From Candidatus Binatia bacterium (GTDB taxonomy: Bacteria; Desulfobacterota; Binatia; Bin18): a DNA stretch of 64,000 bases. The notes beneath the pieces were generated by a model, which made no database searches, had not been told where the DNA came from, and was given only the letters and a program-made list of their open reading frames with translations. Location: contig OY761159.2 in assembly GCA_963664395.2 (NCBI GenBank), forward strand, positions 1,152,001-1,216,000, in the 5' to 3' direction. Position 1 is the stretch's first letter, and each line of letters starts with the position of its first letter. Below are positions 1 to 64,000 of this stretch, piece after piece. Made by a program: the position numbers and the translations under genes.

Positions 1-2
1 TC

Positions 3-1004
3 AAAGAATACGAACACCGGCAAGACGAAGAACTTCGGCACGAGTTCGAGAGGAAGCTGGAAGAGCTTGGAGCTGCTGACACGTCGTTCAACATACCAGC
101 GGGCGTTCTGCGCGTTATTACCTGGATTGGTTGGGGCGTGGCATCAGTGTTGGGGCTGTTCCTTGTGGCTCAGGGGGCGGCGTTGGTTGACGACATCCGA
201 GTGTTATCGACACCGTTCAACTGGATCGCAGGTGTAAGCGCCTCGGCTTTCGCTACAATTCTGACAGTGTTGATCCTGAAGTTGGGGATAATGCTGGCTC
301 GTCTGCACCGTAGTCCTGCGATCCCCCTGCGGTCATTGGCTGCATTGCAGCAGCGCGAACGATGGCAGCAGTTGGCCAAGCAGCATATCGAACGCGCGAA
401 AGGCGAACTGCAAGACTATCTGAAAGGATATGAACTTGGCGGTGATGCGCGAAAACGACTGCGAGTCTTCGGAGTCAGCGAAGACGAATACGATAAGCTC
501 GTAGAGGCGCATGAATTCCTGCTCGGAGATGAGCCGCTGTCCCCGGACGAATGGCTTAAAGCGTTCTCCCTCAGGTTTCAGTCAATTCTGGATGCAGCAG
601 CAGAACGCCGCGCCAAGAGCTATGCCATGAAAGTCGGGGTCGCCACCGCTGCTACACCGGTGGCGGTGATTGATCAGCTCATCGTGCTGTACTCGTGCGT
701 AGCCTTGACCAAGGAACTGATGGCCATTTACGGGCTGCGTCCTGCATTCGGTCAGACGGCGACACTCTTGGCGCGTTCCATCGTGGCCACGTACCTGAGC
801 GGTCTGGCGCAAGAACTGTCAGAGGGTGGTGTGGATATGGTTGTGGACGGGACCGCCCAAGAACTGCTAGGTCCATCCATGCTAGGGCTTACTGCCAAGA
901 TAGGTGCCGCCAAGATGGCTGAAGGGATATTTAATGGCGTCCTCATCCGGCGATTGGGGAAACGCACCATTTCCCTGCTTCAGCCGGTGCGACCGGAAGG
1001 ATGA
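3..1004 (+). CDS. YcjF/DUF697 family membrane protein (5'-partial)
   Basis: Frame is open from base 3 (KEYEHRQDEELR...). Two N-terminal hydrophobic segments, then C-terminal 'VATAATPVAVIDQLIV...YGLRP...AEGIFNGVLIRRLG' typical of YcjF/DUF697. Confidence 0.75.
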   Translation, partial: KEYEHRQDEELRHEFERKLEELGAADTSFNIPAGVLRVITWIGWGVASVLGLFLVAQGAALVDDIRVLSTPFNWIAGVSASAFATILTVLILKLGIMLARLHRSPAIPLRSLAALQQRERWQQLAKQHIERAKGELQDYLKGYELGGDARKRLRVFGVSEDEYDKLVEAHEFLLGDEPLSPDEWLKAFSLRFQSILDAAAERRAKSYAMKVGVATAATPVAVIDQLIVLYSCVALTKELMAIYGLRPAFGQTATLLARSIVATYLSGLAQELSEGGVDMVVDGTAQELLGPSMLGLTAKIGAAKMAEGIFNGVLIRRLGKRTISLLQPVRPEG

Positions 1005-1078
1005 TACGGAGGCTTTCCCTGCCTCGCCCATCTCTTTTTGAAGAGTCCGGCACTATCACGACTATGCCGCCTTTTTTC

Positions 1079-2995
1079 CTAATGATTCGTTCGCAGGTAA
1101 CGGACAATTTCCATCATGACCTTGCAGTCAACTTCGTTGTAGCGAGCAATCTCGTTCATCAGCGGCAACTCGGCCATCGACACGCCTTTCTGCCGAGCCT
1201 CTTCGTCACAGCGCCACGCACCGACCATCGCCCCCAAGCCGTCAACGGGACTATCGGCCCAACTCGTTTCTATGAAACCGTGGGCGTGCATGGCGTTAGC
1301 AACCGCTTTCAAACCGAAACCCAACGCACCCCGTACTGTTACGGGCTCCTCACGCATCACTTTCTGTAGGAAATCGTACCAGTCCAACCAGCCCAACTCG
1401 GGCCAGTCAGATCGTTTCCGGTGCCTGACTTTGGCAGAATTGTAGGCGTTCTCCAGCGCAGTTCGTTCAGCGGCTGACCAGTGGAAAATGCACGGATTAC
1501 GGTTTTGCGGGTCTAGTTGGTCGCGGACTACGGACATGTACTCAACCCATTCCTGAATGATGCGGAATTCTTCCTCTTCAGACAGCTCATTGGTGACCAG
1601 CGACTTAAACTGCCACTCCCCTTTGTCTACATGGCCGCAGCCAATCATAAAGATGAGCGGTTGCCCTCCCTTCTCCGGCAGTGTGGAAAAGTCATCGTTC
1701 AGGTCGCTGCAAAACTCGAAGTCTACGTAGAACTCAACACCGGGTGTAGGATACCACTGTTCCCGCTCGGTCTCGACCTGTAAAGGCAGAACCAACGAGC
1801 CGTCGTATTCAGGTTGGTTTACGACCAGAATCTGGTCCAGTATGCGGCTCGGCTTTTCTCCACCAACCCCCACTTTTATCGGTGTCACCCGCGGGTCATC
1901 CCAACGGTAGATGCCGTCTTCATGTGCTTGTTTGCGCTTTCCAACTCCGACTTGCCACAGTTGGGTCAGCTCTCTCAACTCACCCGCCAGCCACTTCTTG
2001 ACGCCTACCCACTGCTCGGCAGGTTCATCGTCCTCGGTACCAGGCTCCAGTTCAACGGGACCGTCATCCAACATCATGCCACCGTCGTCTGCATTGCCCA
2101 TATTAGGATAAAGTTCAGGAACCGATGGATTCGGGAGCAGTTGCCAGTCCAGACCCTCGGTCCGTACTCGCCGGACCCAACGAAGGGCATCCTCCACAGC
2201 GTCGGCAATGAGAACTCCATTGGTGACCGTACCATTCTGCGGAATCGGTCCCAACCGCTCCAGTGCGTTCGTTCCTCTGTCTCTTCGCTGTTGCCAACCG
2301 CGCCCCAACAGATACGATTCGGGCGGCTCGAAGCCCTGAAGGCGTCCCAGCATTCGGTTATAGATATATAACTGTGCCTTGTACGCTGGCCCGCTGCCAC
2401 TGTTGCTAACCTGGGAGCCGCTGGCATTCAGGTGCAGCGTCGTAAATTTGGTGTCTACCACGCGGTAGTGCCAACCATCGGCTCCCAGGTCAGGCGCGAA
2501 CACCGCCGCTTCATTCTCCGAAAAAGACTCGGCGGACAGAGTATGAAGCACATCACTCCGTATCAAGAAGTCCGGCGAACCATAGTTCATATTTTGGGCA
2601 TCCCATAACACGGCTTGGTAAATGATGGGCACGCCCTGCTGCATCGCTGCAAAGGTTTCCTCCGCCTTGTCCAGCCTGCTTATCTCCCGATAGTCTTGGG
2701 CTATCGTGGTAACGTCATACCACTGCCTGAATAGACGGAGTATGCCGGCCTCGAATTCTCTCCCCCGTTCAAAGATAAACTCCAGGAAATCTAAGTCCTT
2801 CTCGTAGCCAGGCCATGCTGTCTTTGGGATGTAGTCACAACTTTTTCCGTACAGTTGCAGCCAGTCTATGAGTGGGTCGCCCAACATCCAGTTCCGGGTG
2901 CGACCCGCACTCACCCACTGCTGCCAATCGTCGTGGGAAACGGGAAGCGGAACTTCGGAACCGTCGTCTCGGTGTGTTAGCGCGTTGATACCCAT
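1079..2995 (-). CDS. TM0106-like RecB-family nuclease fused to a C-terminal RNase H-like (RNase_H_2/YprB) exonuclease domain
   Basis: PD-(D/E)xK motifs GSPDFL..VVDTK..KAQLYIY; C-terminal FYVDFE, FHWS..E, FGLKAV, YNEVDC (DEDD-type). Confidence 0.8.
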   Translation of the reverse strand: MGINALTHRDDGSEVPLPVSHDDWQQWVSAGRTRNWMLGDPLIDWLQLYGKSCDYIPKTAWPGYEKDLDFLEFIFERGREFEAGILRLFRQWYDVTTIAQDYREISRLDKAEETFAAMQQGVPIIYQAVLWDAQNMNYGSPDFLIRSDVLHTLSAESFSENEAAVFAPDLGADGWHYRVVDTKFTTLHLNASGSQVSNSGSGPAYKAQLYIYNRMLGRLQGFEPPESYLLGRGWQQRRDRGTNALERLGPIPQNGTVTNGVLIADAVEDALRWVRRVRTEGLDWQLLPNPSVPELYPNMGNADDGGMMLDDGPVELEPGTEDDEPAEQWVGVKKWLAGELRELTQLWQVGVGKRKQAHEDGIYRWDDPRVTPIKVGVGGEKPSRILDQILVVNQPEYDGSLVLPLQVETEREQWYPTPGVEFYVDFEFCSDLNDDFSTLPEKGGQPLIFMIGCGHVDKGEWQFKSLVTNELSEEEEFRIIQEWVEYMSVVRDQLDPQNRNPCIFHWSAAERTALENAYNSAKVRHRKRSDWPELGWLDWYDFLQKVMREEPVTVRGALGFGLKAVANAMHAHGFIETSWADSPVDGLGAMVGAWRCDEEARQKGVSMAELPLMNEIARYNEVDCKVMMEIVRYLRTNH

Positions 2996-3233
2996 ATGAT
3001 GCCCTCAAAGTCTTGTCGGTTACTGGACTGGTGACTTCCATATGTAAAAAGAACCCTTAATCTGAGGGAGGGGACATATGTCCAGCCTTTGGCCTTATTC
3101 AGAAGCTGACAGTATACAGCCTTTCTTTTGAATTGATTACGTAGGTGAGTGAAACAGAAGACGGAAACATCAGCAACCCGCCCCCAGACGGATAGGGCGG
3201 CAGAGTATTATTGCCAGTTATTCGGGAGGTCAG

Positions 3234-3425
3234 ATGATACAATGTTATTCTAATTCCCTTGTTATCTGTCTGCTTGTTATCTGTTTAGGCGTGGGAGCAT
3301 GTTCGGAACCTCAGGATGTCGCTGGTTCATGTAAAGGTGATTTAGAGGAAACGACCAACGCGAATACACACCTCTTGGCTAGGGCGTGTTCAGCCGCTAT
3401 CTGCCTATGCTTGAGGTATCTCTAA
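3234..3425 (+). CDS. Short putative lipoprotein or remnant
   Basis: GGAGGT RBS, hydrophobic stretch, lipobox-like VGAC; only 63 aa. Confidence 0.3.
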   Translation: MIQCYSNSLVICLLVICLGVGACSEPQDVAGSCKGDLEETTNANTHLLARACSAAICLCLRYL

Positions 3426-4456
3426 CGCTGTCTTCCGACCTTCAAACGATCCGGGGTTTGACTTGTAATGAGGCTCACACCTCCTCCGTGTTCCTTGTGT
3501 GCAACCCTAACCCCATAATCGCGGACGCCCTTTATCCATACATGACAGAATCTTTTTGAGAGATTGAACAAGGCAGCATGAATCTCTTCGTACGGCGAAT
3601 TGAGGAATGGCTTACGTAAATCCTCTAGGAATTGGTCTGGCTTACCGGAACGATTTGATACGTTGCAACCGTCACAGATAAGCTTTTCTAACGCACTGAC
3701 CAGACAGCTCGTCAATGGCGAGAGATTTTCACGGAAGCCCGCGAGGTTGATATCCGCTCCGTTATCGCCTGGGGAGATTCCCATATCGGCTAGAGCTTCC
3801 CAAAATTTCCGAGTGGCATCCTCGCCAAAGAATTCATCAAGCGGCCGGTCTCGTCGTGTGCTTGCCTGTAGATGCGTGGGAGACGATATTGTGTTACGCA
3901 CGTAATGCTGATGCTGCTTCCATAGTTCGTTGCCATCCCAGGAGATGTCAGCCACGTCAAGCCAACTCACGTGTCGCGCATGCGCGCAGGGGTAGCATTC
4001 ACAGAAATCCTCAAACTCTTTGACGGCCTTGAGTATAGCGGCTGTATCGGCATCTTCTGCACGGTCCCGATTGAACGGTGTCAGATACCCTATGGCTACG
4101 GATTGAGCAGCATCCTCTACCGTGAGGCTATCATAATATTTCTTTAACTGACCGTATTCGACCGAGTCATCATCTGTCTTGACTTCGATCCCCAAGACCC
4201 TGTGGCTACCTTTGTCGTGTATGCAGACGTCAATCCGCCCAGTCTTTATGTCCTTCTCAGATAAGATTTCAGGCCGATCTGGAGTATTCCATTTGAGCGG
4301 TGCAGCCAGCTTCCAGACCGTATCGAACAACGAGCGGTTTCCCGTTAAGCTTTCTATCAACGCATCCGCGAGAAACCGCGAATGGAATGGCTCCGTACGA
4401 CTTGTGACCTTCCCAATGGTCTTGAATATATTAACGCTTCGGTTGTATGTACTCAT
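3422..4456 (-). CDS. PD-(D/E)XK nuclease superfamily protein (PDDEXK_4-like)
   Basis: EPFHSRFLA...GRIDVCI...GIEVKT...GQLKKY...YLTP...VSW motif series. Confidence 0.75.
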   Translation of the reverse strand: MSTYNRSVNIFKTIGKVTSRTEPFHSRFLADALIESLTGNRSLFDTVWKLAAPLKWNTPDRPEILSEKDIKTGRIDVCIHDKGSHRVLGIEVKTDDDSVEYGQLKKYYDSLTVEDAAQSVAIGYLTPFNRDRAEDADTAAILKAVKEFEDFCECYPCAHARHVSWLDVADISWDGNELWKQHQHYVRNTISSPTHLQASTRRDRPLDEFFGEDATRKFWEALADMGISPGDNGADINLAGFRENLSPLTSCLVSALEKLICDGCNVSNRSGKPDQFLEDLRKPFLNSPYEEIHAALFNLSKRFCHVWIKGVRDYGVRVAHKEHGGGVSLITSQTPDRLKVGRQR

Positions 4457-4634
4457 TAGTAGCTACCTCTTATTTCAGACTATTTCATTTTTCAGCCAGG
4501 TCTTTTTGTTATGACCGACTATCATTGTGGAATACTCCACACGGACGAAACAAGCTCCACAACAGGGTAGCGATCTGACATTACAAGGACTCTCCCCATG
4601 GTGAGGGCGCAGCACGGTGAATCTTTATACTACC

Positions 4635-4757
4635 CTGTGCCCACATGCCGAAGTGACACTCATTGAGAACGGGGGCGGGACCTATCACATGATTGAACAG
4701 CCCGAACAGACGGCTGCCATTGTCGTTGATTTTGTGAACAAACACACAGGAGCCTGA
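4635..4757 (+). pseudogene. C-terminal remnant of an alpha/beta hydrolase
   Basis: Manual translation LCPHAEVTLIENGGGTYHMIEQPEQTAAIVVDFVNKHTGA* resembles hydrolase C-termini; in-frame stop upstream at 4602, no N-terminal part. Confidence 0.5.
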
Positions 4758-4854
4758 GCGAGGCCGTGCAAAACCTTGCAAAACATTGACAGAACCTTGA
4801 CGAAACGCTGAGAGCTTTGCGATAAAGGTTTATCAATACCAAAGGAGGGGTCGT

Positions 4855-6294
4855 ATGCTCGATTGTGTCATCAAAGGTGGTCAGGTCGTTACTCCCCAAG
4901 CAGTTGGTGAAATGGATGTCGGCATTCAGGGCGAAAAGATCGTCGCCGTAGGCTGGTCAGGGACGCTGTCGGAACAGGCCGCTCGTGTGATTGACGCCAG
5001 CGGCAAAATTGTCATCCCGGGTGGCATCGAGCCGCACGCGCATATCGGCATTCCCGTGCCGAGTGAGTGGTCAGGTCAGCCGGATATCATGACCCAGCCG
5101 CCCCAGGACGCCAGCCGGGCCGCCGCGTTCGGGGGGGTCACAACCATCGTCGATTTTGCTGGGGATCTGAGTTTTGCAGAGGTGGAGGACGCAACACCCA
5201 AATCCATCATGAGTGTCGTGGAGGAACGCCGCAGTGTGTTTCGCACCCATGCCTACACCGACTATACCTTTCACTACATTCTGGCGGGTGAGGTCGCGCC
5301 GGAGACGATCAGCGAGATTGGCGAGGCCATACAAGAAGGCGTAGCCAGCTTTAAGATCTTTACCACCTTCCATCCCATCCGGGTTCCATACGGACATCTG
5401 TGGACCATATTTGCCGAGGTGGCCAAGCACGGCGGCATTATGGCGGTACACGCCGAAGAAGATGAAGTCGTGCGCTATATGACCGCAAAGCTCAAGCGTG
5501 AGGGCCGCGACCAGGGGTATAACCTCCACCTCGTTCACAACAACATCTCTGAAGATCTGGCCTTCCGTCATATCATCCGTCTGGCCCAGCATACTGAGGC
5601 GGGTATTTACTTTGTGCATACGACCGCCAAAGAAGGCGTGGCCGCCATCGCCGAGGCACGCGCCGCCGGTCAGCCAGTGTATGGCGAGGCGCTCCACAAT
5701 TATCTCCAATTCACCTGTGAGGATTACAAAAAGCCTGGCGGGACAGCGATTCACACCTATCCGGCCATTAAGTTCGCGGATGACAGAGACGCGTTGATCG
5801 CCGGCTTGATGGACGGCCGTTTGGCGACCACGGCCACAGATGAATACACGACCCATAAAGGACCCAAGCTGTGGGGCGATACGATCGAGACCGTCTGCGG
5901 TGGGCATAACGGCATTGAGACCCGTATGCCGGTCGCCTTCACCAAGTTTGTGGCAGAGCGCAACATGTCGCTCCAGCGCTTTGTTGACATTACCTCGGCC
6001 AACGCCGCCAAACTCCTCGGGCTTTATCCCCGGAAGGGAGCGATTCAGCCGGGGAGCGATGCCGATCTCGTTTTGATTGATCCCGACATGAAAAAAACGC
6101 TCACCATGGACGATCTGCACGCCGACGCTGACTACAGCATCTGGGAGGGCTTTGCCTGCCAGGGCTATCCGGTGCTGACCATGCTGCGCGGTAAGGTGAT
6201 TGTCGATCAGGGACAACTGGTCGGGAGTTCGACTGACGGCCAATGGCTCAAACGGCGGGTGTCGGGCGATGTCATCTCCCGGCCAGTGGTGTAG
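4855..6294 (+). CDS. Dihydropyrimidinase/D-hydantoinase-like cyclic amidohydrolase
   Basis: PGGIEPHAH, GGVTT, SFKIF (carbamylated Lys), HAE, KGAIQPGSDADLV; AGGAGG RBS. Confidence 0.9.
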   Translation: MLDCVIKGGQVVTPQAVGEMDVGIQGEKIVAVGWSGTLSEQAARVIDASGKIVIPGGIEPHAHIGIPVPSEWSGQPDIMTQPPQDASRAAAFGGVTTIVDFAGDLSFAEVEDATPKSIMSVVEERRSVFRTHAYTDYTFHYILAGEVAPETISEIGEAIQEGVASFKIFTTFHPIRVPYGHLWTIFAEVAKHGGIMAVHAEEDEVVRYMTAKLKREGRDQGYNLHLVHNNISEDLAFRHIIRLAQHTEAGIYFVHTTAKEGVAAIAEARAAGQPVYGEALHNYLQFTCEDYKKPGGTAIHTYPAIKFADDRDALIAGLMDGRLATTATDEYTTHKGPKLWGDTIETVCGGHNGIETRMPVAFTKFVAERNMSLQRFVDITSANAAKLLGLYPRKGAIQPGSDADLVLIDPDMKKTLTMDDLHADADYSIWEGFACQGYPVLTMLRGKVIVDQGQLVGSSTDGQWLKRRVSGDVISRPVV

Positions 6295-6318
6295 AGCCCC
6301 GAGGACCGGGAGGGTTGA

Positions 6319-6921
6319 ATGAAAAAAGTAGGCGGGGTACTGGCCTGGCATCCCGAAGTGGCCATGACCCAAGACGAGATCGACGATTTTCTGTCCGGGC
6401 GCTGGGTTGTGCGCCTGGCAACGCTTGCGCGGGACGGATATCCGCACGTGACGCCGCTGTGGTACTACTGGGATGGCCAGTGTCTGTATCTCGCCCTGAC
6501 CCGGAATCGACGCGCCTTCAAACACCTCAACCGAGACCCGCGCTGCTCGGCTGCCATTGATATGGACGACCGACCGCTTATGGGTATGCGCACCAATCTG
6601 GCCAAGGCGGTGGTGATCAAAGGCGATGCCGAAATGGTAGAGCTTGGCTCGGGTCAAACCGTGCGCATCGAAGCCGGCCCGTGGCAGGGTGAGCATACGC
6701 CGGAGCAAGTGCTTGCCCTGCTTGGTAGCCGCTATAGCCTCTCGGCCCGTGACGGCGCCCTCGGCTTCAGTCACGAGTCGTTTGGCGAGGTCTTCGCGCG
6801 GCCGGAGGGACGAGACAGCCAGCTCTTTAAGGACAACGAAGGCCGCGTCATCACAAAAATTCGACCTCAAAAGATCCAAGCCTGGGACTTCTCGAAAGCA
6901 CCTATGGGCTATGTAGAGTGA
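6319..6921 (+). CDS. Pyridoxamine 5'-phosphate oxidase-like (split-barrel flavin/F420) protein
   Basis: RLATL..DGYPHVTPLWY, LNRDPRC, IRPQKIQAWDFSK. Confidence 0.8.
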   Translation: MKKVGGVLAWHPEVAMTQDEIDDFLSGRWVVRLATLARDGYPHVTPLWYYWDGQCLYLALTRNRRAFKHLNRDPRCSAAIDMDDRPLMGMRTNLAKAVVIKGDAEMVELGSGQTVRIEAGPWQGEHTPEQVLALLGSRYSLSARDGALGFSHESFGEVFARPEGRDSQLFKDNEGRVITKIRPQKIQAWDFSKAPMGYVE

Positions 6922-6939
6922 AGCGCAAGGAGACACGGC

Positions 6940-7848
6940 ATGACACGTTCTTTCACTGTTGCGGCGGCCCAGCTCGGGCCGAGTTCCAACACCAAGGCCC
7001 AGACCGTCGAACGCATGGTCGCACTGATTCAAGAAGCCGGACGGCGCGACGTCGAACTGCTGACCTTTTCCGAACTGTCCCTGACCCCATATTTTGCCAC
7101 GCGGGTGCACGCAGCCTGGCAGGATTTCCCCGAAGACGGTCTGCCTTCAGCCGTGACCCAGCCCCTTTTTGAGGCCGGGCGTCAGGCGGAATTACACTGG
7201 ATCTTTCCCTTTGCAGAGCGCGAAAACGGCCAAGTTTATAATACGGCGGTGCTCATTGATCCGGCGGGAATAATTGTCCAGAAATACCGCAAGGCCCATA
7301 TTCCCGGTGTAGTCGAGCCGCGGGGGCAGGAGCTCGATATTTTTGAAAAGCGCTATTTTACGGAAGGGAATCTGGGCTTTCCCGTGACGGCTTTGCGGAC
7401 CGGCGAGTCGGCCAAGCTTGGTATGCTCATCTGTTATGACCGGCGGTTCTCAGAGGCATATCGGGCGCTCGCGCTCGACGGGGCTGAGCTGATCTGCATT
7501 CCCTACAATACACCCACGTTTGGCCGCCCCCCAAAAGAAGGCCATGAAACCGCTGAAATTCTCCTGCGTGCCGCCGCCATAGAGAATCAGGTCTTTATTG
7601 TCGCGGCCGGAAAGGCCGGCGTTGAAGACGGCGTCGAGTATATCGGGGGCAGTGAGGTCATCTCCCCTGAAGGCAAAGTATTGGCCAAAGCCCAGACCGA
7701 CGGAGATGAACTGGTCGTCACCACGATTGACCTGGACGCGCTCACAAAACTCAAAGCCCGCTGGGATTTCATGCCGGACCGCCGGCCGGAGCTGTATCAA
7801 ACCCTTGCCGACAAGGACCGTACCGCCGTTGCGTCAACGGGAAAATGA
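6940..7848 (+). CDS. N-carbamoyl-D-amino-acid amidohydrolase-like nitrilase-family enzyme
   Basis: AAAQLGP, FSELSLTPYF, YRKAHIPG, EKRYF, ICYDRRF (E-K-C triad), YNTP. Confidence 0.85.
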   Translation: MTRSFTVAAAQLGPSSNTKAQTVERMVALIQEAGRRDVELLTFSELSLTPYFATRVHAAWQDFPEDGLPSAVTQPLFEAGRQAELHWIFPFAERENGQVYNTAVLIDPAGIIVQKYRKAHIPGVVEPRGQELDIFEKRYFTEGNLGFPVTALRTGESAKLGMLICYDRRFSEAYRALALDGAELICIPYNTPTFGRPPKEGHETAEILLRAAAIENQVFIVAAGKAGVEDGVEYIGGSEVISPEGKVLAKAQTDGDELVVTTIDLDALTKLKARWDFMPDRRPELYQTLADKDRTAVASTGK

Positions 7849-7895
7849 AGCCATCATCATTCGCGCCCGCGTGTAAAAAAGTGGAAGAAACGACG

Positions 7896-8915
7896 ATGCA
7901 AGCCGAGCAGAACACATCCGACCGCCGAGCGCGCCGGCCCGTGGCTGACGAAGACATCCCGATCCTCGACCTTGGTCCATTCCTCGCGGGCGAATCCGGA
8001 GCGGCCGAAAAGACTGCGGCGGAACTCCGCTCCGCGCTCGAACAGATCGGCTTCTTCTATATTCTGAACCACGGCGTTCCCGAAAATCTGCGAGACCATC
8101 TGATTGAGCAAACCGCGGCGTTCTACCGCCTGCCGCTTGAGCGGAAGCTGCCGCTCAAGATAAATGCCTACGGGGTCGGCTATGTACCCAGGCGGGGCGA
8201 GTTGCTCAAAACCTCGCCGTATTACACCGGCACGAAAAAACCCGATGTGTGTGAAGTCCTGATTTTACAACGCGACTGGGGACCGGGCTCGGAAACACGA
8301 CACAACCCGTGGCCAGACCATCTGCCGCTGTTTCGGCAGGCGGTTCAGGATTTTTTTGAAGCCGCGGAGGACTTGGCGATTCAGATGCTACCCCTGTACG
8401 CCTTGGCGCTCGGGCTTGAGCGCGACTTCTTTGCGCACAAGTTTCGCAAATATAAAGCCCTCAACGCCCTGCGGGTTTCGTATATGCCGCCAGATAGGCT
8501 GGATGACGACGAGTTCAACGTCGGCCCGCATACGGACGGTTCCTTCATGACTCTGCTGGCAACCTCGGATCAGCTCGGCCTGGAAATTCTGTCGCCGTTT
8601 GGTCGGTGGCTGAAGATGCCGCTCATTCCCAACGCCTTTGTGGTCAACGCGGGAGACCTGCTCACTCGTTGGTCCAACGGGCGGGTCCGGTCCACACCGC
8701 ACCGGGTCATCAACACCTCAGGGGTGGACCGCTATTCGATCCCCCTCTTTGTGCAGCCCACGGCGAACACGATCATTGACTGTCTGCCAACCTGCTGCGG
8801 CCCGGACAATCCGCCCCAAGAGCCGCCTATCGCCTGTGTCGATTACCTCCGGTGGTTTATGGAACAGAATTTCGCTCTGGGAGAGCGCAGCTACGACAGG
8901 CCGGAGTCGGCATAG
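7896..8915 (+). CDS. Isopenicillin N synthase-family 2OG-Fe(II) dioxygenase
   Basis: IPILDL, GFFYILNHGV, HTD...H..R.S motif. Confidence 0.9.
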   Translation: MQAEQNTSDRRARRPVADEDIPILDLGPFLAGESGAAEKTAAELRSALEQIGFFYILNHGVPENLRDHLIEQTAAFYRLPLERKLPLKINAYGVGYVPRRGELLKTSPYYTGTKKPDVCEVLILQRDWGPGSETRHNPWPDHLPLFRQAVQDFFEAAEDLAIQMLPLYALALGLERDFFAHKFRKYKALNALRVSYMPPDRLDDDEFNVGPHTDGSFMTLLATSDQLGLEILSPFGRWLKMPLIPNAFVVNAGDLLTRWSNGRVRSTPHRVINTSGVDRYSIPLFVQPTANTIIDCLPTCCGPDNPPQEPPIACVDYLRWFMEQNFALGERSYDRPESA

Positions 8916-8950
8916 GTCACTCAGGAAAGGGACAGACTTCCGCTACCATC

Positions 8951-9268
8951 ATGACTCATACCCCCATCGGACGACTGCGTCGGGTCGGCATTCTGGAAGG
9001 TGTCTCTTTTCTCGTGCTGCTCGGTATCGCCATGCCGCTCAAATATCTGTGGGGACAGCCGCTGGCGGTGCGGATTGTCGGTTTGATTCACGGCGTCCTG
9101 TTTCTTTGGTTTTGCGGCGTATTGCTCACCGCAAAAGACGCGGCCGGCTGGGACCTGAAAAAAGCCGGTCGAATTCTCGTTGCCGCGCTGTTGCCTTTTG
9201 GACCCTTTGTGATTGATAGTGGCTTGCGGAGAGAGGATGAGGCGTTGAGAGGAAAAACACCGGACTAG
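8951..9268 (+). CDS. DUF3817 membrane protein
   Basis: LEGVSFLVLLGIAMPLKY...G.IHGVLF...LPFGPF. Confidence 0.85.
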   Translation: MTHTPIGRLRRVGILEGVSFLVLLGIAMPLKYLWGQPLAVRIVGLIHGVLFLWFCGVLLTAKDAAGWDLKKAGRILVAALLPFGPFVIDSGLRREDEALRGKTPD

Positions 9269-9282
9269 GAAAGGAAAGAGCT

Positions 9283-10150
9283 ATGCAAACAATCAGTAAA
9301 GAACACATTGTCCGTACTTTTGATGCGACCCATCCGCCGGCCGGCCCGCGTCCAGCCGGGAGAAGTCTTTGTCATGGAAACCAACGATCGCTTCCGTGAT
9401 TGGAACGATGGCAGTCAGTGGCCGATGGAGCAGCTTTCCGTTATGACCGGACCCGTGTGTATCGAAGGCGCCCAGCCCGGCCACACACTGGCAGTCGAAA
9501 TTCTGGATATCCGTCCCACTCAGGGCTTTGGCTATGTGGTTGCGATTCCGGGCTATGGGTTGCTCAAGGACCAGGTCGAGTTCTGCAAAAAGGTTGTGCC
9601 GATCGAGGGCAATCGTATTCGCTACAACGACACGATCAGCCTGCCGTTTATTCCCAACGTCAGTAAAATTGGTCTTGCTCCTGCCGATGGAGCCCTGCCC
9701 AGTAACGCGGTCGGTGCTTTTGGGGGTCAACTCAGCAATGGTCAGTTGGGCCCCGGTTCAACTGTTTTCTTGCCGGTGAGTGTCGAGGGCGGGATGCTGA
9801 CAATCGAAGATGTCCACGCCAAAATGGGCGATGGCGAGGCCACGGCTTCGGCGGTTGAAATCGCGGCGGAAGTGACGCTACGCTGTCGTGTCGCGACCGA
9901 ATTTCCGTTGCAGCGACCGCTGGTGATCACGCAAGATGAAGTCCTCACCATGGGCGACGGGGAGACGGCCGAAGTCGCCGCCCGTCAGGCCCTGGAAGAC
10001 CTGTCTCAGCTCTTAGTGGAGCGTGCCGGGGTCAACCAAACAGAGGCCGCTATGCTGGCCAGCGTGGCCGCCGACCTGCGCATTTCAGAAATGGCGGGCT
10101 CCCCGTGTCATGTGCGGGCCGCAATAGACCGGGCCATTCTCAATTTATAA
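9283..10150 (+). CDS. Acetamidase/formamidase family protein, with a +1 frameshift near 9343
   Basis: RBS and ATG at 9283 give MQTISKEHIVRTFDATHPPA; removing one G at about 9343 joins it to RVQPGEVFVMET...TGPVCIEGAQPG...DVHAKMGDGE. Confidence 0.8.
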
Positions 10151-10171
10151 GTATCCGACCCAACCGCTTCC

Positions 10172-10477
10172 TCAGCCCTGGGGCGGTGTGAATGCCGGCG
10201 CCATCACGGCGCTGGCATTGGTCGTAATCGCCAGACGGATATCTTTGACCGGCTTGTACTCCGGGTCATCCATAAAGTCCTGGATTGCATGCTCGGAAGG
10301 GAATTTGATCACCACTACACCCTTGGCGGGCTCACCCTGGAGTGGTGTCGCGTTAAAGTCGGCCACCACGACTTCGGCCTTATACTTGGCCAGAAAAGGC
10401 AATACTCCGGGGATGTACTCTTTCTGGTATCGCTCTGGATCTGTAATCGTCTGGGTCAAAATAAAATAGGCTGACAT
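10172..10477 (-). CDS. DUF1330 family protein
   Basis: MSAYFILTQTITDPERYQKEY...VVVIKFPS...PEYKP; AGGAGG RBS. Confidence 0.85.
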   Translation of the reverse strand: MSAYFILTQTITDPERYQKEYIPGVLPFLAKYKAEVVVADFNATPLQGEPAKGVVVIKFPSEHAIQDFMDDPEYKPVKDIRLAITTNASAVMAPAFTPPQG

Positions 10478-10479
10478 CG

Positions 10480-11115
10480 TTATCCTCCTTGAATAGTGTT
10501 TCCCTCTTTTGGGGCCTGCCCGAACGAGCCGCTGCCGGAGTCCAGAAACGCCTGCTCTTCCGGTGTGGACGTTCGTCCGAGCAGGACGTTGCGGTGCGGG
10601 AAGCGACCGAAGCGCTGAATAATAGACAGATGCTTGCGGGCCGAGCCCTGAAAATCCTCGATCAGTGCGGTCCACTCTGGGGGAGCAGTCGCCAGCACGG
10701 TATCGCCTCGACGCACCGCTTCCGCCTGGAGGGCCAGGTCCTCAGCGTGCTGGAACGGCATCAAACAAAACAGTTGCTCCAGCACGCTCAAAGAGGCAGG
10801 AAAGGCGCGCTCAAAGCCGCGCCGGGTGACGTGTTGCGCCAACGGGTCGGCCGCAAAGGCCGCGGCCGTGCCGCGATAGAGATTACGCGGCAACTGATCG
10901 AGGGCGAGAATCAGCGCCAGCCACCCGCGGGGGCGGGATTCCCAGGACGCCAATCCGCCGGACCGGGCCTGCCTGACGAGATCGGCAAAGCGGGTGCGGA
11001 TGACGGCATCGGTTTCGGGTGTAGCCTGAAACCAAAAAGGATAACGCTCTTCGGCCTTGTGCGCGTCCGAAGCCGCATCGGCGAACCAGAACTGGAGCAG
11101 TTGTTCGGGGTCCAT
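10480..11115 (-). CDS. DUF924 family protein
   Basis: LLQFWF, LDQLPRN.YRGT, MPFQHAE, RFGRFPHRN. Confidence 0.9.
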   Translation of the reverse strand: MDPEQLLQFWFADAASDAHKAEERYPFWFQATPETDAVIRTRFADLVRQARSGGLASWESRPRGWLALILALDQLPRNLYRGTAAAFAADPLAQHVTRRGFERAFPASLSVLEQLFCLMPFQHAEDLALQAEAVRRGDTVLATAPPEWTALIEDFQGSARKHLSIIQRFGRFPHRNVLLGRTSTPEEQAFLDSGSGSFGQAPKEGNTIQGG

Positions 11116-11135
11116 AGGCGTCCGGGTTATCCACT

Positions 11136-11789
11136 TTACTGGAGAATTCTGACGGCCTCACCGTCTTGAACCAGCACGGTCGGGGCCATCCCCACAAACA
11201 GTCCGGTGCCCACGACGCCGGGGATCGACAGAATTTTTTGTTCAAATTCGGCAGGCTTGGCAATCGGACCGATTGCGCAGTCAATAATGGCGTTGCCGTT
11301 ATCGGAGACAAACGCACCCGATTCGGTCTGCCGCGGGGTTGGCTCGCAGGACAAGGCGCGCAGACGCCGACAGCAGGCCGCGACCCCAAACGGCACGACT
11401 TCAACTGGCAGCCTGCCCCGCTCTCCGAGCACGGACACCAGCTTTTCAGTGCCCACCAGAACGATGAATTTTTCGGCCGCGGCAGCTACTATTTTCTCGC
11501 GTACCATGGCACCGCCATAGCCTTTGATGAGGTTCAGGCTGAGATCAACCTCGTCTGCACCATCAACGGCAATATCAATGATATCGACTGCGTCAAAAGT
11601 CGTGAGGGGAATGCCAAGCTCCTGGGCGAGAGCCATCGTTACTTGAGATGTTGGGAGCCCACGAATACGTAAGCCGGCGCGCACCCGGGCGCCAAGCGCA
11701 CGCACGAAGGCGGTCGCGGCCCGGCCCGTGCCCAGGCCGACGACATCTCCGTCTTTCACAAATTCGAGCGCGCGTTCAGCGATAGTCAT
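11136..11789 (-). CDS. rpiA: Ribose-5-phosphate isomerase A
   Basis: GLGTG, DGADEVD, IKGYGGA, REKIVA, PGVVGTGLF. Confidence 0.95.
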   Translation of the reverse strand: MTIAERALEFVKDGDVVGLGTGRAATAFVRALGARVRAGLRIRGLPTSQVTMALAQELGIPLTTFDAVDIIDIAVDGADEVDLSLNLIKGYGGAMVREKIVAAAAEKFIVLVGTEKLVSVLGERGRLPVEVVPFGVAACCRRLRALSCEPTPRQTESGAFVSDNGNAIIDCAIGPIAKPAEFEQKILSIPGVVGTGLFVGMAPTVLVQDGEAVRILQ

Positions 11790-11818
11790 GCCTTGCTCTG
11801 CTGTGTCAGGAGAAACCC

Positions 11819-14800
11819 CTAGGCCAGGGCTTGCGTAATGGTCTCGCGCAAGGTTTGCAAGCCCGCGTGTACGTCTGGTCCGAGATGCACCCGCAGCGCT
11901 CGCCGTCCCCGTTCGGCCAGGACCTCAAGGTCGCCTTGGGCTTGGAAGCGTTTCAGGGTGCCAAAACTGTAGCGTTGGTCCGGGATGGCCAGGTCGTTGG
12001 CATCATCTGACGTAATCTGCAAAAAAACGCCGGAGTTTGGGCCACCCTTATGCAGTTGGCCGGTAGAATGCAGAAAGCGTGGGCCAAAACCGAGGGTGGT
12101 GGCCACTTTCTTCGCGTCCCGCACGGCGTGCCGCATGGCTTGCAGTTCGGCGCGGGTTTCCTCGTTCATGGCAACATAGGCGTTGATGGCAAAATAATCG
12201 CCAGCCTGAATACGTCCGAGATGAGCGCCAAGACACGCCACCGCGTCGGATGCCGTTGCGCGCAGGGTTTCAGTATTTGCGGAATCTGAGAAGAAACGCA
12301 GACCCCGGTCTTCTAAAAACGGTATTTCGTCCGGCAATTGACCGGTCTCTTCAAACGCCGCGGTCAGCTGTTGGGTTGCCCTTTTACTGGCTTCCACGTC
12401 GGGCTGGTTAAACGCATGAATCCCGAGCAGAGAGCCGGCCACGGCGGTAGCCATTTCCCAACGGAAAAATTCCTGACCAAGGCTGAGCGTATCTTCGAGA
12501 CTGATACGCACAACCGGCTGGCCGGCTTTGTCCAGCGCGTCCAGCGCCGCATCCTGTTCAGCCGAAGGCACACTGTTGAGTCGAATATAGATAAAGAGCC
12601 GGTCACTCCCGTAGGCGGCGGGCGGGCCCAGGGTCTCTGCGTCAACCGGAATAAGTCCGCGCCCCTCCTTGCCGGTCGATTCTGCGATGAGTTGCTCAAG
12701 CCACGCCCCCAAGGCGCTAATGCCCGGCGAGGCCACAATGGTCACTTTGTCTCGGCCGTGTTGCGCCAGGGTTCCCATAATCGTCCCCAGCGTGACACCG
12801 GGATTGACCTCGGGCGGAACACTCGTCGAGCAGGCTTGGACCATCAGGGCGGCACTGTCCAGAAAGCGCTGGACATCTATTCCCATGATGGCGGCCGGGA
12901 CCATGCCAAAAATTCGACAGGGCCGAATACCGGCCGCCAATGCTTGGCAGCCCCGGAAAGATGGAGCGGAACTGGCGCTGTTGGGCGAGCTGTTGGAGCG
13001 GCTGGCGGGGTCAGTAATCGCAATAAATCGCGCGCCGGCTTTGTCCGCGCCAATAGCCTGGGCGGGACCATGCCAAAATTCGACAGGGCCGAATACCGGC
13101 CGCCAATGCTTGGCAGCCCCGGAAAGATGGAGCGGAACTGGCGCTGTTGGGCGAGCTGTTGGAGCGGGCTGGCGGGGTCAGTAATCGCAATAAATCGCGC
13201 GCCGGCTTTGTCCGCGCCAATAGCCTGGGCAACCTTGTCAAAGAAGTACTGCCTCAAGACATTCGGCTCAGTCGTCCCACCCGACTTTGAAGAGATAATA
13301 AACAGCGTCCTGCTTGGGTCAATCTTTTGCGCACACGCTTCGACCTGGGCCGGCACTGTCGAGTCAAGAACCAGCAGTTCAGGACAGCCCCCAATAACGC
13401 CAAAGGTACGTTTCAAGACCTCCGGGCACAAACTCGAGCCGCCCATGCCAAGCAGGAGGACATGCTGAAAATCGCCAGCCCTGATCTCTTCGGCTATCTG
13501 GGTGAGGTGGCTCGTGTTTCTCCGCTGCTCGTCCACAATATCGAGCCAACCGAGCCACTCGCCCTCGTCCCTCCCCGACCAGAGCCCAGAGTCCTTTTGC
13601 CATAAGCGCCGGACTTTCCCCTGTGTCCGCCAGTCTTTCAAACTGGCTTCGACGAGAGCGGAAGCACCGGCCAGACTATACGTCTGCTGAGCCAGTTCAG
13701 TGCCCAGCATGGCTTGGCGCTTGCGCTCGATTGAGCCGAGCAGAGCGTCAAACGGCTCAACAAATTTACGCACGGCTTCATCCAGGAGTTGGTTGGTTGC
13801 ATTTTCAAGCGATACCCCAACCTCAGCCAGGGTTTGGATGATGGTACGCGCGCCGGCTAAATTTTCTTCCCAGTTGTTGGTCAGCCTTGACTCGGCCCGG
13901 CCCCCATCACGGAAGGCCGTAAAGGTTTCAGCCGGCATGGTATTGACCGTGTCCGGTCCAATCAGTTCGTCAACGTAGAGCGTTTTGGAATAGTGCGGAT
14001 TTTTCGTACTCGTACTTGCCCATAAGAGTCGTTGGGGCCGAGCGCCGTTCGCTTCGAGAGCATGCCAGCGTTCACTGGCCATCAGGTTTTTATACGCGGC
14101 GTAGGCAATTTTTGCATTCGCAATAGCGACTTTTCCGAGCAGGTTTTCAATCTTGGCCTTTTGCTCGGCGCTGTCTGCGGCCTCAATGGCCTGGCTGAGT
14201 TTTTCGTCGATCAGGGTGTCGATGCGACTGATAAAAAAGCTGGCCACACTCGCCACTGTGCTCAGGTCCCCACCCCTTTGAGAGAGTTGCTCCAAGCCGT
14301 CCAAATACGCCTCGGCGACCGCTTCATACGCTTCAACCGCAAAGAGTAGGGTCACATTGATATTGATCCCCTCGCCGATTAACTGGGCGATGGCCGGCGC
14401 GCCGGCTTGGGTGGCCGGCACCTTAATCATGACATTGGCCCGATCAACCATTGTGTACAAACGCCGGGCTTCTTCGAGGGTCGCCTGGGTGTCATGGGCC
14501 AGATAGGGAGAGACCTCAAGGCTGACATAGCCGTCTTTGCCCTCGGTTTTCCGATAGACCTCAAACAGCACGTCCGCGGCCAGCCGGATGTCCTGGATCG
14601 CCAGACGCTCATACACGTCTATGGCTGACCCCACCCCCTGTTCGACCAGGGCCTGCATGGGTTGATCGTAATCGGCACTGCCCGTCAGCGCCTTCTCAAA
14701 AATAGCCGGATTCGACGTCATGCCGAGCAAGCCGTCATGCTCGACCATGGCCTGGAGATCACCAGAAGTGATAAGGCTGCGCTGGATATTGTCATACCAG

Positions 14801-14844
14801 ATACTTTGACCCAATTGCTGGACAGCAACCAATGGATTTTCCAT
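11819..14844 (-). CDS. Bifunctional transaldolase/glucose-6-phosphate isomerase, interrupted by a 167-bp duplication
   Basis: TAL part: GQSIWYD, TSNPAIF, MIKVPAT, RLLWASTSTK. PGI part: GMGGSSL, SKSGGTTE, GGRYSALS, EQLIAESTGK, NQPDVE, HSTGQLHKGG. Confidence 0.9.
12897..13230. repeat. 167-bp tandem duplication inside tal-pgi
   Basis: 12897-13063 and 13064-13230 are near-identical, differing only in two homopolymer lengths (A5/A4, G2/G3). Confidence 0.95.
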
Positions 14845-14974
14845 GCTCTTCCTCGTCCTTCCCCTCACCCCAGGCACTCGTTCCTACCGGGTAGGGCCTG
14901 AATGGCATTGGCGATCTGCGCGACCCACCCTCTTCTAGCATAGCTCCTTTCTCGTCAGCAAAGGGGGCGGGGAT

Positions 14975-15004
14975 GTCGGCTTACGCTCCGCTAAGCTGAC
15001 CTAC
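14975..15004 (-). repeat. GTAG-type REP-like palindrome
   Basis: Minus strand GTAG-GTCAGCTTAGCGGAGCGTAAGCCGAC: GTAG tetranucleotide followed by an imperfect palindrome. Confidence 0.55.
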
Positions 15005-15194
15005 GGGACTTGGCAATATCCAGTCCCGATACTGCCTCTTGCATCTCGTTTCTCTCAATCGAAAACTCTCTGCCCATCCTGGGCTCCTCCAAACTCGGAT
15101 AGAAAGAGAAAACGGGAGGGACCATCTCATCGACCTGAGAAACTGGCCGTCCTAAATAGGCCATACGTGCAGTTCTTGACACGCGCGGTCGGGC

Positions 15195-15220
15195 TGTGGA
15201 CAAGATGTCCGCGCTCCCAG
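15195..15220 (-). repeat. REP-like palindrome downstream of the cupin gene
   Basis: CTGGGAGCGCGGACATCTTGTCCACA hairpin on the minus strand. Confidence 0.4.
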
Positions 15221-15225
15221 GGGGT

Positions 15226-15699
15226 TCAGTCGGAAATATCGGCTTGTGCGCCTGCGACCTGGGCGAGTCGGCTTTCCTGCTGCGAAACTGCCTGGGGACG
15301 GTCGCGCTCTGCATCGACGATGCAGAAAAAACCAAAGGGCTCATCGCCGTCGGCCAGAAACTGATGGGGGGTCCAGGGAGCAACGTACACGGTGTCAAGC
15401 GCCTGCATCTCCCGGGCTTGATCGTTCAGCACCACCCGCCCCTGTCCGCGTACCGCAATCACCACATGCGCATGGGCATGTTTCTCTAAACTGGAGTAGC
15501 CGCCCGGTTCGATTTCAAAATAGCGCAGATGGAAGCTGGTCGCTTCGGCCTGTTTGCCGACCAGAACCTGGCGGATAATGCTTTTCCATTCTCGTCCCGC
15601 TTCCTGCCCCTGCTTGTAGGCTTCGCATTCGACCTCGGACCAAGTATACGGATCGTGGTCTTTTTGAGAATGGATGAGACGGCTTTTGGGGGCAGACAT
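15226..15699 (-). CDS. Cupin-domain protein
   Basis: RYFEIEPGGYSSLEKHAHAHVV...PWTPHQF...FGFFCIVD. Confidence 0.85.
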   Translation of the reverse strand: MSAPKSRLIHSQKDHDPYTWSEVECEAYKQGQEAGREWKSIIRQVLVGKQAEATSFHLRYFEIEPGGYSSLEKHAHAHVVIAVRGQGRVVLNDQAREMQALDTVYVAPWTPHQFLADGDEPFGFFCIVDAERDRPQAVSQQESRLAQVAGAQADISD

Positions 15700-15707
15700 G
15701 GCCTTCC

Positions 15708-16742
15708 TTAGGCAAACTCAATAATCGTCTTGAGGGAATCCCGCGCTTCAGACGCATTGCGATAGGCGTCGTGCAGTTTGTCAAATGGAAAACGATGGGT
15801 GATGAATTTCTCGGCAGTAATTACGCCTTCTTGAATCAAACGGAGCGCCTCGCGTGTATCGTTCGGTCCGCAGGAATAGCTGGGAATCAGCCGGACTTCA
15901 TTAAAATACAGATCGTTGGGCGAGATGGTCAGCCTGTCTTCAGGTTTACTGGCCGTAAACAGCACCACGCTTCCGCCTTTGGCCGCACAGCGCAGACCAA
16001 GCTGCATCGCTTCAATCGACCCTGGGCCGACTATCACGACTTCAGCCATCTCGCCCTTGGTATATTCACGCAGCGTGTCTTCGACATTCCCATCTCCTGG
16101 ATTCAGTGCAATATCAGCCCCAAGTTCAACCGCTTTCTCACATCGATACGGAACAAAGTCCGTCCCAACGATAGTGCGCGCGCCAGCATGTTTCGCCAGT
16201 GCGACATGCAACTGACCCATAATACCAAGTCCAATCACGAAGACACTTTCTCCAGGGAGAAAGCCCGAGCGCCGCATGGACTTGACCGCACAGGCCGTGG
16301 GTTCGATCAAAGAGCCCTCGGCAAACGACATATCTTCAGGCAGGCGTAAGGTATCGCCGGATAAATTATCTTTAGGTACGACAAAGTACTCAGCCATCCC
16401 GCCGGGAACAATCTTCGTCGCCCGCCACGTCCGGCACTGCACAAACTCTCCGCGTTGACACGCTCGGCACGAGAAACACGGCGCGTGATGATGGACGAAT
16501 ACCCGGTCGCCGGGCTGAAAGTCCGCCACTCCCTCGCCGACTTCAACAATTTCACCCGCGGGTTCATGCCCAAACACCAGCGGGGCCTTTTTCTTCATAT
16601 ACCAGCCCATCACATCGCCCGAGCAAATCCCGCACGCCCGAGTCTTCACTAATGCCTCGCCCGGTCCAACAGCGGGAATGGGGTCGTCTTCAAAACGAAT
16701 ATCGGTTGAGTCGTACAAACGAGCGACTTTCATGCTGGGCAT
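15708..16742 (-). CDS. Zinc-dependent alcohol/polyol dehydrogenase (MDR)
   Basis: CGICSGD, GHEPAG, CxxCxxC...C, IEP, GLGIMG. Confidence 0.9.
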   Translation of the reverse strand: MPSMKVARLYDSTDIRFEDDPIPAVGPGEALVKTRACGICSGDVMGWYMKKKAPLVFGHEPAGEIVEVGEGVADFQPGDRVFVHHHAPCFSCRACQRGEFVQCRTWRATKIVPGGMAEYFVVPKDNLSGDTLRLPEDMSFAEGSLIEPTACAVKSMRRSGFLPGESVFVIGLGIMGQLHVALAKHAGARTIVGTDFVPYRCEKAVELGADIALNPGDGNVEDTLREYTKGEMAEVVIVGPGSIEAMQLGLRCAAKGGSVVLFTASKPEDRLTISPNDLYFNEVRLIPSYSCGPNDTREALRLIQEGVITAEKFITHRFPFDKLHDAYRNASEARDSLKTIIEFA

Positions 16743-16864
16743 AATGCTGAGAACTTCCTTTCTGCCGAGCGGACCTGAACCATTATGCCAGGCGAGGAAT
16801 TCACGGCAAGCCGGACTGAGTTCTTGTGAAATCACCCGCAAGGAAGGGAAGTTATACCTTTGAT

Positions 16865-17074
16865 ATGAAAACGACGATCTCAATTCCCGATTCCATATAC
16901 ACGGATGCGGAACGCCTCGCCCAACGCCTGGAGAAATCTCGCATGCAGACTGTTCAGGCTCCCTTAGATAGTGGAGCAGAGCAAGAGGAAAAACAGCGGG
17001 CCGGTTACTTGCGCAAACCTGTTAAAAAGGGCGAGTTCGATATTTGGGAAGGTGAACAAGCCTGGGACATATAA
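16865..17074 (+). CDS. Ribbon-helix-helix antitoxin-like protein, probably chimeric or degenerate
   Basis: MKTTISIPDSIY..AERLA.RL..SR (RHH) plus C-terminal GYLRKPVKKGEFDIWEGEQAW, like MazF-associated antitoxins. Confidence 0.6.
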   Translation: MKTTISIPDSIYTDAERLAQRLEKSRMQTVQAPLDSGAEQEEKQRAGYLRKPVKKGEFDIWEGEQAWDI

Positions 17075-17142
17075 TGAAACGCGGGGAAAGTATCACTACT
17101 CAAGGGACATTTATACGCCTGTCAAAAAATATTACACCATGA
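17074..17142 (+). pseudogene. Truncated PemK/MazF toxin start
   Basis: TAATG overlap with the antitoxin stop; begins MKRGE, then diverges and stops after 22 codons. Confidence 0.4.
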
Positions 17143-17558
17143 AAAAAATAGTTCTCATCTCATGCGGAAAAGACAAGCGCAACCAACGTGCCAAGGCCCG
17201 TAATATGTACAGAGGTAGTTTATTCAAAAAGAGCCTGAGATATGCGCAGAAGCTTAGCCCGGATAAGATATTCATATTATCGGCAAAGCACGGACTCCTG
17301 GAGCTTGATACAGAAATAGAACCTTACGATATGACCCTCAACAACATGAATACGTGCAAAAGGCGCCAGTGGGCGGACCGAGTGTTGGGGAATCTACGAG
17401 CCCGTTCGGATATTGACAATGATGATTTTGTCTTTCTTGCCGGCAGTAAGTACCGTGAATTCCTGATCTGCCATATCCGACATTCGTCTGTTCCTATGAA
17501 GGGTCTAAAACAAGGAGAGCAGTTGAGATGGCTGAATGAGCAGATCAATGAGTGGTGA
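17139..17558 (+). CDS. DUF6884-like protein
   Basis: IVLISCGKDK...A..MY.GSLF...FILSAKHGLL..EIEPYDMTL...FLAG.KY...PMKGL..GEQL.WL. Confidence 0.75.
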   Translation: MKKIVLISCGKDKRNQRAKARNMYRGSLFKKSLRYAQKLSPDKIFILSAKHGLLELDTEIEPYDMTLNNMNTCKRRQWADRVLGNLRARSDIDNDDFVFLAGSKYREFLICHIRHSSVPMKGLKQGEQLRWLNEQINEW

Positions 17559-18147
17559 GTGTGAAAGGCTGCACAGGGAATTTTCGTTGCTGCCCAGGTT
17601 GTCCATTGGTTATCAAGAAAAGCAAGTGCCGCAGAATGGCATCTACGTCGTGTTTGAAAATGGCGAAGTCGCACATAACACTGACAGAATCGTAAGAATT
17701 GGTACACATACGGGCAAAGGCAATCTGCCAAAGAGAATCAACGAACACCTTTGTGCCCCCAATAAGGACCGCAGCATCTTCAGGAAGCATATCGGGAGGT
17801 GCATTCTTGCAAAACGAAATGATCCATTTCTGGAACAGTGGAACATCGACCTGACCCCACGCGCTAATCGTGACGAATATGCAGGAAAAATTGACTTTGA
17901 AAAACTCGAGAAAATAGAACAAGAGGTCAGCGATTACATAACACACAACCTGTCCTTTGTCGTGATCGCAGTAGAGGGAGGAAAGCAGAAAAGGCGTACC
18001 GTGGAGTCGGAAATGATTTCCGTTATAGCAGTATGTTCTGATTGTCGTCCTTCAAAAAATTGGCTGGGCCTCCATCATCCCAACCGCAAGATTCGCAGTG
18101 CCGGATTATGGAACGTGCAGGGACTACCAAGGTCCTTAAAAACCTAG
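17548..18147 (+). CDS. GIY-YIG-like nuclease
   Basis: NGIYVVFE...IVRIGT...L.KRINEH...SIFRK.IG...E..MI...LWN; overlaps the DUF6884 stop. Confidence 0.65.
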   Translation: MSGECERLHREFSLLPRLSIGYQEKQVPQNGIYVVFENGEVAHNTDRIVRIGTHTGKGNLPKRINEHLCAPNKDRSIFRKHIGRCILAKRNDPFLEQWNIDLTPRANRDEYAGKIDFEKLEKIEQEVSDYITHNLSFVVIAVEGGKQKRRTVESEMISVIAVCSDCRPSKNWLGLHHPNRKIRSAGLWNVQGLPRSLKT

Positions 18148-18298
18148 CCAGTCCGCAACAGCCAACGGGTTGCCGGCTTCATCAAGAAGAGGAAGTAGCG
18201 AAGGACTTGTCGGAGGTGACTCAACTGATCGAGAAACGGCTGGCGACCAAGCCGGATGGAGCGCTTATCGGATACCCTGCCCCATTGGTCCTGGCTCC

Positions 18299-18757
18299 CT
18301 ACAACAGATCATCTAGAATTAGGGTCTTAAACTCTTTCACTTTCCGAAAAGCGGTATCATTCGAGATAAATCCAGTCGCTTGACTGATGAGGCTCGTAGC
18401 AGCTTGCAGTGCATCGGGCGTTTGGAGATTGTATTCGGCACGCAGTCGTGCCGCACGATCTGCAACTATCAAGGTCGGTGCAACCCACTCAAGGTGCGGA
18501 TAGGTTGAGAGCAGCGCGTAGAATGTATTGACTCGGTCAAGGTCTGCGAAGCGATACGGTTGGACGAGCAGTTCCAGCATCGTAACGGTCGAGGTCACTG
18601 CTTGCGCCTGCGGTCCTTCCAGCCAAGTAAAAATGAGGTCTGTGAGTTCGCTATAGCGTGGGTTCTCTTCGAGCTGGAAGATAAAAACATTCGTATCGAG
18701 GCCAATCTTTTGATGGCGTCCGAGAAATTGTTCTAGCCTTTTTCGCTTCACTGCCAA
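18299..18757 (-). CDS. vapC: PIN-domain VapC toxin
   Basis: LDTNVFI, TMLELL, RAARLRAEYNL.TPDALQAAT, FISND. Confidence 0.9.
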   Translation of the reverse strand: MAVKRKRLEQFLGRHQKIGLDTNVFIFQLEENPRYSELTDLIFTWLEGPQAQAVTSTVTMLELLVQPYRFADLDRVNTFYALLSTYPHLEWVAPTLIVADRAARLRAEYNLQTPDALQAATSLISQATGFISNDTAFRKVKEFKTLILDDLL

Positions 18758-18975
18758 CTGTCTCGTTCGGTTGAAAGATAATCCTTCGGATAGAGGTCTT
18801 TCCCTATTCCGGCAATGGCCTTGGCATACTTCTTTGGCTTGGGGAGCAGGACAACCGTCTCGCCTCGCACGACAACGAGCAGCCGGTCGCCAGCCTTCAC
18901 TCCGAGCGTTTCCCGCGCCTCACGCGGAACAACGATTTGGTTCTTCGTGGAAAGTTTTACTTCGTTCATAGTCAT
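18748..18975 (-). CDS. AbrB/MazE/SpoVT-family antitoxin
   Basis: VKLSTKNQIVVPREARETLGVKAGDRL; overlaps vapC. Confidence 0.9.
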   Translation of the reverse strand: MTMNEVKLSTKNQIVVPREARETLGVKAGDRLLVVVRGETVVLLPKPKKYAKAIAGIGKDLYPKDYLSTERDSWQ

Positions 18976-18981
18976 TCTATA

Positions 18982-19006
18982 CTTTACTTTTATAATAAAA
19001 GTAAAG
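18982..19006. promoter_or_regulatory. Palindromic operator upstream of the AbrB-VapC operon
   Basis: CTTTACTTTTAT-A-ATAAAAGTAAAG, perfect 12-bp inverted repeat just upstream of the start. Confidence 0.65.
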
Positions 19007-19059
19007 GTTTTAAATCTTGCGTTGTCGAGTTCGTCATGACAACCGGAAGGCCGATATCC

Positions 19060-19464
19060 CTACGACACTCCAGCCTCCCCTGCGGGATGACGGAGATCAA
19101 GGCTCAAATCTAATCGATCATACGGAACGACCGGGGCGCGGGCATTGCCGTGAGCTGTGCTTGCCCGGAATTCGACGAGGCCGACTTGACGCAGGTATTC
19201 AATATCTCCACTCACATTCTTTACCTCTCGCCCAAGGAGCGAGGCTAATGCTCGAACCGACTGCGGGTGTTTCTCGGCCACTACCCACAGAAGGGTGAGA
19301 CGTTTTGGCGTCAGGCATTTCCGGAAGGTTTCGATATCAACGAAGAAGAGAGACTCCTCTGCCGGCAGAGTGGATTTCTCTTCTGCTCGTCGAAAGACAG
19401 ACTGCAATTCTTTTTTATTCTCTTCCCAGCTTTTGATCCCGACCTTCACACGTTTGACTTTCAT
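19060..19464 (-). CDS. HVO_A0114-like winged-helix regulator/antitoxin
   Basis: F.DIETFRKCLTPKRLTLL...PQSVRALA.LLGREVKNV..D...L...GLV...PVVPYD. Confidence 0.8.
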   Translation of the reverse strand: MKVKRVKVGIKSWEENKKELQSVFRRAEEKSTLPAEESLFFVDIETFRKCLTPKRLTLLWVVAEKHPQSVRALASLLGREVKNVSGDIEYLRQVGLVEFRASTAHGNARAPVVPYDRLDLSLDLRHPAGEAGVS

Positions 19465-19757
19465 AATTCACCTCGGAGAACGGCTTCTACATCCCTGACA
19501 AAAGTATTCCATAATTGTTCAGGACTCGTAAAATGATACAGTTCCTCTTTCCCACGGATGTGGCGGTGATGTGGTTTGCCCGGATGAATATCGTATAAGA
19601 TGATGATTTCTCGTGTCCGGGGATTTCCAAGATAGCAGCGATATCGAACGCCTTCAGGATAATCTGGACTCTCGGGGACAATCCGAATATCAACTTCCAG
19701 CAAAAGATCCTCTCGAAGTTGGATTTTACGGTGAAAAGGTCCGCCTGAAAGATTCAT
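19461..19757 (-). CDS. DUF6516 (TumE-like) putative toxin
   Basis: VPES.DYPEGVRYR...YD.HPGKPHHRHI.G.E..Y.F..PEQL...F; 4-bp overlap with the antitoxin. Confidence 0.75.
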   Translation of the reverse strand: MNLSGGPFHRKIQLREDLLLEVDIRIVPESPDYPEGVRYRCYLGNPRTREIIILYDIHPGKPHHRHIRGKEELYHFTSPEQLWNTFVRDVEAVLRGEL

Positions 19758-19786
19758 ATTTTGTAGGCACCGTACACCTACAAAAT
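19758..19786. promoter_or_regulatory. Inverted-repeat operator upstream of the DUF6516 TA operon
   Basis: ATTTTGTAGG-N9-CCTACAAAAT, perfect 10-bp inverted repeat abutting the start codon. Confidence 0.6.
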
Positions 19787-19805
19787 TGGCCTATCAAGCA
19801 AGTCA

Positions 19806-20237
19806 CTACGGCCCGCTCGTCACATAGGTGGCGAGGTTGACCGGGCCGAGCGGAGCGGCCAGAGCGGCCAGGCGGGTCATTTCTTGGCGAAAGCGTGGGC
19901 CGTGGTGCACGTTGGTCGCTACATGGGCCATTTCATGCAGCAGAATGCCTTCTGCCTTGGGGAAGGGAAAAGCTTCCAACAAAATACGGTGTCTCTTTTT
20001 ATCGCAGTAGCCGGCTATGTATTTACTCATTGCGGCAGGTACTCCGGGCACGATGAGCGGGTCGTGGAGCGTGATGCGGTACGGTGGGAGCGCATTGGCG
20101 AAGTACTGTCGGTTGAACTGTTCGAAGTGGTGCTGGTACTGCTTCTCCCACTCGGCGAGTTGGGTGGCGGTGGCTGGGCGAGACTTACGATCTTTCCAGG
20201 TGGAAAAGGTGGAGAGGGTGGATATTTTGGCTCCCAT
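19806..20237 (-). CDS. SprT-like zinc metalloprotease domain protein
   Basis: FEQFNRQYF.NALP...ILLHEMAHV...HGPRF..EM.RL. Confidence 0.8.
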   Translation of the reverse strand: MGAKISTLSTFSTWKDRKSRPATATQLAEWEKQYQHHFEQFNRQYFANALPPYRITLHDPLIVPGVPAAMSKYIAGYCDKKRHRILLEAFPFPKAEGILLHEMAHVATNVHHGPRFRQEMTRLAALAAPLGPVNLATYVTSGP

Positions 20238-20291
20238 GTATGCTTTCCCCGTCTTGGTCTGTGATTGTATACAGGGGGGAGAAGAGCCCTC

Positions 20292-20314
20292 TCCCTCTCC
20301 CGCTGGGAGAGGGA
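20292..20314. repeat. CCCTCTCCC/GGGAGAGGG-type REP-like hairpin (possible terminator)
   Basis: TCCCTCTCCC-GCT-GGGAGAGGGA between hpnH and the SprT-like gene. Confidence 0.55.
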
Positions 20315-20337
20315 AACGAGATGAGGATGGGAAGGGT

Positions 20338-21336
20338 TTACGCCGCCAGCATCCACTTGGCCATGCGGAGCATATCCTGAGGGCTCTCGGGCAGTTTGCG
20401 CATAACGGAGGCTTCAAAGCCGGAGTGCATGAGACAGTTCTGACACAAGGCGTCTTCGCGTTTTTCCCAGTAGTCCCAATCCACGCCGTTCCAGAACTCG
20501 TCCCATGTTTTGAAGTATTTCTTGCCGATTAAATAGCATGGGTCTTTCCAGCCAAAGGGCGTCCGGGTGACATTACCCCATGGGGTACAAGGATAATCGC
20601 GCTCGCCGGCCGCAAATTCGAGAAAAAGTGGGGTGAGCGAGATTTTATAGCGCTCGGACAGTTCCAGGACACGTTTGAACTTTTGGTGAATCTCGTCCCG
20701 AAACATGAAATGCTTGGCCTCAAGCGCTTCGTAATGATAGCCGGGCGAGATCATGATGCCGTCCACGCCGAGTCCGGTCAGCAGCTCACACATCTCTTCG
20801 ATCTCTTCCATGCTGGTTTCGCGGAACACCGTAGTGTTGGTGCACATGGAGTAGCCGAGCTGTTTGCCGAGCTTGATCATTTCAATGGCTTTATCAAACA
20901 CGCCTGGCTTGTCGCATACAAAGTCATGCGTGTCACGGAGCCCATCGAGATGGACGTTGATGGACAGGCGCTTATGCGGCTTACCCTTTTCGTAAAACCG
21001 TTCCAGCAAGATCCCGTTGGTACACAGGTAGATGTGCCGCTTCCGGTCAATAATGCCACTAACCAACTCCGGCAGCTCTGGATAAACGGTCGGTTCTCCA
21101 CCGCAAATTGACACAACCGGCACACCGGACTGATCCACCGCTTCAAAGCATTGATCCAAAGAGAGCCGATCTTTGAGCTCGCCTTGGTGCCGCTCCGGCG
21201 TACAGCCCACACAGGCCAGATTACAGGTGTATAACGGCTCAAGCATGAGCACGACCGGGTAACGAGACTGGCCTTGCAGCTTGTTCTTGAGCTGCCACTT
21301 CACCATGTCGGTAGTAATATGTAATGGAAACCGCAT
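20338..21336 (-). CDS. hpnH: Adenosyl-hopene transferase (hopanoid radical SAM)
   Basis: YPVVLMLEPLYTCNLACVGC, LCTNG, CTPWGN.TR..FGW..PCYL, C.NC.MHSGFE. Confidence 0.92.
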   Translation of the reverse strand: MRFPLHITTDMVKWQLKNKLQGQSRYPVVLMLEPLYTCNLACVGCTPERHQGELKDRLSLDQCFEAVDQSGVPVVSICGGEPTVYPELPELVSGIIDRKRHIYLCTNGILLERFYEKGKPHKRLSINVHLDGLRDTHDFVCDKPGVFDKAIEMIKLGKQLGYSMCTNTTVFRETSMEEIEEMCELLTGLGVDGIMISPGYHYEALEAKHFMFRDEIHQKFKRVLELSERYKISLTPLFLEFAAGERDYPCTPWGNVTRTPFGWKDPCYLIGKKYFKTWDEFWNGVDWDYWEKREDALCQNCLMHSGFEASVMRKLPESPQDMLRMAKWMLAA

Positions 21337-21371
21337 ACTCTTCCTCTCTACCGCTCAGACCCGGTATCTTA

Positions 21372-21391
21372 CTGTCTGACCGGTCAGTCAG
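21372..21391. promoter_or_regulatory. Palindromic (TetR-like) operator in the divergent hpnH/fur promoter region
   Basis: CTGTCTGACCGGTCAGTCAG, 20-bp palindrome with one mismatch. Confidence 0.45.
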
Positions 21392-21490
21392 GGAATACTA
21401 CCGACCCGTAGAAAAGCCCGCAAGGGGGAGAGTCAGAATACTGGCAGTTTGGTGCTTTACAATTTTTCGGACCTTGGTCACAATATATAT

Positions 21491-21826
21491 ATGGTAAAGA
21501 AGAAGGCAGTTGGGAGAGGAAGTGGAAGTGGGGGGAGAAAAGAGAATGCCACACTCGGGGCGCTCAAAGACGTAGCCACACAGCTGGGCATCCGGGTCCG
21601 AGAGGAAAAGCTGCTGCGTGAAGGTGGGTATCGCGTGCGGGGTGGAGGCTGTCGCGTGCACGATCAAGACATCGTCTTCCTCGACCGAGACCGCCCAGTG
21701 ACCGAACGGATTGACATCCTGCTTGATGAGCTCTCGCACCGTGAGGTTGATACGCAGGCGCTCTCGCCATCAGTTCGGCGTCTCTTCACAAGAGCGCCGG
21801 GAATAGAAGGAGACCCTCCATCATGA
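21491..21826 (+). CDS. Hypothetical protein
   Basis: LGIRVREEKL...GGGCRV...VFLDR; ATGA overlap with fur. Confidence 0.7.
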   Translation: MVKKKAVGRGSGSGGRKENATLGALKDVATQLGIRVREEKLLREGGYRVRGGGCRVHDQDIVFLDRDRPVTERIDILLDELSHREVDTQALSPSVRRLFTRAPGIEGDPPS

Positions 21827-22287
21827 GTGACCGGCTGGACACCTTTCGGCTCTGGATCAAAGCGCAGGGGCTCAAGGCCACCGCGCAACGAGAAGACATC
21901 GCCCAAGTCTTTTTCTCGACAACCCGTCACCTGAGTGTGGAAGAACTCTATGGAGAAGTACGCCAGATCAATCCGCGGGTGGGCTATGCCACCGTCTACC
22001 GGACCCTCAAACTACTCAAAGAATGCGGACTCGCTGAAGAGCGCCACTTTGCCGATGGACAGGCCCGCTTTGAGAACATTGAAGCCGAACGGCATCATGA
22101 TCATCTGATCTGTGAACGGTGCGGGCGCATTATCGAATTCGTCCAGCCGCGTATTGAAGAGCTTCAAGAAGAACTCGCTCAGCGCTACGGCTTTGTGGCG
22201 ACCACGCACAAGATGGAGATCTACGGTATCTGCAAAGAATGCCGAGAAAATCCCGACCTGCGCCAGGGGCGACTCTTGAACGGCTAA
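21823..22287 (+). CDS. fur: Fur-family transcriptional regulator
   Basis: H.SVEELY, GYATVYRTLKLL, HHDHLICERCG, YGICKEC. Confidence 0.92.
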   Translation: MSDRLDTFRLWIKAQGLKATAQREDIAQVFFSTTRHLSVEELYGEVRQINPRVGYATVYRTLKLLKECGLAEERHFADGQARFENIEAERHHDHLICERCGRIIEFVQPRIEELQEELAQRYGFVATTHKMEIYGICKECRENPDLRQGRLLNG

Positions 22288-23063
22288 GCCTCAAGCCGAA
22301 ATAAGCGGGCGGTATTGTGCCACGTGGCCTGAGCCACCTCTTCAAGCGGCACTGCTTTTATTTGTGCAATCGTTGCTGCCACCCGGGAGACATACGCCGG
22401 TTCGTTCCGCTGGCCGCGGTATGGGATAGGAGCCAAATACGGGCAATCTGTCTCGATGAGCAGGCGGTCCATTGGCACGCCGGGAACGACAGCGCGCAGC
22501 TCCTGCGCATTCTTAAACGTCACAATCCCACTAAACGAAATAGACAAACCAAGCGCAAGCAGGGCCTGGGCTTCCGGCACAGTGCCCGTAAAGCAGTGCA
22601 GCACGCCTCGGACTCGACCGCCACCCTCGTGGCGAAGTATATCAGCGGCTTCAGCATAGGCCTCACGGACGTGCATGGAGAGCGGCAGGGCGAGTTCGAG
22701 CGCGAGTTGGATAAAGGCTCGAAAATGCCTCCGTTGCGCTTCTCGTGGGGAATACTCGTAGTAAAAATCCAACCCGGTTTCACCTAAACCGACGACCTTC
22801 GGCTCCTGCGCTAATTGTCGCAGTTGGTCATAGGTCTCCGGGGTAATGGTTTTTGCATTATGTGGGTGTACGCCAACCGTGGCAAAGATATCGGGATGCT
22901 CCCGCGCCAAGGCGACGGCTTTTTCATTGTGCCAAAACTCTCCCGTGGCTCCAATCGTGATAAAGCGCGCAATGCCGGCTTCACGCGCCCGGGCGAGTAT
23001 AGTGTCCCGGTCCTCATTAAATTGCGTGTCCGTCAGATGGCAGTGTGAGTCGGCGAAGTGCAT
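22284..23063 (-). CDS. tatD: TatD-family nuclease
   Basis: DSHCH, GVHPH, GETGLD, HCF, IETDCPYLAP. Confidence 0.93.
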   Translation of the reverse strand: MHFADSHCHLTDTQFNEDRDTILARAREAGIARFITIGATGEFWHNEKAVALAREHPDIFATVGVHPHNAKTITPETYDQLRQLAQEPKVVGLGETGLDFYYEYSPREAQRRHFRAFIQLALELALPLSMHVREAYAEAADILRHEGGGRVRGVLHCFTGTVPEAQALLALGLSISFSGIVTFKNAQELRAVVPGVPMDRLLIETDCPYLAPIPYRGQRNEPAYVSRVAATIAQIKAVPLEEVAQATWHNTARLFRLEA

Positions 23064-23081
23064 GCAGAGATTCCTACCACT

Positions 23082-24845
23082 CTAGTGTGCAGCCGCCTCT
23101 GCCTCTTTCTCCGGGACATCTTCGTCCAACTTGACAAACAGGGGCTTGGGTTGCCTGAGCGCTTGGCCCGGGGTAAGCGTACCCGGCTCCCACTTGCCGC
23201 TGGCTTCGCTGTTATCGTGGCGGAGGACCACATGTTCGCCTCGTTCGTCTTTGACTGTCTCGGTATACTGCCGTCCAAAAAGCTGACCGTCATAGCCCAA
23301 GAACTCGTGGAGCTGCTGGCTGGTGTGGGGCAATATGGGTGCCCAGAGAATCTTCAACCAGTCAATGGCTTGCAACGCCGTATGGACCGAAGTCGCCGCT
23401 TGGTGCGGGTCGGTCTTAATCGTACTCCAGGGGGCCGCGTCGTGCAGATACTGGTTCACCCGTTGGCTCAGCCGCCGGGCTTCATGCATAGCCGCTTTCA
23501 GCTTGACGCTTTCGTATAAATCCCCCACGCTTTGGAAGCCAGCTTTGACTTCGTCAAGCAAACCCTGATCTTTTTCACTCAACGGCCCCGGTTCAGGAAC
23601 GACCCCATTCCAACGTTTATAGGCAAAGCCTAACACCCGGTTGACCAAATTGCCCCAATTCGCCACGAGTTCGTTGTTCACGCGTTCAACAAAATCGTCC
23701 CACGTAAAGTCAACATCGTTCGTTTCCGGCGCGATGGCGGTGAGCGCGTAGCGCCAGGCATCCGCCTGGTAGCGTTCGAGGACGTCCAGGATGCCAATAA
23801 TACGGCCCTGGCTTTTGCTGAACTTCCGGCCGTACATGTTAAGGTATTCGTTCGCCGGGACATCATAGGGCAGATTCAGGCTTTGGTGGGCAATGAGCAT
23901 CGCCGGCCACATCATGGCATGAAAGGGGATATTGTCCTTCCCGATAAAGTTATAGATACGGGCGTGCGGGTTGGTAGTGGCGTCCCACCACTGACGCCAT
24001 TGTTCAGCATCGTTATTGAGGTGTGCCCACTCCCGGGCAGCACTCAGATAGCCGATGACGGCGTCATACCAGACATAGATACATTTCCCTTCCGTCTTCG
24101 GCAGCGGAATTGATACGCCCCACTCCATGTCACGGGTAATCGGGCGGCCACGTAACACCGTCTGTTCCACCTGGGTCCGCGCAAAATGGATAACATTCGG
24201 ACGCCAGTGCGTTTTGCCGTCTCGCAGCCAGGACAGCAGCGGTTCCTGAAGTTTCGACAAGTCCAGGAAATAGTGCTCGGTCTCACGGACTTCGAGTGCG
24301 GTGCTCCCGGTAATCCGTGAGCGGGGGTTTTTGAGCTCAATAGCTTCGTAGGTGCGCCCACACTGATCACACTGATCCCCGCGTGCTTCGTCAGAGTCAC
24401 AAAACGGGCAGTTGCCCTCAACATAGCGATCGGGCAAAAAACGCTGCGCGGTGGCGTCATACAATTGCTGCTGGCTGTCCTGATAGATATAGCCGCCCTC
24501 AAGATGGGTGCGAAAAAGATCCTGCGTCACCTCCCAGTGGTTTTGCGTATCCGTATGCGTGAAAAGGTCGAACGTCAGACCCAGTTTGAGGTAGCTGTCA
24601 ATAAACGTGGCGTGGAATCGATCAACAATTTCAGCCGGGCTGACCCCCTCAGCCTCAGCCCGGACCGTAATAGGCGTGCCGTGCGTGTCGGAGCCACTGA
24701 CCATCAGGACATGATTCCCGCGCAGACGCTGGAAGCGGGCAAAAATATCGGGCGGGAGATAGGCACCGGCAATATGGCCAATGTGTTGTTCGCCATTCGC
24801 GTACGGCCAGGCGACTCCGACAAGTATATGCTGTGGTTGATCCAT
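23082..24845 (-). CDS. metG: Methionine--tRNA ligase
   Basis: [13 protein letters not shown], Zn knuckle [29 protein letters not shown]. Confidence 0.95.
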
Positions 24846-24911
24846 AGTATGTCTCTCCGAACTGTCTCCTCGCATCTCTCTTCCCTTCATTCCTAGCGGG
24901 CGGGCGCCGCC

Positions 24912-25931
24912 TCAGCAAGTTCCGGCAAGTTCCAGCAGCATATCTTCCACTGCGAGTCGAGGATTTGCGTTCCGGCCCAACGCCTGAATCGTATCGTGGA
25001 CGACGTTGAGATCGTGTAAGGCCCGGGAGACGCTCACCGTCGTCCGGGCCAGGGTCGGCAGGCAGTCCTGATAGCGCACGACCGCCGCATTGCCGAGCAA
25101 GAGATAGCGCAGGGCCTCTTCATACCAGGCGAGGACGAGTTCCAGGCGTGCCCCCCTCTCCAGTGCCTCTGGCGTCTCGGCTTTCTTCTTTGTCTTGGAG
25201 CTCCGGTCGGCCACCAGCCATTCAGCCAGTTGGGACAAGGTTGAAAAAGAAGCGCCGTGTACAGTAGAGAGATGCTCGACAACCTGCCGGCGCTCCTCAA
25301 TCAGTATCTGTGGGTCAAGACTGAGGGCGCGACCAATACTCCCACGACTATAGCGGGCGAGCAGACTCGCCGTGTCAGCCTCCAGACCGGCCTCCTGCCT
25401 CAGGATGAGTGCAACGTCCTGGACCGGCAAGGGCGCAAAGCGCACGTGTTGGCAGCGCGACAACAGGGGCAGCGAAAGCGTTGCCCCGCTCACGGCAAGC
25501 AGCAGGACAATCGCATCGCCGGGCGGTTCTTCAAGAACCTTCAGCAAGGCACTCTGCGCCTGGGCTGTCAGGGTATGCGCCGCATTGAGGATGCAGATTT
25601 TCTTGCCGCCGCGAACGGGTCGCAGAGCTAAAAACCGCTGCATCGCACGAATCTGATCAATACCCATGCTCTGCTTGCCGGGGGGAGGCGCAGTAAAATG
25701 ATAGTCTGGATGAGAACCCGCCTGCACAGACGCGCAGGCAGGGCAAGAGCCACACCCGTGCTGAGGGGCCTCCTGGCACAACAACGCGTGAGCCAAGGCA
25801 ATGGCGGTACAGCGCTTGCCGATGCCATCCGGTCCTGTAAAGACATAGGCATGGGCAACCCGGTCATTGGCCAACGCATTGCGGAGTATGGCAAGCGCTG
25901 CCGCCTGACCCTGTATCTGATCCAACAGCAT
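24912..25931 (-). CDS. holB: DNA polymerase III delta' subunit
   Basis: HAYVFTGPDGIGK, CGSCPAC, HPDY, ALLKVLEEPP, SRCQ. Confidence 0.93.
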   Translation of the reverse strand: MLLDQIQGQAAALAILRNALANDRVAHAYVFTGPDGIGKRCTAIALAHALLCQEAPQHGCGSCPACASVQAGSHPDYHFTAPPPGKQSMGIDQIRAMQRFLALRPVRGGKKICILNAAHTLTAQAQSALLKVLEEPPGDAIVLLLAVSGATLSLPLLSRCQHVRFAPLPVQDVALILRQEAGLEADTASLLARYSRGSIGRALSLDPQILIEERRQVVEHLSTVHGASFSTLSQLAEWLVADRSSKTKKKAETPEALERGARLELVLAWYEEALRYLLLGNAAVVRYQDCLPTLARTTVSVSRALHDLNVVHDTIQALGRNANPRLAVEDMLLELAGTC

Positions 25932-25952
25932 GGTTTTCCCTACGGTCTGTCC

Positions 25953-26657
25953 TTATGACAGGCGTTTGTGGACACCTTCAAGAATGGCAGCGTGCACAGC
26001 CTCGATATCCTGGGCGGCATTGATAAGACAGACCCGCTCGGGCTCGGCGCGGGCAATGGCTAGGAACCCCTCGCGCACCCGCTCGTGAAACGCGAGCGGT
26101 TCGGCTTGAAAGACGTCCTTCCGCTCGTATCTGCGCCGTGCCAGGCCGTCTTTGATCGGCAGGTCCAGCACAAAAGTCAGTGCCGGCCAACAGCCACCAC
26201 AAGCAAACGTATTGAATTCAGCAACAACTTCGAGATCGATTTCCCGCCCGTAGCCTTGGTATGCCGTGGTTGAGTCTGCAAACCGGTCGCATAACACGAT
26301 CCGACCCGCGTCAAGATTGGGCCGTATTAGATCTTGTACGTGTTGGGCCCGGTCGGCCAGCATAAGGAGCAGTTCGGCCTGGGGTACCGTCCCAGTTGGC
26401 TCAGTAAGGTCGTTTGACTCGGCCGGTCCGGGGAATAGAGGATGCTGAAGAAGGTCGTTCCGAGACGGGCCTCGCGGTTGCCTAGGCTTGTTATGCAAAA
26501 GTAACTGACGCAGCCCGCGCCCCAGCCGCGTGTCACCCGGTTCGCGCGTTTTGACCACTTCATGACCACCTTCGCGCAGGACGTTGGCCAGCCGCTTAAT
26601 CTGGGTAGTCTTGCCGCTGCCTTCGCCCCCTTCAAATGTAATAAAAAATCCGGTCAT
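25953..26657 (-). CDS. tmk: Thymidylate kinase
   Basis: FITFEGGEGSGKTTQ, TREPG, DRF.DSTTAYQGYGR. Confidence 0.95.
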   Translation of the reverse strand: MTGFFITFEGGEGSGKTTQIKRLANVLREGGHEVVKTREPGDTRLGRGLRQLLLHNKPRQPRGPSRNDLLQHPLFPGPAESNDLTEPTGTVPQAELLLMLADRAQHVQDLIRPNLDAGRIVLCDRFADSTTAYQGYGREIDLEVVAEFNTFACGGCWPALTFVLDLPIKDGLARRRYERKDVFQAEPLAFHERVREGFLAIARAEPERVCLINAAQDIEAVHAAILEGVHKRLS

Positions 26658-26696
26658 GCTCTGTACTCTTTCCGCATGGGGAATATAGCGAAAAAG

Positions 26697-28568
26697 TCAG
26701 CCGACTTCCAATCCGACCGATCGCATCAGCGCCAAGGCATTGCTCCTTTGGACGACACCGGTCTTCATGCGGTAGTCGAAGCGCAGCTCGCCGTCTTCGA
26801 ATTGATCTTCAAAGCAGACATTCACCACTCGCGGAGCCAGGGCTTCGGCAATCTGCGCCAGGGCAAGATCGTGCGTTGTCACCAAACCGATTGCATCCCG
26901 TTCAAGCAGACCCCGGACCACGGAGGCCGCGCCAATTTGGCGGTCATGTGAATTCGTCCCGTGGAAAATCTCGTCCAGAAGAAAAAGCAGGGGAACCGGA
27001 CCGGCCGCGACATCCATTAGCTGCCGGACGCGCATCACCTCTGCGTAGAAGCGGGAGGTCCCGGCATGCAGGGAGTCCTGTACACGCAGGTTTGCACCCA
27101 GCGTCAACGGGGAGAGGCGGAGGTGCCGAGCCCGCACCGGGGCACCGGCCAAGGCCAGGACGGCGTTCACCCCAACGGTCCTGAGCAGCGTACTCTTCCC
27201 CGACATATTTGACCCACTGACGATCAAGGCCTGAGGACATTGGTTCAGGGCAACATCATTGCGCACACAGTGCTGTTCAGGCAGCAACGGATGGCCGAGT
27301 CCCGTTCCTTCAAAACAGGCGACCCGTTTTCCATCTTTTTGCTGTGGCACGAGTTCCGGGAAGGGGTCTGCCGGATGCTCATACGCATAGCCGGCAAGCG
27401 CATTCAGGGCCTCGAATTGGCCGATCGCACTCAGCCATTGGGCAATGCGCTGCCCCGACCCGGCGCGCCAGCGTTCGATGCCACAGGCAATCTGCGTCGT
27501 CCAGAGCAACAGGGCGGCAAGCGGCCCAAAAAGCTGATTCTTGCGAGATTCGAGCAGGGTAATCAAACGATTGAGACGGGCAATCTGGCGCGAGGGCGGC
27601 AAGCCGTTTGTGGCAATCATCGCCTGGAGGCGGACCAGCCACGGACACGAAAACGACTCTTGTTCGAGACACAGCAGGACTTCGGACAGCAGGCTGAGTT
27701 CGCGTCCGACCCGCTCGATATTGATAATGGCCTGACAGACCCGCGGCCGGACGCTGGCGGCAAAAAGGCATTGCACCACACTCGCCACGACAAACGGGAC
27801 CGGACCGATAGCCGTCAGTCCCCAGGCGGCCAGGCTCATAAGAGAAAGAAACGAGAGGACGCCGGCAATAACAGGCAGCCACCGGCCGGATAGATGGAGC
27901 AGCGATTGTCCCCAGTCTTGCAGTGTGTGGGGCGAGACACCGGCGTCAATATCGTCGCCACGGATGGCCAGCTCTTCGCGCAGATCGAGGCGGAGACACA
28001 ATTCATCAATGGCCGCCTGACGAGCGCGAATCTCCTCAGGCGGCGCGGGTGTCGTCAGCCAGGCGGCCAAGGTCTGTCGGCCACTCGAGGTCCGCGCGGT
28101 GCACAGCAACGCAAACACCGAGCCCGGACCAAACAGGTCGAGGTCGGCGGCATAGGGATGACCATCCCGCTGACTCTCTTGCAGAAATTCGGTCCCAGGC
28201 TCTCCAAGGGTTGGAGAGCCTGCCCAACGATCTTCAAGCCGGGCTAATCCCTGGGTGTAAAACGCCACACTCCGTTCTGCCCGCAACCGCTGGCGTTTGA
28301 CCCGCTCATGGAACAGCACGAGTCCGGCAAAGCCGATACCAAAAGGCAGCAGCCAGCCCCACGACACTGTTCCGGGCCGAAGAAAAAACCAGGCAAAGCC
28401 ACAGCCGGCAAGAAAGAGGAGGAGACGCGCGGTGCCAATCATGCGGTCCCGCTGCATGCAGCGTTGGGACTTTCTTTCGCGTTTACCAAGCCGCTCAGCA
28501 TACGCGGCATGCGGGTCCACGGGACGCGGGCGGGCGCCAGTATCCCGCGACAGGTCGGCCGACATCAT
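26697..28568 (-). CDS. Membrane-anchored MutS domain V ATPase
   Basis: Transmembrane segments plus SGSNMSGKSTLLR, LDEIFHGTNS, TTHDL, GVVQRSNA; no mismatch-binding domain. Confidence 0.88.
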   Translation of the reverse strand: MMSADLSRDTGARPRPVDPHAAYAERLGKRERKSQRCMQRDRMIGTARLLLFLAGCGFAWFFLRPGTVSWGWLLPFGIGFAGLVLFHERVKRQRLRAERSVAFYTQGLARLEDRWAGSPTLGEPGTEFLQESQRDGHPYAADLDLFGPGSVFALLCTARTSSGRQTLAAWLTTPAPPEEIRARQAAIDELCLRLDLREELAIRGDDIDAGVSPHTLQDWGQSLLHLSGRWLPVIAGVLSFLSLMSLAAWGLTAIGPVPFVVASVVQCLFAASVRPRVCQAIINIERVGRELSLLSEVLLCLEQESFSCPWLVRLQAMIATNGLPPSRQIARLNRLITLLESRKNQLFGPLAALLLWTTQIACGIERWRAGSGQRIAQWLSAIGQFEALNALAGYAYEHPADPFPELVPQQKDGKRVACFEGTGLGHPLLPEQHCVRNDVALNQCPQALIVSGSNMSGKSTLLRTVGVNAVLALAGAPVRARHLRLSPLTLGANLRVQDSLHAGTSRFYAEVMRVRQLMDVAAGPVPLLFLLDEIFHGTNSHDRQIGAASVVRGLLERDAIGLVTTHDLALAQIAEALAPRVVNVCFEDQFEDGELRFDYRMKTGVVQRSNALALMRSVGLEVG

Positions 28569-28608
28569 GCTGTAGTCCTTTTCACGTTCTCCACAGGTAG
28601 GGTCCGGG

Positions 28609-29394
28609 TCAGCGCAGGCCGAGATACCAGGCGATCAGGGATTCCCCGATGAAGAGATAACACCCGGCGCCAAACGCCAAGAACGGACCAAACGGTAAGA
28701 TGAGTTTGGAGTCGGCCCGACGGCGTAGCATGGTGGCAACCCCAATCACCGATCCGGTGCAAGAAGCAAGCAGCAGGGTAAAAGGTATGGCGCGCCAGCC
28801 CAGAAAAGCGCCTATCATGGCCAACAGTTTGATATCCCCCCCGCCCATGCCCTCACGTCTGGTCACGGCCCAATAGCCGAAGGCCACTATCAGCAGGATG
28901 CCGGCTCCGAGTCCAGCGCCTATAAGCGACTCCCAGAACGTCAGGTGTGGAGAGATCGCGGAAAAGAGCAGACCGAGGATAATCCCAGGCAGACTGATGA
29001 CATCGGGAATAATTTGATAATCCACATCAATAAACGTGATCACGACCAAGGCCGCGGCAAAAACGAAATATCCCAGGGTTACCAGGGTGACGCCAAATTG
29101 AATCACCAGCAGACCGGCAATACAGGCGGTCAGGAGTTCGACATAGATGTAGCGGACAGAAAATTGAGCGCCGCACATCCGACAGCGTCCGCGTCGCATC
29201 AGATAGGCAAACAGCGGAATATTATCGTACCAGACAAGGGGCGTTGAGCAGCTGCGGCAGTAGGAGCCTGGGGAGATAACCGACTCGTCAAGGGGGAGAC
29301 GGTAGATACACACATTCAGGAAACTCCCGATACAGGCGCCGCCGACACACGCAAGCAGGCAAACAAACAGCGGGGGGAGGTCAATGGGTAGCAA
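28609..29394 (-). CDS. pilD: Prepilin peptidase
   Basis: GSFLNVCIYRLP, two CxxC, GMGGGDIKL, PFGPFL. Confidence 0.93.
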   Translation of the reverse strand: MLPIDLPPLFVCLLACVGGACIGSFLNVCIYRLPLDESVISPGSYCRSCSTPLVWYDNIPLFAYLMRRGRCRMCGAQFSVRYIYVELLTACIAGLLVIQFGVTLVTLGYFVFAAALVVITFIDVDYQIIPDVISLPGIILGLLFSAISPHLTFWESLIGAGLGAGILLIVAFGYWAVTRREGMGGGDIKLLAMIGAFLGWRAIPFTLLLASCTGSVIGVATMLRRRADSKLILPFGPFLAFGAGCYLFIGESLIAWYLGLR

Positions 29395-29404
29395 CCACTA
29401 TAGT

Positions 29405-29890
29405 CTAGTTGATCCGAACCCGACCGGCAAGATTGATCACAATGCGCTTTGAGAACGTTCCGTCAGGAGACGCAAGCGTGAGCGTCATCCCACCGTCAAC
29501 ATGGCCACGTGGGACAAAAATCACATCGCCGCGCGAATTCGCGGCCGAGACGATCACACTCGTTGGCAAGAGGATACTGCCTGATCCATCGCCACCGCTG
29601 TCATGACTGTGGAGACGATGGTCCTGCCAGCGTCCGTTTTCTCTTTTTTCGACGAGATAGGTATCGAAACCAGGCTGGAACGTCACGCGTAAGCGGCGGT
29701 TATGCGCGATGGCTTGCATCCGAACGAGTTGGAGATCGGCAGCCACCTGTCGGACCCCACTATTGACCGCGACACGCTGGAGGAGTGGGGCGAGTTGAAG
29801 CGAGGCTATTCCAGTCAGAATGCCCAGCAGCGCAAGGACACACAGGAGTTCAAGCAGGGAAAAACCTCGGCAGCCCCGGCTAGGCATCAA
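29405..29890 (-). CDS. GspH/FimT-like minor pilin
   Basis: RG^FSLLELL prepilin motif; C-terminal GRVR. Confidence 0.85.
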   Translation of the reverse strand: MMPSRGCRGFSLLELLCVLALLGILTGIASLQLAPLLQRVAVNSGVRQVAADLQLVRMQAIAHNRRLRVTFQPGFDTYLVEKRENGRWQDHRLHSHDSGGDGSGSILLPTSVIVSAANSRGDVIFVPRGHVDGGMTLTLASPDGTFSKRIVINLAGRVRIN

Positions 29891-31295
29891 ACTGCTCCGT
29901 CCAGGACACTGTTCGGTGCAGGAGCATCAGCGCCCGAACAACAGCTTCACAACTGTAATTCACGGCAAACGGCGCGCAGGCGCTGCTACGTTGCACCCGG
30001 TCAAAATCCAGCTTTTGGCCTGGGGTTCCATTGTCTTGGATCAGCACAGCCCCAAGGATCTGGCCACACACATTCGGCCCCACAGCGCGCAGGTCGCCCT
30101 CACCCACGATCACGACTATGCCCTGCCACTGAAACGTCACATTGTTGAGCAGCACGACACGCGGAATAATCAGGACACCGGCTCCGGTCACCTGGGCATT
30201 GTTGCCCATCCGAAGGGAACTGGGGTCGGCTTGGATCTGTGTCACACGCGGCTGGACTGCCGTTCCATAGGCGTATGAGCCATCCTCAAGGTGCTGCGTA
30301 ATCTCCAGGACCTGATCCGGCTCCAGCCTGGCGATTTGCTGCTGTATCTCCGCCCGCGCGGTCTGGAGTTGACGTCGCTCTTCCGCGGATAACAGATAGG
30401 AGAAGGGTGTGGTTGCAGAACTCGGGGTAAACGGTCCTCGGTCATTCGGGGCTGTAGGGAGGTGGACGTGGGCAGGCTGAGCGGTTGCCCGCAGAACGGC
30501 TGCCGACAGGTCGAGGCGCAGGAAACACGTCGGTTCTTCCGGCCGACAAGGCCGGGGATCAAAACGCGGTAGCAGCGTCGGCCCGCGCACCCAGGCAAGG
30601 CCGGGGGTACACACACCAAAGGTCGTACTATTCCCATCAGCCTGACAGAAGAGATTGGCCCGGGTGACGATACGTTGTTTCAGAGAATGCTGCGCGCTGA
30701 TGAGATCGGTCTGCGCCTGGATTTGGCTGACCGCAAATGGAGCAATATCGGGACAGCGGGCAGACAGGCCGCCTGCAAGCGCATGATTTCTGCCGTCTAT
30801 GCTGAAGTCCGGAATACGATGCCCCGACCCGACCGGACTAGTTGCCGGGTCGGTAAAATCCGGCCGGAGCCCCGCACCGAGACTGGTGACCGCACCCCAG
30901 GGCGTAAACGGGGGAAGAGCGATCACTTCTTCGACCACTCGACGGGACGCCTCAGCCCCAACCCCGGTTGCGGTAATCCGGTAGCGCCTGGCATCAAGCT
31001 CCTCAATGCGGACCGTGTACGTTCCCTCGCCAAGCGCTTGAGGCCCGAGCGTTACGGGAAAAGTCTCTCCAGACACATTGGCTTCGAGCCAGTTCTTTCC
31101 CACTTCGGCTCCGGCCTGGGCGAGCCAGAACGCCTGGACGCCGCTCCTGAGATTCTGTGAGATAAACAGGTCAACCCGGCTGAGTATGGTTCGGCTGCTT
31201 CCAATGGCGGCCAGCAGGGTCATCAGGAGGAGAGTGGTCAGCAACACCACGCCGCGCTCTGAACGAAGGACACTACGCCGGAAGAGTATACGCAT
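29880..31295 (-). CDS. PilX-like minor pilin
   Basis: ERG^VVLLTTLLL...AFWLAQAGAE; ends SWTEQF. Confidence 0.8.
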   Translation of the reverse strand: MRILFRRSVLRSERGVVLLTTLLLMTLLAAIGSSRTILSRVDLFISQNLRSGVQAFWLAQAGAEVGKNWLEANVSGETFPVTLGPQALGEGTYTVRIEELDARRYRITATGVGAEASRRVVEEVIALPPFTPWGAVTSLGAGLRPDFTDPATSPVGSGHRIPDFSIDGRNHALAGGLSARCPDIAPFAVSQIQAQTDLISAQHSLKQRIVTRANLFCQADGNSTTFGVCTPGLAWVRGPTLLPRFDPRPCRPEEPTCFLRLDLSAAVLRATAQPAHVHLPTAPNDRGPFTPSSATTPFSYLLSAEERRQLQTARAEIQQQIARLEPDQVLEITQHLEDGSYAYGTAVQPRVTQIQADPSSLRMGNNAQVTGAGVLIIPRVVLLNNVTFQWQGIVVIVGEGDLRAVGPNVCGQILGAVLIQDNGTPGQKLDFDRVQRSSACAPFAVNYSCEAVVRALMLLHRTVSWTEQFDA

Positions 31296-31320
31296 GGGAT
31301 TCGCCGAGAGCCGGTTCGTC

Positions 31321-32022
31321 TCAGTTCGGTGGATTCGCCAGAAAGATAGCCGAGCTCAGTCTGGCCGTAATGGGTTCGACGACCTGAGGGTCAGGATGTG
31401 GCTGAGCGGTACGAACAACCAGGTCAATCAAAAAGACGGCTGCCCGCTCAGCCGGGTTGAGCGGTGGCAGGAGCTGGGTGCCGTCCCGATCAAAATAGGA
31501 CAACAGAAAACCGTCCGCAGGAATATTGCCGATAAAGGGCTGAGCAGAGCCACGCCCGGTCGCACGGCGGAGCATCTGATCCGGGGCATCGTAGGTATAT
31601 CTGACCCGTTCGCTCGGATCATCCGGGCAGCCGTCTGCAGGCGAGTCAATACGATCTCCGCGAAAGTCATACTGTAAAGAAATCGCCTGCGCCTCGGCTA
31701 CTAAGAGCCGTTCGAATCCGTCACACGTCCCGTCCCGGACCGGGCGTGCACCGGCCATACGCAGCTCTCTGACCAAAAAATCAATGGCCAATCGACCGCC
31801 CTGGCGTACGCTCAGCCGCGCTGTTTCCGCACTCAGGGTCTGCAGATTGAAACGGTAAAACCCATACAGCGCGAGCAAGAAAAGACTCGACACGCCCATA
31901 GCCACAAGCGTTTCGAGCAAGGTCCAGCCGGCTTGTCGCCAGGGAGAACGACGCTGAAGAACGAACGACAGCCCGCTCTTTTGATATCTGCGCAGTGTGG
32001 AGTGACTGCGGCGGGTTTGCAT
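31321..32022 (-). CDS. PilW-like minor pilin
   Basis: AG^WTLLETLVAM...RELRMAG. Confidence 0.8.
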   Translation of the reverse strand: MQTRRSHSTLRRYQKSGLSFVLQRRSPWRQAGWTLLETLVAMGVSSLFLLALYGFYRFNLQTLSAETARLSVRQGGRLAIDFLVRELRMAGARPVRDGTCDGFERLLVAEAQAISLQYDFRGDRIDSPADGCPDDPSERVRYTYDAPDQMLRRATGRGSAQPFIGNIPADGFLLSYFDRDGTQLLPPLNPAERAAVFLIDLVVRTAQPHPDPQVVEPITARLSSAIFLANPPN

Positions 32023-32034
32023 CTCTCTCGGTCC

Positions 32035-32376
32035 CTACCGATTCACAACCGTCACCAGGTCCACAGAGCGGGGGCCCTCGGCAAACCACGAGACCGTGAC
32101 GTCAATGCGCGTGACTCCAGTCTCGGGTGAGTCAGGCCTCACCTGCCAGCTTCGGGTGTACTCTGGTCGTGGCGAGTCTTCACCATCCCGGAGCGGTTCA
32201 AAGGCCGCTCGAAACTCTTCCATCTTTTCTTGGGCTAAAATCGTTGCCTGGGTCACGTGCGCACTGACAGACCCGGCCCGAATGATCGTGGTGACTCCAG
32301 CCGCCAGCCCGAGCGAAGCAATCGCGAACACCGCCATGGCCACCAGGACTTCAATGAGCGAATAGCCACGACTCAT
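32035..32376 (-). CDS. PilV-like minor pilin
   Basis: RG^YSLIEVLVAM...ATILAQEKMEE...IDVTVSW. Confidence 0.82.
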   Translation of the reverse strand: MSRGYSLIEVLVAMAVFAIASLGLAAGVTTIIRAGSVSAHVTQATILAQEKMEEFRAAFEPLRDGEDSPRPEYTRSWQVRPDSPETGVTRIDVTVSWFAEGPRSVDLVTVVNR

Positions 32377-32560
32377 AATAGTCGTTTTCTTATTTATGAG
32401 GGCATTTTGCACTCTCTACTACTATATCGATCTCTCTATTTCGCAAGAGGCCAGTCGGCTCATATGGGGAGTGGGTATAGGCCGCTGAGTTTCCAATTTG
32501 CGTCCTTTGTCTCGCCTCATCCGTCTGTATAAACAGACGCTGTTATACAGGAGGTTTTCG

Positions 32561-32899
32561 ATGAACGGTCAATCTGCAGTAGAATTTGCGACTCCGGCCC
32601 GAGTCCACATCGGTTTGTCAGTTCGTGACACGGAGCGCTCCGCCATCTTCTATCAACACCTGTTCGCCCAGGAGCCGACCAAGGTGCGCCCCCGCTATGC
32701 GAAGTTCGAGGTTGCCGACCCGCCCCTGAACCTCAGCTTGGATGAAGATGCAAACCAACAGACCCGGCCCGGTTCGAGCGCTCACTTCGGGGTTCAGGTC
32801 AAATCGACTGAGACCATCGCTCGGATTGCCGCCCGGTTGCTCCAGAGATCCAGGTCGTACACGCAACCATACATTGCATCCTTTTCCGAGACCACATAG
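32561..32899 (+). pseudogene. ArsI/CadI-family VOC metalloenzyme, C-terminally truncated
   Basis: RVHIGLSVRD..RS..FY..LF..EPTKVRP.YAKF...PPLNLSL...HFGVQV, but lacks the CCYA...DPDGN.WE half. Confidence 0.7.
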
Positions 32900-32924
32900 T
32901 TTTCAGACAGAGAGGGATGAAATC

Positions 32925-33359
32925 ATGCCGCATGAAACATTGTTGAAATTCAATTACCCGGACACCCTGCTGCGCGAGTATACGCACTGGGCGGTCTTAC
33001 TGCGTCCAAAGCAAGTAACGGTCGGTTCGCTTGTACTGGTGTGTAGCGATGAGGTCACGAGTATGGCGGAGGTCTCAGCCGAGGCGTTTGCCGAGTTGCA
33101 TACGGTCACTGCTGACCTTGAAGGGGTACTCACACAGACCTTTGCCTTTGACAAGATTAACTATCTGTTACTCATGATGGTGGATAAGCACGTCCACTTT
33201 CATGTGATTCCACGTTACGCCACTCCGCGAACGGCCTGTGGCGTTGAGTTTTCTGACAGGGCATGGCCCACGCCCCCTGACGTCACACAAGCCGTGGAGC
33301 TGACCGAGCAGCAGTTCGCGGAATTACTCCAACTGCTCCGGACGGCGTGGCCGGCATAG
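32925..33359 (+). CDS. HIT-family hydrolase
   Basis: KINYLLLMMVDKHVHFHVIPRY. Confidence 0.88.
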   Translation: MPHETLLKFNYPDTLLREYTHWAVLLRPKQVTVGSLVLVCSDEVTSMAEVSAEAFAELHTVTADLEGVLTQTFAFDKINYLLLMMVDKHVHFHVIPRYATPRTACGVEFSDRAWPTPPDVTQAVELTEQQFAELLQLLRTAWPA

Positions 33360-33470
33360 CGGGATTGACACGCCCGGCCCGCTGGTGTCGGGGTCTGCTT
33401 CGCAGAAACATCGTGGTGAAAGTATACAGGGGGTTGCAAAATCTGCACTAACCGTTACTAAGCTGTAATT

Positions 33471-33791
33471 ATGATGCATGCTGCTGTGGATGTGATGTTG
33501 GTGGATGTGGAAGGTGGCGAGCAGCAGCCCCGCTATTCGTCGCACAACCCTTTCAAAGCGCTCCTCCGTGACGTTTTATCCGATGCCTTTGTGGTACGTG
33601 ATCTCGTGCGGAAGGGGAACAAGCTGTTTCTCTCTCAGCTGGAGCTGGACCGCATATGGTTTTTCTCAAAAGATGAGAGCCCGTTCAGCTTCCTGTGGAT
33701 CTGTCAGCACCTGGCTCTCGACTCGCAGAAAATCCAAGCCTTGTATTTCTCTGCTGAGCCGGTGACGATCCCGCGTTGGTGGGCGGCATAA
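33471..33791 (+). CDS. Hypothetical helical protein
   Basis: ALL.DVL.DA...WFFS.D..PFSF.WICQHL.LD pattern. Confidence 0.65.
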   Translation: MMHAAVDVMLVDVEGGEQQPRYSSHNPFKALLRDVLSDAFVVRDLVRKGNKLFLSQLELDRIWFFSKDESPFSFLWICQHLALDSQKIQALYFSAEPVTIPRWWAA

Positions 33792-33808
33792 CAGATTGTG
33801 TTCGTCAC

Positions 33809-33847
33809 GAGAGCCGGGAAAGAGATTCGTCCTCTTCCCCAGCTCTC
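33809..33847. terminator. Probable bidirectional terminator hairpin
   Basis: Imperfect stem GAGAGCCGGGAAAGAG...CTCTTCCCCAGCTCTC between convergent genes. Confidence 0.4.
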
Positions 33848-33861
33848 ATAACAGGGCGAGT

Positions 33862-35700
33862 TTACTGCTCAGCCTTCACCTTGCGTAATGCCTCGGTCAA
33901 GAGCGGCACGACCTCGGCATAGTCGCCGACAATACCCAGATCGGCAGTCTTGAATATCGGCGCTTTCGCTTTTGTGTTGATGGCCACAATGGTGCCGGCC
34001 TTGCGCAAACCGACCATATGCTCGAACGCGCCTCGAATACCAATGGCAAAATACAGCTTCGGCGCGATCGCCCGGCCGGTGATGCCGACTTGATGTTGCC
34101 GGGGGAGCCACCCCAGGTCTGCAATATCCCGCGTCGAAGCCAGCGGCGCCCCACCTAATACATCGGCCAGGTGTTCGATCACAGGCAGATTCTCCGGCCC
34201 GCCGATGCCTTTCCCAACGCCAATGGCGATGTCCGCGGCATCCAGAGCCGCAGCTTTGGCTGCGTCGGCGCCCGTTTGTGACACGCGTTGCACCCGGCTG
34301 CGCACATCATCCTCAAGCGTCAGTCTTTCAATACGTGCCTGACGGCTGGGATCAGGCCGAGCCTGAGACAGCATGCCAGGTCGGACCGTTGCCATTTCGG
34401 GCGTCGTCTTAGACAGAATGGGCGCAACGATATTGCCGCCAAACGCGGGCTTGAGTTGCCGTAAGCGCCCCTGAGGGTCCACTTCCAAATCCACGCAATC
34501 GCCGGTGAGACCCAGGCCGAGCCGTGCGGCAACACGCGGGGCCAGATCGCGGCCAATCGCAGTTGAACCCAGCAGCAGCACCTTTGGTTTGTAGGCTTGA
34601 ATCGCCTGACTCAACAGCGCGGCATAGAGATCGGTATCATAGCAAGCCAGACGGGCATCATCGGCCTGGTATACCACGTCAGCGCCATGCGTGGCTAAAG
34701 ACGTGATATGGGCGTCGAGTCCGCTGCCGATCAAGACAGCACCTACTTCGCCGCCGTACTGCGCCGACAGCTCAACGGCTTTGCCTAAAAGCTCAAAGCT
34801 GACGGGCCGGAGGGTATTGCCTAAGGTTTCGGCAACAACCCAGACTGCTTTCCCCGGCTCGGGTTCAGCGATTCGTATCCCTTTTTCGCCGGCCGCGCTG
34901 TCATCCGCCCACGTCCCAAACAGACCGCGGGCTAAGAGTTCCTGGACCAGGGCGTCAATCTGTTCAGACAGTTCCCCTTCAAACACACGGTTTTCACGAC
35001 TGTCTTCGACAGTTTGGACAGACTCCACCCAAGTCGGCGAGCCTGCGGCTCCAAATTGCGAAAGGTCCGATGAGAGATCGCGGGCCGTCACCGTCTCAAT
35101 AGACTTCTCTTTGGCCGCTTCCCGCTCGGCCCTCTTGGGAAAGCGTTCCGGCGCCAGGTCTTCGGTAACAGAAATCAACGCCGGCAGGGGACAGTCAAGG
35201 ATATCAAAACCGCTATCGGTCTCACGTTCAACACGGATAGTCTTCCCGTCGGTGTCGCGCGTTAATGCTCCCACGCCCGTCACCTGCGGAATGCCGAGTA
35301 GCTCGGCCACCTCCGGTCCGACCTGACCGGTTTCTGCATCCGTACTATGCCGGCCACACAGGATGAGGTCATAGCCTTCTTTCTCGCACGCCAAGGCTAA
35401 AGCGCGCGCCGTGGCCAGCGTATCCGCGCCGGCAAAGGCCCGGTCCGTCAAATGCACCACCCGGTCCGCTCCCAGGGCCAAGCAATGCCGGAGAGCCTCC
35501 TCTGCCTGTGGCGGCCCCATAGTGAGCGCAACCACTTCGCCGCCGTGTTCTTCACGCAGCTCAAGCGCTTTCAATAATCCACGCACATCAAACGAACTGA
35601 CCTCGGACGGTACGCCCTCACGCTGGAGGGTTTTTGTTTCCGGGTCGAGCTGCATGGCCGAAACCACGGGGACTTGTTTCACCAACACAATACTCTTCAT
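33862..35700 (-). CDS. Fused electron transfer flavoprotein beta-alpha
   Basis: N-terminal EtfB (VKQVP, TMGPPQA, AGADTLATA, DAETGQVGP); C-terminal EtfA (GLTGDC, KPAFGGN, QVGITG, AIN..APIF..AD.GIVGD). Confidence 0.9.
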   Translation of the reverse strand: MKSIVLVKQVPVVSAMQLDPETKTLQREGVPSEVSSFDVRGLLKALELREEHGGEVVALTMGPPQAEEALRHCLALGADRVVHLTDRAFAGADTLATARALALACEKEGYDLILCGRHSTDAETGQVGPEVAELLGIPQVTGVGALTRDTDGKTIRVERETDSGFDILDCPLPALISVTEDLAPERFPKRAEREAAKEKSIETVTARDLSSDLSQFGAAGSPTWVESVQTVEDSRENRVFEGELSEQIDALVQELLARGLFGTWADDSAAGEKGIRIAEPEPGKAVWVVAETLGNTLRPVSFELLGKAVELSAQYGGEVGAVLIGSGLDAHITSLATHGADVVYQADDARLACYDTDLYAALLSQAIQAYKPKVLLLGSTAIGRDLAPRVAARLGLGLTGDCVDLEVDPQGRLRQLKPAFGGNIVAPILSKTTPEMATVRPGMLSQARPDPSRQARIERLTLEDDVRSRVQRVSQTGADAAKAAALDAADIAIGVGKGIGGPENLPVIEHLADVLGGAPLASTRDIADLGWLPRQHQVGITGRAIAPKLYFAIGIRGAFEHMVGLRKAGTIVAINTKAKAPIFKTADLGIVGDYAEVVPLLTEALRKVKAEQ

Positions 35701-35873
35701 AGACACGCCCACTCCCTGGATAAAAGAAGTGCGCAGCAGCCTATCTTGCTTGTCCGCACAGCGTCAACCAAGCCGGCGCAACGTTGTCTGAATCGCGGTT
35801 TCTGGACCTGGAATATATTGATGAGTTTCTCGTCTGGATTGAATGAGAGGGCAGGATCCTCGGTGGTAGCTAC

Positions 35874-36323
35874 TCACGCCCCGCGTCCGGGTGTATATTC
35901 GTCGGCAGGGAGGCTGTAGTAGGTAATGATCTTGCGCTCCTTAAACCACCAGCGACCGGCGTCTTTGATGAATTTGTCATCATAGCGACCAAAGGCGACC
36001 ATGGGCTTATCAGTCGATTTTGTGATGGCGTCGGCATCCAGATAGCAGGTTGAGGTGGCTTCGTTGCCCGAGACTTCAATTACGGGCGACTCGATTTTGT
36101 GGCGCAGAAAGCGCACGCCGTTCCGTAGCGTCGTGTCGTAGTTGGCGTACCAGCCCTTAATGGCGTCTCGGCCCTTATAGCGTATGTCACTTTCATACAC
36201 CGGAAGCAGAACCGCGTCGGTATGAAACAGCTCGGCGATTTCGTCTACCGTGCCACGGTCCACCACATGGCAGTAGGTGTGGAGCAGTTGCTGAATGGCA
36301 ATAATGTCGTCCGCGTAAGACAT
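35874..36323 (-). CDS. SnoaL/NTF2-like protein
   Basis: AIQQLL.TYC..VD, LF..DA, RH, GRYDD, GRW.FKER. Confidence 0.85.
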   Translation of the reverse strand: MSYADDIIAIQQLLHTYCHVVDRGTVDEIAELFHTDAVLLPVYESDIRYKGRDAIKGWYANYDTTLRNGVRFLRHKIESPVIEVSGNEATSTCYLDADAITKSTDKPMVAFGRYDDKFIKDAGRWWFKERKIITYYSLPADEYTPGRGA

Positions 36324-36345
36324 GCCCGGCCCTCCTGTTGCGTGT

Positions 36346-37203
36346 TTATTGTCTCCGTCCCCGTATCCGCAGTAATTCATTAATCGTCAGGTCGATGTCC
36401 TCATCTCGCAACAGTGGTGCAGCGACGCGCTTACGCCGGACCGTATCAAGACTGATGTCCGCCGTGATAAAATCCTCCTCGTAATAGCGGCCTTTGGCCA
36501 CACACTGTCCAAAAGGATCAATCACCTCTGAGCCGCCCCAGAATCCCACACCGTCCTCAAAGCCGACACGATTGGCATAGATCACAAACACGCCGAATGT
36601 TTCGGCATAGGCGCGATTCATCGACTCCCAATAGCGCGCGTTCTCGTCCCGTTCCGTGTTGTCAGCAATACCGCGTAACGGACTGGATGACGGACAGATA
36701 AGCAGCAGGGCTTGATCGAGGGCCGCAATACACACAGTAGACGGATGCCACAGATCTTCGCACACCAGGACTGCTGCGCGACCATATGGGGAGTCAAAGG
36801 CTCGAACGGTATTCCCACGAGCGAAATAGCGCTGCTCGTCAAACATGCCATAGGTTGGCAGATAGACCTTGCGATGGACGTGTTGGATGTCGCCCGCACT
36901 GAGATACACGGCTGAGTTATAAAAGCAAAAATCCGGGCTCTCTTCGACCAGTCCGGCCACGCAGGACACCGACTTGCTGAGCTCCTTCAGTCGAGTGAGC
37001 TCAGGCGCGTCTTGACGCAGGGCGACCGTCGCCACCATGTCGCGTAAGTGATAGCCGGTCAAACTCAATTCGGGAAAGATGAGGAGGGCAACGCGCTCAT
37101 CCTTGGCCTGGACAATAGCCTGTTCGTAGAGGGCCAGGTTTGCCGCAACATCTCCAAGGCGAGGGTTGATCTGGGCAATGCCGATTTTGAAGTGCGTTTT
37201 CAC
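36346..37203 (-). CDS. Nitrilase-family amidohydrolase resembling the glutaminase domain of NAD synthetase
   Basis: AQINPRLGD, FPELSLTGY, RKVYLPTYGMFDEQRYF, CEDLWH, NRVGFEDGVGFWGGS. Confidence 0.85.
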   Translation of the reverse strand: MKTHFKIGIAQINPRLGDVAANLALYEQAIVQAKDERVALLIFPELSLTGYHLRDMVATVALRQDAPELTRLKELSKSVSCVAGLVEESPDFCFYNSAVYLSAGDIQHVHRKVYLPTYGMFDEQRYFARGNTVRAFDSPYGRAAVLVCEDLWHPSTVCIAALDQALLLICPSSSPLRGIADNTERDENARYWESMNRAYAETFGVFVIYANRVGFEDGVGFWGGSEVIDPFGQCVAKGRYYEEDFITADISLDTVRRKRVAAPLLRDEDIDLTINELLRIRGRRQ

Positions 37204-37222
37204 GGTGATGCGCTAGGTACGA

Positions 37223-37750
37223 TCAGCTTCCTTTTCCAAACAGGCTGTTCAGCCATCTGACTAAGGCGCGCCACAGATTCACCAGTGGCCCGTGTTTGAC
37301 CTCTTCATCCGGCGAGGCTTGGATCTCGGCTTCCAGGGCCGTGAAGAACTGACCGATCAGCATCTTGGCAGCGCCGTCCACCATGCGTTGTCCAACACTG
37401 GCCAGCAGCCCGCCGATCTGGACATCGCCGTGGTAGGTGAGCACGGTCTGGCCGTCTTGCTCGGCTAAATCGACCGTACCCGATCCCTTGAGAAAGCCCT
37501 GTTTCCCTTTGCCGTCCAGGCTGAGCTTGTAGTGCACGGGCGGCTGGAGCTCCTCCATTCTGACTTTGCCGTTGTAGACCCCTTTGATCGCGGCCACACC
37601 GACCTTGATCTCCCCGCTGTATTCATTGTCACCGCTCTCTGTCAGGCTCTCACAGCCGGGCATGCACTTGGCGAGCTGATGCGGGTTGATCAGGAAATTC
37701 CAAACCTTCTGTTGGGAGGCCGGAATGATTCGCGTTCCGTTGAGTTTCAT
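37223..37750 (-). CDS. CoxG/SRPBCC family protein
   Basis: VW.FL.NP..LAKCMPGCE...GGLLASVGQRM. Confidence 0.85.
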   Translation of the reverse strand: MKLNGTRIIPASQQKVWNFLINPHQLAKCMPGCESLTESGDNEYSGEIKVGVAAIKGVYNGKVRMEELQPPVHYKLSLDGKGKQGFLKGSGTVDLAEQDGQTVLTYHGDVQIGGLLASVGQRMVDGAAKMLIGQFFTALEAEIQASPDEEVKHGPLVNLWRALVRWLNSLFGKGS

Positions 37751-37779
37751 AGTCGTTATCCTGTGCGGTCGGCCGCACC

Positions 37780-38946
37780 TTATGTTCTGAGTGGTCGGAA
37801 GAATGCGCGGACATCATTGACCAACAGTTCAGGTTCTTCCATTGGCGCAAAATGCCCACCCGACGCCATCGGCGTCCAACGCTGTAAATTATAATACCCC
37901 TCGGCCCACTTCCGCGGCATGAGAACGACTTCTTCTGAAAAAACGGCAACGCCGGTCGGGGCCTGGACAATCGGCGTTTTCGCATGAGACGGCTTCCAGG
38001 GGTTATGCGTCGCTTCATAGTAATAGCGCGCGGACGTGCCAAAACTCCGGGTGACCCAGTATAGCATCATGGTGGTGCATAGATCGTCCTTACTGAAGCG
38101 TTTTTCGACATCCCCGTTGCAGTCACTCCAGGTGCGGCGCTTTTCAAGGATCCAGGAGCACAATCCCACCGGAGAGTCATTCAGCGCAAAGGCCAAGGTC
38201 TGCGGTTTGGTGGTCTGCAAGGCGGAATAGCCGCTCTCCGCGGTAAAAAAGTTCAGGTTCTTCTCGTACCAGCCCTCCTCACCCGGCCCATACTCGGACG
38301 CCGCGGGCATGGAGCCGACAAAAATATCCAGCGGGACCATGAGATTGATATGACAGCCAAGCAGGTGCTCGGCGTATTTATGTCCCAGTTGGGCGGTAAT
38401 CAGCGCACCCCAGTCGCCGCCTTGAGCCGCGAATTTCTGATAGCCCAGGACATCCTGCATGAGCCTGACCCAGAGGTCTGCCGTCCGCCAGAAGTTGATG
38501 CCCGGTGTTGTCAGCGGGGTGGAAAATCCATACCCCGGCAAGGACGGCACAACGACATCAAACGAGTCGTTCGGGTCACCACCAAACGCGGCCGGATCGG
38601 TCAACGGCCGAATGACTTTGTGAAAATCCCAGAAGGTCCACGGCCAGCCGTGGCTCAGGATCAGCGGGGTCGGATTCGGGCCTTTGCCCGGCTCGTGGAT
38701 GAAATGAATCGGAATGCCGTCAATAGTCGTCTTATAGTGGGAGAAGGCGTTCATATCGCGCTCGTGTGCGCGCCAGTCGTAGTCGGTGCGCCAGTATTCG
38801 ACCACTTCTTGGAGGTAGGCTTGATTTGTCCCGTACGCCCAGTGCTCGTTGGCAAACTCGCCCGGCCAGCGCGTCTTTACCAGCCGCTCCCGTAAGTCAG
38901 TCAATACCTCGTCCGGAACAGAAATCGTAAACGCTTCTTTGTTCAT
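37780..38946 (-). CDS. Epoxide hydrolase (microsomal type)
   Basis: HGWP, PSLPGYGFS, QGGDWG, DSPVGL, GGHFAPME. Confidence 0.92.
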   Translation of the reverse strand: MNKEAFTISVPDEVLTDLRERLVKTRWPGEFANEHWAYGTNQAYLQEVVEYWRTDYDWRAHERDMNAFSHYKTTIDGIPIHFIHEPGKGPNPTPLILSHGWPWTFWDFHKVIRPLTDPAAFGGDPNDSFDVVVPSLPGYGFSTPLTTPGINFWRTADLWVRLMQDVLGYQKFAAQGGDWGALITAQLGHKYAEHLLGCHINLMVPLDIFVGSMPAASEYGPGEEGWYEKNLNFFTAESGYSALQTTKPQTLAFALNDSPVGLCSWILEKRRTWSDCNGDVEKRFSKDDLCTTMMLYWVTRSFGTSARYYYEATHNPWKPSHAKTPIVQAPTGVAVFSEEVVLMPRKWAEGYYNLQRWTPMASGGHFAPMEEPELLVNDVRAFFRPLRT

Positions 38947-39064
38947 GACCACCCTCCTTTTTGGCCCATCCATTGTGCTCGACACCCAGATACTGCCCTT
39001 CCCTACTGCTGACAAGAGGGGCGTCTTCCCTAACAGGAACCCGACTATCGGGCGGAGTAAAAGG

Positions 39065-40912
39065 TCAGTCCACCTCGACTGCCGCCGGCGACATGTCGGG
39101 CCGCGTCTCGAACTGGGCTGAAATTCCTTCCAACTCTTTCCCGGAGATTGTCTCTTTCTCCAAGAGTGCCTGAGCTGCTCGACGCAGAAGAGGCAGCTTG
39201 GCCTGCAATATTTTTGTTATCCGCGCGTATTGTTCGTCGATAATACGGCGGACCTCATCGTCAATTTCCCGAGCGGTTTCTTCGCTGTAGTCACCCGGCC
39301 CGTGCGGTTGGCTGTTTTGTAAAAACATGGGCTGGCGCTCCTGGTCAAAGCTTTGCTGACCGAGTCTGGCGCTCATACCGTAGGCCTTGACCATGCTCTT
39401 GGCCGTATCGGTTGCTTTGAGCAGATCGTCTCGGGCTCCAGTCGAAACCTCCTGGTAAATCAGCTCTTCGGCCACTCGTCCGCCAAGGAGTACGGCAATT
39501 TTGTTTTCCAACTCGGATTTGGTCATCAGAAACCGATCTTCGCTCGGCAGTTGGAGTGTATAGCCCAACGCCGCGACGCCGCGCGGAATAATCGAGATTT
39601 TTTGGACTGCATCCGACCCTGGTAACGACATGCCGGCCAAAGCATGTCCAATCTCGTGATGAGCGACGCGCCCTTTTTCTTTTGGGCTTAAGACGCGGTT
39701 CTTCTTTTCCAGTCCGGCAATCACCCGCTCTACCGCTTCCTGGAGGTCGGGCAAGCCAACCGTGTCTTTGCCGCGCCGGACCGCAAGCAGCGCCGACTCG
39801 TTGACGATATTGGCCAGGTCCGCGCCGGCAAAGCCCGGAGTCATAGCGGCAATCACCTCCAGGTCGGTTTCAGACTCAAGAGGAACGGAGCGGGCATGCA
39901 CCTGAAGAATGGCCAGACGGCCGATTTTGTCCGGACGGTCTACCACCACGTTGCGGTCAAAACGGCCGGCCCGCAGCAGGGCTTGGTCCAGGATCTCAGG
40001 CCGGTTGGTGGCAGCCATCAGAATGACCCCGACCCGCTGATCAAACCCGTCCATTTCCACCAGGAGCTGGTTGAGGGTCTGTTCCCGCTCATCATGCGAG
40101 ACCGGTCCCATGCCGCGCGCTTTGCCCAGGGCGTCCAGTTCATCCATGAAAATAATGCAGGGGGCTTTTTCTTTGGCCTGGGTAAAAAGGTCGCGGACGC
40201 GGGCCGCCCCAACGCCGACAAACATCTCCACAAACTCTGAGCCGCTAATCGAGAAAAACGGAACCTGGGCTTCTCCCGCCACTGCTTTGGCCAGAAGCGT
40301 TTTCCCCGTCCCCGGCGGTCCAACCAGCAGAATGCCTTTCGGGATTTTCCCCCCCAGCCGACTGAATTTTTCCGGCGTCTTGAGAAACTCAATGACCTCC
40401 TGGAGCTCAATCTGGGCTTCTTCGACCCCGGCCACATCGGTGAAGCGGACTTTGACATCCTGCTCCATATAGATCTTGGCTTTACTCTTCCCGATCGACA
40501 TAAAGCCACCACCGAATCCGCCTCGCTGGGCCATCCGCCGCATCAGAATCAGCCAGACGCCAAAGAATAACAGGACAGGCAGCATCCAGGACAGCAGGTC
40601 TCTGACAAGCGTGTTCTCAATTTCACCGGCGAAGCGCACCCCGCGCGTGGCCAGTTGCTCTGCCAAGTCGGATTCCACCCGAACCGTCACAAACTGGCTC
40701 GGATGTCCTTCGACGTGATCTTTGAGCGTCCCTTGGATATAGTGCTGGGTGATACGGATCTCTGCGATGCGGCCGTCATCCACGTATTCCTGAAACTGGC
40801 TGTAGGGGATCTGTTCGATGCTGGTCGCCTGCATCCATAAGCCATGCAAGATGACGACCCCCCACAGGGCAATGAAAAGATACCAGATGTTAAACTTTGT
40901 CTTTTTGTCCAT
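39065..40912 (-). CDS. ftsH: ATP-dependent zinc metalloprotease FtsH
   Basis: [33 protein letters not shown]. Confidence 0.95.
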
Positions 40913-41128
40913 AACCGCTCTATTATAGCGTGCCGAAGCCGACTGCATAGCCAGTCCGGTACTTCTTGTGGTGAGGAAAGAACATGCAGCTATTACGATC
41001 AATCGGAGCAGACGACATTGACGTTACAAACTGCGGATTTCATCATGCAGGCAAAGGCTGGGGAAGCCATTCCCCAAATACAAATAGTGGATGCTAGTCA
41101 GGCGCTGGTATCATAGGAGGGAGGATCC

Positions 41129-41266
41129 ATGTTCTGGTTTGGTTTTATCGTTGGTGCGGTCTCGGCCACCGTATTTATTCTGTACGGTAATGGTGAGCTG
41201 CTGGTGAAACTCCGCGATCAGATAAAAAGCGCCGCTGACCGGTTTTGGGAGTCGCAGAAAAAATAG
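41129..41266 (+). CDS. Small (45 aa) single-pass membrane protein, YtxH-like
   Basis: Strong AGGAGGGAGG RBS; MFWFGFIVGAVSATVFILYGNGELLVKLRDQIKSAADRFWESQKK; too short for the ORF track. Confidence 0.65.
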   Translation: MFWFGFIVGAVSATVFILYGNGELLVKLRDQIKSAADRFWESQKK

Positions 41267-41354
41267 GCGGCCCTTCTACCGATTGCTCACAGCGCTCTTT
41301 CTTTGGGGAATCTATACCTTGGGTAGTATATATCCATTGACCCACGGAAAGCCG

Positions 41355-41577
41355 GGTAGTGTCTCACTTTGAAATTGCTTCTCCTCGCCGCTGATTGCCT
41401 GCCCATCTTTTTCGACGCCCTCGTCATTTTTTTCACTTCCTACTAATTTTGGTAGGGACAAGGGCGGCAAATTATGCACAGTATCCCTTTATCAGCGAGG
41501 CCAAAACACTGCGGCAGGCGGAGTCAAGGTCCGCCATACGAGAGCGAAAGCCAAAGGATTCAAACTGAGACACTACC
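41355..41577. mobile_element. 223-bp MITE (non-autonomous IS derivative)
   Basis: 19-bp terminal inverted repeats GGTAGTGTCTCA(C/G)TTTGAA with one mismatch; 8-bp direct repeat GAAAGCCG at 41347-41354 and 41578-41585; no transposase. Confidence 0.88.
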
Positions 41578-41678
41578 GAAAGCCGGGGCATCGCTGGCAA
41601 AACGGCGGGAGTGGGCATCAAAGCCCGGCCTGACCCTCAAACGGGGGGCAGCGCTACGTTCCACCCCGTCAGGAGAGT

Positions 41679-44600
41679 ATGAAGCGACCCCGCGCAACAG
41701 GAATCAGGGCATGGGCCGGACCGGGGAACAGGCTGCTGGGGGCAGTGGCGACGCTCCTGCTGCTGGTCGGGCCCGTCCGGGCGCAGTCCAGCGACAAACT
41801 CCCAGAGCCGGGCGGGCGGTCAATTGAGGCGCTGCTGGCCCAGAAAGCGCAGCGGACGTCCGCCCAGCGGAAGGTCAGCTCGCAACTCCTGGACGCGGCG
41901 GGGGGCACGCAGCCCCCGGCGGACGGTGCCGCCCGCCGCCGGGCACCGGACCCGGGCGTCGCGGATGAATTGGTCACGGTAGACATTCGGGCGGACGTGA
42001 CGCCCGCGGTGCTGGCGCGTATCCGGGCCTTGGGCGGCACGGTACTGAGCAGCCTGCCGAGATACCGGGCCATCCGGGCGCGACTCCCGCTGGCTGCGGT
42101 AGAAAAGCTCGCCACGCTGGACGCGGTCCAGTTCATCCGCCCCGCCGACGAGGCGATCACGAACCAGTCGCTGGAGCGCTCAGCCGTCGCCCGGACGACT
42201 GGGGCAGGAAACGAACGCAACACGTCCGAGGGCGATGTGGCCCACCGGGCGGACAAGGCGCGTGAAACGCACGACGTCGATGGGACGGGTATCGGTATCG
42301 GCGTGCTCTCGAATGGGGTCGATACGCTCGCCGAGCGACAGGCGACAGGCGACCTGCCGGCCCGGGTGACGGTACTGGCGGGACAGACGGGAGAAGGCGA
42401 CGAGGGGACGGCGATGCTGGAGATCGTCCACGATCTCGCGCCCGGCGCCGAGTTGTACTTTGCCACGATACTTGGAGGGCAGGCGCAGTTTGCGGCGAAC
42501 ATTGAGGCGCTGTGCGCCGCGGGCGCGGACGTCATCGTCGACGATGCGATCTATCCCATTGAGCCAGCCTTTCAGGACGGCATCGTCGCCCAGGCAATTA
42601 ACGCGGCGGTCGCCGACGACTGCGTCTACTTCTCCATGGCCGGTAATGGCGGCAATCTGAGCAGCTACAGCGGCCGTCGGGCCGGCGTCTGGGAGGGCGA
42701 CTACGCCGCGGGAAGCGCCCTGGTCGTGAGCGGCGAAACGGTCGGCGTCCGCCACGACTTTGACAGCGGCCCGGGGGTGGCGGTTGAGAACCCGGTCACA
42801 AGGGACAGCGAGCACGAATTTGTGCTGCAATGGGCCGACCCGCTCGGGGCGTCCGCCAACGACTACGACCTGTTTCTGGTTGACAACAACGGCAACGTGC
42901 TTGACAGCTCGACCACCACGCAGGACGGCACCCAGGACCCGATTGAGTCCATCCGCTCGCGGAGAATTAACCACCTCGGTGACCGCCTCGTTATTGTCAA
43001 GGTATCGGGTGAGGATCGCTACCTGCGTCTGAACAACGTCGGGGCATGGTTCACCAGCGTGACCGCCGGCCAGACCTTCGGGCATAATGCGGCGTCCAAC
43101 GCCATCACCGTGGCCGCTGTCAATGTCACGACCGCCGGCGGTGAGGGCGGCGTCTTCAACGGCACGGAATCGGTCGAATGGTTCAGTTCGGACGGGCCAC
43201 GGCGGATATTCTTTCGCCCGGACGGTGCGGCCATCACGCCAAGTGACTTCTCATCCAGCGGTGGGCAGTTGCTCCAGAAACCGGATCTGACTGCGGCGGA
43301 CCGGGTGTCAACGGCGACTCCCGGCTTTGAGACGTTCCCAGGCACCTCGGCAGCGGCACCGCATGCGGCGGCAATCGCGGCGCTGATGCTGGAAGCGGCC
43401 GGCGGACCCACCAACGTCACGCTGGACGAACTCCGTAAGGCAATGACCGACACGGCGCTTAACATCGGGGACACCGGCGCTGACCGTGATTCCGGTGCTG
43501 GGATCGTCATGGCGCCGGGCGCGGTGGAGGCGGTTGCTGTGGCGGACCGCAACGGGGTGCCGGAGGCGTCGGGCACATTAGCCTCCCAATCGCTGGCGCC
43601 CGGCGGCGCTACGGCCACCATCGGCGTGGCAAGCGCGTTCACCGATCCAGATAGTCACGCATTGACCTATACGGCGCTGTCGGACAATACCGCCGTAGTG
43701 ACGACCAGCGTGGCGGGGTCCCGGTTGACACTGACATCCTGGGGGCCGGGCGAAGCCAAGGTGACGGTGCGGGCGACCGACCCCGAAGGGCTGAGCGCGA
43801 TTCAGATCATGTCGGTAACGGTCGTGTGGGGAGACGAGGACTATGACGCCGATGACGACAACCTGATTGAGGTCGGCACGCTGGCGCAACTCGACGCCAT
43901 GCGCCATGACCTGAACGGGGACGGCGTGGTGGATAGCGGGGCGGACGCGCAAGCGTACTACGCGGCGTTTTCCGAACCAGAACAGGGCATGGGCTGCGCG
44001 GACGACTGCTACGGGTACGAGCTGACAGAAGACCTGGACTTCGACACTAATAAAAACGGCCGGGCTGACGCGGGCGATGCCTACTGGAACGGCGGGGCGG
44101 GTTGGAACCCGATCCGCGGAAGAATCATCTCCTCGTTTGGCCTGCATTTGATCACCAGCGGGTTCGCGGCGACCTTTGAAGGTAACGGACATACGATTGC
44201 CAACCTGTATATCAACCGCAATGTCACGGCCGTCGGTCTATTCGGTGCGGCCTACTCGCGGGCCATCCGCAACGTGGGAATAGTAAACGCCAACGTTACG
44301 GGACAGAGCAGCGTCGGCGCCCTGGCCGGAATCAAGCTGGGCGACCTCAGTGGCAGCTACGCCACCGGTCGCGTGTCGGGGCAGGACGGTGTCGGCGGCT
44401 TGGTTGGCAGCCATCGCGGCTCCATAGCTGCCAGTTACGCGACCACGCAGGTGTCGGGACAGAACAATGTCGGCGGACTGATCGGCAGCAACTACCTGGG
44501 GACCGTGATTGCCTGCTATGCGACCGGCCGCGTGTCGGGTACTGCCAATGTCGGTGGCTTGGTTGGGCTGAACAGCAGCGACGATGAGGTCATTGCCAGC

Positions 44601-47057
44601 TATGCTACGGGCCACGTGTCGGGCGTCAGCAATGTCGGTGGTCTGATCGGAGACAACCAAGGCACTGCCTCCAACAGCTACTGGGATATGAGCACCTCGG
44701 GACAGACAACCGGAACCGCAGGCCAGACAACGGCGCAATTACAGTCACCCACGGACTACAGCGGCATGTATGCGGACTGGAACGTGGACCTGGACGGTGG
44801 CGGCACGGCGGACGACCCGTGGGACTTCGGGCTAAGCGACGAATATCCGGTGCTGGCCGTGGACTTCGATGGGAATGAGGACGTGACGTGGAAGGAGTTC
44901 GGCTACCAGCTCAGAGCCGGTCCGACCTTGATGGCGACTCCTGGGGCAGGAGAGGTAGCCCTGCGCTGGAACGCGGTGGACACGGACCCATGGAACCCGT
45001 CACCGCCGGACGTGACCTATACCGTCTATCGTAAGACTGACGCCACCATCACGGTCCTTGCCCAAGGCATCAGCGGGACGACCTACACTGATACCGGCGT
45101 GTCCATTGGCTCCACCTACACCTACCAGGTGGCGGCGGTGGTGGAGGGTGGGGAAGCGACGCGCAGCGCGCTGGTGATGGTGACCGCCCCCAACCATCCG
45201 CCGACGTTCCTGTCCTCCGAGGACGGCATGCGTACTGTGGCCGAGAAGACCGGGGAGAATGTGAACATCGGCGACCCAGTGAAGGCCACCGACCCCGACG
45301 ACCCCACCCTGACCTACAGTCTGGGCGGCCCGGACGCGGCGTCTTTCACCATCACCGAAAGGACCGGCCAGTTGCGGACCAAAGCTGAGTTGGACCACGA
45401 GACCCAGCCGCTCTACTCCGTGACGGTGAGGGTGAGCGACGGCAAGGATGTCGATGGTACCGCTGACCCGACGGTCGACGCCACCATCCCTGTGACGCTC
45501 ACCGTGACCGATGCCCCAGGCACAGTGACGCTCCCGTCGACGCCGCCTCTAGTGGGTACGATGCTGCAGGCGACCCTGACTGACCCCGATGGGCTCGGGT
45601 CCTCTGCGACCTGGAAGTGGGAACGGTCGCGGGACCAGAGCGTCTGGACCCTTATCCGTGAGACCTCCACCGGGGAGCCCGCCAACAGCTACACCCCGGT
45701 GGCTACCGATATAAACGAATACCTCCGGGTCACCGTGCAGTACACTGACGGCCACGAGACGCCCGACAAGGAGGCAGGGAGCGTCTCCCAGCGTGTCTCG
45801 GCCCGGCGGCCGCCGCCGCCGCCACCGCCCGGTCCTGGTCCCGGCGGTGGCGGCGGTGGTCCTGCCTGCACGGAGGACGACGTGCACGGCAACACTGCTG
45901 CCACCGCCACTGACATTGCGCTGTCTGCGGTGACTGCCGGGGCCATCTGTCCCGCCGCAGACGTGGACTATTTTACCGTCACCGCCCCCGGCCGGGGCCT
46001 CCTCTTTGTAGACACCCCGAGGGGCGTGCCGACCCGCGGGACCATCTGGCAAGACGGGATGGTCCTGGCATCCGGCCCTACGGGTAGGCAGCCGGATGAC
46101 CGGCTTGGCGCCCGTGTGCAGGCCGGCTCAGTCGTCGTGGCCGTGCAAGGCCAAGGGGGAGCGATCGGGACGTATGCCGTCGAGATCACCTTGGTGCAGG
46201 GCACTCTGGAGAACCCCGGCGCTGATTCGTTCCAAAGCGGGGTGGGCGTGCTGTCGGGCTGGGTGTGTGAGGCAGCGGTGGTGGAGCTTGAGTTGAACGG
46301 GATACCGCAGGAGGCGGCGTATGGCACCGAGCGATTAGACACAGCCGGGGTGTGTGGGGACACGGACAACGGCTTTGGGCTGCTGTTCAACTGGAACCTG
46401 CTGGGGGATGGGGAGCATACGGTGGTGGCCTGGGTCGATGGGGCGGAGTTGGGCCGGGCGAGCGTGACCGTGACGATCTTGGGGGCGGAGTTTCTGCGGG
46501 GTGTAACGGGGACGTGTGAGGCCGGAGACTTCCCGACGCTGGGTGAGCGCGTGACACTCGTGTGGCAGCAGAATAGTCAGAACTTTGTGATTGCGGGGGG
46601 CAGTCCCCCGGCCGGGGCTACCACGGGCCGGACGAGTGCCCTGATGGGGTTTCTGGAGAATCCGGGTCCCAATTCCTTTCAGAGTGGGGTCGGGGTCCTC
46701 TCGGGCTGGGTGTGTGACGCAGACCGGGTCGAGATAGAGATCGGGGCCGCCGGACGACAGGTGGCGGCGTATGGAACGGAGCGGCTGGACACAGCCGGGG
46801 GGTGTGGCGATACGGATAATGGCTTTGGGTTGTTGTTCAACTGGAATCTGTTGGGGGACGGAGAGCATACGGTGGTGGCCTTCGTGGATGGGGTTGAGTT
46901 AGGCCGGGCGACGGTGCGGGTAGCGACCTTGGGGGAGGAATTTCTCCGGGAAGCCGAGGGGGAATGTACGGTGACGGACTTCCCCGTGCTGGGCGAGACG
47001 GTGACGCTGGAGTGGCAGCAGAATAGCCAGAACTTCGTAATCACGGCGGTAGAGTGA
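41679..47057 (+). CDS. Giant secreted subtilase (S8) with Ig-like, GLUG, FN3, cadherin-like and PPC-like domains and a duplicated C-terminal domain
   Basis: Signal peptide; DEGTAMLEIVHD, AGN, GTSAAAPH; VGGLVG repeats; ATDPD/LDHE cadherin motifs; poly-Pro/Gly linker; DVDYF. Confidence 0.88.
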   Translation: MKRPRATGIRAWAGPGNRLLGAVATLLLLVGPVRAQSSDKLPEPGGRSIEALLAQKAQRTSAQRKVSSQLLDAAGGTQPPADGAARRRAPDPGVADELVTVDIRADVTPAVLARIRALGGTVLSSLPRYRAIRARLPLAAVEKLATLDAVQFIRPADEAITNQSLERSAVARTTGAGNERNTSEGDVAHRADKARETHDVDGTGIGIGVLSNGVDTLAERQATGDLPARVTVLAGQTGEGDEGTAMLEIVHDLAPGAELYFATILGGQAQFAANIEALCAAGADVIVDDAIYPIEPAFQDGIVAQAINAAVADDCVYFSMAGNGGNLSSYSGRRAGVWEGDYAAGSALVVSGETVGVRHDFDSGPGVAVENPVTRDSEHEFVLQWADPLGASANDYDLFLVDNNGNVLDSSTTTQDGTQDPIESIRSRRINHLGDRLVIVKVSGEDRYLRLNNVGAWFTSVTAGQTFGHNAASNAITVAAVNVTTAGGEGGVFNGTESVEWFSSDGPRRIFFRPDGAAITPSDFSSSGGQLLQKPDLTAADRVSTATPGFETFPGTSAAAPHAAAIAALMLEAAGGPTNVTLDELRKAMTDTALNIGDTGADRDSGAGIVMAPGAVEAVAVADRNGVPEASGTLASQSLAPGGATATIGVASAFTDPDSHALTYTALSDNTAVVTTSVAGSRLTLTSWGPGEAKVTVRATDPEGLSAIQIMSVTVVWGDEDYDADDDNLIEVGTLAQLDAMRHDLNGDGVVDSGADAQAYYAAFSEPEQGMGCADDCYGYELTEDLDFDTNKNGRADAGDAYWNGGAGWNPIRGRIISSFGLHLITSGFAATFEGNGHTIANLYINRNVTAVGLFGAAYSRAIRNVGIVNANVTGQSSVGALAGIKLGDLSGSYATGRVSGQDGVGGLVGSHRGSIAASYATTQVSGQNNVGGLIGSNYLGTVIACYATGRVSGTANVGGLVGLNSSDDEVIASYATGHVSGVSNVGGLIGDNQGTASNSYWDMSTSGQTTGTAGQTTAQLQSPTDYSGMYADWNVDLDGGGTADDPWDFGLSDEYPVLAVDFDGNEDVTWKEFGYQLRAGPTLMATPGAGEVALRWNAVDTDPWNPSPPDVTYTVYRKTDATITVLAQGISGTTYTDTGVSIGSTYTYQVAAVVEGGEATRSALVMVTAPNHPPTFLSSEDGMRTVAEKTGENVNIGDPVKATDPDDPTLTYSLGGPDAASFTITERTGQLRTKAELDHETQPLYSVTVRVSDGKDVDGTADPTVDATIPVTLTVTDAPGTVTLPSTPPLVGTMLQATLTDPDGLGSSATWKWERSRDQSVWTLIRETSTGEPANSYTPVATDINEYLRVTVQYTDGHETPDKEAGSVSQRVSARRPPPPPPPGPGPGGGGGGPACTEDDVHGNTAATATDIALSAVTAGAICPAADVDYFTVTAPGRGLLFVDTPRGVPTRGTIWQDGMVLASGPTGRQPDDRLGARVQAGSVVVAVQGQGGAIGTYAVEITLVQGTLENPGADSFQSGVGVLSGWVCEAAVVELELNGIPQEAAYGTERLDTAGVCGDTDNGFGLLFNWNLLGDGEHTVVAWVDGAELGRASVTVTILGAEFLRGVTGTCEAGDFPTLGERVTLVWQQNSQNFVIAGGSPPAGATTGRTSALMGFLENPGPNSFQSGVGVLSGWVCDADRVEIEIGAAGRQVAAYGTERLDTAGGCGDTDNGFGLLFNWNLLGDGEHTVVAFVDGVELGRATVRVATLGEEFLREAEGECTVTDFPVLGETVTLEWQQNSQNFVITAVE
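46206..47042 (+). repeat. Two copies of a 129-130-aa C-terminal domain
   Basis: 46206-46592 and 46653-47042, both LENPG..SFQSGVGVLSGWVC...AAYGTERLDT..CGDTDNGFGLLFNWNLLGDGEH...WQQNSQNFVI. Confidence 0.92.
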
Positions 47058-47202
47058 GTGGTCGGCACGGGGAGGTCTATGATTCCTCTTTCTCTGAACG
47101 GTCTTTTTTATTTCGCTCGCTTTGTTCGCTTCCTGGCCTTGTGCTAGAGTTCGGGCACGCAAGAAGTGTGTGCAGAAAGCACGTCATAAGGAGGGCAGGC
47201 GT

Positions 47203-48411
47203 ATGGCAAAGCCGCTGGATGGAATTCGTGTCCTGGATTGGACCATATGGCAGCAGGGGCCGGTCGCGACTATGATGCTCGGCGATTTGGGCGCTGAGGT
47301 CATCAAACTTGAAGAACGCGTGGGGGGCGACCCCGGGCGCGGCGTGATGCAAATTGCCGGTGCCAAAACCGGCACGCGCAATTACTATTTTGAAGCCAAC
47401 AACCGGCATAAAAAGAGCATCACGCTTGACCTCAAGAAGCCCGAGGCAAAAGAAATCGTGTATAAGCTGGTCGAAAAGTCGGACGTCTTTGTCCAGAACT
47501 ATCGCAAGGGCGTGGCGGCTAAGCTCGGACTCGATTATGCCACCCTCTCGCAATACAACCCCAAGCTGATCTATGCCAGCGCAACCGGCTATGGTCCGAA
47601 CGGGCCGGACGCGGGCGAACCCTCCTTCGACTATATGGGCTTGGCCCGGTCCGGGATCATGACCGCGGCGGGTGAGCCGGATATGGAACCCATGAACATT
47701 ACCGGCGGTATCGCCGACCAGATGGGCGCCATCATGCTGGCCCACGGGATTACCGTGGCCCTGTTGGCACGCGAACGCCTGGGCATCGGCCAGGAGGTCG
47801 ATACCTCACATCTGGGCAGTATGATGGCCCTCCAGGGGCTCAATCTGGCCTGTCGCCTGACACTGGGTAAAGAGTTCAAACGTTTTTATCGCACCAAAGC
47901 GGTGAACCCACTCTGGAATCACTATAAGTGCCAGGACGATAAATGGCTCTGTCTGGCCATGCCGCAAGCCGACCGCTACTGGTCGGATTTCTGCAAGACG
48001 CTCGGTATTCCGGAGCTGGAGAAAGACCCGCGCTTTGAGAATATGAAGGTGCGCGGTCACAACGCCGAGGAGATCATCGCTATTGTCGATCAAATTTTTG
48101 CCTCAAAGCCCCGCGCTGAATGGATGCAAATTCTGAGAGACGGCGGTGATTTTATCTACACGCTGGTGAATAATGTCACGGATCTGCCGGATGACCCGCA
48201 AATGCAGGTCAACGACTATGTGGTGGATTATGATCACCCCACCTGGGGCGAGACGCAGATCGTCGGCTCCCCGTTGATCTTGAGCAAGACGCCGGCCGAC
48301 CCGAAAGCCCCGGCGCCGGAGTTCGGCGAGCATACCGAACAGGTTCTGGTCGATATGCTGGGCTATTCCTGGGAAGAGGTTGGGAAGTTGCGAGAGTCTG
48401 AGGTCCTGTAG
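47203..48411 (+). CDS. CaiB/BaiF family III CoA-transferase
   Basis: PLDGIRVLD, GDLGAEVIKLE, NR.KKSITLDLK, APEFGEHT. Confidence 0.92.
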   Translation: MAKPLDGIRVLDWTIWQQGPVATMMLGDLGAEVIKLEERVGGDPGRGVMQIAGAKTGTRNYYFEANNRHKKSITLDLKKPEAKEIVYKLVEKSDVFVQNYRKGVAAKLGLDYATLSQYNPKLIYASATGYGPNGPDAGEPSFDYMGLARSGIMTAAGEPDMEPMNITGGIADQMGAIMLAHGITVALLARERLGIGQEVDTSHLGSMMALQGLNLACRLTLGKEFKRFYRTKAVNPLWNHYKCQDDKWLCLAMPQADRYWSDFCKTLGIPELEKDPRFENMKVRGHNAEEIIAIVDQIFASKPRAEWMQILRDGGDFIYTLVNNVTDLPDDPQMQVNDYVVDYDHPTWGETQIVGSPLILSKTPADPKAPAPEFGEHTEQVLVDMLGYSWEEVGKLRESEVL

Positions 48412-48450
48412 GGGCTTCCGGAGGGGCAGCCCGTGTGGCTGCCCGTGTCG

Positions 48451-49395
48451 CTACGACCAAACAACTCGATGCCGCAGCTCTTCTCCCCGCACATAACGCC
48501 GTAAATTCTCCAGCCACAGTTCACCTACCCGCGGCAGATACAGCGGCGAGGTTGAGGCCGTATGCGGGGTGATAAACACATTCGGCATATTCCATAAGTC
48601 ATCGTCCGCCGGCCACGGTTCTGTGGGCAGGACATCGAGGCAGGCGTGTCGAATCGTTCCCGCCCGCAGCGCGTCTTTGAGCGCAGCAATATCGACGATG
48701 ACTCCCCGAGCAATATTGATCAGCGTAGCAGAGGATTTCATCACAGCCAGCGCATCCGCACCAATTAACCCGTACGTCCGGGAGGAGGCCGGAATGGCCA
48801 CAATGACAAAATCGGCCTCGGGAAGAAACCGGTGGAGGTCGGCCAGCGTGCCTTGTCGATCAACCCCGACCACGGGTTCGGTTGATTGACGGATGCCGAG
48901 AATCCGCATCCCAAAGCCGGTCAGCATGGCAACAATGCGACTGCCAATGGCACCGAGGCCGACGACCAGAGCGGTTTTGTCGCTCAAGCTTTCAAGCCCG
49001 AGTTCTTGCCAGCGATGCTGGCGTTGATGGGCGGACAATTCACCAAAACGTTTTGCCGACCACAGCACAAAGCCCACGGCAAACTCAGCCACCTCAGGCG
49101 CGTTTGTGCCGGGACTGTGGGAGACGAGCGCGCCTTTGGCCCGCATGGCATCATAAAAACGGCCGTCTGTCCCGGCGTCTTCGGTATGCGCCCAGCGTGG
49201 CTGAGGAAGCTGTATCGCGGTCTCTATGAATGTTTTGCGATACGCGTCGCCGGCTAACACGACGAGGTCGCAGTCATCCGGCGAGGCGGACCACGAGCCG
49301 TCCGGCTCAATCAAGGCCCAGCGCAGTTCCGGCACAATTGCGCGGGCTTGTTTTCCAAAACGGGCGAAAAATTCTCGGCCGGCGGCGACTTTCAT
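48451..49395 (-). CDS. D-2-hydroxyacid dehydrogenase
   Basis: VGLGAIG, INIARG, LDV...EP, ITPH. Confidence 0.88.
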   Translation of the reverse strand: MKVAAGREFFARFGKQARAIVPELRWALIEPDGSWSASPDDCDLVVLAGDAYRKTFIETAIQLPQPRWAHTEDAGTDGRFYDAMRAKGALVSHSPGTNAPEVAEFAVGFVLWSAKRFGELSAHQRQHRWQELGLESLSDKTALVVGLGAIGSRIVAMLTGFGMRILGIRQSTEPVVGVDRQGTLADLHRFLPEADFVIVAIPASSRTYGLIGADALAVMKSSATLINIARGVIVDIAALKDALRAGTIRHACLDVLPTEPWPADDDLWNMPNVFITPHTASTSPLYLPRVGELWLENLRRYVRGEELRHRVVWS

Positions 49396-49414
49396 CAGGC
49401 CCTCCCTTCAAGAT

Positions 49415-51889
49415 TTACGGCGCCGGCTGAAGCAGCGTCTTCTGCTCCGTCACCGCGCTAATCTTGTCTCGGGAATACAAAACGGGGAAATACTGCCCGC
49501 CGGCCCACAGACCGGACAGGTCGCGATAATGCGCATGGGCGGGGTCGCCAGCCTGTCCGGGTGTATTGATACCCAATGACCGGTTCCAGTCACTGAGGTC
49601 GGCGATCAGCCGAAAGGAAGCGCCCACCGTCTGCATATCCTCGCTGCCGGTATTATTGATCGTAAAGCTATCGCCACCGCGAGGAATGGGGCCAACTTCG
49701 AGCCGGGCTCGGAGTTCATCGTTCACCGCGGCGCTCAGCATGTGTTTGACAACGATGTGGTGGTAGGCTGTCTGGCCATACGTCCAGTGGTCCATGTTCG
49801 GGCCAAAGCGGGCGACGAGGGCTTGGACGGCGGTCTCAAAACTCTCACGCACAAATTGATCTCGTCCGGCGAGTGGATCAGGACCATAGCTCCCATCCGG
49901 CGCCAGCAGGCTGTTGATGACAGGCGTCAGAGTTGTGTCAGAAAAAGATTCCGGTTCGGGGACGTGCAGGTTCCGAAATTTCTCCCAGAGCTGCCGTTGC
50001 CAGGCAGCATAGATCCCCGCTGCAACGGACTCTTTATCAAGCACGAAATCCCACGCCCGGAGCTTTTTGACAGCCGCCCGGACGAGCGGGTCGGCTGACT
50101 CCAAATCTTTAAGAAACGGCACGAGCAAACGCGCCGGAATCGAATACTCGTCGTTTTGGAGCTGTATCATCTCACGGGCGGTCAGGCGGGTGCCTTGGGC
50201 CAGCACTTCCGCAATCCGGGCGAACCGATACGGCTCAAGCCAGAAATAGCTGATCGGATAGGGATAGCCGAGCGGCAGATTCTCCTGATTGGCGGTCGCA
50301 ATAAATCCTTCGGGCGGATTCAGACTATGCGGCAGTTCTTGAATCGGCACATAGCCGTCCCACTCAAAGCGTCCATCCCCAGGCACGGGAACGAGACCGT
50401 TCCAGTTCGGTCGTTGGGGAACGACACCGACCGCCTGCCAACCGATATTGCCCTGCGTATCGGCCCAGACCATGTTCTCTGAGGGCGCGCGTGAATATGC
50501 ACACGCCGCGCGAAATTCCTGCCACGTTTTAGCCTGATCCATGCGCAGGCTGGCCAGATACGGCACCCCACCGATATCGAGCCAAGCGGCCCGCAGGGCA
50601 AAGGCCAGGTGGCGTTTCGGGTCTTCTGCCAGGACGGGGCCATGCCGGGTATATTTCAGTTCCACTGCGGTTACGTCTTGGCCTTTGACAGGGACAGTCT
50701 CTTGGACAATACGCATGTCCTCCCATGCCCCCCGGTACCAATACTGATTCGCATTGTTTGGATTGGTCTTGTACACGTACAAGTCTTCGGCGTCGGTGGG
50801 GAAAATCGTCAGCCCCCAGGCTCCCTGCTCATTATGTCCGATGGAAACGCCGGGCAGATGGGGTTCACCGCCGCCGATCACGTTCCAGCCCGGCGCAACG
50901 AGATGTACCCAGTAGCGCAGCGAGGGCACGGCTATTGAACGGTGCGGGTCATTCACCAGAAGCGGCTGCCGAGAGAGTGTCTTGGTACCGCTCACTACCC
51001 AGTTGTTGCTCCCCTCGTCCGCGGCCCTTCCGGCGAGCGAGGCAGCCTGAGTGACGGCTTCGCTTGTAGCCGTTGCCCGGTTCTTTGGATCGACAATGTC
51101 TTCGGGCGCAAACTCGACGGCCGCACGCGCGGCTTGATAATATCGGAGAACGTCACTGGGAATCGTGGCCAGATCAAGCCCCTCGGGGCTAGTCAGCGCA
51201 GGGACGCCGGGATGCAGGTGCAGCATCATCCGAATCGCGTCGGGCGACATGGTTTGCAGCGCCTTTGCAATCAACACCTCAATTTCCAGATTGAGAAAGA
51301 TGCCGCCGATCCGTGCCAGCACGATGTCCGGCGTCCACGGCTGCGGGGTGATGCCCAGCAGGCCGAATTCGAGCGGCAAGAGATCGGGGTGTTCCCCCAC
51401 ATGCTGAATATAGGCGTTGATGCCCGTCACAAAAGCGGTGATAATTTCTTTTCCAGCCGGGTGGTAGAAGCCATACTCCTGCTCCAGGTCGCCGCGAAAG
51501 CGCAGCAGCCGCGCCCCGATATCGCGTTCCAAGGCTTTCGGCCCCTGGACCTCGGCCATTGTTCCAGTGACACGCCGTCGCCAGATCTCAAGCTGAAACA
51601 GGCGGTCTCGTGCGGCGTTATAGCCTTGGGCGAAAAACAGGTCGTGTTGATTCTTGGCATAGATATGGGCAATGCCCCAGCGGTCGGTCAGGATTTCGAC
51701 CGGCTCACGGAGACCGGAGACGCGCAGTGTTTCCATTCCATCCTCCTGAACGCTAGGCTGAGGCACGACCGCGGCTCGACCCAGGGGCGGAGTGAGCCAA
51801 GCGGCGACACACAAGAAGAGGGCAAGCAAAGATGCAGCTTTTGCAACCGTCGGCATAGTCGCTCCTGTCACCCGCCTAGTCTTGGTCAC
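49415..51889 (-). CDS. Penicillin acylase (S45 Ntn hydrolase) family protein
   Basis: DRWGIAHIYA, G^SNNWVV, NDPH, TRHGPV, ANQ, PGQAG. Confidence 0.92.
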   Translation of the reverse strand: MTKTRRVTGATMPTVAKAASLLALFLCVAAWLTPPLGRAAVVPQPSVQEDGMETLRVSGLREPVEILTDRWGIAHIYAKNQHDLFFAQGYNAARDRLFQLEIWRRRVTGTMAEVQGPKALERDIGARLLRFRGDLEQEYGFYHPAGKEIITAFVTGINAYIQHVGEHPDLLPLEFGLLGITPQPWTPDIVLARIGGIFLNLEIEVLIAKALQTMSPDAIRMMLHLHPGVPALTSPEGLDLATIPSDVLRYYQAARAAVEFAPEDIVDPKNRATATSEAVTQAASLAGRAADEGSNNWVVSGTKTLSRQPLLVNDPHRSIAVPSLRYWVHLVAPGWNVIGGGEPHLPGVSIGHNEQGAWGLTIFPTDAEDLYVYKTNPNNANQYWYRGAWEDMRIVQETVPVKGQDVTAVELKYTRHGPVLAEDPKRHLAFALRAAWLDIGGVPYLASLRMDQAKTWQEFRAACAYSRAPSENMVWADTQGNIGWQAVGVVPQRPNWNGLVPVPGDGRFEWDGYVPIQELPHSLNPPEGFIATANQENLPLGYPYPISYFWLEPYRFARIAEVLAQGTRLTAREMIQLQNDEYSIPARLLVPFLKDLESADPLVRAAVKKLRAWDFVLDKESVAAGIYAAWQRQLWEKFRNLHVPEPESFSDTTLTPVINSLLAPDGSYGPDPLAGRDQFVRESFETAVQALVARFGPNMDHWTYGQTAYHHIVVKHMLSAAVNDELRARLEVGPIPRGGDSFTINNTGSEDMQTVGASFRLIADLSDWNRSLGINTPGQAGDPAHAHYRDLSGLWAGGQYFPVLYSRDKISAVTEQKTLLQPAP

Positions 51890-52317
51890 GCCTCGTCAAT
51901 CGGTGGTAATACGTCGGGGGTGATCTGATAGCCGTCCGCCAACGCATTGGTGCTGTTGAACAGCGCCACAATGGCCATCACTTCGCCCAGCGTTTCGGTG
52001 TCACAGCCCAGCTTGCGCAGGGCCGCGGTGTGGGAGTTGATACAGTAGGCACAGCCGTTGGTGGCCGAAACGGCCAAAGCGATAATCTCCCGCGTGCGGG
52101 GATCGAGGGGCGATTCCCGGCCACTCGCCTCGGGGTGCATGAGCGCCTTCAGCCGGGTCCAGATCATCTCCAGATTATCCGGATGGCTGGCCAGCACCCG
52201 CCAGAAATTCGGCACTGCCGGAATGCCCTTGGTGGCTTTGATGTCGGCATAAATCTCCGCGACTTTACCGCTGGATTCTTCTTCCGCGACCATGCGCACA
52301 GTTGCAGCCTGTGTCAT
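51886..52317 (-). CDS. AhpD/carboxymuconolactone decarboxylase family protein
   Basis: REIIALAVSATNGCAYCINSH. Confidence 0.9.
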   Translation of the reverse strand: MTQAATVRMVAEEESSGKVAEIYADIKATKGIPAVPNFWRVLASHPDNLEMIWTRLKALMHPEASGRESPLDPRTREIIALAVSATNGCAYCINSHTAALRKLGCDTETLGEVMAIVALFNSTNALADGYQITPDVLPPIDEA

Positions 52318-52476
52318 AACACTCCCTCCCTCGCCCCTTCAGATTGCTGCGCTCAGGGTGTCCCAAAAAGAAACAGAAAGAAAGGGCGGAGGATACGCCG
52401 GAGGATTGCCAGAGTACAGCGAGAGAGTTGCGGCCGTGTCAGAAATTCCGTACAGCAGTCTCTAAGGAGGGTACAT

Positions 52477-53439
52477 ATGGCGATTCTGATTACTGGAGGC
52501 ACCGGGTTTTTGGGCCGGCATTTGACACGGCATTTGGTTCAGTCGGGCGAGAGTGTCGTCATTCTCGATACCGTGCCGAATCGGCAGGTTGTCGCTGACG
52601 TGGCCGACCAAGTAAAGGTTTTGCAGGGTGATGTCATGGAAGTGACCGCGCTCATGGACGTGATCCAGCGCAATAAAATTGAAGGGGTTATTCACCTCGC
52701 CTACTATCTGGGGACCGGCGGCATCCGCAATCCGCTGCCGTCGATTAACGTGAACTGTATTGGCACGACACATATCTTTGAGGCCGCCCGGCTGAGCGGC
52801 CTCAAGCGCGTGGTGTATATGAGTTCGGTCGCGGTGTTTCCCGAGCGCACGGCCAACAGCGCCCCGGAGTTGGGCGAAGACGACCCGCCCGCGCCGTCCA
52901 CCAGCAACCAGGCCGGCCTGTACGGCGCGTGTAAGTTATTCAACGAGCATACCGCAGACTATTACAATCACGCCTATGGCATGGACTTTATTGCGATCCG
53001 GCCGACCTCGGTGTTTGGCGAGGGACGCGGCCAACGCCGGGGGGCAGCGGGGGATCATTTTATGGTGGCACCGGAGTTGGCCTTGCTCGGCAAGCCGGTC
53101 GTTATGCCGCCGGACGAGCAGATTGCCGACTGGCTGTACGTGGCCGATGCCGCAGAGGTCTTTCGCCGGGCGTATCACCTCGAAAACCCGCAATCCCGCG
53201 TGTTCAACATGGCCGGCCCCAGCCGCAAGACGGGCGAGATTACGGCCTATCTGCGCGAGCTGCTACCCGCCGCCAATATCTCAGTCAGTGATAAACCCAC
53301 AGCCATGACCTCACTGGTCAAAACCGACCGTCTACGGACCGAACTGGGCTTCACACCCAAGTATACGGTCGAGGACGGCATCCTGGCTTATTTGAACGAC
53401 GTGCGCAAACGCGAAGGAATGCCACTGGAGCCACGGTAG
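52477..53439 (+). CDS. NAD-dependent epimerase/dehydratase
   Basis: TGGTGFLG, SS.AV, YGACK; AAGGAGG RBS. Confidence 0.9.
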   Translation: MAILITGGTGFLGRHLTRHLVQSGESVVILDTVPNRQVVADVADQVKVLQGDVMEVTALMDVIQRNKIEGVIHLAYYLGTGGIRNPLPSINVNCIGTTHIFEAARLSGLKRVVYMSSVAVFPERTANSAPELGEDDPPAPSTSNQAGLYGACKLFNEHTADYYNHAYGMDFIAIRPTSVFGEGRGQRRGAAGDHFMVAPELALLGKPVVMPPDEQIADWLYVADAAEVFRRAYHLENPQSRVFNMAGPSRKTGEITAYLRELLPAANISVSDKPTAMTSLVKTDRLRTELGFTPKYTVEDGILAYLNDVRKREGMPLEPR

Positions 53440-53524
53440 GACTGAGTTTTTCCCTGGAATCGTGCCATCCGCCGCCATAGCGTTATTGGCTGTCAGGCGT
53501 GTCTTCTGGCAGTGGTACCAAGAT

Positions 53525-53556
53525 TACATGCACTGAGTCCTGACTCAGTGCATGTA
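53525..53556. repeat. Perfect 15-bp inverted repeat between convergent genes
   Basis: TACATGCACTGAGTC-CT-GACTCAGTGCATGTA. Confidence 0.8.
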
Positions 53557-53641
53557 CGGTACCGCACTGGAGCCCCCTCTATCGCAGCATGGAACGCTCC
53601 TTCCCGAAGATGAACGAGACACGCCGCTTACCTCTTGACGA

Positions 53642-54085
53642 TTAGAATTCCGGTGTCCCCGGCGTGGTAGAGATCTTCGTCACCTTCTCCTCAGCGTCGT
53701 AGGAGACGGTAAGCGTAAAGGTTTCGCCTGTGAACCCTTCAACCGGGGTGCCGATAATCTCCCACGCCCCGAGGGTGAGCACGTCCATGACGGCATGGCC
53801 GACCGCTCGTCCAGTAGACGGCTGGTTCCCGCGTTGCAGATGAAACTCGTCTGTCCGTCCATCTGCGACTGCAAACGTTTTCGTCGGCTGCCCAAGATGC
53901 AGCAGGACTTCATCTCGTGGCTGTCCGATGCGCAACGCCCCTGTGTTGGGATCAGGCTTACCAGACATAGCCATGCCGACCGAACACGAGGGCAGGAACA
54001 GCAGCAGGACACCGCCCACCACAAGCACGACTAACGCCCCGCTATGGTATCTTAAAGCATAAAGGTACCTTGTCCAGTCGGGCAT
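53642..54085 (-). CDS. Putative lipoprotein (SmpA/BamE-like fold)
   Basis: Hydrophobic segment with LPSC lipobox; IGQPRDEVLLHLGQP; DVLTLGAWEIIGTPVEG. Confidence 0.65.
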   Translation of the reverse strand: MPDWTRYLYALRYHSGALVVLVVGGVLLLFLPSCSVGMAMSGKPDPNTGALRIGQPRDEVLLHLGQPTKTFAVADGRTDEFHLQRGNQPSTGRAVGHAVMDVLTLGAWEIIGTPVEGFTGETFTLTVSYDAEEKVTKISTTPGTPEF

Positions 54086-54471
54086 ATCCCTCTCCTGTGT
54101 CTGATACTGAGTACCCGGCAGTTGCCGGGCCGTGTTCACGTCATAACAGCGAATGGAGTAAAGCCCTGCCTGTTTCACCCCGACGCGGTTAGCTACTCCC
54201 GAGTCATACAGTGCTTGTTGTATTGAGCAGGCGACCCGACTCAGCGGGTTCACTGCGAGACGTGAGCGGGCATAATGCGAGAAATCGTATTGATTGTCAA
54301 AACCGGTCGGCCTGCGTTCCGTAATCCAAAGTGAGGCACTCCCGTTTGGTGCTTTTACTGGACCCGCCAGAAGTACGGCTACAAATTGGACAATATCGTT
54401 ACTCTGGCTTATTCTGATTCGCAGTATCGGAAAACGGTCTAGAGATTTTTTCAGAGGATACGTGAAGTGCT

Positions 54472-55710
54472 ATGACCTCCGGCCACCGGCAATACCCCCC
54501 GGCGCGTATTGAGTCCCTGAAAGTGCAGAATTTCCGAGCGCTACGGGAAGTCGAGTTTAAGAACATCACGCCCATGACCGTGCTGCTTGGCCCCAATGGC
54601 AGCGGCAAGTCTACGGTTTTTGACGTATTCGCGTTTCTGGCCGAGTGCTTTGAGTTGGGGCTGCGCCGGGCTTGGGATAAGCGCGGGCGGGCCAGGGAAC
54701 TCAAGACGCGCGGCGCACAGGGACCGGTAACCATCGAGATCAAGTATCGTGAGCCCGGCTACCCGCTCATCACCTATCATCTGGCCGTTGATGAACGCGA
54801 CCGCGCGCCGGTGGTCGTGGAAGAGTGGCTGCGCTGGAAGCGGGGGAGTCGTGGGCAACCGTTTCGTTTCCTGGAATACGCACGCGGCCAAGGCCGAGCG
54901 GTTAGTGGCGAGATGCCGGACAAACAAGACAGGAGGGTAGATATTTCGCTCAAATCCCCTGACTTGCTGGCAGTCAACGCGCTTGGACAGTTCGCCGCGC
55001 ACCCGCGAGTAGCCGCGCTACGGGATTTTATCACCGGCTGGCATGTGTCCTATCTGTCGGCCGACAGCGCACGCGGGCAACCCGAGGCGGGCCCCCAGGA
55101 ACGGCTGAGCAAAACGGGCGACAATCTCGCCAACGTCATTCAATACCTGGCCGAACAGCATCCGGAACGCCTGGAGAGCATCTTCAGCGTCCTGCGCCGG
55201 CGGGTGCCGCGTATTGAGCGCGTGCTGACCGAGACTATGCCCGACGGGCGCTTGCTGTTGCAGATCAAGGACGCCCCCTTCAACAATCCGGTGCTGGCCC
55301 GTTTCGCTTCCGACGGCACCCTGAAGATGCTGGCCTATCTGGTTCTGCTATACGACCCCGAACCGCCGCCCTTTATTGGCATCGAAGAACCGGAGAACTT
55401 CCTGCACCCACGGTTGCTGTCCGAACTAGCCGAGGAATGCCGCGCGGCCAGTGAGCGCACGCAGTTGCTCGTGACTACCCATTCGCCATTTTTCCTGAAC
55501 GCTTTGCAGCCCAAAGAAGCGCGGGTCCTGTGGCGTGATGAGCAGGGCTATACACAGTCGCAACACGTGCCGGATTTACCTACGGTACGTGACTTCCTGG
55601 AGCACGGCGGGCTGCTGGGGAACTTGTGGATGGAGGGATATTTCGGCGTGGGTGATCCGCTGGTCAATCAAGGTGCGCCGACCGCTCCTCCACGAGGACC
55701 CGAGCGGTGA
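54472..55710 (+). CDS. AAA_21 ABC-type ATPase
   Basis: [33 protein letters not shown]. Confidence 0.9.
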
Positions 55711-56333
55711 TTGCCAGACACTTGGAATTGCTCGTTGAAGAGCCCTCAATGGAAGTGTTTCTGCGAGAACTCCTGCCGCGCATTTTGTCCGCAGACTGTG
55801 ATTTCGAGATTCATCCGTTTCAGGGAAAACTCGACCTGCTAGGCAATTTAGGAAATCGTTTGAGGGGCTACGCGCAGTGGTTGCCCGACGACTGGCGCAT
55901 CCTTGTGATAGTGGACCGCGATGACGATGACTGCCGGCAACTCAAGCAGCGGCTAGAAGATGTAGCGTCAGGAGCGAATCTACGCACGAGATCGCAAGCG
56001 GGAGGGCGGCCTTGGCAATTGGTCAATCGCGTTGTCATTGAAGAGTTGGAGGCGTGGTATTTCGGTGACTGGGAGGCTGTGCGTAGCGCCTATCCAAGAG
56101 TATCGCCGACCGTTCCGAATCAAAGCCGTTATCGCAATCCTGACTCAGTCCAGGGTGGAACCTGGGAGGCGTTCGAGCGAATACTGAAAGGGCGTGGGTA
56201 TTTCAGGACAGGATTACGCAAGATGGAAGCAGCGCGGACCGTTGCCGCCTATATTGACCCGGCGCGGAACCGTTCGCACAGCTTTACAAAATTCCGCGAC
56301 GCTCTCGTCGAGGCGACATCTTGTCAGCAGTGA
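55707..56333 (+). CDS. DUF4276 family (TOPRIM-like) protein
   Basis: [36 protein letters not shown]; GTGA overlap with the ATPase. Confidence 0.85.
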
Positions 56334-56374
56334 AACCTGCTCGATAGACGGTGTAACGATTTGAGAGGGAAAGT

Positions 56375-57439
56375 ATGGACTTCGGAGTTGGCTTTCAGTC
56401 GCATATTCACAACGGATGGAAACACGCCCTGCTGGCCGAGCAGATGGGGTTTACGCATGCCTGGTTTGTGGACTCGCAGTTGATCACCTCGGATGTGTAT
56501 GCCTGCATGACCCTGGCCGCCGCGCATACAACAACAATTCGACTCGGAACCGGCGTCACCATTGTGGGGACGCGGATTCCACCCGTCATTGCGCATTCTA
56601 TTGCCACCATCAATCAGCTTGCGCCCGGTCGGGTGATTCTCGGTCTGGGCACCGGTCATACGGCCTGGCGGACCATGGGCATGCCACCGGTTTCGCTCGC
56701 AGAGTTCCGGCATGCGGTCGAGGTTTGCCAGGGTCTGCTCCGGGGTGAGACTGTCCCCTATCACGAGCGCGGCCGGCAGGGCCGGATTCGGTTCATGGAT
56801 GTCGAACACGGCTATATCAACGTGCATGAGCGCATCCCCATCTATCTGGCGGCCTCGCATCCCAAGGCTCAGGCGCTGGCCGGTGAGCTGGGCGACGGCC
56901 TGTTGACCCTGAGCCTGCTCTCGCCCGAGTCGCTCAGCCGTAATCTGGCGTCGGTCGCAAGGGGCTGGGAGAGCCGGGCCGGCGGGAAACCGGCCGACTT
57001 CGGTGTGGTCACGCTCGGCATCTCCTGCGTGTTGCAACCCGGCGAGGCCGTGAATAGTCCGCGTGTGTTGTCGCGGGTCGGCCCGCGCATTGCGGTGTCC
57101 CTGCACTATGCCTATGAAGTCGCCAAACAGGGCAAAGCGGTGCCGCCTTTTTTACAGCCCTTTCTGACTCCGGACTACCAGCGCTACCTGGACGACCGCT
57201 GGGAAGACATTCATGCCACGCATTCACGCTTTCTGCATCCGGGCGAAGAAAAATTCATCACCCCCGAGACCATTCGGGCCATGAGCCTGACCGGCTCGCG
57301 CGATGAAATTCTCGAACGCCTGGTTCAGCTTGAAGCCGCCGGACTCACCCAGATGGTTGTCTCACCCCCGTGGGGCCTGGTGGAGGAAAGCATCGTGGAG
57401 TTCGCCCGAGAGATTATCGGACCGTATAGAAACCGATAA
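56375..57439 (+). CDS. LLM-class flavin-dependent oxidoreductase
   Basis: AEQMGF..AW..DSQ, RLGTGV, PGRVILGLGTG, AGELGDG. Confidence 0.9.
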   Translation: MDFGVGFQSHIHNGWKHALLAEQMGFTHAWFVDSQLITSDVYACMTLAAAHTTTIRLGTGVTIVGTRIPPVIAHSIATINQLAPGRVILGLGTGHTAWRTMGMPPVSLAEFRHAVEVCQGLLRGETVPYHERGRQGRIRFMDVEHGYINVHERIPIYLAASHPKAQALAGELGDGLLTLSLLSPESLSRNLASVARGWESRAGGKPADFGVVTLGISCVLQPGEAVNSPRVLSRVGPRIAVSLHYAYEVAKQGKAVPPFLQPFLTPDYQRYLDDRWEDIHATHSRFLHPGEEKFITPETIRAMSLTGSRDEILERLVQLEAAGLTQMVVSPPWGLVEESIVEFAREIIGPYRNR

Positions 57440-57529
57440 CCGAGCGGACATCACTTGATTTCGCCGAGGGGTTTGGAATCAGGGGCTGAAACCGCTAGGC
57501 TGAGAGCCACTCTCTCGGAAGGACAAAAT

Positions 57530-58378
57530 ATGGATACGACGCAGGGCGAAGCAGTACGCTATGAACAGGTCGGACATATAGGTTGGCTGCGGCTCAACCG
57601 GGCGGACAAGCTGAACGCCATGACGCCCCAGATGTGGCAGGAGTTACGGGAACTCGGCCATACCCTGTCTACCGAAGCGCACGCGCGCGAAAACCAGTTA
57701 CGGGTGCTGGTCGTGATTGGCGAAGGCCGCGCGTTCTCGACCGGCATCGATACTGCGGCCTTTGGCGGCACGGCCTTTGGCGGACACGAACGCGAGCCCG
57801 TGCCCGAGGTGGTGGCCGACGATGATCCCATGGTGACCATTATCCAGGGCTTTCAGGAGGCATTCACCTGGCTTGAAGAAGCTCCCTATCCGACCATTGC
57901 CGCGGTCCGAGGCTATGCTTTAGGCGCGGGCATGCAGATGGCGCTGGCCTGCGATATCCGGGTGGTCGCCCGCGGCAGCCGGCTGGGCTTGCTGGAGCAT
58001 CGCTACGGCCTCATCCCCGACCTGGGCGGCACCCAACGCCTGCCCCGGCTGGTCGGCAGCGGCAAGGCCAAGGAACTCATCTTCACCGCCCAGCAGATTG
58101 AGGCGGAAGAGGCATATCGGATCGGTCTGGCCGAACAGCTCGTTGACGACGAGGCATTGGAGGCGACCGTGACGAGCCTGGCGGAACAACTGGCCAGCCA
58201 GCCGCCGCTGGCCGTGCGCGCTGCCAAGCGGGCGATTGATGCCAGTCAACATCTTTCAGTCCGTGACGGATTACTGCTGGAAGCCAAGAGCCAGGCCGTC
58301 TGCATTCGCTCCCAGGATGCCAAAGAAGCGGTTCGAGCGTTTATGGAAAAACGGATGCCCCAGTACTCAGGACAGTAA
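57530..58378 (+). CDS. Enoyl-CoA hydratase/isomerase
   Basis: LNRADKLNA, AFSTGID, GYALGAG, PDLGGTQRLPRLVG. Confidence 0.92.
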   Translation: MDTTQGEAVRYEQVGHIGWLRLNRADKLNAMTPQMWQELRELGHTLSTEAHARENQLRVLVVIGEGRAFSTGIDTAAFGGTAFGGHEREPVPEVVADDDPMVTIIQGFQEAFTWLEEAPYPTIAAVRGYALGAGMQMALACDIRVVARGSRLGLLEHRYGLIPDLGGTQRLPRLVGSGKAKELIFTAQQIEAEEAYRIGLAEQLVDDEALEATVTSLAEQLASQPPLAVRAAKRAIDASQHLSVRDGLLLEAKSQAVCIRSQDAKEAVRAFMEKRMPQYSGQ

Positions 58379-58410
58379 TCGTACTCTGGACAGGAAAAGG
58401 AGGCGGGACA

Positions 58411-59232
58411 ATGACAGACCACGGCTATGCCCGACCGGATATGCTGGCAGAGACCCAATGGCTCGCGGCGCATCTCCAGGACGATAACCTGCGAATCGTC
58501 GATTGTGATAATCGTGAAGCCTACCGTCGCGCCCATATTCCGGGCGCGATTCCCGTGCGCGGCCATCACTATCTCAAGGAGAAAGAAGGCGCAGCGCATA
58601 TCATGGGTCCGGACCAGTTTGCGCAGACCATGGGTGAGATGGGCATTGGGGATGACACGCTGGTGATTGCCTATGATGGCTTCAGCGGTCTGTACGCTAC
58701 CCGCTTCTGGTGGGCGCTGCACTATTACGGCCACACCAATGCCAGAGTGTTGAACGGCGGCTGGGAGGCCTGGCTGGCCGAGGGGCGGTCCGTGACAAAC
58801 GCCTCGTCCCGTCCGGCCAAGGCGAGCTTTACGCCCCAGGCCAATGAGGACCTGATCGCCCGCTGGGAACAGGTCCAGGCGGCCATTGCCTCTGATAGCG
58901 TGATTCTCGATGTGCGCTCGGATGCGGAGTGGAGCGGCGAAAATGCCCGTGGCACCAAGCGTGGCGGGCGGATTCCCGGCGCGGTCCATCTCGAATGGCT
59001 CAACTATATTGACCCCAAGACAAAGAAGTTCAAACCCGCGGACGAACTCCGCCCCCTGTTTGAGCAGGTCGGGGTCAGACCCGAGTGTGAGGTCGTCACC
59101 TATTGACAGGGCGGCATCCGTGCGGCGCACGGATTGTTCACCCTGCGGCTGCTCGGTTTTGACAAGGTGCGCAATTACGATGCCTCCTGGGCCGAATGGG
59201 GCAATCGCGAGGATCTCCCACTGGAGAAGTAG
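58411..59232 (+). CDS. Two-domain rhodanese/3-mercaptopyruvate sulfurtransferase with in-frame UGA (probable selenocysteine) at the catalytic position, 273 aa
   Basis: HIPGA, LNGG..AW, DVRS..E, GRIPGA, then VVTY-TGA(59104-59106)-QGGIRAAH...[11 protein letters not shown]...TAG; the rhodanese C-terminal signature lies after the UGA. Confidence 0.85.
59107..59145 (+). promoter_or_regulatory. Putative bacterial SECIS element
   Basis: CAGGG...ATCCGTGC-GGC-GCACGGAT...CCCTG hairpin directly after the UGA; G-initiated apical loop about 17 nt downstream. Confidence 0.7.
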
Positions 59233-59251
59233 GCACGCTGCGTGTCTTCAT

Positions 59252-60145
59252 ATGACTGGATACAGACAACCGCTGTGGCTCCTGGCTGTTCTCCTCATCT
59301 GCTTTTTTCTCTCCAGCCAGGTTTGTAGCGCTCAGCCTGCGGCTGAGTCCGAACCACACGGCAGCCTGCTCATACGGACTCCGGGAGAGCAAGACCACCA
59401 AGACCGGTCGGGGGAGGTCTCGGCCACAGTTTATAGCCTCGAACCCGAGACGCTCGTTGCTCGGGCGACCTTGGGCACACCCGTCTCTCTGCCACCTGGG
59501 TCCTACCGGGTTGAACTCGATGTTCTCGGCGGAACGGTTTCACGCGAGCGTGTCCTGGTACGAGCCGGCCGGACAAGTACGGTCATTCTCAGCGAAGTCG
59601 CGGTCCTCCAGGTCAACGTGCTGGACAAAAAGGGGCAGGATATCGGCTTGGGCGTTGAGGTCTACGACGGTGTTTCAAACGAGCTGCTCGGAGAATTCCT
59701 GAGCGGAGAACGCATCCTGGCTCAACCCGGTCTGGTTGATGTCAAGGTCGCCGTCCCACCCCAGAGCCAGTGGTGGCGCGCTGTTGAGCTTCTGCGCGGC
59801 GGACTACGGGAACTGACGCTGCGCGAGCGCGTTCGGGGCGAACTCCGGGTTCATCCCAGGCTGGCCGGAAAAGATGTGAGTCCGCTGACCCACGTCATTA
59901 TTTACGCAGCCGGGACGCAAAAAGAGATTGCCCGTAGCGAGCCTGGTCAGAAACATCGCTTTTCCCTGGAGACCGGCAGCTACGATGTGTTTGTGGCCAA
60001 CCCGACCGGACGCGGGAAGCCGTTCGTGCTGGAACGCGCGGAGGTCCCGGATGAAACCCCGGTCGAAAAAGACGTTCATCTGGACCAACTGAATGGACCG
60101 TCCGACCAGCCCCCGCCACCCTCTTCGGAAACGCACGCCCTCTAA
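59252..60145 (+). CDS. Secreted hypothetical protein with repeated beta-sandwich segments
   Basis: Signal peptide; LPPGSYRVEL, PGLVDVKV and LETGSYDVFV repeats. Confidence 0.65.
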   Translation: MTGYRQPLWLLAVLLICFFLSSQVCSAQPAAESEPHGSLLIRTPGEQDHQDRSGEVSATVYSLEPETLVARATLGTPVSLPPGSYRVELDVLGGTVSRERVLVRAGRTSTVILSEVAVLQVNVLDKKGQDIGLGVEVYDGVSNELLGEFLSGERILAQPGLVDVKVAVPPQSQWWRAVELLRGGLRELTLRERVRGELRVHPRLAGKDVSPLTHVIIYAAGTQKEIARSEPGQKHRFSLETGSYDVFVANPTGRGKPFVLERAEVPDETPVEKDVHLDQLNGPSDQPPPPSSETHAL

Positions 60146-60219
60146 GGCAGGCGGGCCGGGGTGTTCCCCCTACCCTCAGTTTTTGAATCTCGCCTGCAAG
60201 CGGGACATACCACCTTCCC

Positions 60220-60441
60220 TTACCAAGCGAAGAGTGGAATGGCCGCGGCGAGCAGCAGCACGCTGATACCAATCGCAATAGCACCCCAGAACGTCGGAGG
60301 GCGCCGGACTTCCAAAACGGTCCCGCAGTGTACACACTCGGACAGGAAGGAGCCACCGGTCACATAGACCCGGTTCCATTTATGACACGCGGGACAACGA
60401 GGGGTGGGACGCCCGCGAAAAAGTGTAGCAAACTGAGACAC
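60220..60441 (-). CDS. Small zinc-ribbon membrane protein
   Basis: GTG start after an AGGAAAGG RBS; CPAC...CVHC followed by a C-terminal TM helix. Confidence 0.55.
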   Translation of the reverse strand: MSQFATLFRGRPTPRCPACHKWNRVYVTGGSFLSECVHCGTVLEVRRPPTFWGAIAIGISVLLLAAAIPLFAW

Positions 60442-60507
60442 GGTTTTCCTTTCCTTTTCTCTCACCCTAACGGTGAGACAGAGTTCGCGTCAACCCGGCT
60501 GTCTTTC

Positions 60508-61317
60508 CTAGTGGCGATTCTCGCTATGGTGTCGGGCAGTTAATCGAGGCGTCACCAAATCCAAAAGCTGCGCGTGGAGCTTGCCGTTGCTGGCAACCAC
60601 GCCTTGTAAGAGTGTCGTTGGCTGATTGAAGCGGACCGGCTTCCCGCTGAGGGTGGTGACTCTTCCTCCTGCTTCCTCCACGAGGAGCGTACCAGCGCAA
60701 ATATCCCACTCATTCTTGGGCACCAGCGTAAACGACGCGTCTGCCTCACCGTTCGCAATACAGGCCAGCTTGTAGGCAATACTGCCCATGGGGCGTGCCT
60801 GGAAAAGAGAGGCGAAGTCTTTCCACTCCCCCCGTTTGGTCTCCGAGCGACTTGAGAGAATGGTTGCATCAGCCAGGTACTGCGTTTCGGGAACATGTAA
60901 TTGGCGGGCCTCACACCACGTGCCTTGTCCACGCGCAGCCCAGAAGAGCTGGTCCAGAGTTGGATTATAGACGACGCCGAGAATCGGCCAGCCCTCTTCA
61001 ATGAGTCCGATGGAGACGGCGAATTCCGGTATTTTTTGAATGAATTCCTGGGTCCCATCCATAGGATCAACAACCCACACGCGGTGAGCGGTGAGCCGCC
61101 GGGACGAATCGACCGTCTCTTCAGACAGCCAGCCATAGTCAGGAAAAGCCGCGTGGAGCATGGCGTGGATCTTTCGGTTGGCCTCCCGGTCCGCAACCGT
61201 TACCGGGCTGCTATCACCACTTTTGTACTCAACCGTGTAGTTGGTCTCATAGATATTGCGGATAATGTCTCCTGCGGCATGTGCCGCCGCAATGGCGATG
61301 TCTTTCTCTTTTTTCAT
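60508..61317 (-). CDS. cysQ: 3'(2'),5'-bisphosphate nucleotidase / inositol monophosphatase family
   Basis: PVT.AD, LSEE, WVVDPMDGTQEF, EWDICAG. Confidence 0.85.
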   Translation of the reverse strand: MKKEKDIAIAAAHAAGDIIRNIYETNYTVEYKSGDSSPVTVADREANRKIHAMLHAAFPDYGWLSEETVDSSRRLTAHRVWVVDPMDGTQEFIQKIPEFAVSIGLIEEGWPILGVVYNPTLDQLFWAARGQGTWCEARQLHVPETQYLADATILSSRSETKRGEWKDFASLFQARPMGSIAYKLACIANGEADASFTLVPKNEWDICAGTLLVEEAGGRVTTLSGKPVRFNQPTTLLQGVVASNGKLHAQLLDLVTPRLTARHHSENRH

Positions 61318-61322
61318 ATGTG

Positions 61323-62300
61323 TCACTGCCCCAGCACTTGAGCAAAGATCAGCGGAGCCACAATTGAGGCGTCAGATTCAATGAGGTAACGCGGCGTATC
61401 TACTCCGAGCTTGCCCCAGGTGATCTTTTCATTGGGTACCGCGCCGGAATAGGAACCATAACTTGTCGTTGAATCACTAATCTGACAAAAATAGCCCCAC
61501 AGCGGGGTGTGGCTGCGTTTCATGTCCTGGATCAGCATGGGGACCGCACAGATGGCAAAGTCCCCGGCAATCCCCCCACCAATCTGAAAAAATCCGATGG
61601 AGTGATCGTCCGAGACCGCGCTATACCAGTCGGCGAGATACGTCATGTATTCAATCCCGTGCCGCACGGTGTGAACGTTTTTAATCAAGCCGATCATACA
61701 ATAGCTGGCATACACATTCCCGCAGGTTGAATCCTCCCAGCCTGGTGAAACAATGGGCAGATCCTTTTCCATTGCGGCATAGACCCAGGAGTCTCTGGGA
61801 TCGATCTGGTAATAGGGTTGCAGCATGCCGGTACGGAGGATTTCGTAGAATGTTTCATGCGGGAAAGCCCGTTGGCCGGAGTGGTCGGCCCGCATCCACA
61901 GTTCCTGGAGGGCACCTTCGACCCGGCGCATGGCCTCAAACTCGGGAATGCACGTATCGGTGACGCGGTTCATATGCCGGTCAAGCAGGACCGCCTCATC
62001 CTGGGGGGTCAGATCCCGGTAGTGCGGCACCCGCTCGTAGTGCTCATGCGCGACCAGGTTAAAGATGTCTTCTTCCAGATTCGCGCCCGTACAGGAGATG
62101 GCATGAATGCAGTCATTGCGGATCATTTCAGCCAGGGAGATGCCGAGTTCAGCCGTACTCATGGCACCTGCCATAGCCAGCAGCATCTTGCCACCTCGGT
62201 CGAGATGCTGCCGATAAGCGGTGGCCGCCTCGATAACGGTGGCCGCATTAAAATGCCGAAAGTGGTGTTGCAAAAAGTCAGTGACAGGCTGACGACTCAT
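61323..62300 (-). CDS. Deoxyhypusine synthase-like protein (polyamine synthesis)
   Basis: GAMSTAELG, TGANLEED, NRVTD, GGGIAGD, SGA.PNEKITWGK, SDASI. Confidence 0.9.
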   Translation of the reverse strand: MSRQPVTDFLQHHFRHFNAATVIEAATAYRQHLDRGGKMLLAMAGAMSTAELGISLAEMIRNDCIHAISCTGANLEEDIFNLVAHEHYERVPHYRDLTPQDEAVLLDRHMNRVTDTCIPEFEAMRRVEGALQELWMRADHSGQRAFPHETFYEILRTGMLQPYYQIDPRDSWVYAAMEKDLPIVSPGWEDSTCGNVYASYCMIGLIKNVHTVRHGIEYMTYLADWYSAVSDDHSIGFFQIGGGIAGDFAICAVPMLIQDMKRSHTPLWGYFCQISDSTTSYGSYSGAVPNEKITWGKLGVDTPRYLIESDASIVAPLIFAQVLGQ

Positions 62301-63277
62301 CCCTTCCTCCTTCTGCCCTCTCTGCCCTGTATGAGGGCACGCAACGCTTCGCCGGTCATTGCTCCACGGAGCACCCGGCCTCTTGGGTCGGGCGCACACG
62401 CCTGGGTGAGCAACTGTTGGAAATCAACGTGCTGCTCGGCCCAGTCTCGTACCGCGGCGAGTCGCTCCAATAACGCCAGGCGCACGGCGTACGCGTCGAT
62501 CTCATACCTCTGCCCGTGCTCCGTATGCCTGAACTGCCGGGGTGCCGCATACGGTCTGGCCTCGGCCAGAAACATCGCAACCTCAGACGGGACCTGAGCC
62601 TGTAGTGCCGCACTCGATGTCTTCCGTATTGCAGTTGAGGAGAGAGCGGCAACGGACTCAGGCAGGGGCAAGAAATGAATCACATCCCGGTAGGGTTGAT
62701 TGGCGGGGCGGTGCAGCAGATCGTCAAATGCGCGCTGTGCCATGTCGCCGCGGTTGGCTACGACCAGGGAGGTGAGCGCAAAAAGCTGATCCAAAGCAGC
62801 CTCTCTATCCCGATAATAGCGAGCGTCCAGAATCTGCACCAGCTTGTCCATGCCCACAATAAAAAACAGTCCGACCTGCTTGTCAAAGAGGGACTGAAAT
62901 GCCTGTGCTTGCTCAAAATACAGCCCCCGGTTGACCAAGGCCACGCCCAGGTGTTGATGCTGTTGTACGTGCAGGAGCAGCAATAACAGGCGATCCTCCA
63001 GACCCATCCCCGTCACGTGTTCCTTATCCACTGTGACCTTTGCAACCGTGTACAGCAATTGGTCCAGTCGAAATGCCAGGCAGGCGTGCTGAGCGAGCTC
63101 AGCGTGCGCCAGGGTCAGGGGGTTGAATGAGCCACACAACACCCCCAACCGTTGCGGAGGAGGGTTCAGCGGCTCAGACAGCAGACACGCCGTAGGAGGC
63201 GCAACAATATCGAGAGACTGGAGACTATCCCGCAGTGCAAACAATCGTGACAGGTCGTAAAATTCGGGCTGCATCAC
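62297..63277 (-). CDS. Nicotinate/nicotinamide-nucleotide adenylyltransferase-like
   Basis: GSFNPLTLAH, VGMDKL.QILD.RYY, SSTAIR. Confidence 0.8.
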   Translation of the reverse strand: MMQPEFYDLSRLFALRDSLQSLDIVAPPTACLLSEPLNPPPQRLGVLCGSFNPLTLAHAELAQHACLAFRLDQLLYTVAKVTVDKEHVTGMGLEDRLLLLLLHVQQHQHLGVALVNRGLYFEQAQAFQSLFDKQVGLFFIVGMDKLVQILDARYYRDREAALDQLFALTSLVVANRGDMAQRAFDDLLHRPANQPYRDVIHFLPLPESVAALSSTAIRKTSSAALQAQVPSEVAMFLAEARPYAAPRQFRHTEHGQRYEIDAYAVRLALLERLAAVRDWAEQHVDFQQLLTQACAPDPRGRVLRGAMTGEALRALIQGREGRRRKG

Positions 63278-63469
63278 CTACCGTCACCCACTATCACCTA
63301 CTTGGCAGCATACACGACTTCTGCAAAACGCACAGGCGAGGCGTGAGGAATCGAGACGGGCTCCATCAGCCTTCTCGGCCCTTTGGGTATTCCAGGCCTT
63401 TTGGACATTCCGGGCATTCCGGGCATTCCTGGATTGACCGTCAATTTCAGTGCGTGCTACCCTTTCCTG

Positions 63470-64000
63470 ATGCATGTCTCTTCTTCCGCAGCTCGGGCTT
63501 TCCTACTGTGCTGTACCATCTCTTTTGCCTCGTGTAGCGCTGCCCGCCCCATCCCATCCCCTGCCCCACCGCGTGTCGCCCCACCGGTCGCCCCGGTCCA
63601 GGCAGTGCAATTTCCGGGCTCGCCTATCGTCCTCGCCCCTGAAGACAAAGCGCGCGGGCATTTCCTCAAAGGCCAGGTCGCTCTGAATTCCGGCGACTAT
63701 GACACCGCATTCAGCGAGCTTGAAAAAGCCGTTGCCAATGATCCTCACACTCCATTTCTCCGCCTGCGTCTTGCCACCTTAGCCGTGCGTCAAGGCAAGC
63801 TCACCGACGCCCTGGAGCATTGTCAAAAGGTCGTTGCCAGCGAGCCGGACAATATTGACGCACAGCTCCTCCTCGCCGGCCTGTTAGCCTCAACCGGCAA
63901 AGAAAACGAAGCAGTTCAGGTCTATGAAAAACTCCTGACCTACGGCTTAGATGATCAGGAACCCTACCTCTACCTGGGCACTCTGTATGCCAAGCAAGGG
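63470..64000 (+). CDS. TPR-repeat lipoprotein (3'-partial)
   Basis: Frame is open to the window end: MHVSSSAARAFLLCCTISFASCS...HFLKGQVALNSGDYDTAFSELEKAVANDP...LYLGTLYAKQG. Confidence 0.8.
   Translation, partial: MHVSSSAARAFLLCCTISFASCSAARPIPSPAPPRVAPPVAPVQAVQFPGSPIVLAPEDKARGHFLKGQVALNSGDYDTAFSELEKAVANDPHTPFLRLRLATLAVRQGKLTDALEHCQKVVASEPDNIDAQLLLAGLLASTGKENEAVQVYEKLLTYGLDDQEPYLYLGTLYAKQG

Follow-up and report, generated by a model that had tools for sequence, protein, structure and literature searches.

A predicted selenocysteine-containing tandem-domain rhodanese in a Candidatus Binatia bacterium

Here we describe a gene at positions 58411–59232 of a 64,000-nucleotide stretch of Candidatus Binatia DNA (the whole of which is referred to as the window) that very probably, at a rough probability of 0.93, encodes a single 273-residue tandem-domain rhodanese of the thiosulfate/persulfide sulfurtransferase type with selenocysteine (Sec) at its catalytic position. 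The open reading frame as called (58411–59106) comprises 231 amino acids and ends in VVTY followed by TGA at 59104–59106. This is the single in-frame TGA in the complete frame, and reading through it yields 41 further codons up to a TAG, as the preliminary description of this DNA had proposed; all the sequence elements of that proposal were found in place, and the tests it had named as able to refute it all went its way. On this reading, the product is a genuine selenoprotein of an enzyme type catalogued since 2005, and not a new kind of selenoprotein. The features of the locus are collected in Table 1.

Table 1. Features of the predicted Sec-rhodanese locus (positions are those of the window)
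Feature	Position	Strand	Remarks
Luciferase-like (LLM) oxidoreductase, F420-type by best matches	56375..57439	+	Upstream; Pfam Bac_luciferase
Enoyl-CoA hydratase (ECH)/crotonase family	57455..58378	+	Upstream; ECH_1 164.5 bits; start codon uncertain
Shine-Dalgarno-like AGGAGG	58398..58403	+	7 nt 5′ of ATG; read from sequence
Complete predicted Sec-rhodanese CDS	58411..59232	+	273 residues, U232, TAG 59230–59232; translated with TGA = U
N-terminal rhodanese domain	58453..58779	+	Residues ~15–123; best Pfam stretch 15–123
C-terminal, predicted catalytic rhodanese domain	58858..59214	+	Residues ~150–268; bounds approximate, from model and 1UAR alignment
Predicted Sec codon UGA, residue 232	59104..59106	+	Catalytic Cys position of rhodanese
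SECIS region in window	59107..59145	+	Outer CAGGG/CCCTG (59107–59111/59141–59145) plus inner stem-loop, MFE −21.2 kcal/mol
Conserved SECIS core	59117..59133	+	7-bp UCCGUGC/GCACGGA, apical loop GGC, 17 nt after UGA, −9.9 kcal/mol
Downstream ORF	59252..60145	+	ATG 19 nt after TAG; hydrophobic N-terminus

UGA and Cys codons among relatives

The codon aligned with the TGA was itself TGA in 44 of 79 related genome loci, the others carrying TGC (27), TGT (5) or another codon (3). Among 79 metagenome loci, TGA was present in 51, TGC in 19 and TGT in 2, and 7 were partial and too short. The TGA loci of both sets span Binatota, Chloroflexota and others, and the tree placed TGA in 34/34 rows of the Binatia clade. 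The same Sec/Cys pair appeared in the protein alignment, where the Cys of full-length homologues stands opposite the TGA. Conservation of the codon in relatives was a check that the preliminary description had named, and the alignments bore it out: both the TGA and the hairpin that follows it are conserved in relatives, with Cys in more distant ones. Cys forms, 4 of 44 rows, were also nested within the Sec clade, as was L124, a metagenome locus with TGT, and Sec is therefore dispensable for the function of the fold. For the close full-length Cys proteins P0004, P0006 and P0007, no DNA was recovered by the metagenome scan; the closest Cys-form DNA that it yielded was L124.

Across the 44 Sec rows, many of the 41 codons that follow the TGA keep one amino acid while using 2–6 synonymous codons, a pattern that clearly points to translation beyond the TGA under purifying selection. 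This bears on a rival reading in which a former Cys codon (TGC/TGT) became TGA by a nonsense mutation, or appears as TGA through faulty assembly or sequencing; a single transversion would suffice for the change, and Cys codons do exist in relatives. The TGA, however, recurs at the 44 + 51 independent loci, without exception in the Binatia rows, and the frame downstream of it is intact and conserved. Contigs of four runs from four independent studies agreed, with no other letter at 59104–59106 and neither TGC nor TGT in place of the TGA, two of these studies contributing contigs from metatranscriptome libraries, which may stem from contaminating DNA. An inactivated or misread Cys gene is refuted in practice by these observations.

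The SECIS hairpin and the decoding of UGA

In the window, the UGA is followed by a perfect 8-bp stem, ATCCGTGC/GCACGGAT (59116–59123/59127–59134), with the loop GGC at 59124–59126. The preliminary description had taken this stem, together with the outer CAGGG/CCCTG pairing, for a SECIS-like hairpin. Of that claim, a SECIS with a 7-bp stem and a GGC loop proved to be conserved, and the 8-bp stem plus outer stem did not. The RNAalifold consensus across relatives consisted of exactly the 7 core pairs; the eighth pair (16–34) survived in 12 of 41 distinct rows, the outer stem was 79% paired, and both were rejected as conserved features.

The 7-bp core was intact in 43 of 45 TGA rows versus 0 of 32 Cys rows, none of which reached more than 5 of the 7 pairs. 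Among the metagenome TGA rows, 50 were of sufficient length to be judged, and 43 of these had the core intact. L124, the close TGT form, kept 6 of the 7 stem pairs, and its hairpin reads as a decaying remnant. Third-position entropy fell to 0–0.16 bit at codons +4 to +9, versus 0.4–1.8 bit at other degenerate (non-Trp) codons, so that in the alignment the synonymous sites are frozen at the hairpin and vary around it. Covariation was thin: at stem pair 2 the C-G pair is replaced by A-U in L066 and by G-C in L070, with a G-U wobble in L063, giving two compensatory events at one pair and one wobble. With stems nearly the same in most rows, the alignment shuffle statistics chiefly measure conservation. 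Five pairs had changes on both sides, two of them on account of L076, which has a different hairpin. Folding energy was set aside as evidence, the 68-nt fold (−22.8 kcal/mol) giving z = −0.76 with 46 of 200 shuffles folding at least as well. It is the comparative evidence, not folding energy, that in our judgement settles whether this is a hairpin or a chance fold.

We also compared the hairpin by hand with published constraints on bacterial SECIS elements (bSECIS), which, in the Fig. 2 legend of PMC13188914, are a loop of 3–9 nt, a stem of 4–16 bp, G at the first two positions of the loop, a distance of 16–37 nt from the UGA and an MFE of −7.5 kcal/mol or below. The present element lies within all of these, with a loop of 3 nt, a stem of 7 bp, GG first in the loop, a spacing of 17 nt and an MFE of −9.9 (core) or −21.2 (overall) kcal/mol. 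An Rfam scan of 58900–59400 (E ≤ 1) returned no SECIS family; bacterial elements of this type are not modelled in that database. The lone match in that scan, to a miRNA, scored 19.3 bits where the gathering score is 70 and is put down to chance.

A search for the Sec machinery, named in the preliminary description as a check on its proposal, found the full set in the same genome: selA (596 bits), selB (390 bits) and selD (316 bits) were all above curated cut-offs, and a tRNA-Sec scored 66.7 bits against a cut-off of 47 and was called by ARAGORN as tRNA-SeC with anticodon tca. The SelD of this genome is an unusual oxidoreductase–SelD fusion. The genome also holds other selenoprotein genes, six UGSC-family matches, each with exactly one in-frame TGA; the apical loops of their hairpins start ~17–19 nt after the UGA, and three of the six share the CGUGC/GCACG upper stem.

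We infer from this combination of signal and machinery that Sec is inserted at UGA-232. SelB with Sec-tRNA(Sec) would dock on the mRNA hairpin that starts 10 nt downstream of the UGA, Sec would be inserted and translation would run 41 codons further. Those codons would build the active-site loop (U-Q-G-G-I-R), the helix after it, and the strand and helix that end the catalytic domain.

Sec insertion in bacteria competes with release factor 2, and termination might accordingly dominate at this codon, giving mostly a 231-residue protein without the catalytic loop, with Sec insertion a minor event or one conditional on, for example, selenium availability. Public gene calls do stop at the TGA: 70 of the best 120 clusters in the protein collection searched, from several sources, end right before it (...TY) as stumps of 231–232 residues without an active site, which agrees with the preliminary description's expectation that annotation pipelines would call the gene shortened. 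These stumps, however, reflect the behaviour of gene callers and are no evidence of a protein. The shortened product would lack the active-site loop and, in the AF2 model, helix 236–247, strand 253–255 and helix 260–264, while purifying selection on the 41 downstream codons and preservation of the hairpin, in 86 of the 95 TGA rows that could be judged, would be senseless if the full-length protein were rarely made. We therefore consider predominant termination very unlikely. The gene calls amount instead to a systematic annotation error, through which metabolic readings of these Binatia and Dehalococcoidia genomes miss a predicted functional sulfurtransferase.

Less likely still is that the UGA is read as a residue other than Sec, whether by a Cys-tRNA(Sec), by near-cognate Trp or Cys read-through or through a lineage-wide reassignment of TGA. 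Precedents come from other systems, in which UGA is known to be read through, or to be decoded as Cys when selenium is short. Global reassignment was rejected, as TGA terminates 14 of the 33 frames of at least 300 codons in the window and is otherwise an ordinary stop. Trp at the position of the catalytic nucleophile would kill the enzyme, and the same genome carries the complete selA/selB/selD/tRNA-Sec set along with the bSECIS-type hairpin, all of which argues against another residue.

Fold, proposed chemistry and gene neighbourhood

The Pfam Rhodanese model matched the 273-residue protein in two stretches (127.8 bits). In the AF2 model (pLDDT 90, pTM 0.91), U232 lies between strand 228–231 and helix 236–247, with QGGI forming the loop. 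Foldseek gave a TM score of 0.92 and 34% identity to the Thermus thermophilus rhodanese 1UAR (phmmer E = 4.6e-46), and the Cys of 1UAR, in the loop after the equivalent strand, aligned with U232. Both this Cys and that of the full-length homologues thus fall opposite the TGA, confirming the catalytic position that had been proposed for Sec. Across 1UAR, CysA2/3, bovine and human TST and E. coli SseA, TM scores were 0.82–0.92. The N-terminal domain has in the model a strand (84–88, VIAYD), then GFSGLYA and a helix (94–105), with no Cys in the loop, and is presumably non-catalytic. The predicted structure accordingly has a TST/MST-like fold in both domains and its catalytic residue solely in the C-terminal one.

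None of the curated NCBIfam models claims the protein; the best was NF008557 (3-MST), at 140.7 bits against a cut-off of 250. The active-site loop of 3-MST is CG[ST]GVT, and an SseA/3-MST orthologue was rejected on this score and on the loop UQGGIR found in its place.

By analogy with Cys rhodaneses, the selenolate would be loaded by a donor with sulfane sulfur (or selenium), giving an enzyme-bound Se-S(H) or Se-Se(H), to be passed on to an acceptor. This presumed selenopersulfide chemistry is modelled on the persulfide mechanism of double displacement and on TST in its perselenide form, as given in excerpts of PMC9369223.

The two upstream genes had been taken to hint at organosulfur catabolism, a suggestion that found no support. 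The best NCBIfam matches of the LLM oxidoreductase were F420-dependent LLM oxidoreductase models, all below cut-off, and not sulfonate monooxygenases of the SsuD type. Within the flanks of up to 3 kb that were compared, the LLM/ECH gene order was kept solely in Binatia-type loci and was absent around Chloroflexota and other Sec or Cys forms. An organosulfur operon was rejected on both grounds. The LLM gene was upstream in 25 of 44 TGA loci versus 0 of 35 others, and is a possible operon partner of the Sec-rhodanese; the ECH gene, which ends 32 nt before the rhodanese ATG, was present in 18 of 44 TGA loci. The downstream ORF matched no family in Pfam or NCBIfam and is syntenic in Binatia relatives.

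A further idea, which we think unlikely, is that the Sec-rhodanese, instead of being a generic sulfurtransferase, carries chalcogen for one particular pathway through its Se-S or Se-Se adduct, either delivering reactive selenium to the SelD fusion or serving the conserved F420-type LLM/crotonase operon of Binatia, and that the gene moves between phyla with its own SECIS. If so, selenium delivery to the oxidoreductase–SelD fusion would make it a selenoprotein that serves selenoprotein synthesis, and the near-invariant hairpin common to Binatota and Chloroflexota would mark a gene mobile between phyla together with its SECIS. A role in selenium delivery is speculation.

Comparison with known rhodaneses and SECIS elements

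A rhodanese with a Sec nucleophile would be a persulfide carrier in which selenium takes the place of sulfur, and natural Sec and Cys versions in one clade are good material for finding out what Sec buys in sulfur-transfer chemistry. That Sec-rhodaneses had already been reported was stated correctly in the preliminary description, and it limits the novelty of the present protein. A 'Rhodanese-related sulfurtransferase' selenoprotein (COG2897/SseA) appears with three sequences in the 2005 Sargasso Sea survey (PMC1088965, Table 1 and Fig. 3 legend), and the excerpts of the 2008 GOS survey (PMC2398784) hold the rows 'Rhodanase-related sulfurtransferase' (cd01449) and 'Sulfurtransferase COG2897', which may correspond. 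In excerpts of reviews, tandem-rhodanese selenoproteins with a UxxG motif are 'form 4'. Among the literature matches listed for Binatia and selenocysteine, none was on Binatia selenoproteins; in PMC9999580 the term appears in the reference list alone.

We assign the present protein to this form 4 COG2897/SseA Sec family by its COG/Pfam label and motif. As far as the available excerpts describe that family, the two share tandem PF00581 domains, Sec in place of the catalytic Cys, UxxG (here U-Q-G-G, 232–235) and a SECIS after the UGA. They differ in that the COG2897 Sec entries given there are computational listings, mostly from marine metagenomes, whereas the present copy falls within a large clade of Candidatus Binatia with predicted Sec in all 34 of its rows. 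The other Sec-rhodaneses in these excerpts are the single-domain forms 1–3, including NF041203 ('rhodanese_LYCAU', CxU), and form 5, the TsoB rhodanese/DsbD fusion; like the present protein they have a rhodanese domain with Sec, but in another architecture and at another position. Membership in forms 1–3 or 5 was rejected; the match to NF041203 is weak, at 29.4 bits where the cut-off is 115, and lies in the N-terminal domain.

The Cys tandem rhodaneses (1UAR; 3HWI, 3AAX and 3HZU, which are M. tuberculosis CysA2/CysA3/SseA; A. vinelandii RhdA, 1E0C; bovine TST) have the same two-domain fold. In them, as here, a strand leads to the catalytic residue, which is the first of a six-residue loop with a helix behind it; Arg at loop position +5 is shared with 1UAR (C-R-I-A-E-R versus U-Q-G-G-I-R). 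They carry Cys where the present protein would carry Sec, and the loop QGGIR is specific to the present clade. Selenium has also been placed in a rhodanese active site in selenium-substituted bovine rhodanese, a perselenide proposed as selenium donor for selenophosphate synthesis (Ogasawara, Lacourciere and Stadtman 2001, as cited in excerpts of PMC9369223). There, selenium is a transient adduct on Cys, whereas here it would reside in the polypeptide as Sec.

Last, the hairpin shares with the bacterial SECIS consensus (the bSECISearch-type model), of which E. coli fdhF is the prototype, a coding-region stem-loop after the UGA, a small G-G loop and the 17-nt spacing. Its loop has the smallest size that the model allows, 3 nt, and would become C-GGC-G on opening of the closing pair. 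We claim no similarity of sequence to the E. coli element.

Reading frame beyond the UGA

When the in-frame TGA of the tandem-domain rhodanese gene is read as selenocysteine (Sec, U), translation continues for 41 further codons to the TAG at 59230–59232 and yields a 273-residue protein with U232, as the preliminary description had proposed for the frame running on past VVTY. The protein contains two rhodanese stretches (Pfam, 127.8 bits); no NCBIfam model scored over its cut-off, the top one being the 3-mercaptopyruvate sulfurtransferase equivalog (140.7 bits vs 250). In an alignment with the closest solved structure, Thermus thermophilus rhodanese 1UAR (E = 4.6e-46), the Cys of YCRIAERS lies opposite U232 in YUQGGIRA. 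An AlphaFold2 model built from the protein alignment of the rhodanese with its homologues (mean pLDDT 90, pTM 0.91) places residue 232 right behind strand 228–231 and ahead of helix 236–247, and its post-UGA part also includes strand 253–255 and helix 260–264. Given the position of U232 and these elements in the model, a 231-residue product would be without the active-site loop and about one-third of the catalytic domain. Neither the sequence nor the model has a Cys in the equivalent loop of the N-terminal rhodanese domain. Foldseek matched the model to 1UAR with a TM of 0.92, and to mycobacterial CysA2, CysA3 and SseA, Azotobacter vinelandii RhdA, bovine and human TST and Escherichia coli SseA with TM values of 0.82–0.91. 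Two ordinary Cys rhodanese paralogues, 40% and 38% identical to the Sec protein, are encoded in the same genome.

Coordinates of the features discussed (plain numbers, window positions; G000:C1, chromosome contig of the window's genome)
Feature	Position	Strand	Remark
AAA_21 ATPase and DUF4276 protein	54472–56333	+	412 aa and 208 aa; 4-nt overlap
LLM (luciferase-like) oxidoreductase	56375–57439	+	upstream of crotonase
Crotonase	57455–58378	+	directly upstream of rhodanese
AGGAGG	7 nt upstream of rhodanese ATG (58411)	+	read from sequence
Rhodanese ORF up to TGA	58411–59106	+	231 aa, end ...CEVVTY, then TGA 59104–59106
Outer stem CAGGG / CCCTG	59107–59111 / 59141–59145	+	read from sequence
8-bp stem ATCCGTGC / GCACGGAT	59116–59123 / 59127–59134	+	loop GGC 59124–59126
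ORF, no family assigned	59252–60145	+	~297 aa; directly downstream of rhodanese
tRNA-Sec and selA pair	G000:C1:2573200–2575065	opposite	~440 nt between
Oxidoreductase–SelD fusion	G000:C1 about 4506291–4507208 (locus L018:1390–3657)	− (L018)	no in-frame stop
UGSC-family genes	G000:C1:3355259, 2259312, 3806016, 4734867, 383361, 2429102		in-frame TGA

Relatives were collected at the protein and DNA levels. A search over 5.8 billion proteins gave 3,700 matches; among the best 120 listed, 70 stop at the residue preceding the TGA (...TY in 69, ...LY in 1) and the other 50 are full-length, 39 with C in a [TA][YH]-x-Q[GA]G[IV]R motif and 11 outside that pattern. Species-representative genomes contributed 79 loci, the majority titled Candidatus Binatia, with TGA at the residue-232 codon in 44, TGC in 27, TGT in 5 and GGG, AGC and GCC in one each. 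A metagenome scan seeded with P0004, a close full-length Cys-type protein, added 79 loci (TGA 51, TGC 19, TGT 2; 7 too short to judge). The proposed comparison of homologues thus returned both Cys opposite the UGA and a UGA kept in many relatives. Past the UGA, the 44 genome loci with TGA (Sec rows) have nearly fixed amino acids and synonymous codons that are free to vary: five codons are used at Leu+13 (counted from the UGA) and four each at Gly+17, Ala+26, Ser+27, Ala+29 and Gly+32, and third-position entropy at these freely varying codons is 0.4–1.8 bit. Fixed residues with varying synonymous codons are, at the sequence level, a signature of translation beyond the UGA.

Hairpin 3′ of the UGA

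Codons +4 to +9 (I-R-A-A-H-G) are the exception to this synonymous freedom, with a third-position entropy of 0–0.16 bit and frozen codons in the Sec rows (CGT 44/44, GCG 43/44, GCG 42/42, CAC 43/44, GGA 41/42). These codons encode the stem UCCGUGC/GCACGGA, and RNAalifold on 45 TGA rows retained exactly its seven pairs. All seven are possible in 43 of the 45, the exceptions being L062 (6) and L076 (3), compared with at most five in the Cys rows (n = 32), in which the forms that share these amino acids write them in other codons (for example, ATC CGC GCG GCG CAG GGC in L058). Among 50 metagenome TGA rows judged, seven pairs are possible in 43, six in six and five in one. Compensatory change is limited: at stem pair 2, L066 has A-U and L070 has G-C; L063 has a G-U wobble, and the other two pairs changed on both sides come from L076, whose hairpin differs.

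For the bacterial SECIS model, the legend to Fig. 2 of PMC13188914 specifies a loop of 3–9 nt, a stem of 4–16 bp, a G in the first two loop positions and a spacing of 16–37 nt with MFE <= -7.5. The rhodanese core passes all four constraints (loop GGC, stem 7 bp, spacing 17 nt), with an MFE of -9.9 for the 7-bp core and -21.2 for 59107–59145. With the closing pair opened, the loop C-GG-C-G follows the N1-G-[G/U]-N-N2 pattern of the same legend (there written [G|U]). The SECIS-like hairpin of the preliminary description is therefore borne out as a 7-bp core that is frozen in TGA rows and broken in Cys rows. Its larger form is present in the window, but neither the eighth pair (kept by 12 of 41 distinct rows) nor the outer stem (79% paired) is conserved. 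By energy alone, the hairpin is unremarkable for the G+C-rich DNA here (-22.8 kcal/mol over 68 nt, z = -0.76; 46 of 200 shuffles equal or better), and Rfam gave no match for it.

In L076, a Planctomycetota MAG, TGA occupies the same catalytic codon (L076:3664–3723), the shared hairpin is absent and a short CGUC-GGU-GACG stem-loop lies ~20 nt past the UGA; this locus may represent a separate Sec form that has a SECIS of its own.

Sec decoding and distribution of the Sec form

The window (G000:C1:1152001–1216000) belongs to a 5.04-Mb assembly that encodes tRNA-Sec, selA, selB and selD, the machinery that the preliminary description had proposed to look for. The tRNA-Sec scored 66.7 bits in Rfam (cut-off 47) and was called tRNA-SeC with anticodon tca by ARAGORN; selA (596 bits) adjoins it, and selB (390 bits) and selD (316 bits) lie elsewhere on the chromosome. 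The selD match makes up the C-terminal part of an ORF of 755 aa; the first 320 residues of this ORF form a pyridine-nucleotide-disulfide oxidoreductase domain. Of six matches to the UGSC family (NF041046), five exceed the cut-off, and all six have a single in-frame TGA. Apical loops of the UGSC-gene hairpins begin ~17–19 nt past the UGA, and three of these hairpins have the CGUGC/GCACG upper stem in common with the rhodanese hairpin. The genome seems to be well supplied with selenoproteins. Apart from these genes, TGA acts as a normal stop: of 33 stop-to-stop frames in the window with at least 300 codons, it ends 14.

A quick maximum-likelihood tree of 76 rows (partial loci L055, L060, L073 and L075 excluded, Sec column as gap) grouped 40 Sec and 4 Cys rows in one clade (SH-aLRT 96). 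Within it, a nested Binatia clade (support 99) has Sec in 34 of 34 rows, and the four Cys rows, from Dehalococcoidia/Chloroflexota, stand beside Sec rows. The metagenome locus L124 has the TGT form, is 79% identical over the C-terminal query and has six of the seven stem pairs left (CAC to CAT, GGA to GCA); from its sequence it may have switched from Sec to Cys recently, its SECIS being a decaying, possibly ‘fossil’, one. Seven rhodanese loci bear the title ‘uncultured Enterobacteriaceae bacterium’. Six of them (L038, L040, L041, L047, L048 and L049) fall within the Binatia clade, L073 being too short for inclusion, and the Binatia gene order is also found in L038, L040, L041, L049 and L073; the taxonomy in these titles is probably wrong.

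Twenty public runs from nine studies contain the stretch, wholly or in part. We compared contigs from four runs of four studies (X3, X5, X9 and X16), two of them metatranscriptome libraries, as assembled sequence that says nothing on expression or read-through. Contigs covered 59104–59106 in all four runs with no letter other than those of TGA reported, in keeping with a genuine TGA in the window. Summed contig depth rose 50- to 200-fold across 59077–59150, and many contigs aligned over only a ~45-nt UGA-hairpin piece, diverging on either side. This segment is therefore near letter-for-letter common to many different rhodanese genes of these communities, which fits the frozen synonymous sites of the SECIS core and leaves de Bruijn assemblies of the gene fragmented. 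Assembly breaks were seen at 59104 and 59124.

Gene neighbourhood and known Sec rhodaneses

The LLM oxidoreductase, crotonase, rhodanese and downstream ORF genes are arranged head to tail, 15–32 nt apart. The downstream ORF has a hydrophobic, signal-peptide-like N terminus (MTGYRQPLWLLAVLLICFFLSSQVCSA...) and no match in Pfam or NCBIfam; it is kept in place in most Binatia relatives at 46–89% identity. Organosulfur catabolism, at which the neighbours had seemed to hint, is not upheld: the top scores of the LLM gene, all under cut-off, are to F420-dependent LLM models (among them Mer-like and TIGR03842), and NCBIfam sulfonate monooxygenase models gave no score. Of the 44 genome loci with TGA, 25 have LLM and 18 have crotonase upstream within flanks of up to 3 kb, and the 35 others have neither; the LLM–crotonase–rhodanese order is a Binatia trait, and order alone indicates no function. 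Further upstream, the AAA_21/DUF4276 genes score 534 and 289 bits against HEC-01A/HEC-01B, a candidate defence pair in PADLOC. In the 3-kb flanks of relatives, such a pair precedes LLM in L026, L032, L035 and L036 alone, and it could therefore be a variable insertion.

On this comparative sequence evidence, we regard the rhodanese gene as a genuine selenoprotein gene of the COG2897-type Sec rhodaneses already known; a literature search on Binatia and selenocysteine found no work on this clade among the papers listed. Its value lies chiefly in annotation correction and as material for Sec-versus-Cys enzymology. The accepted rhodanese mechanism, as described in PMC9369223, is a double displacement via a persulfide that the enzyme forms at its catalytic Cys, and bovine TST can also bear selenium as a perselenide (PMC9369223). 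In the Sec protein, a selenolate would act as the nucleophile of the same double displacement, with Se-S(H) as the intermediate. As the preliminary description had noted, Sec rhodaneses were reported before: Table 1 of the 2005 Sargasso Sea study lists three sequences of a COG2897-type Sec ‘rhodanese-related sulfurtransferase’, with the SECIS in its Fig. 3 (PMC1088965), and two rows of the GOS table, cd01449 and COG2897, possibly correspond (PMC2398784). The form also appears in reviews, as COG2897/SseA (PMC9312934) and as ‘form 4’, UxxG (PMC13188914), and these sources give it as predicted.
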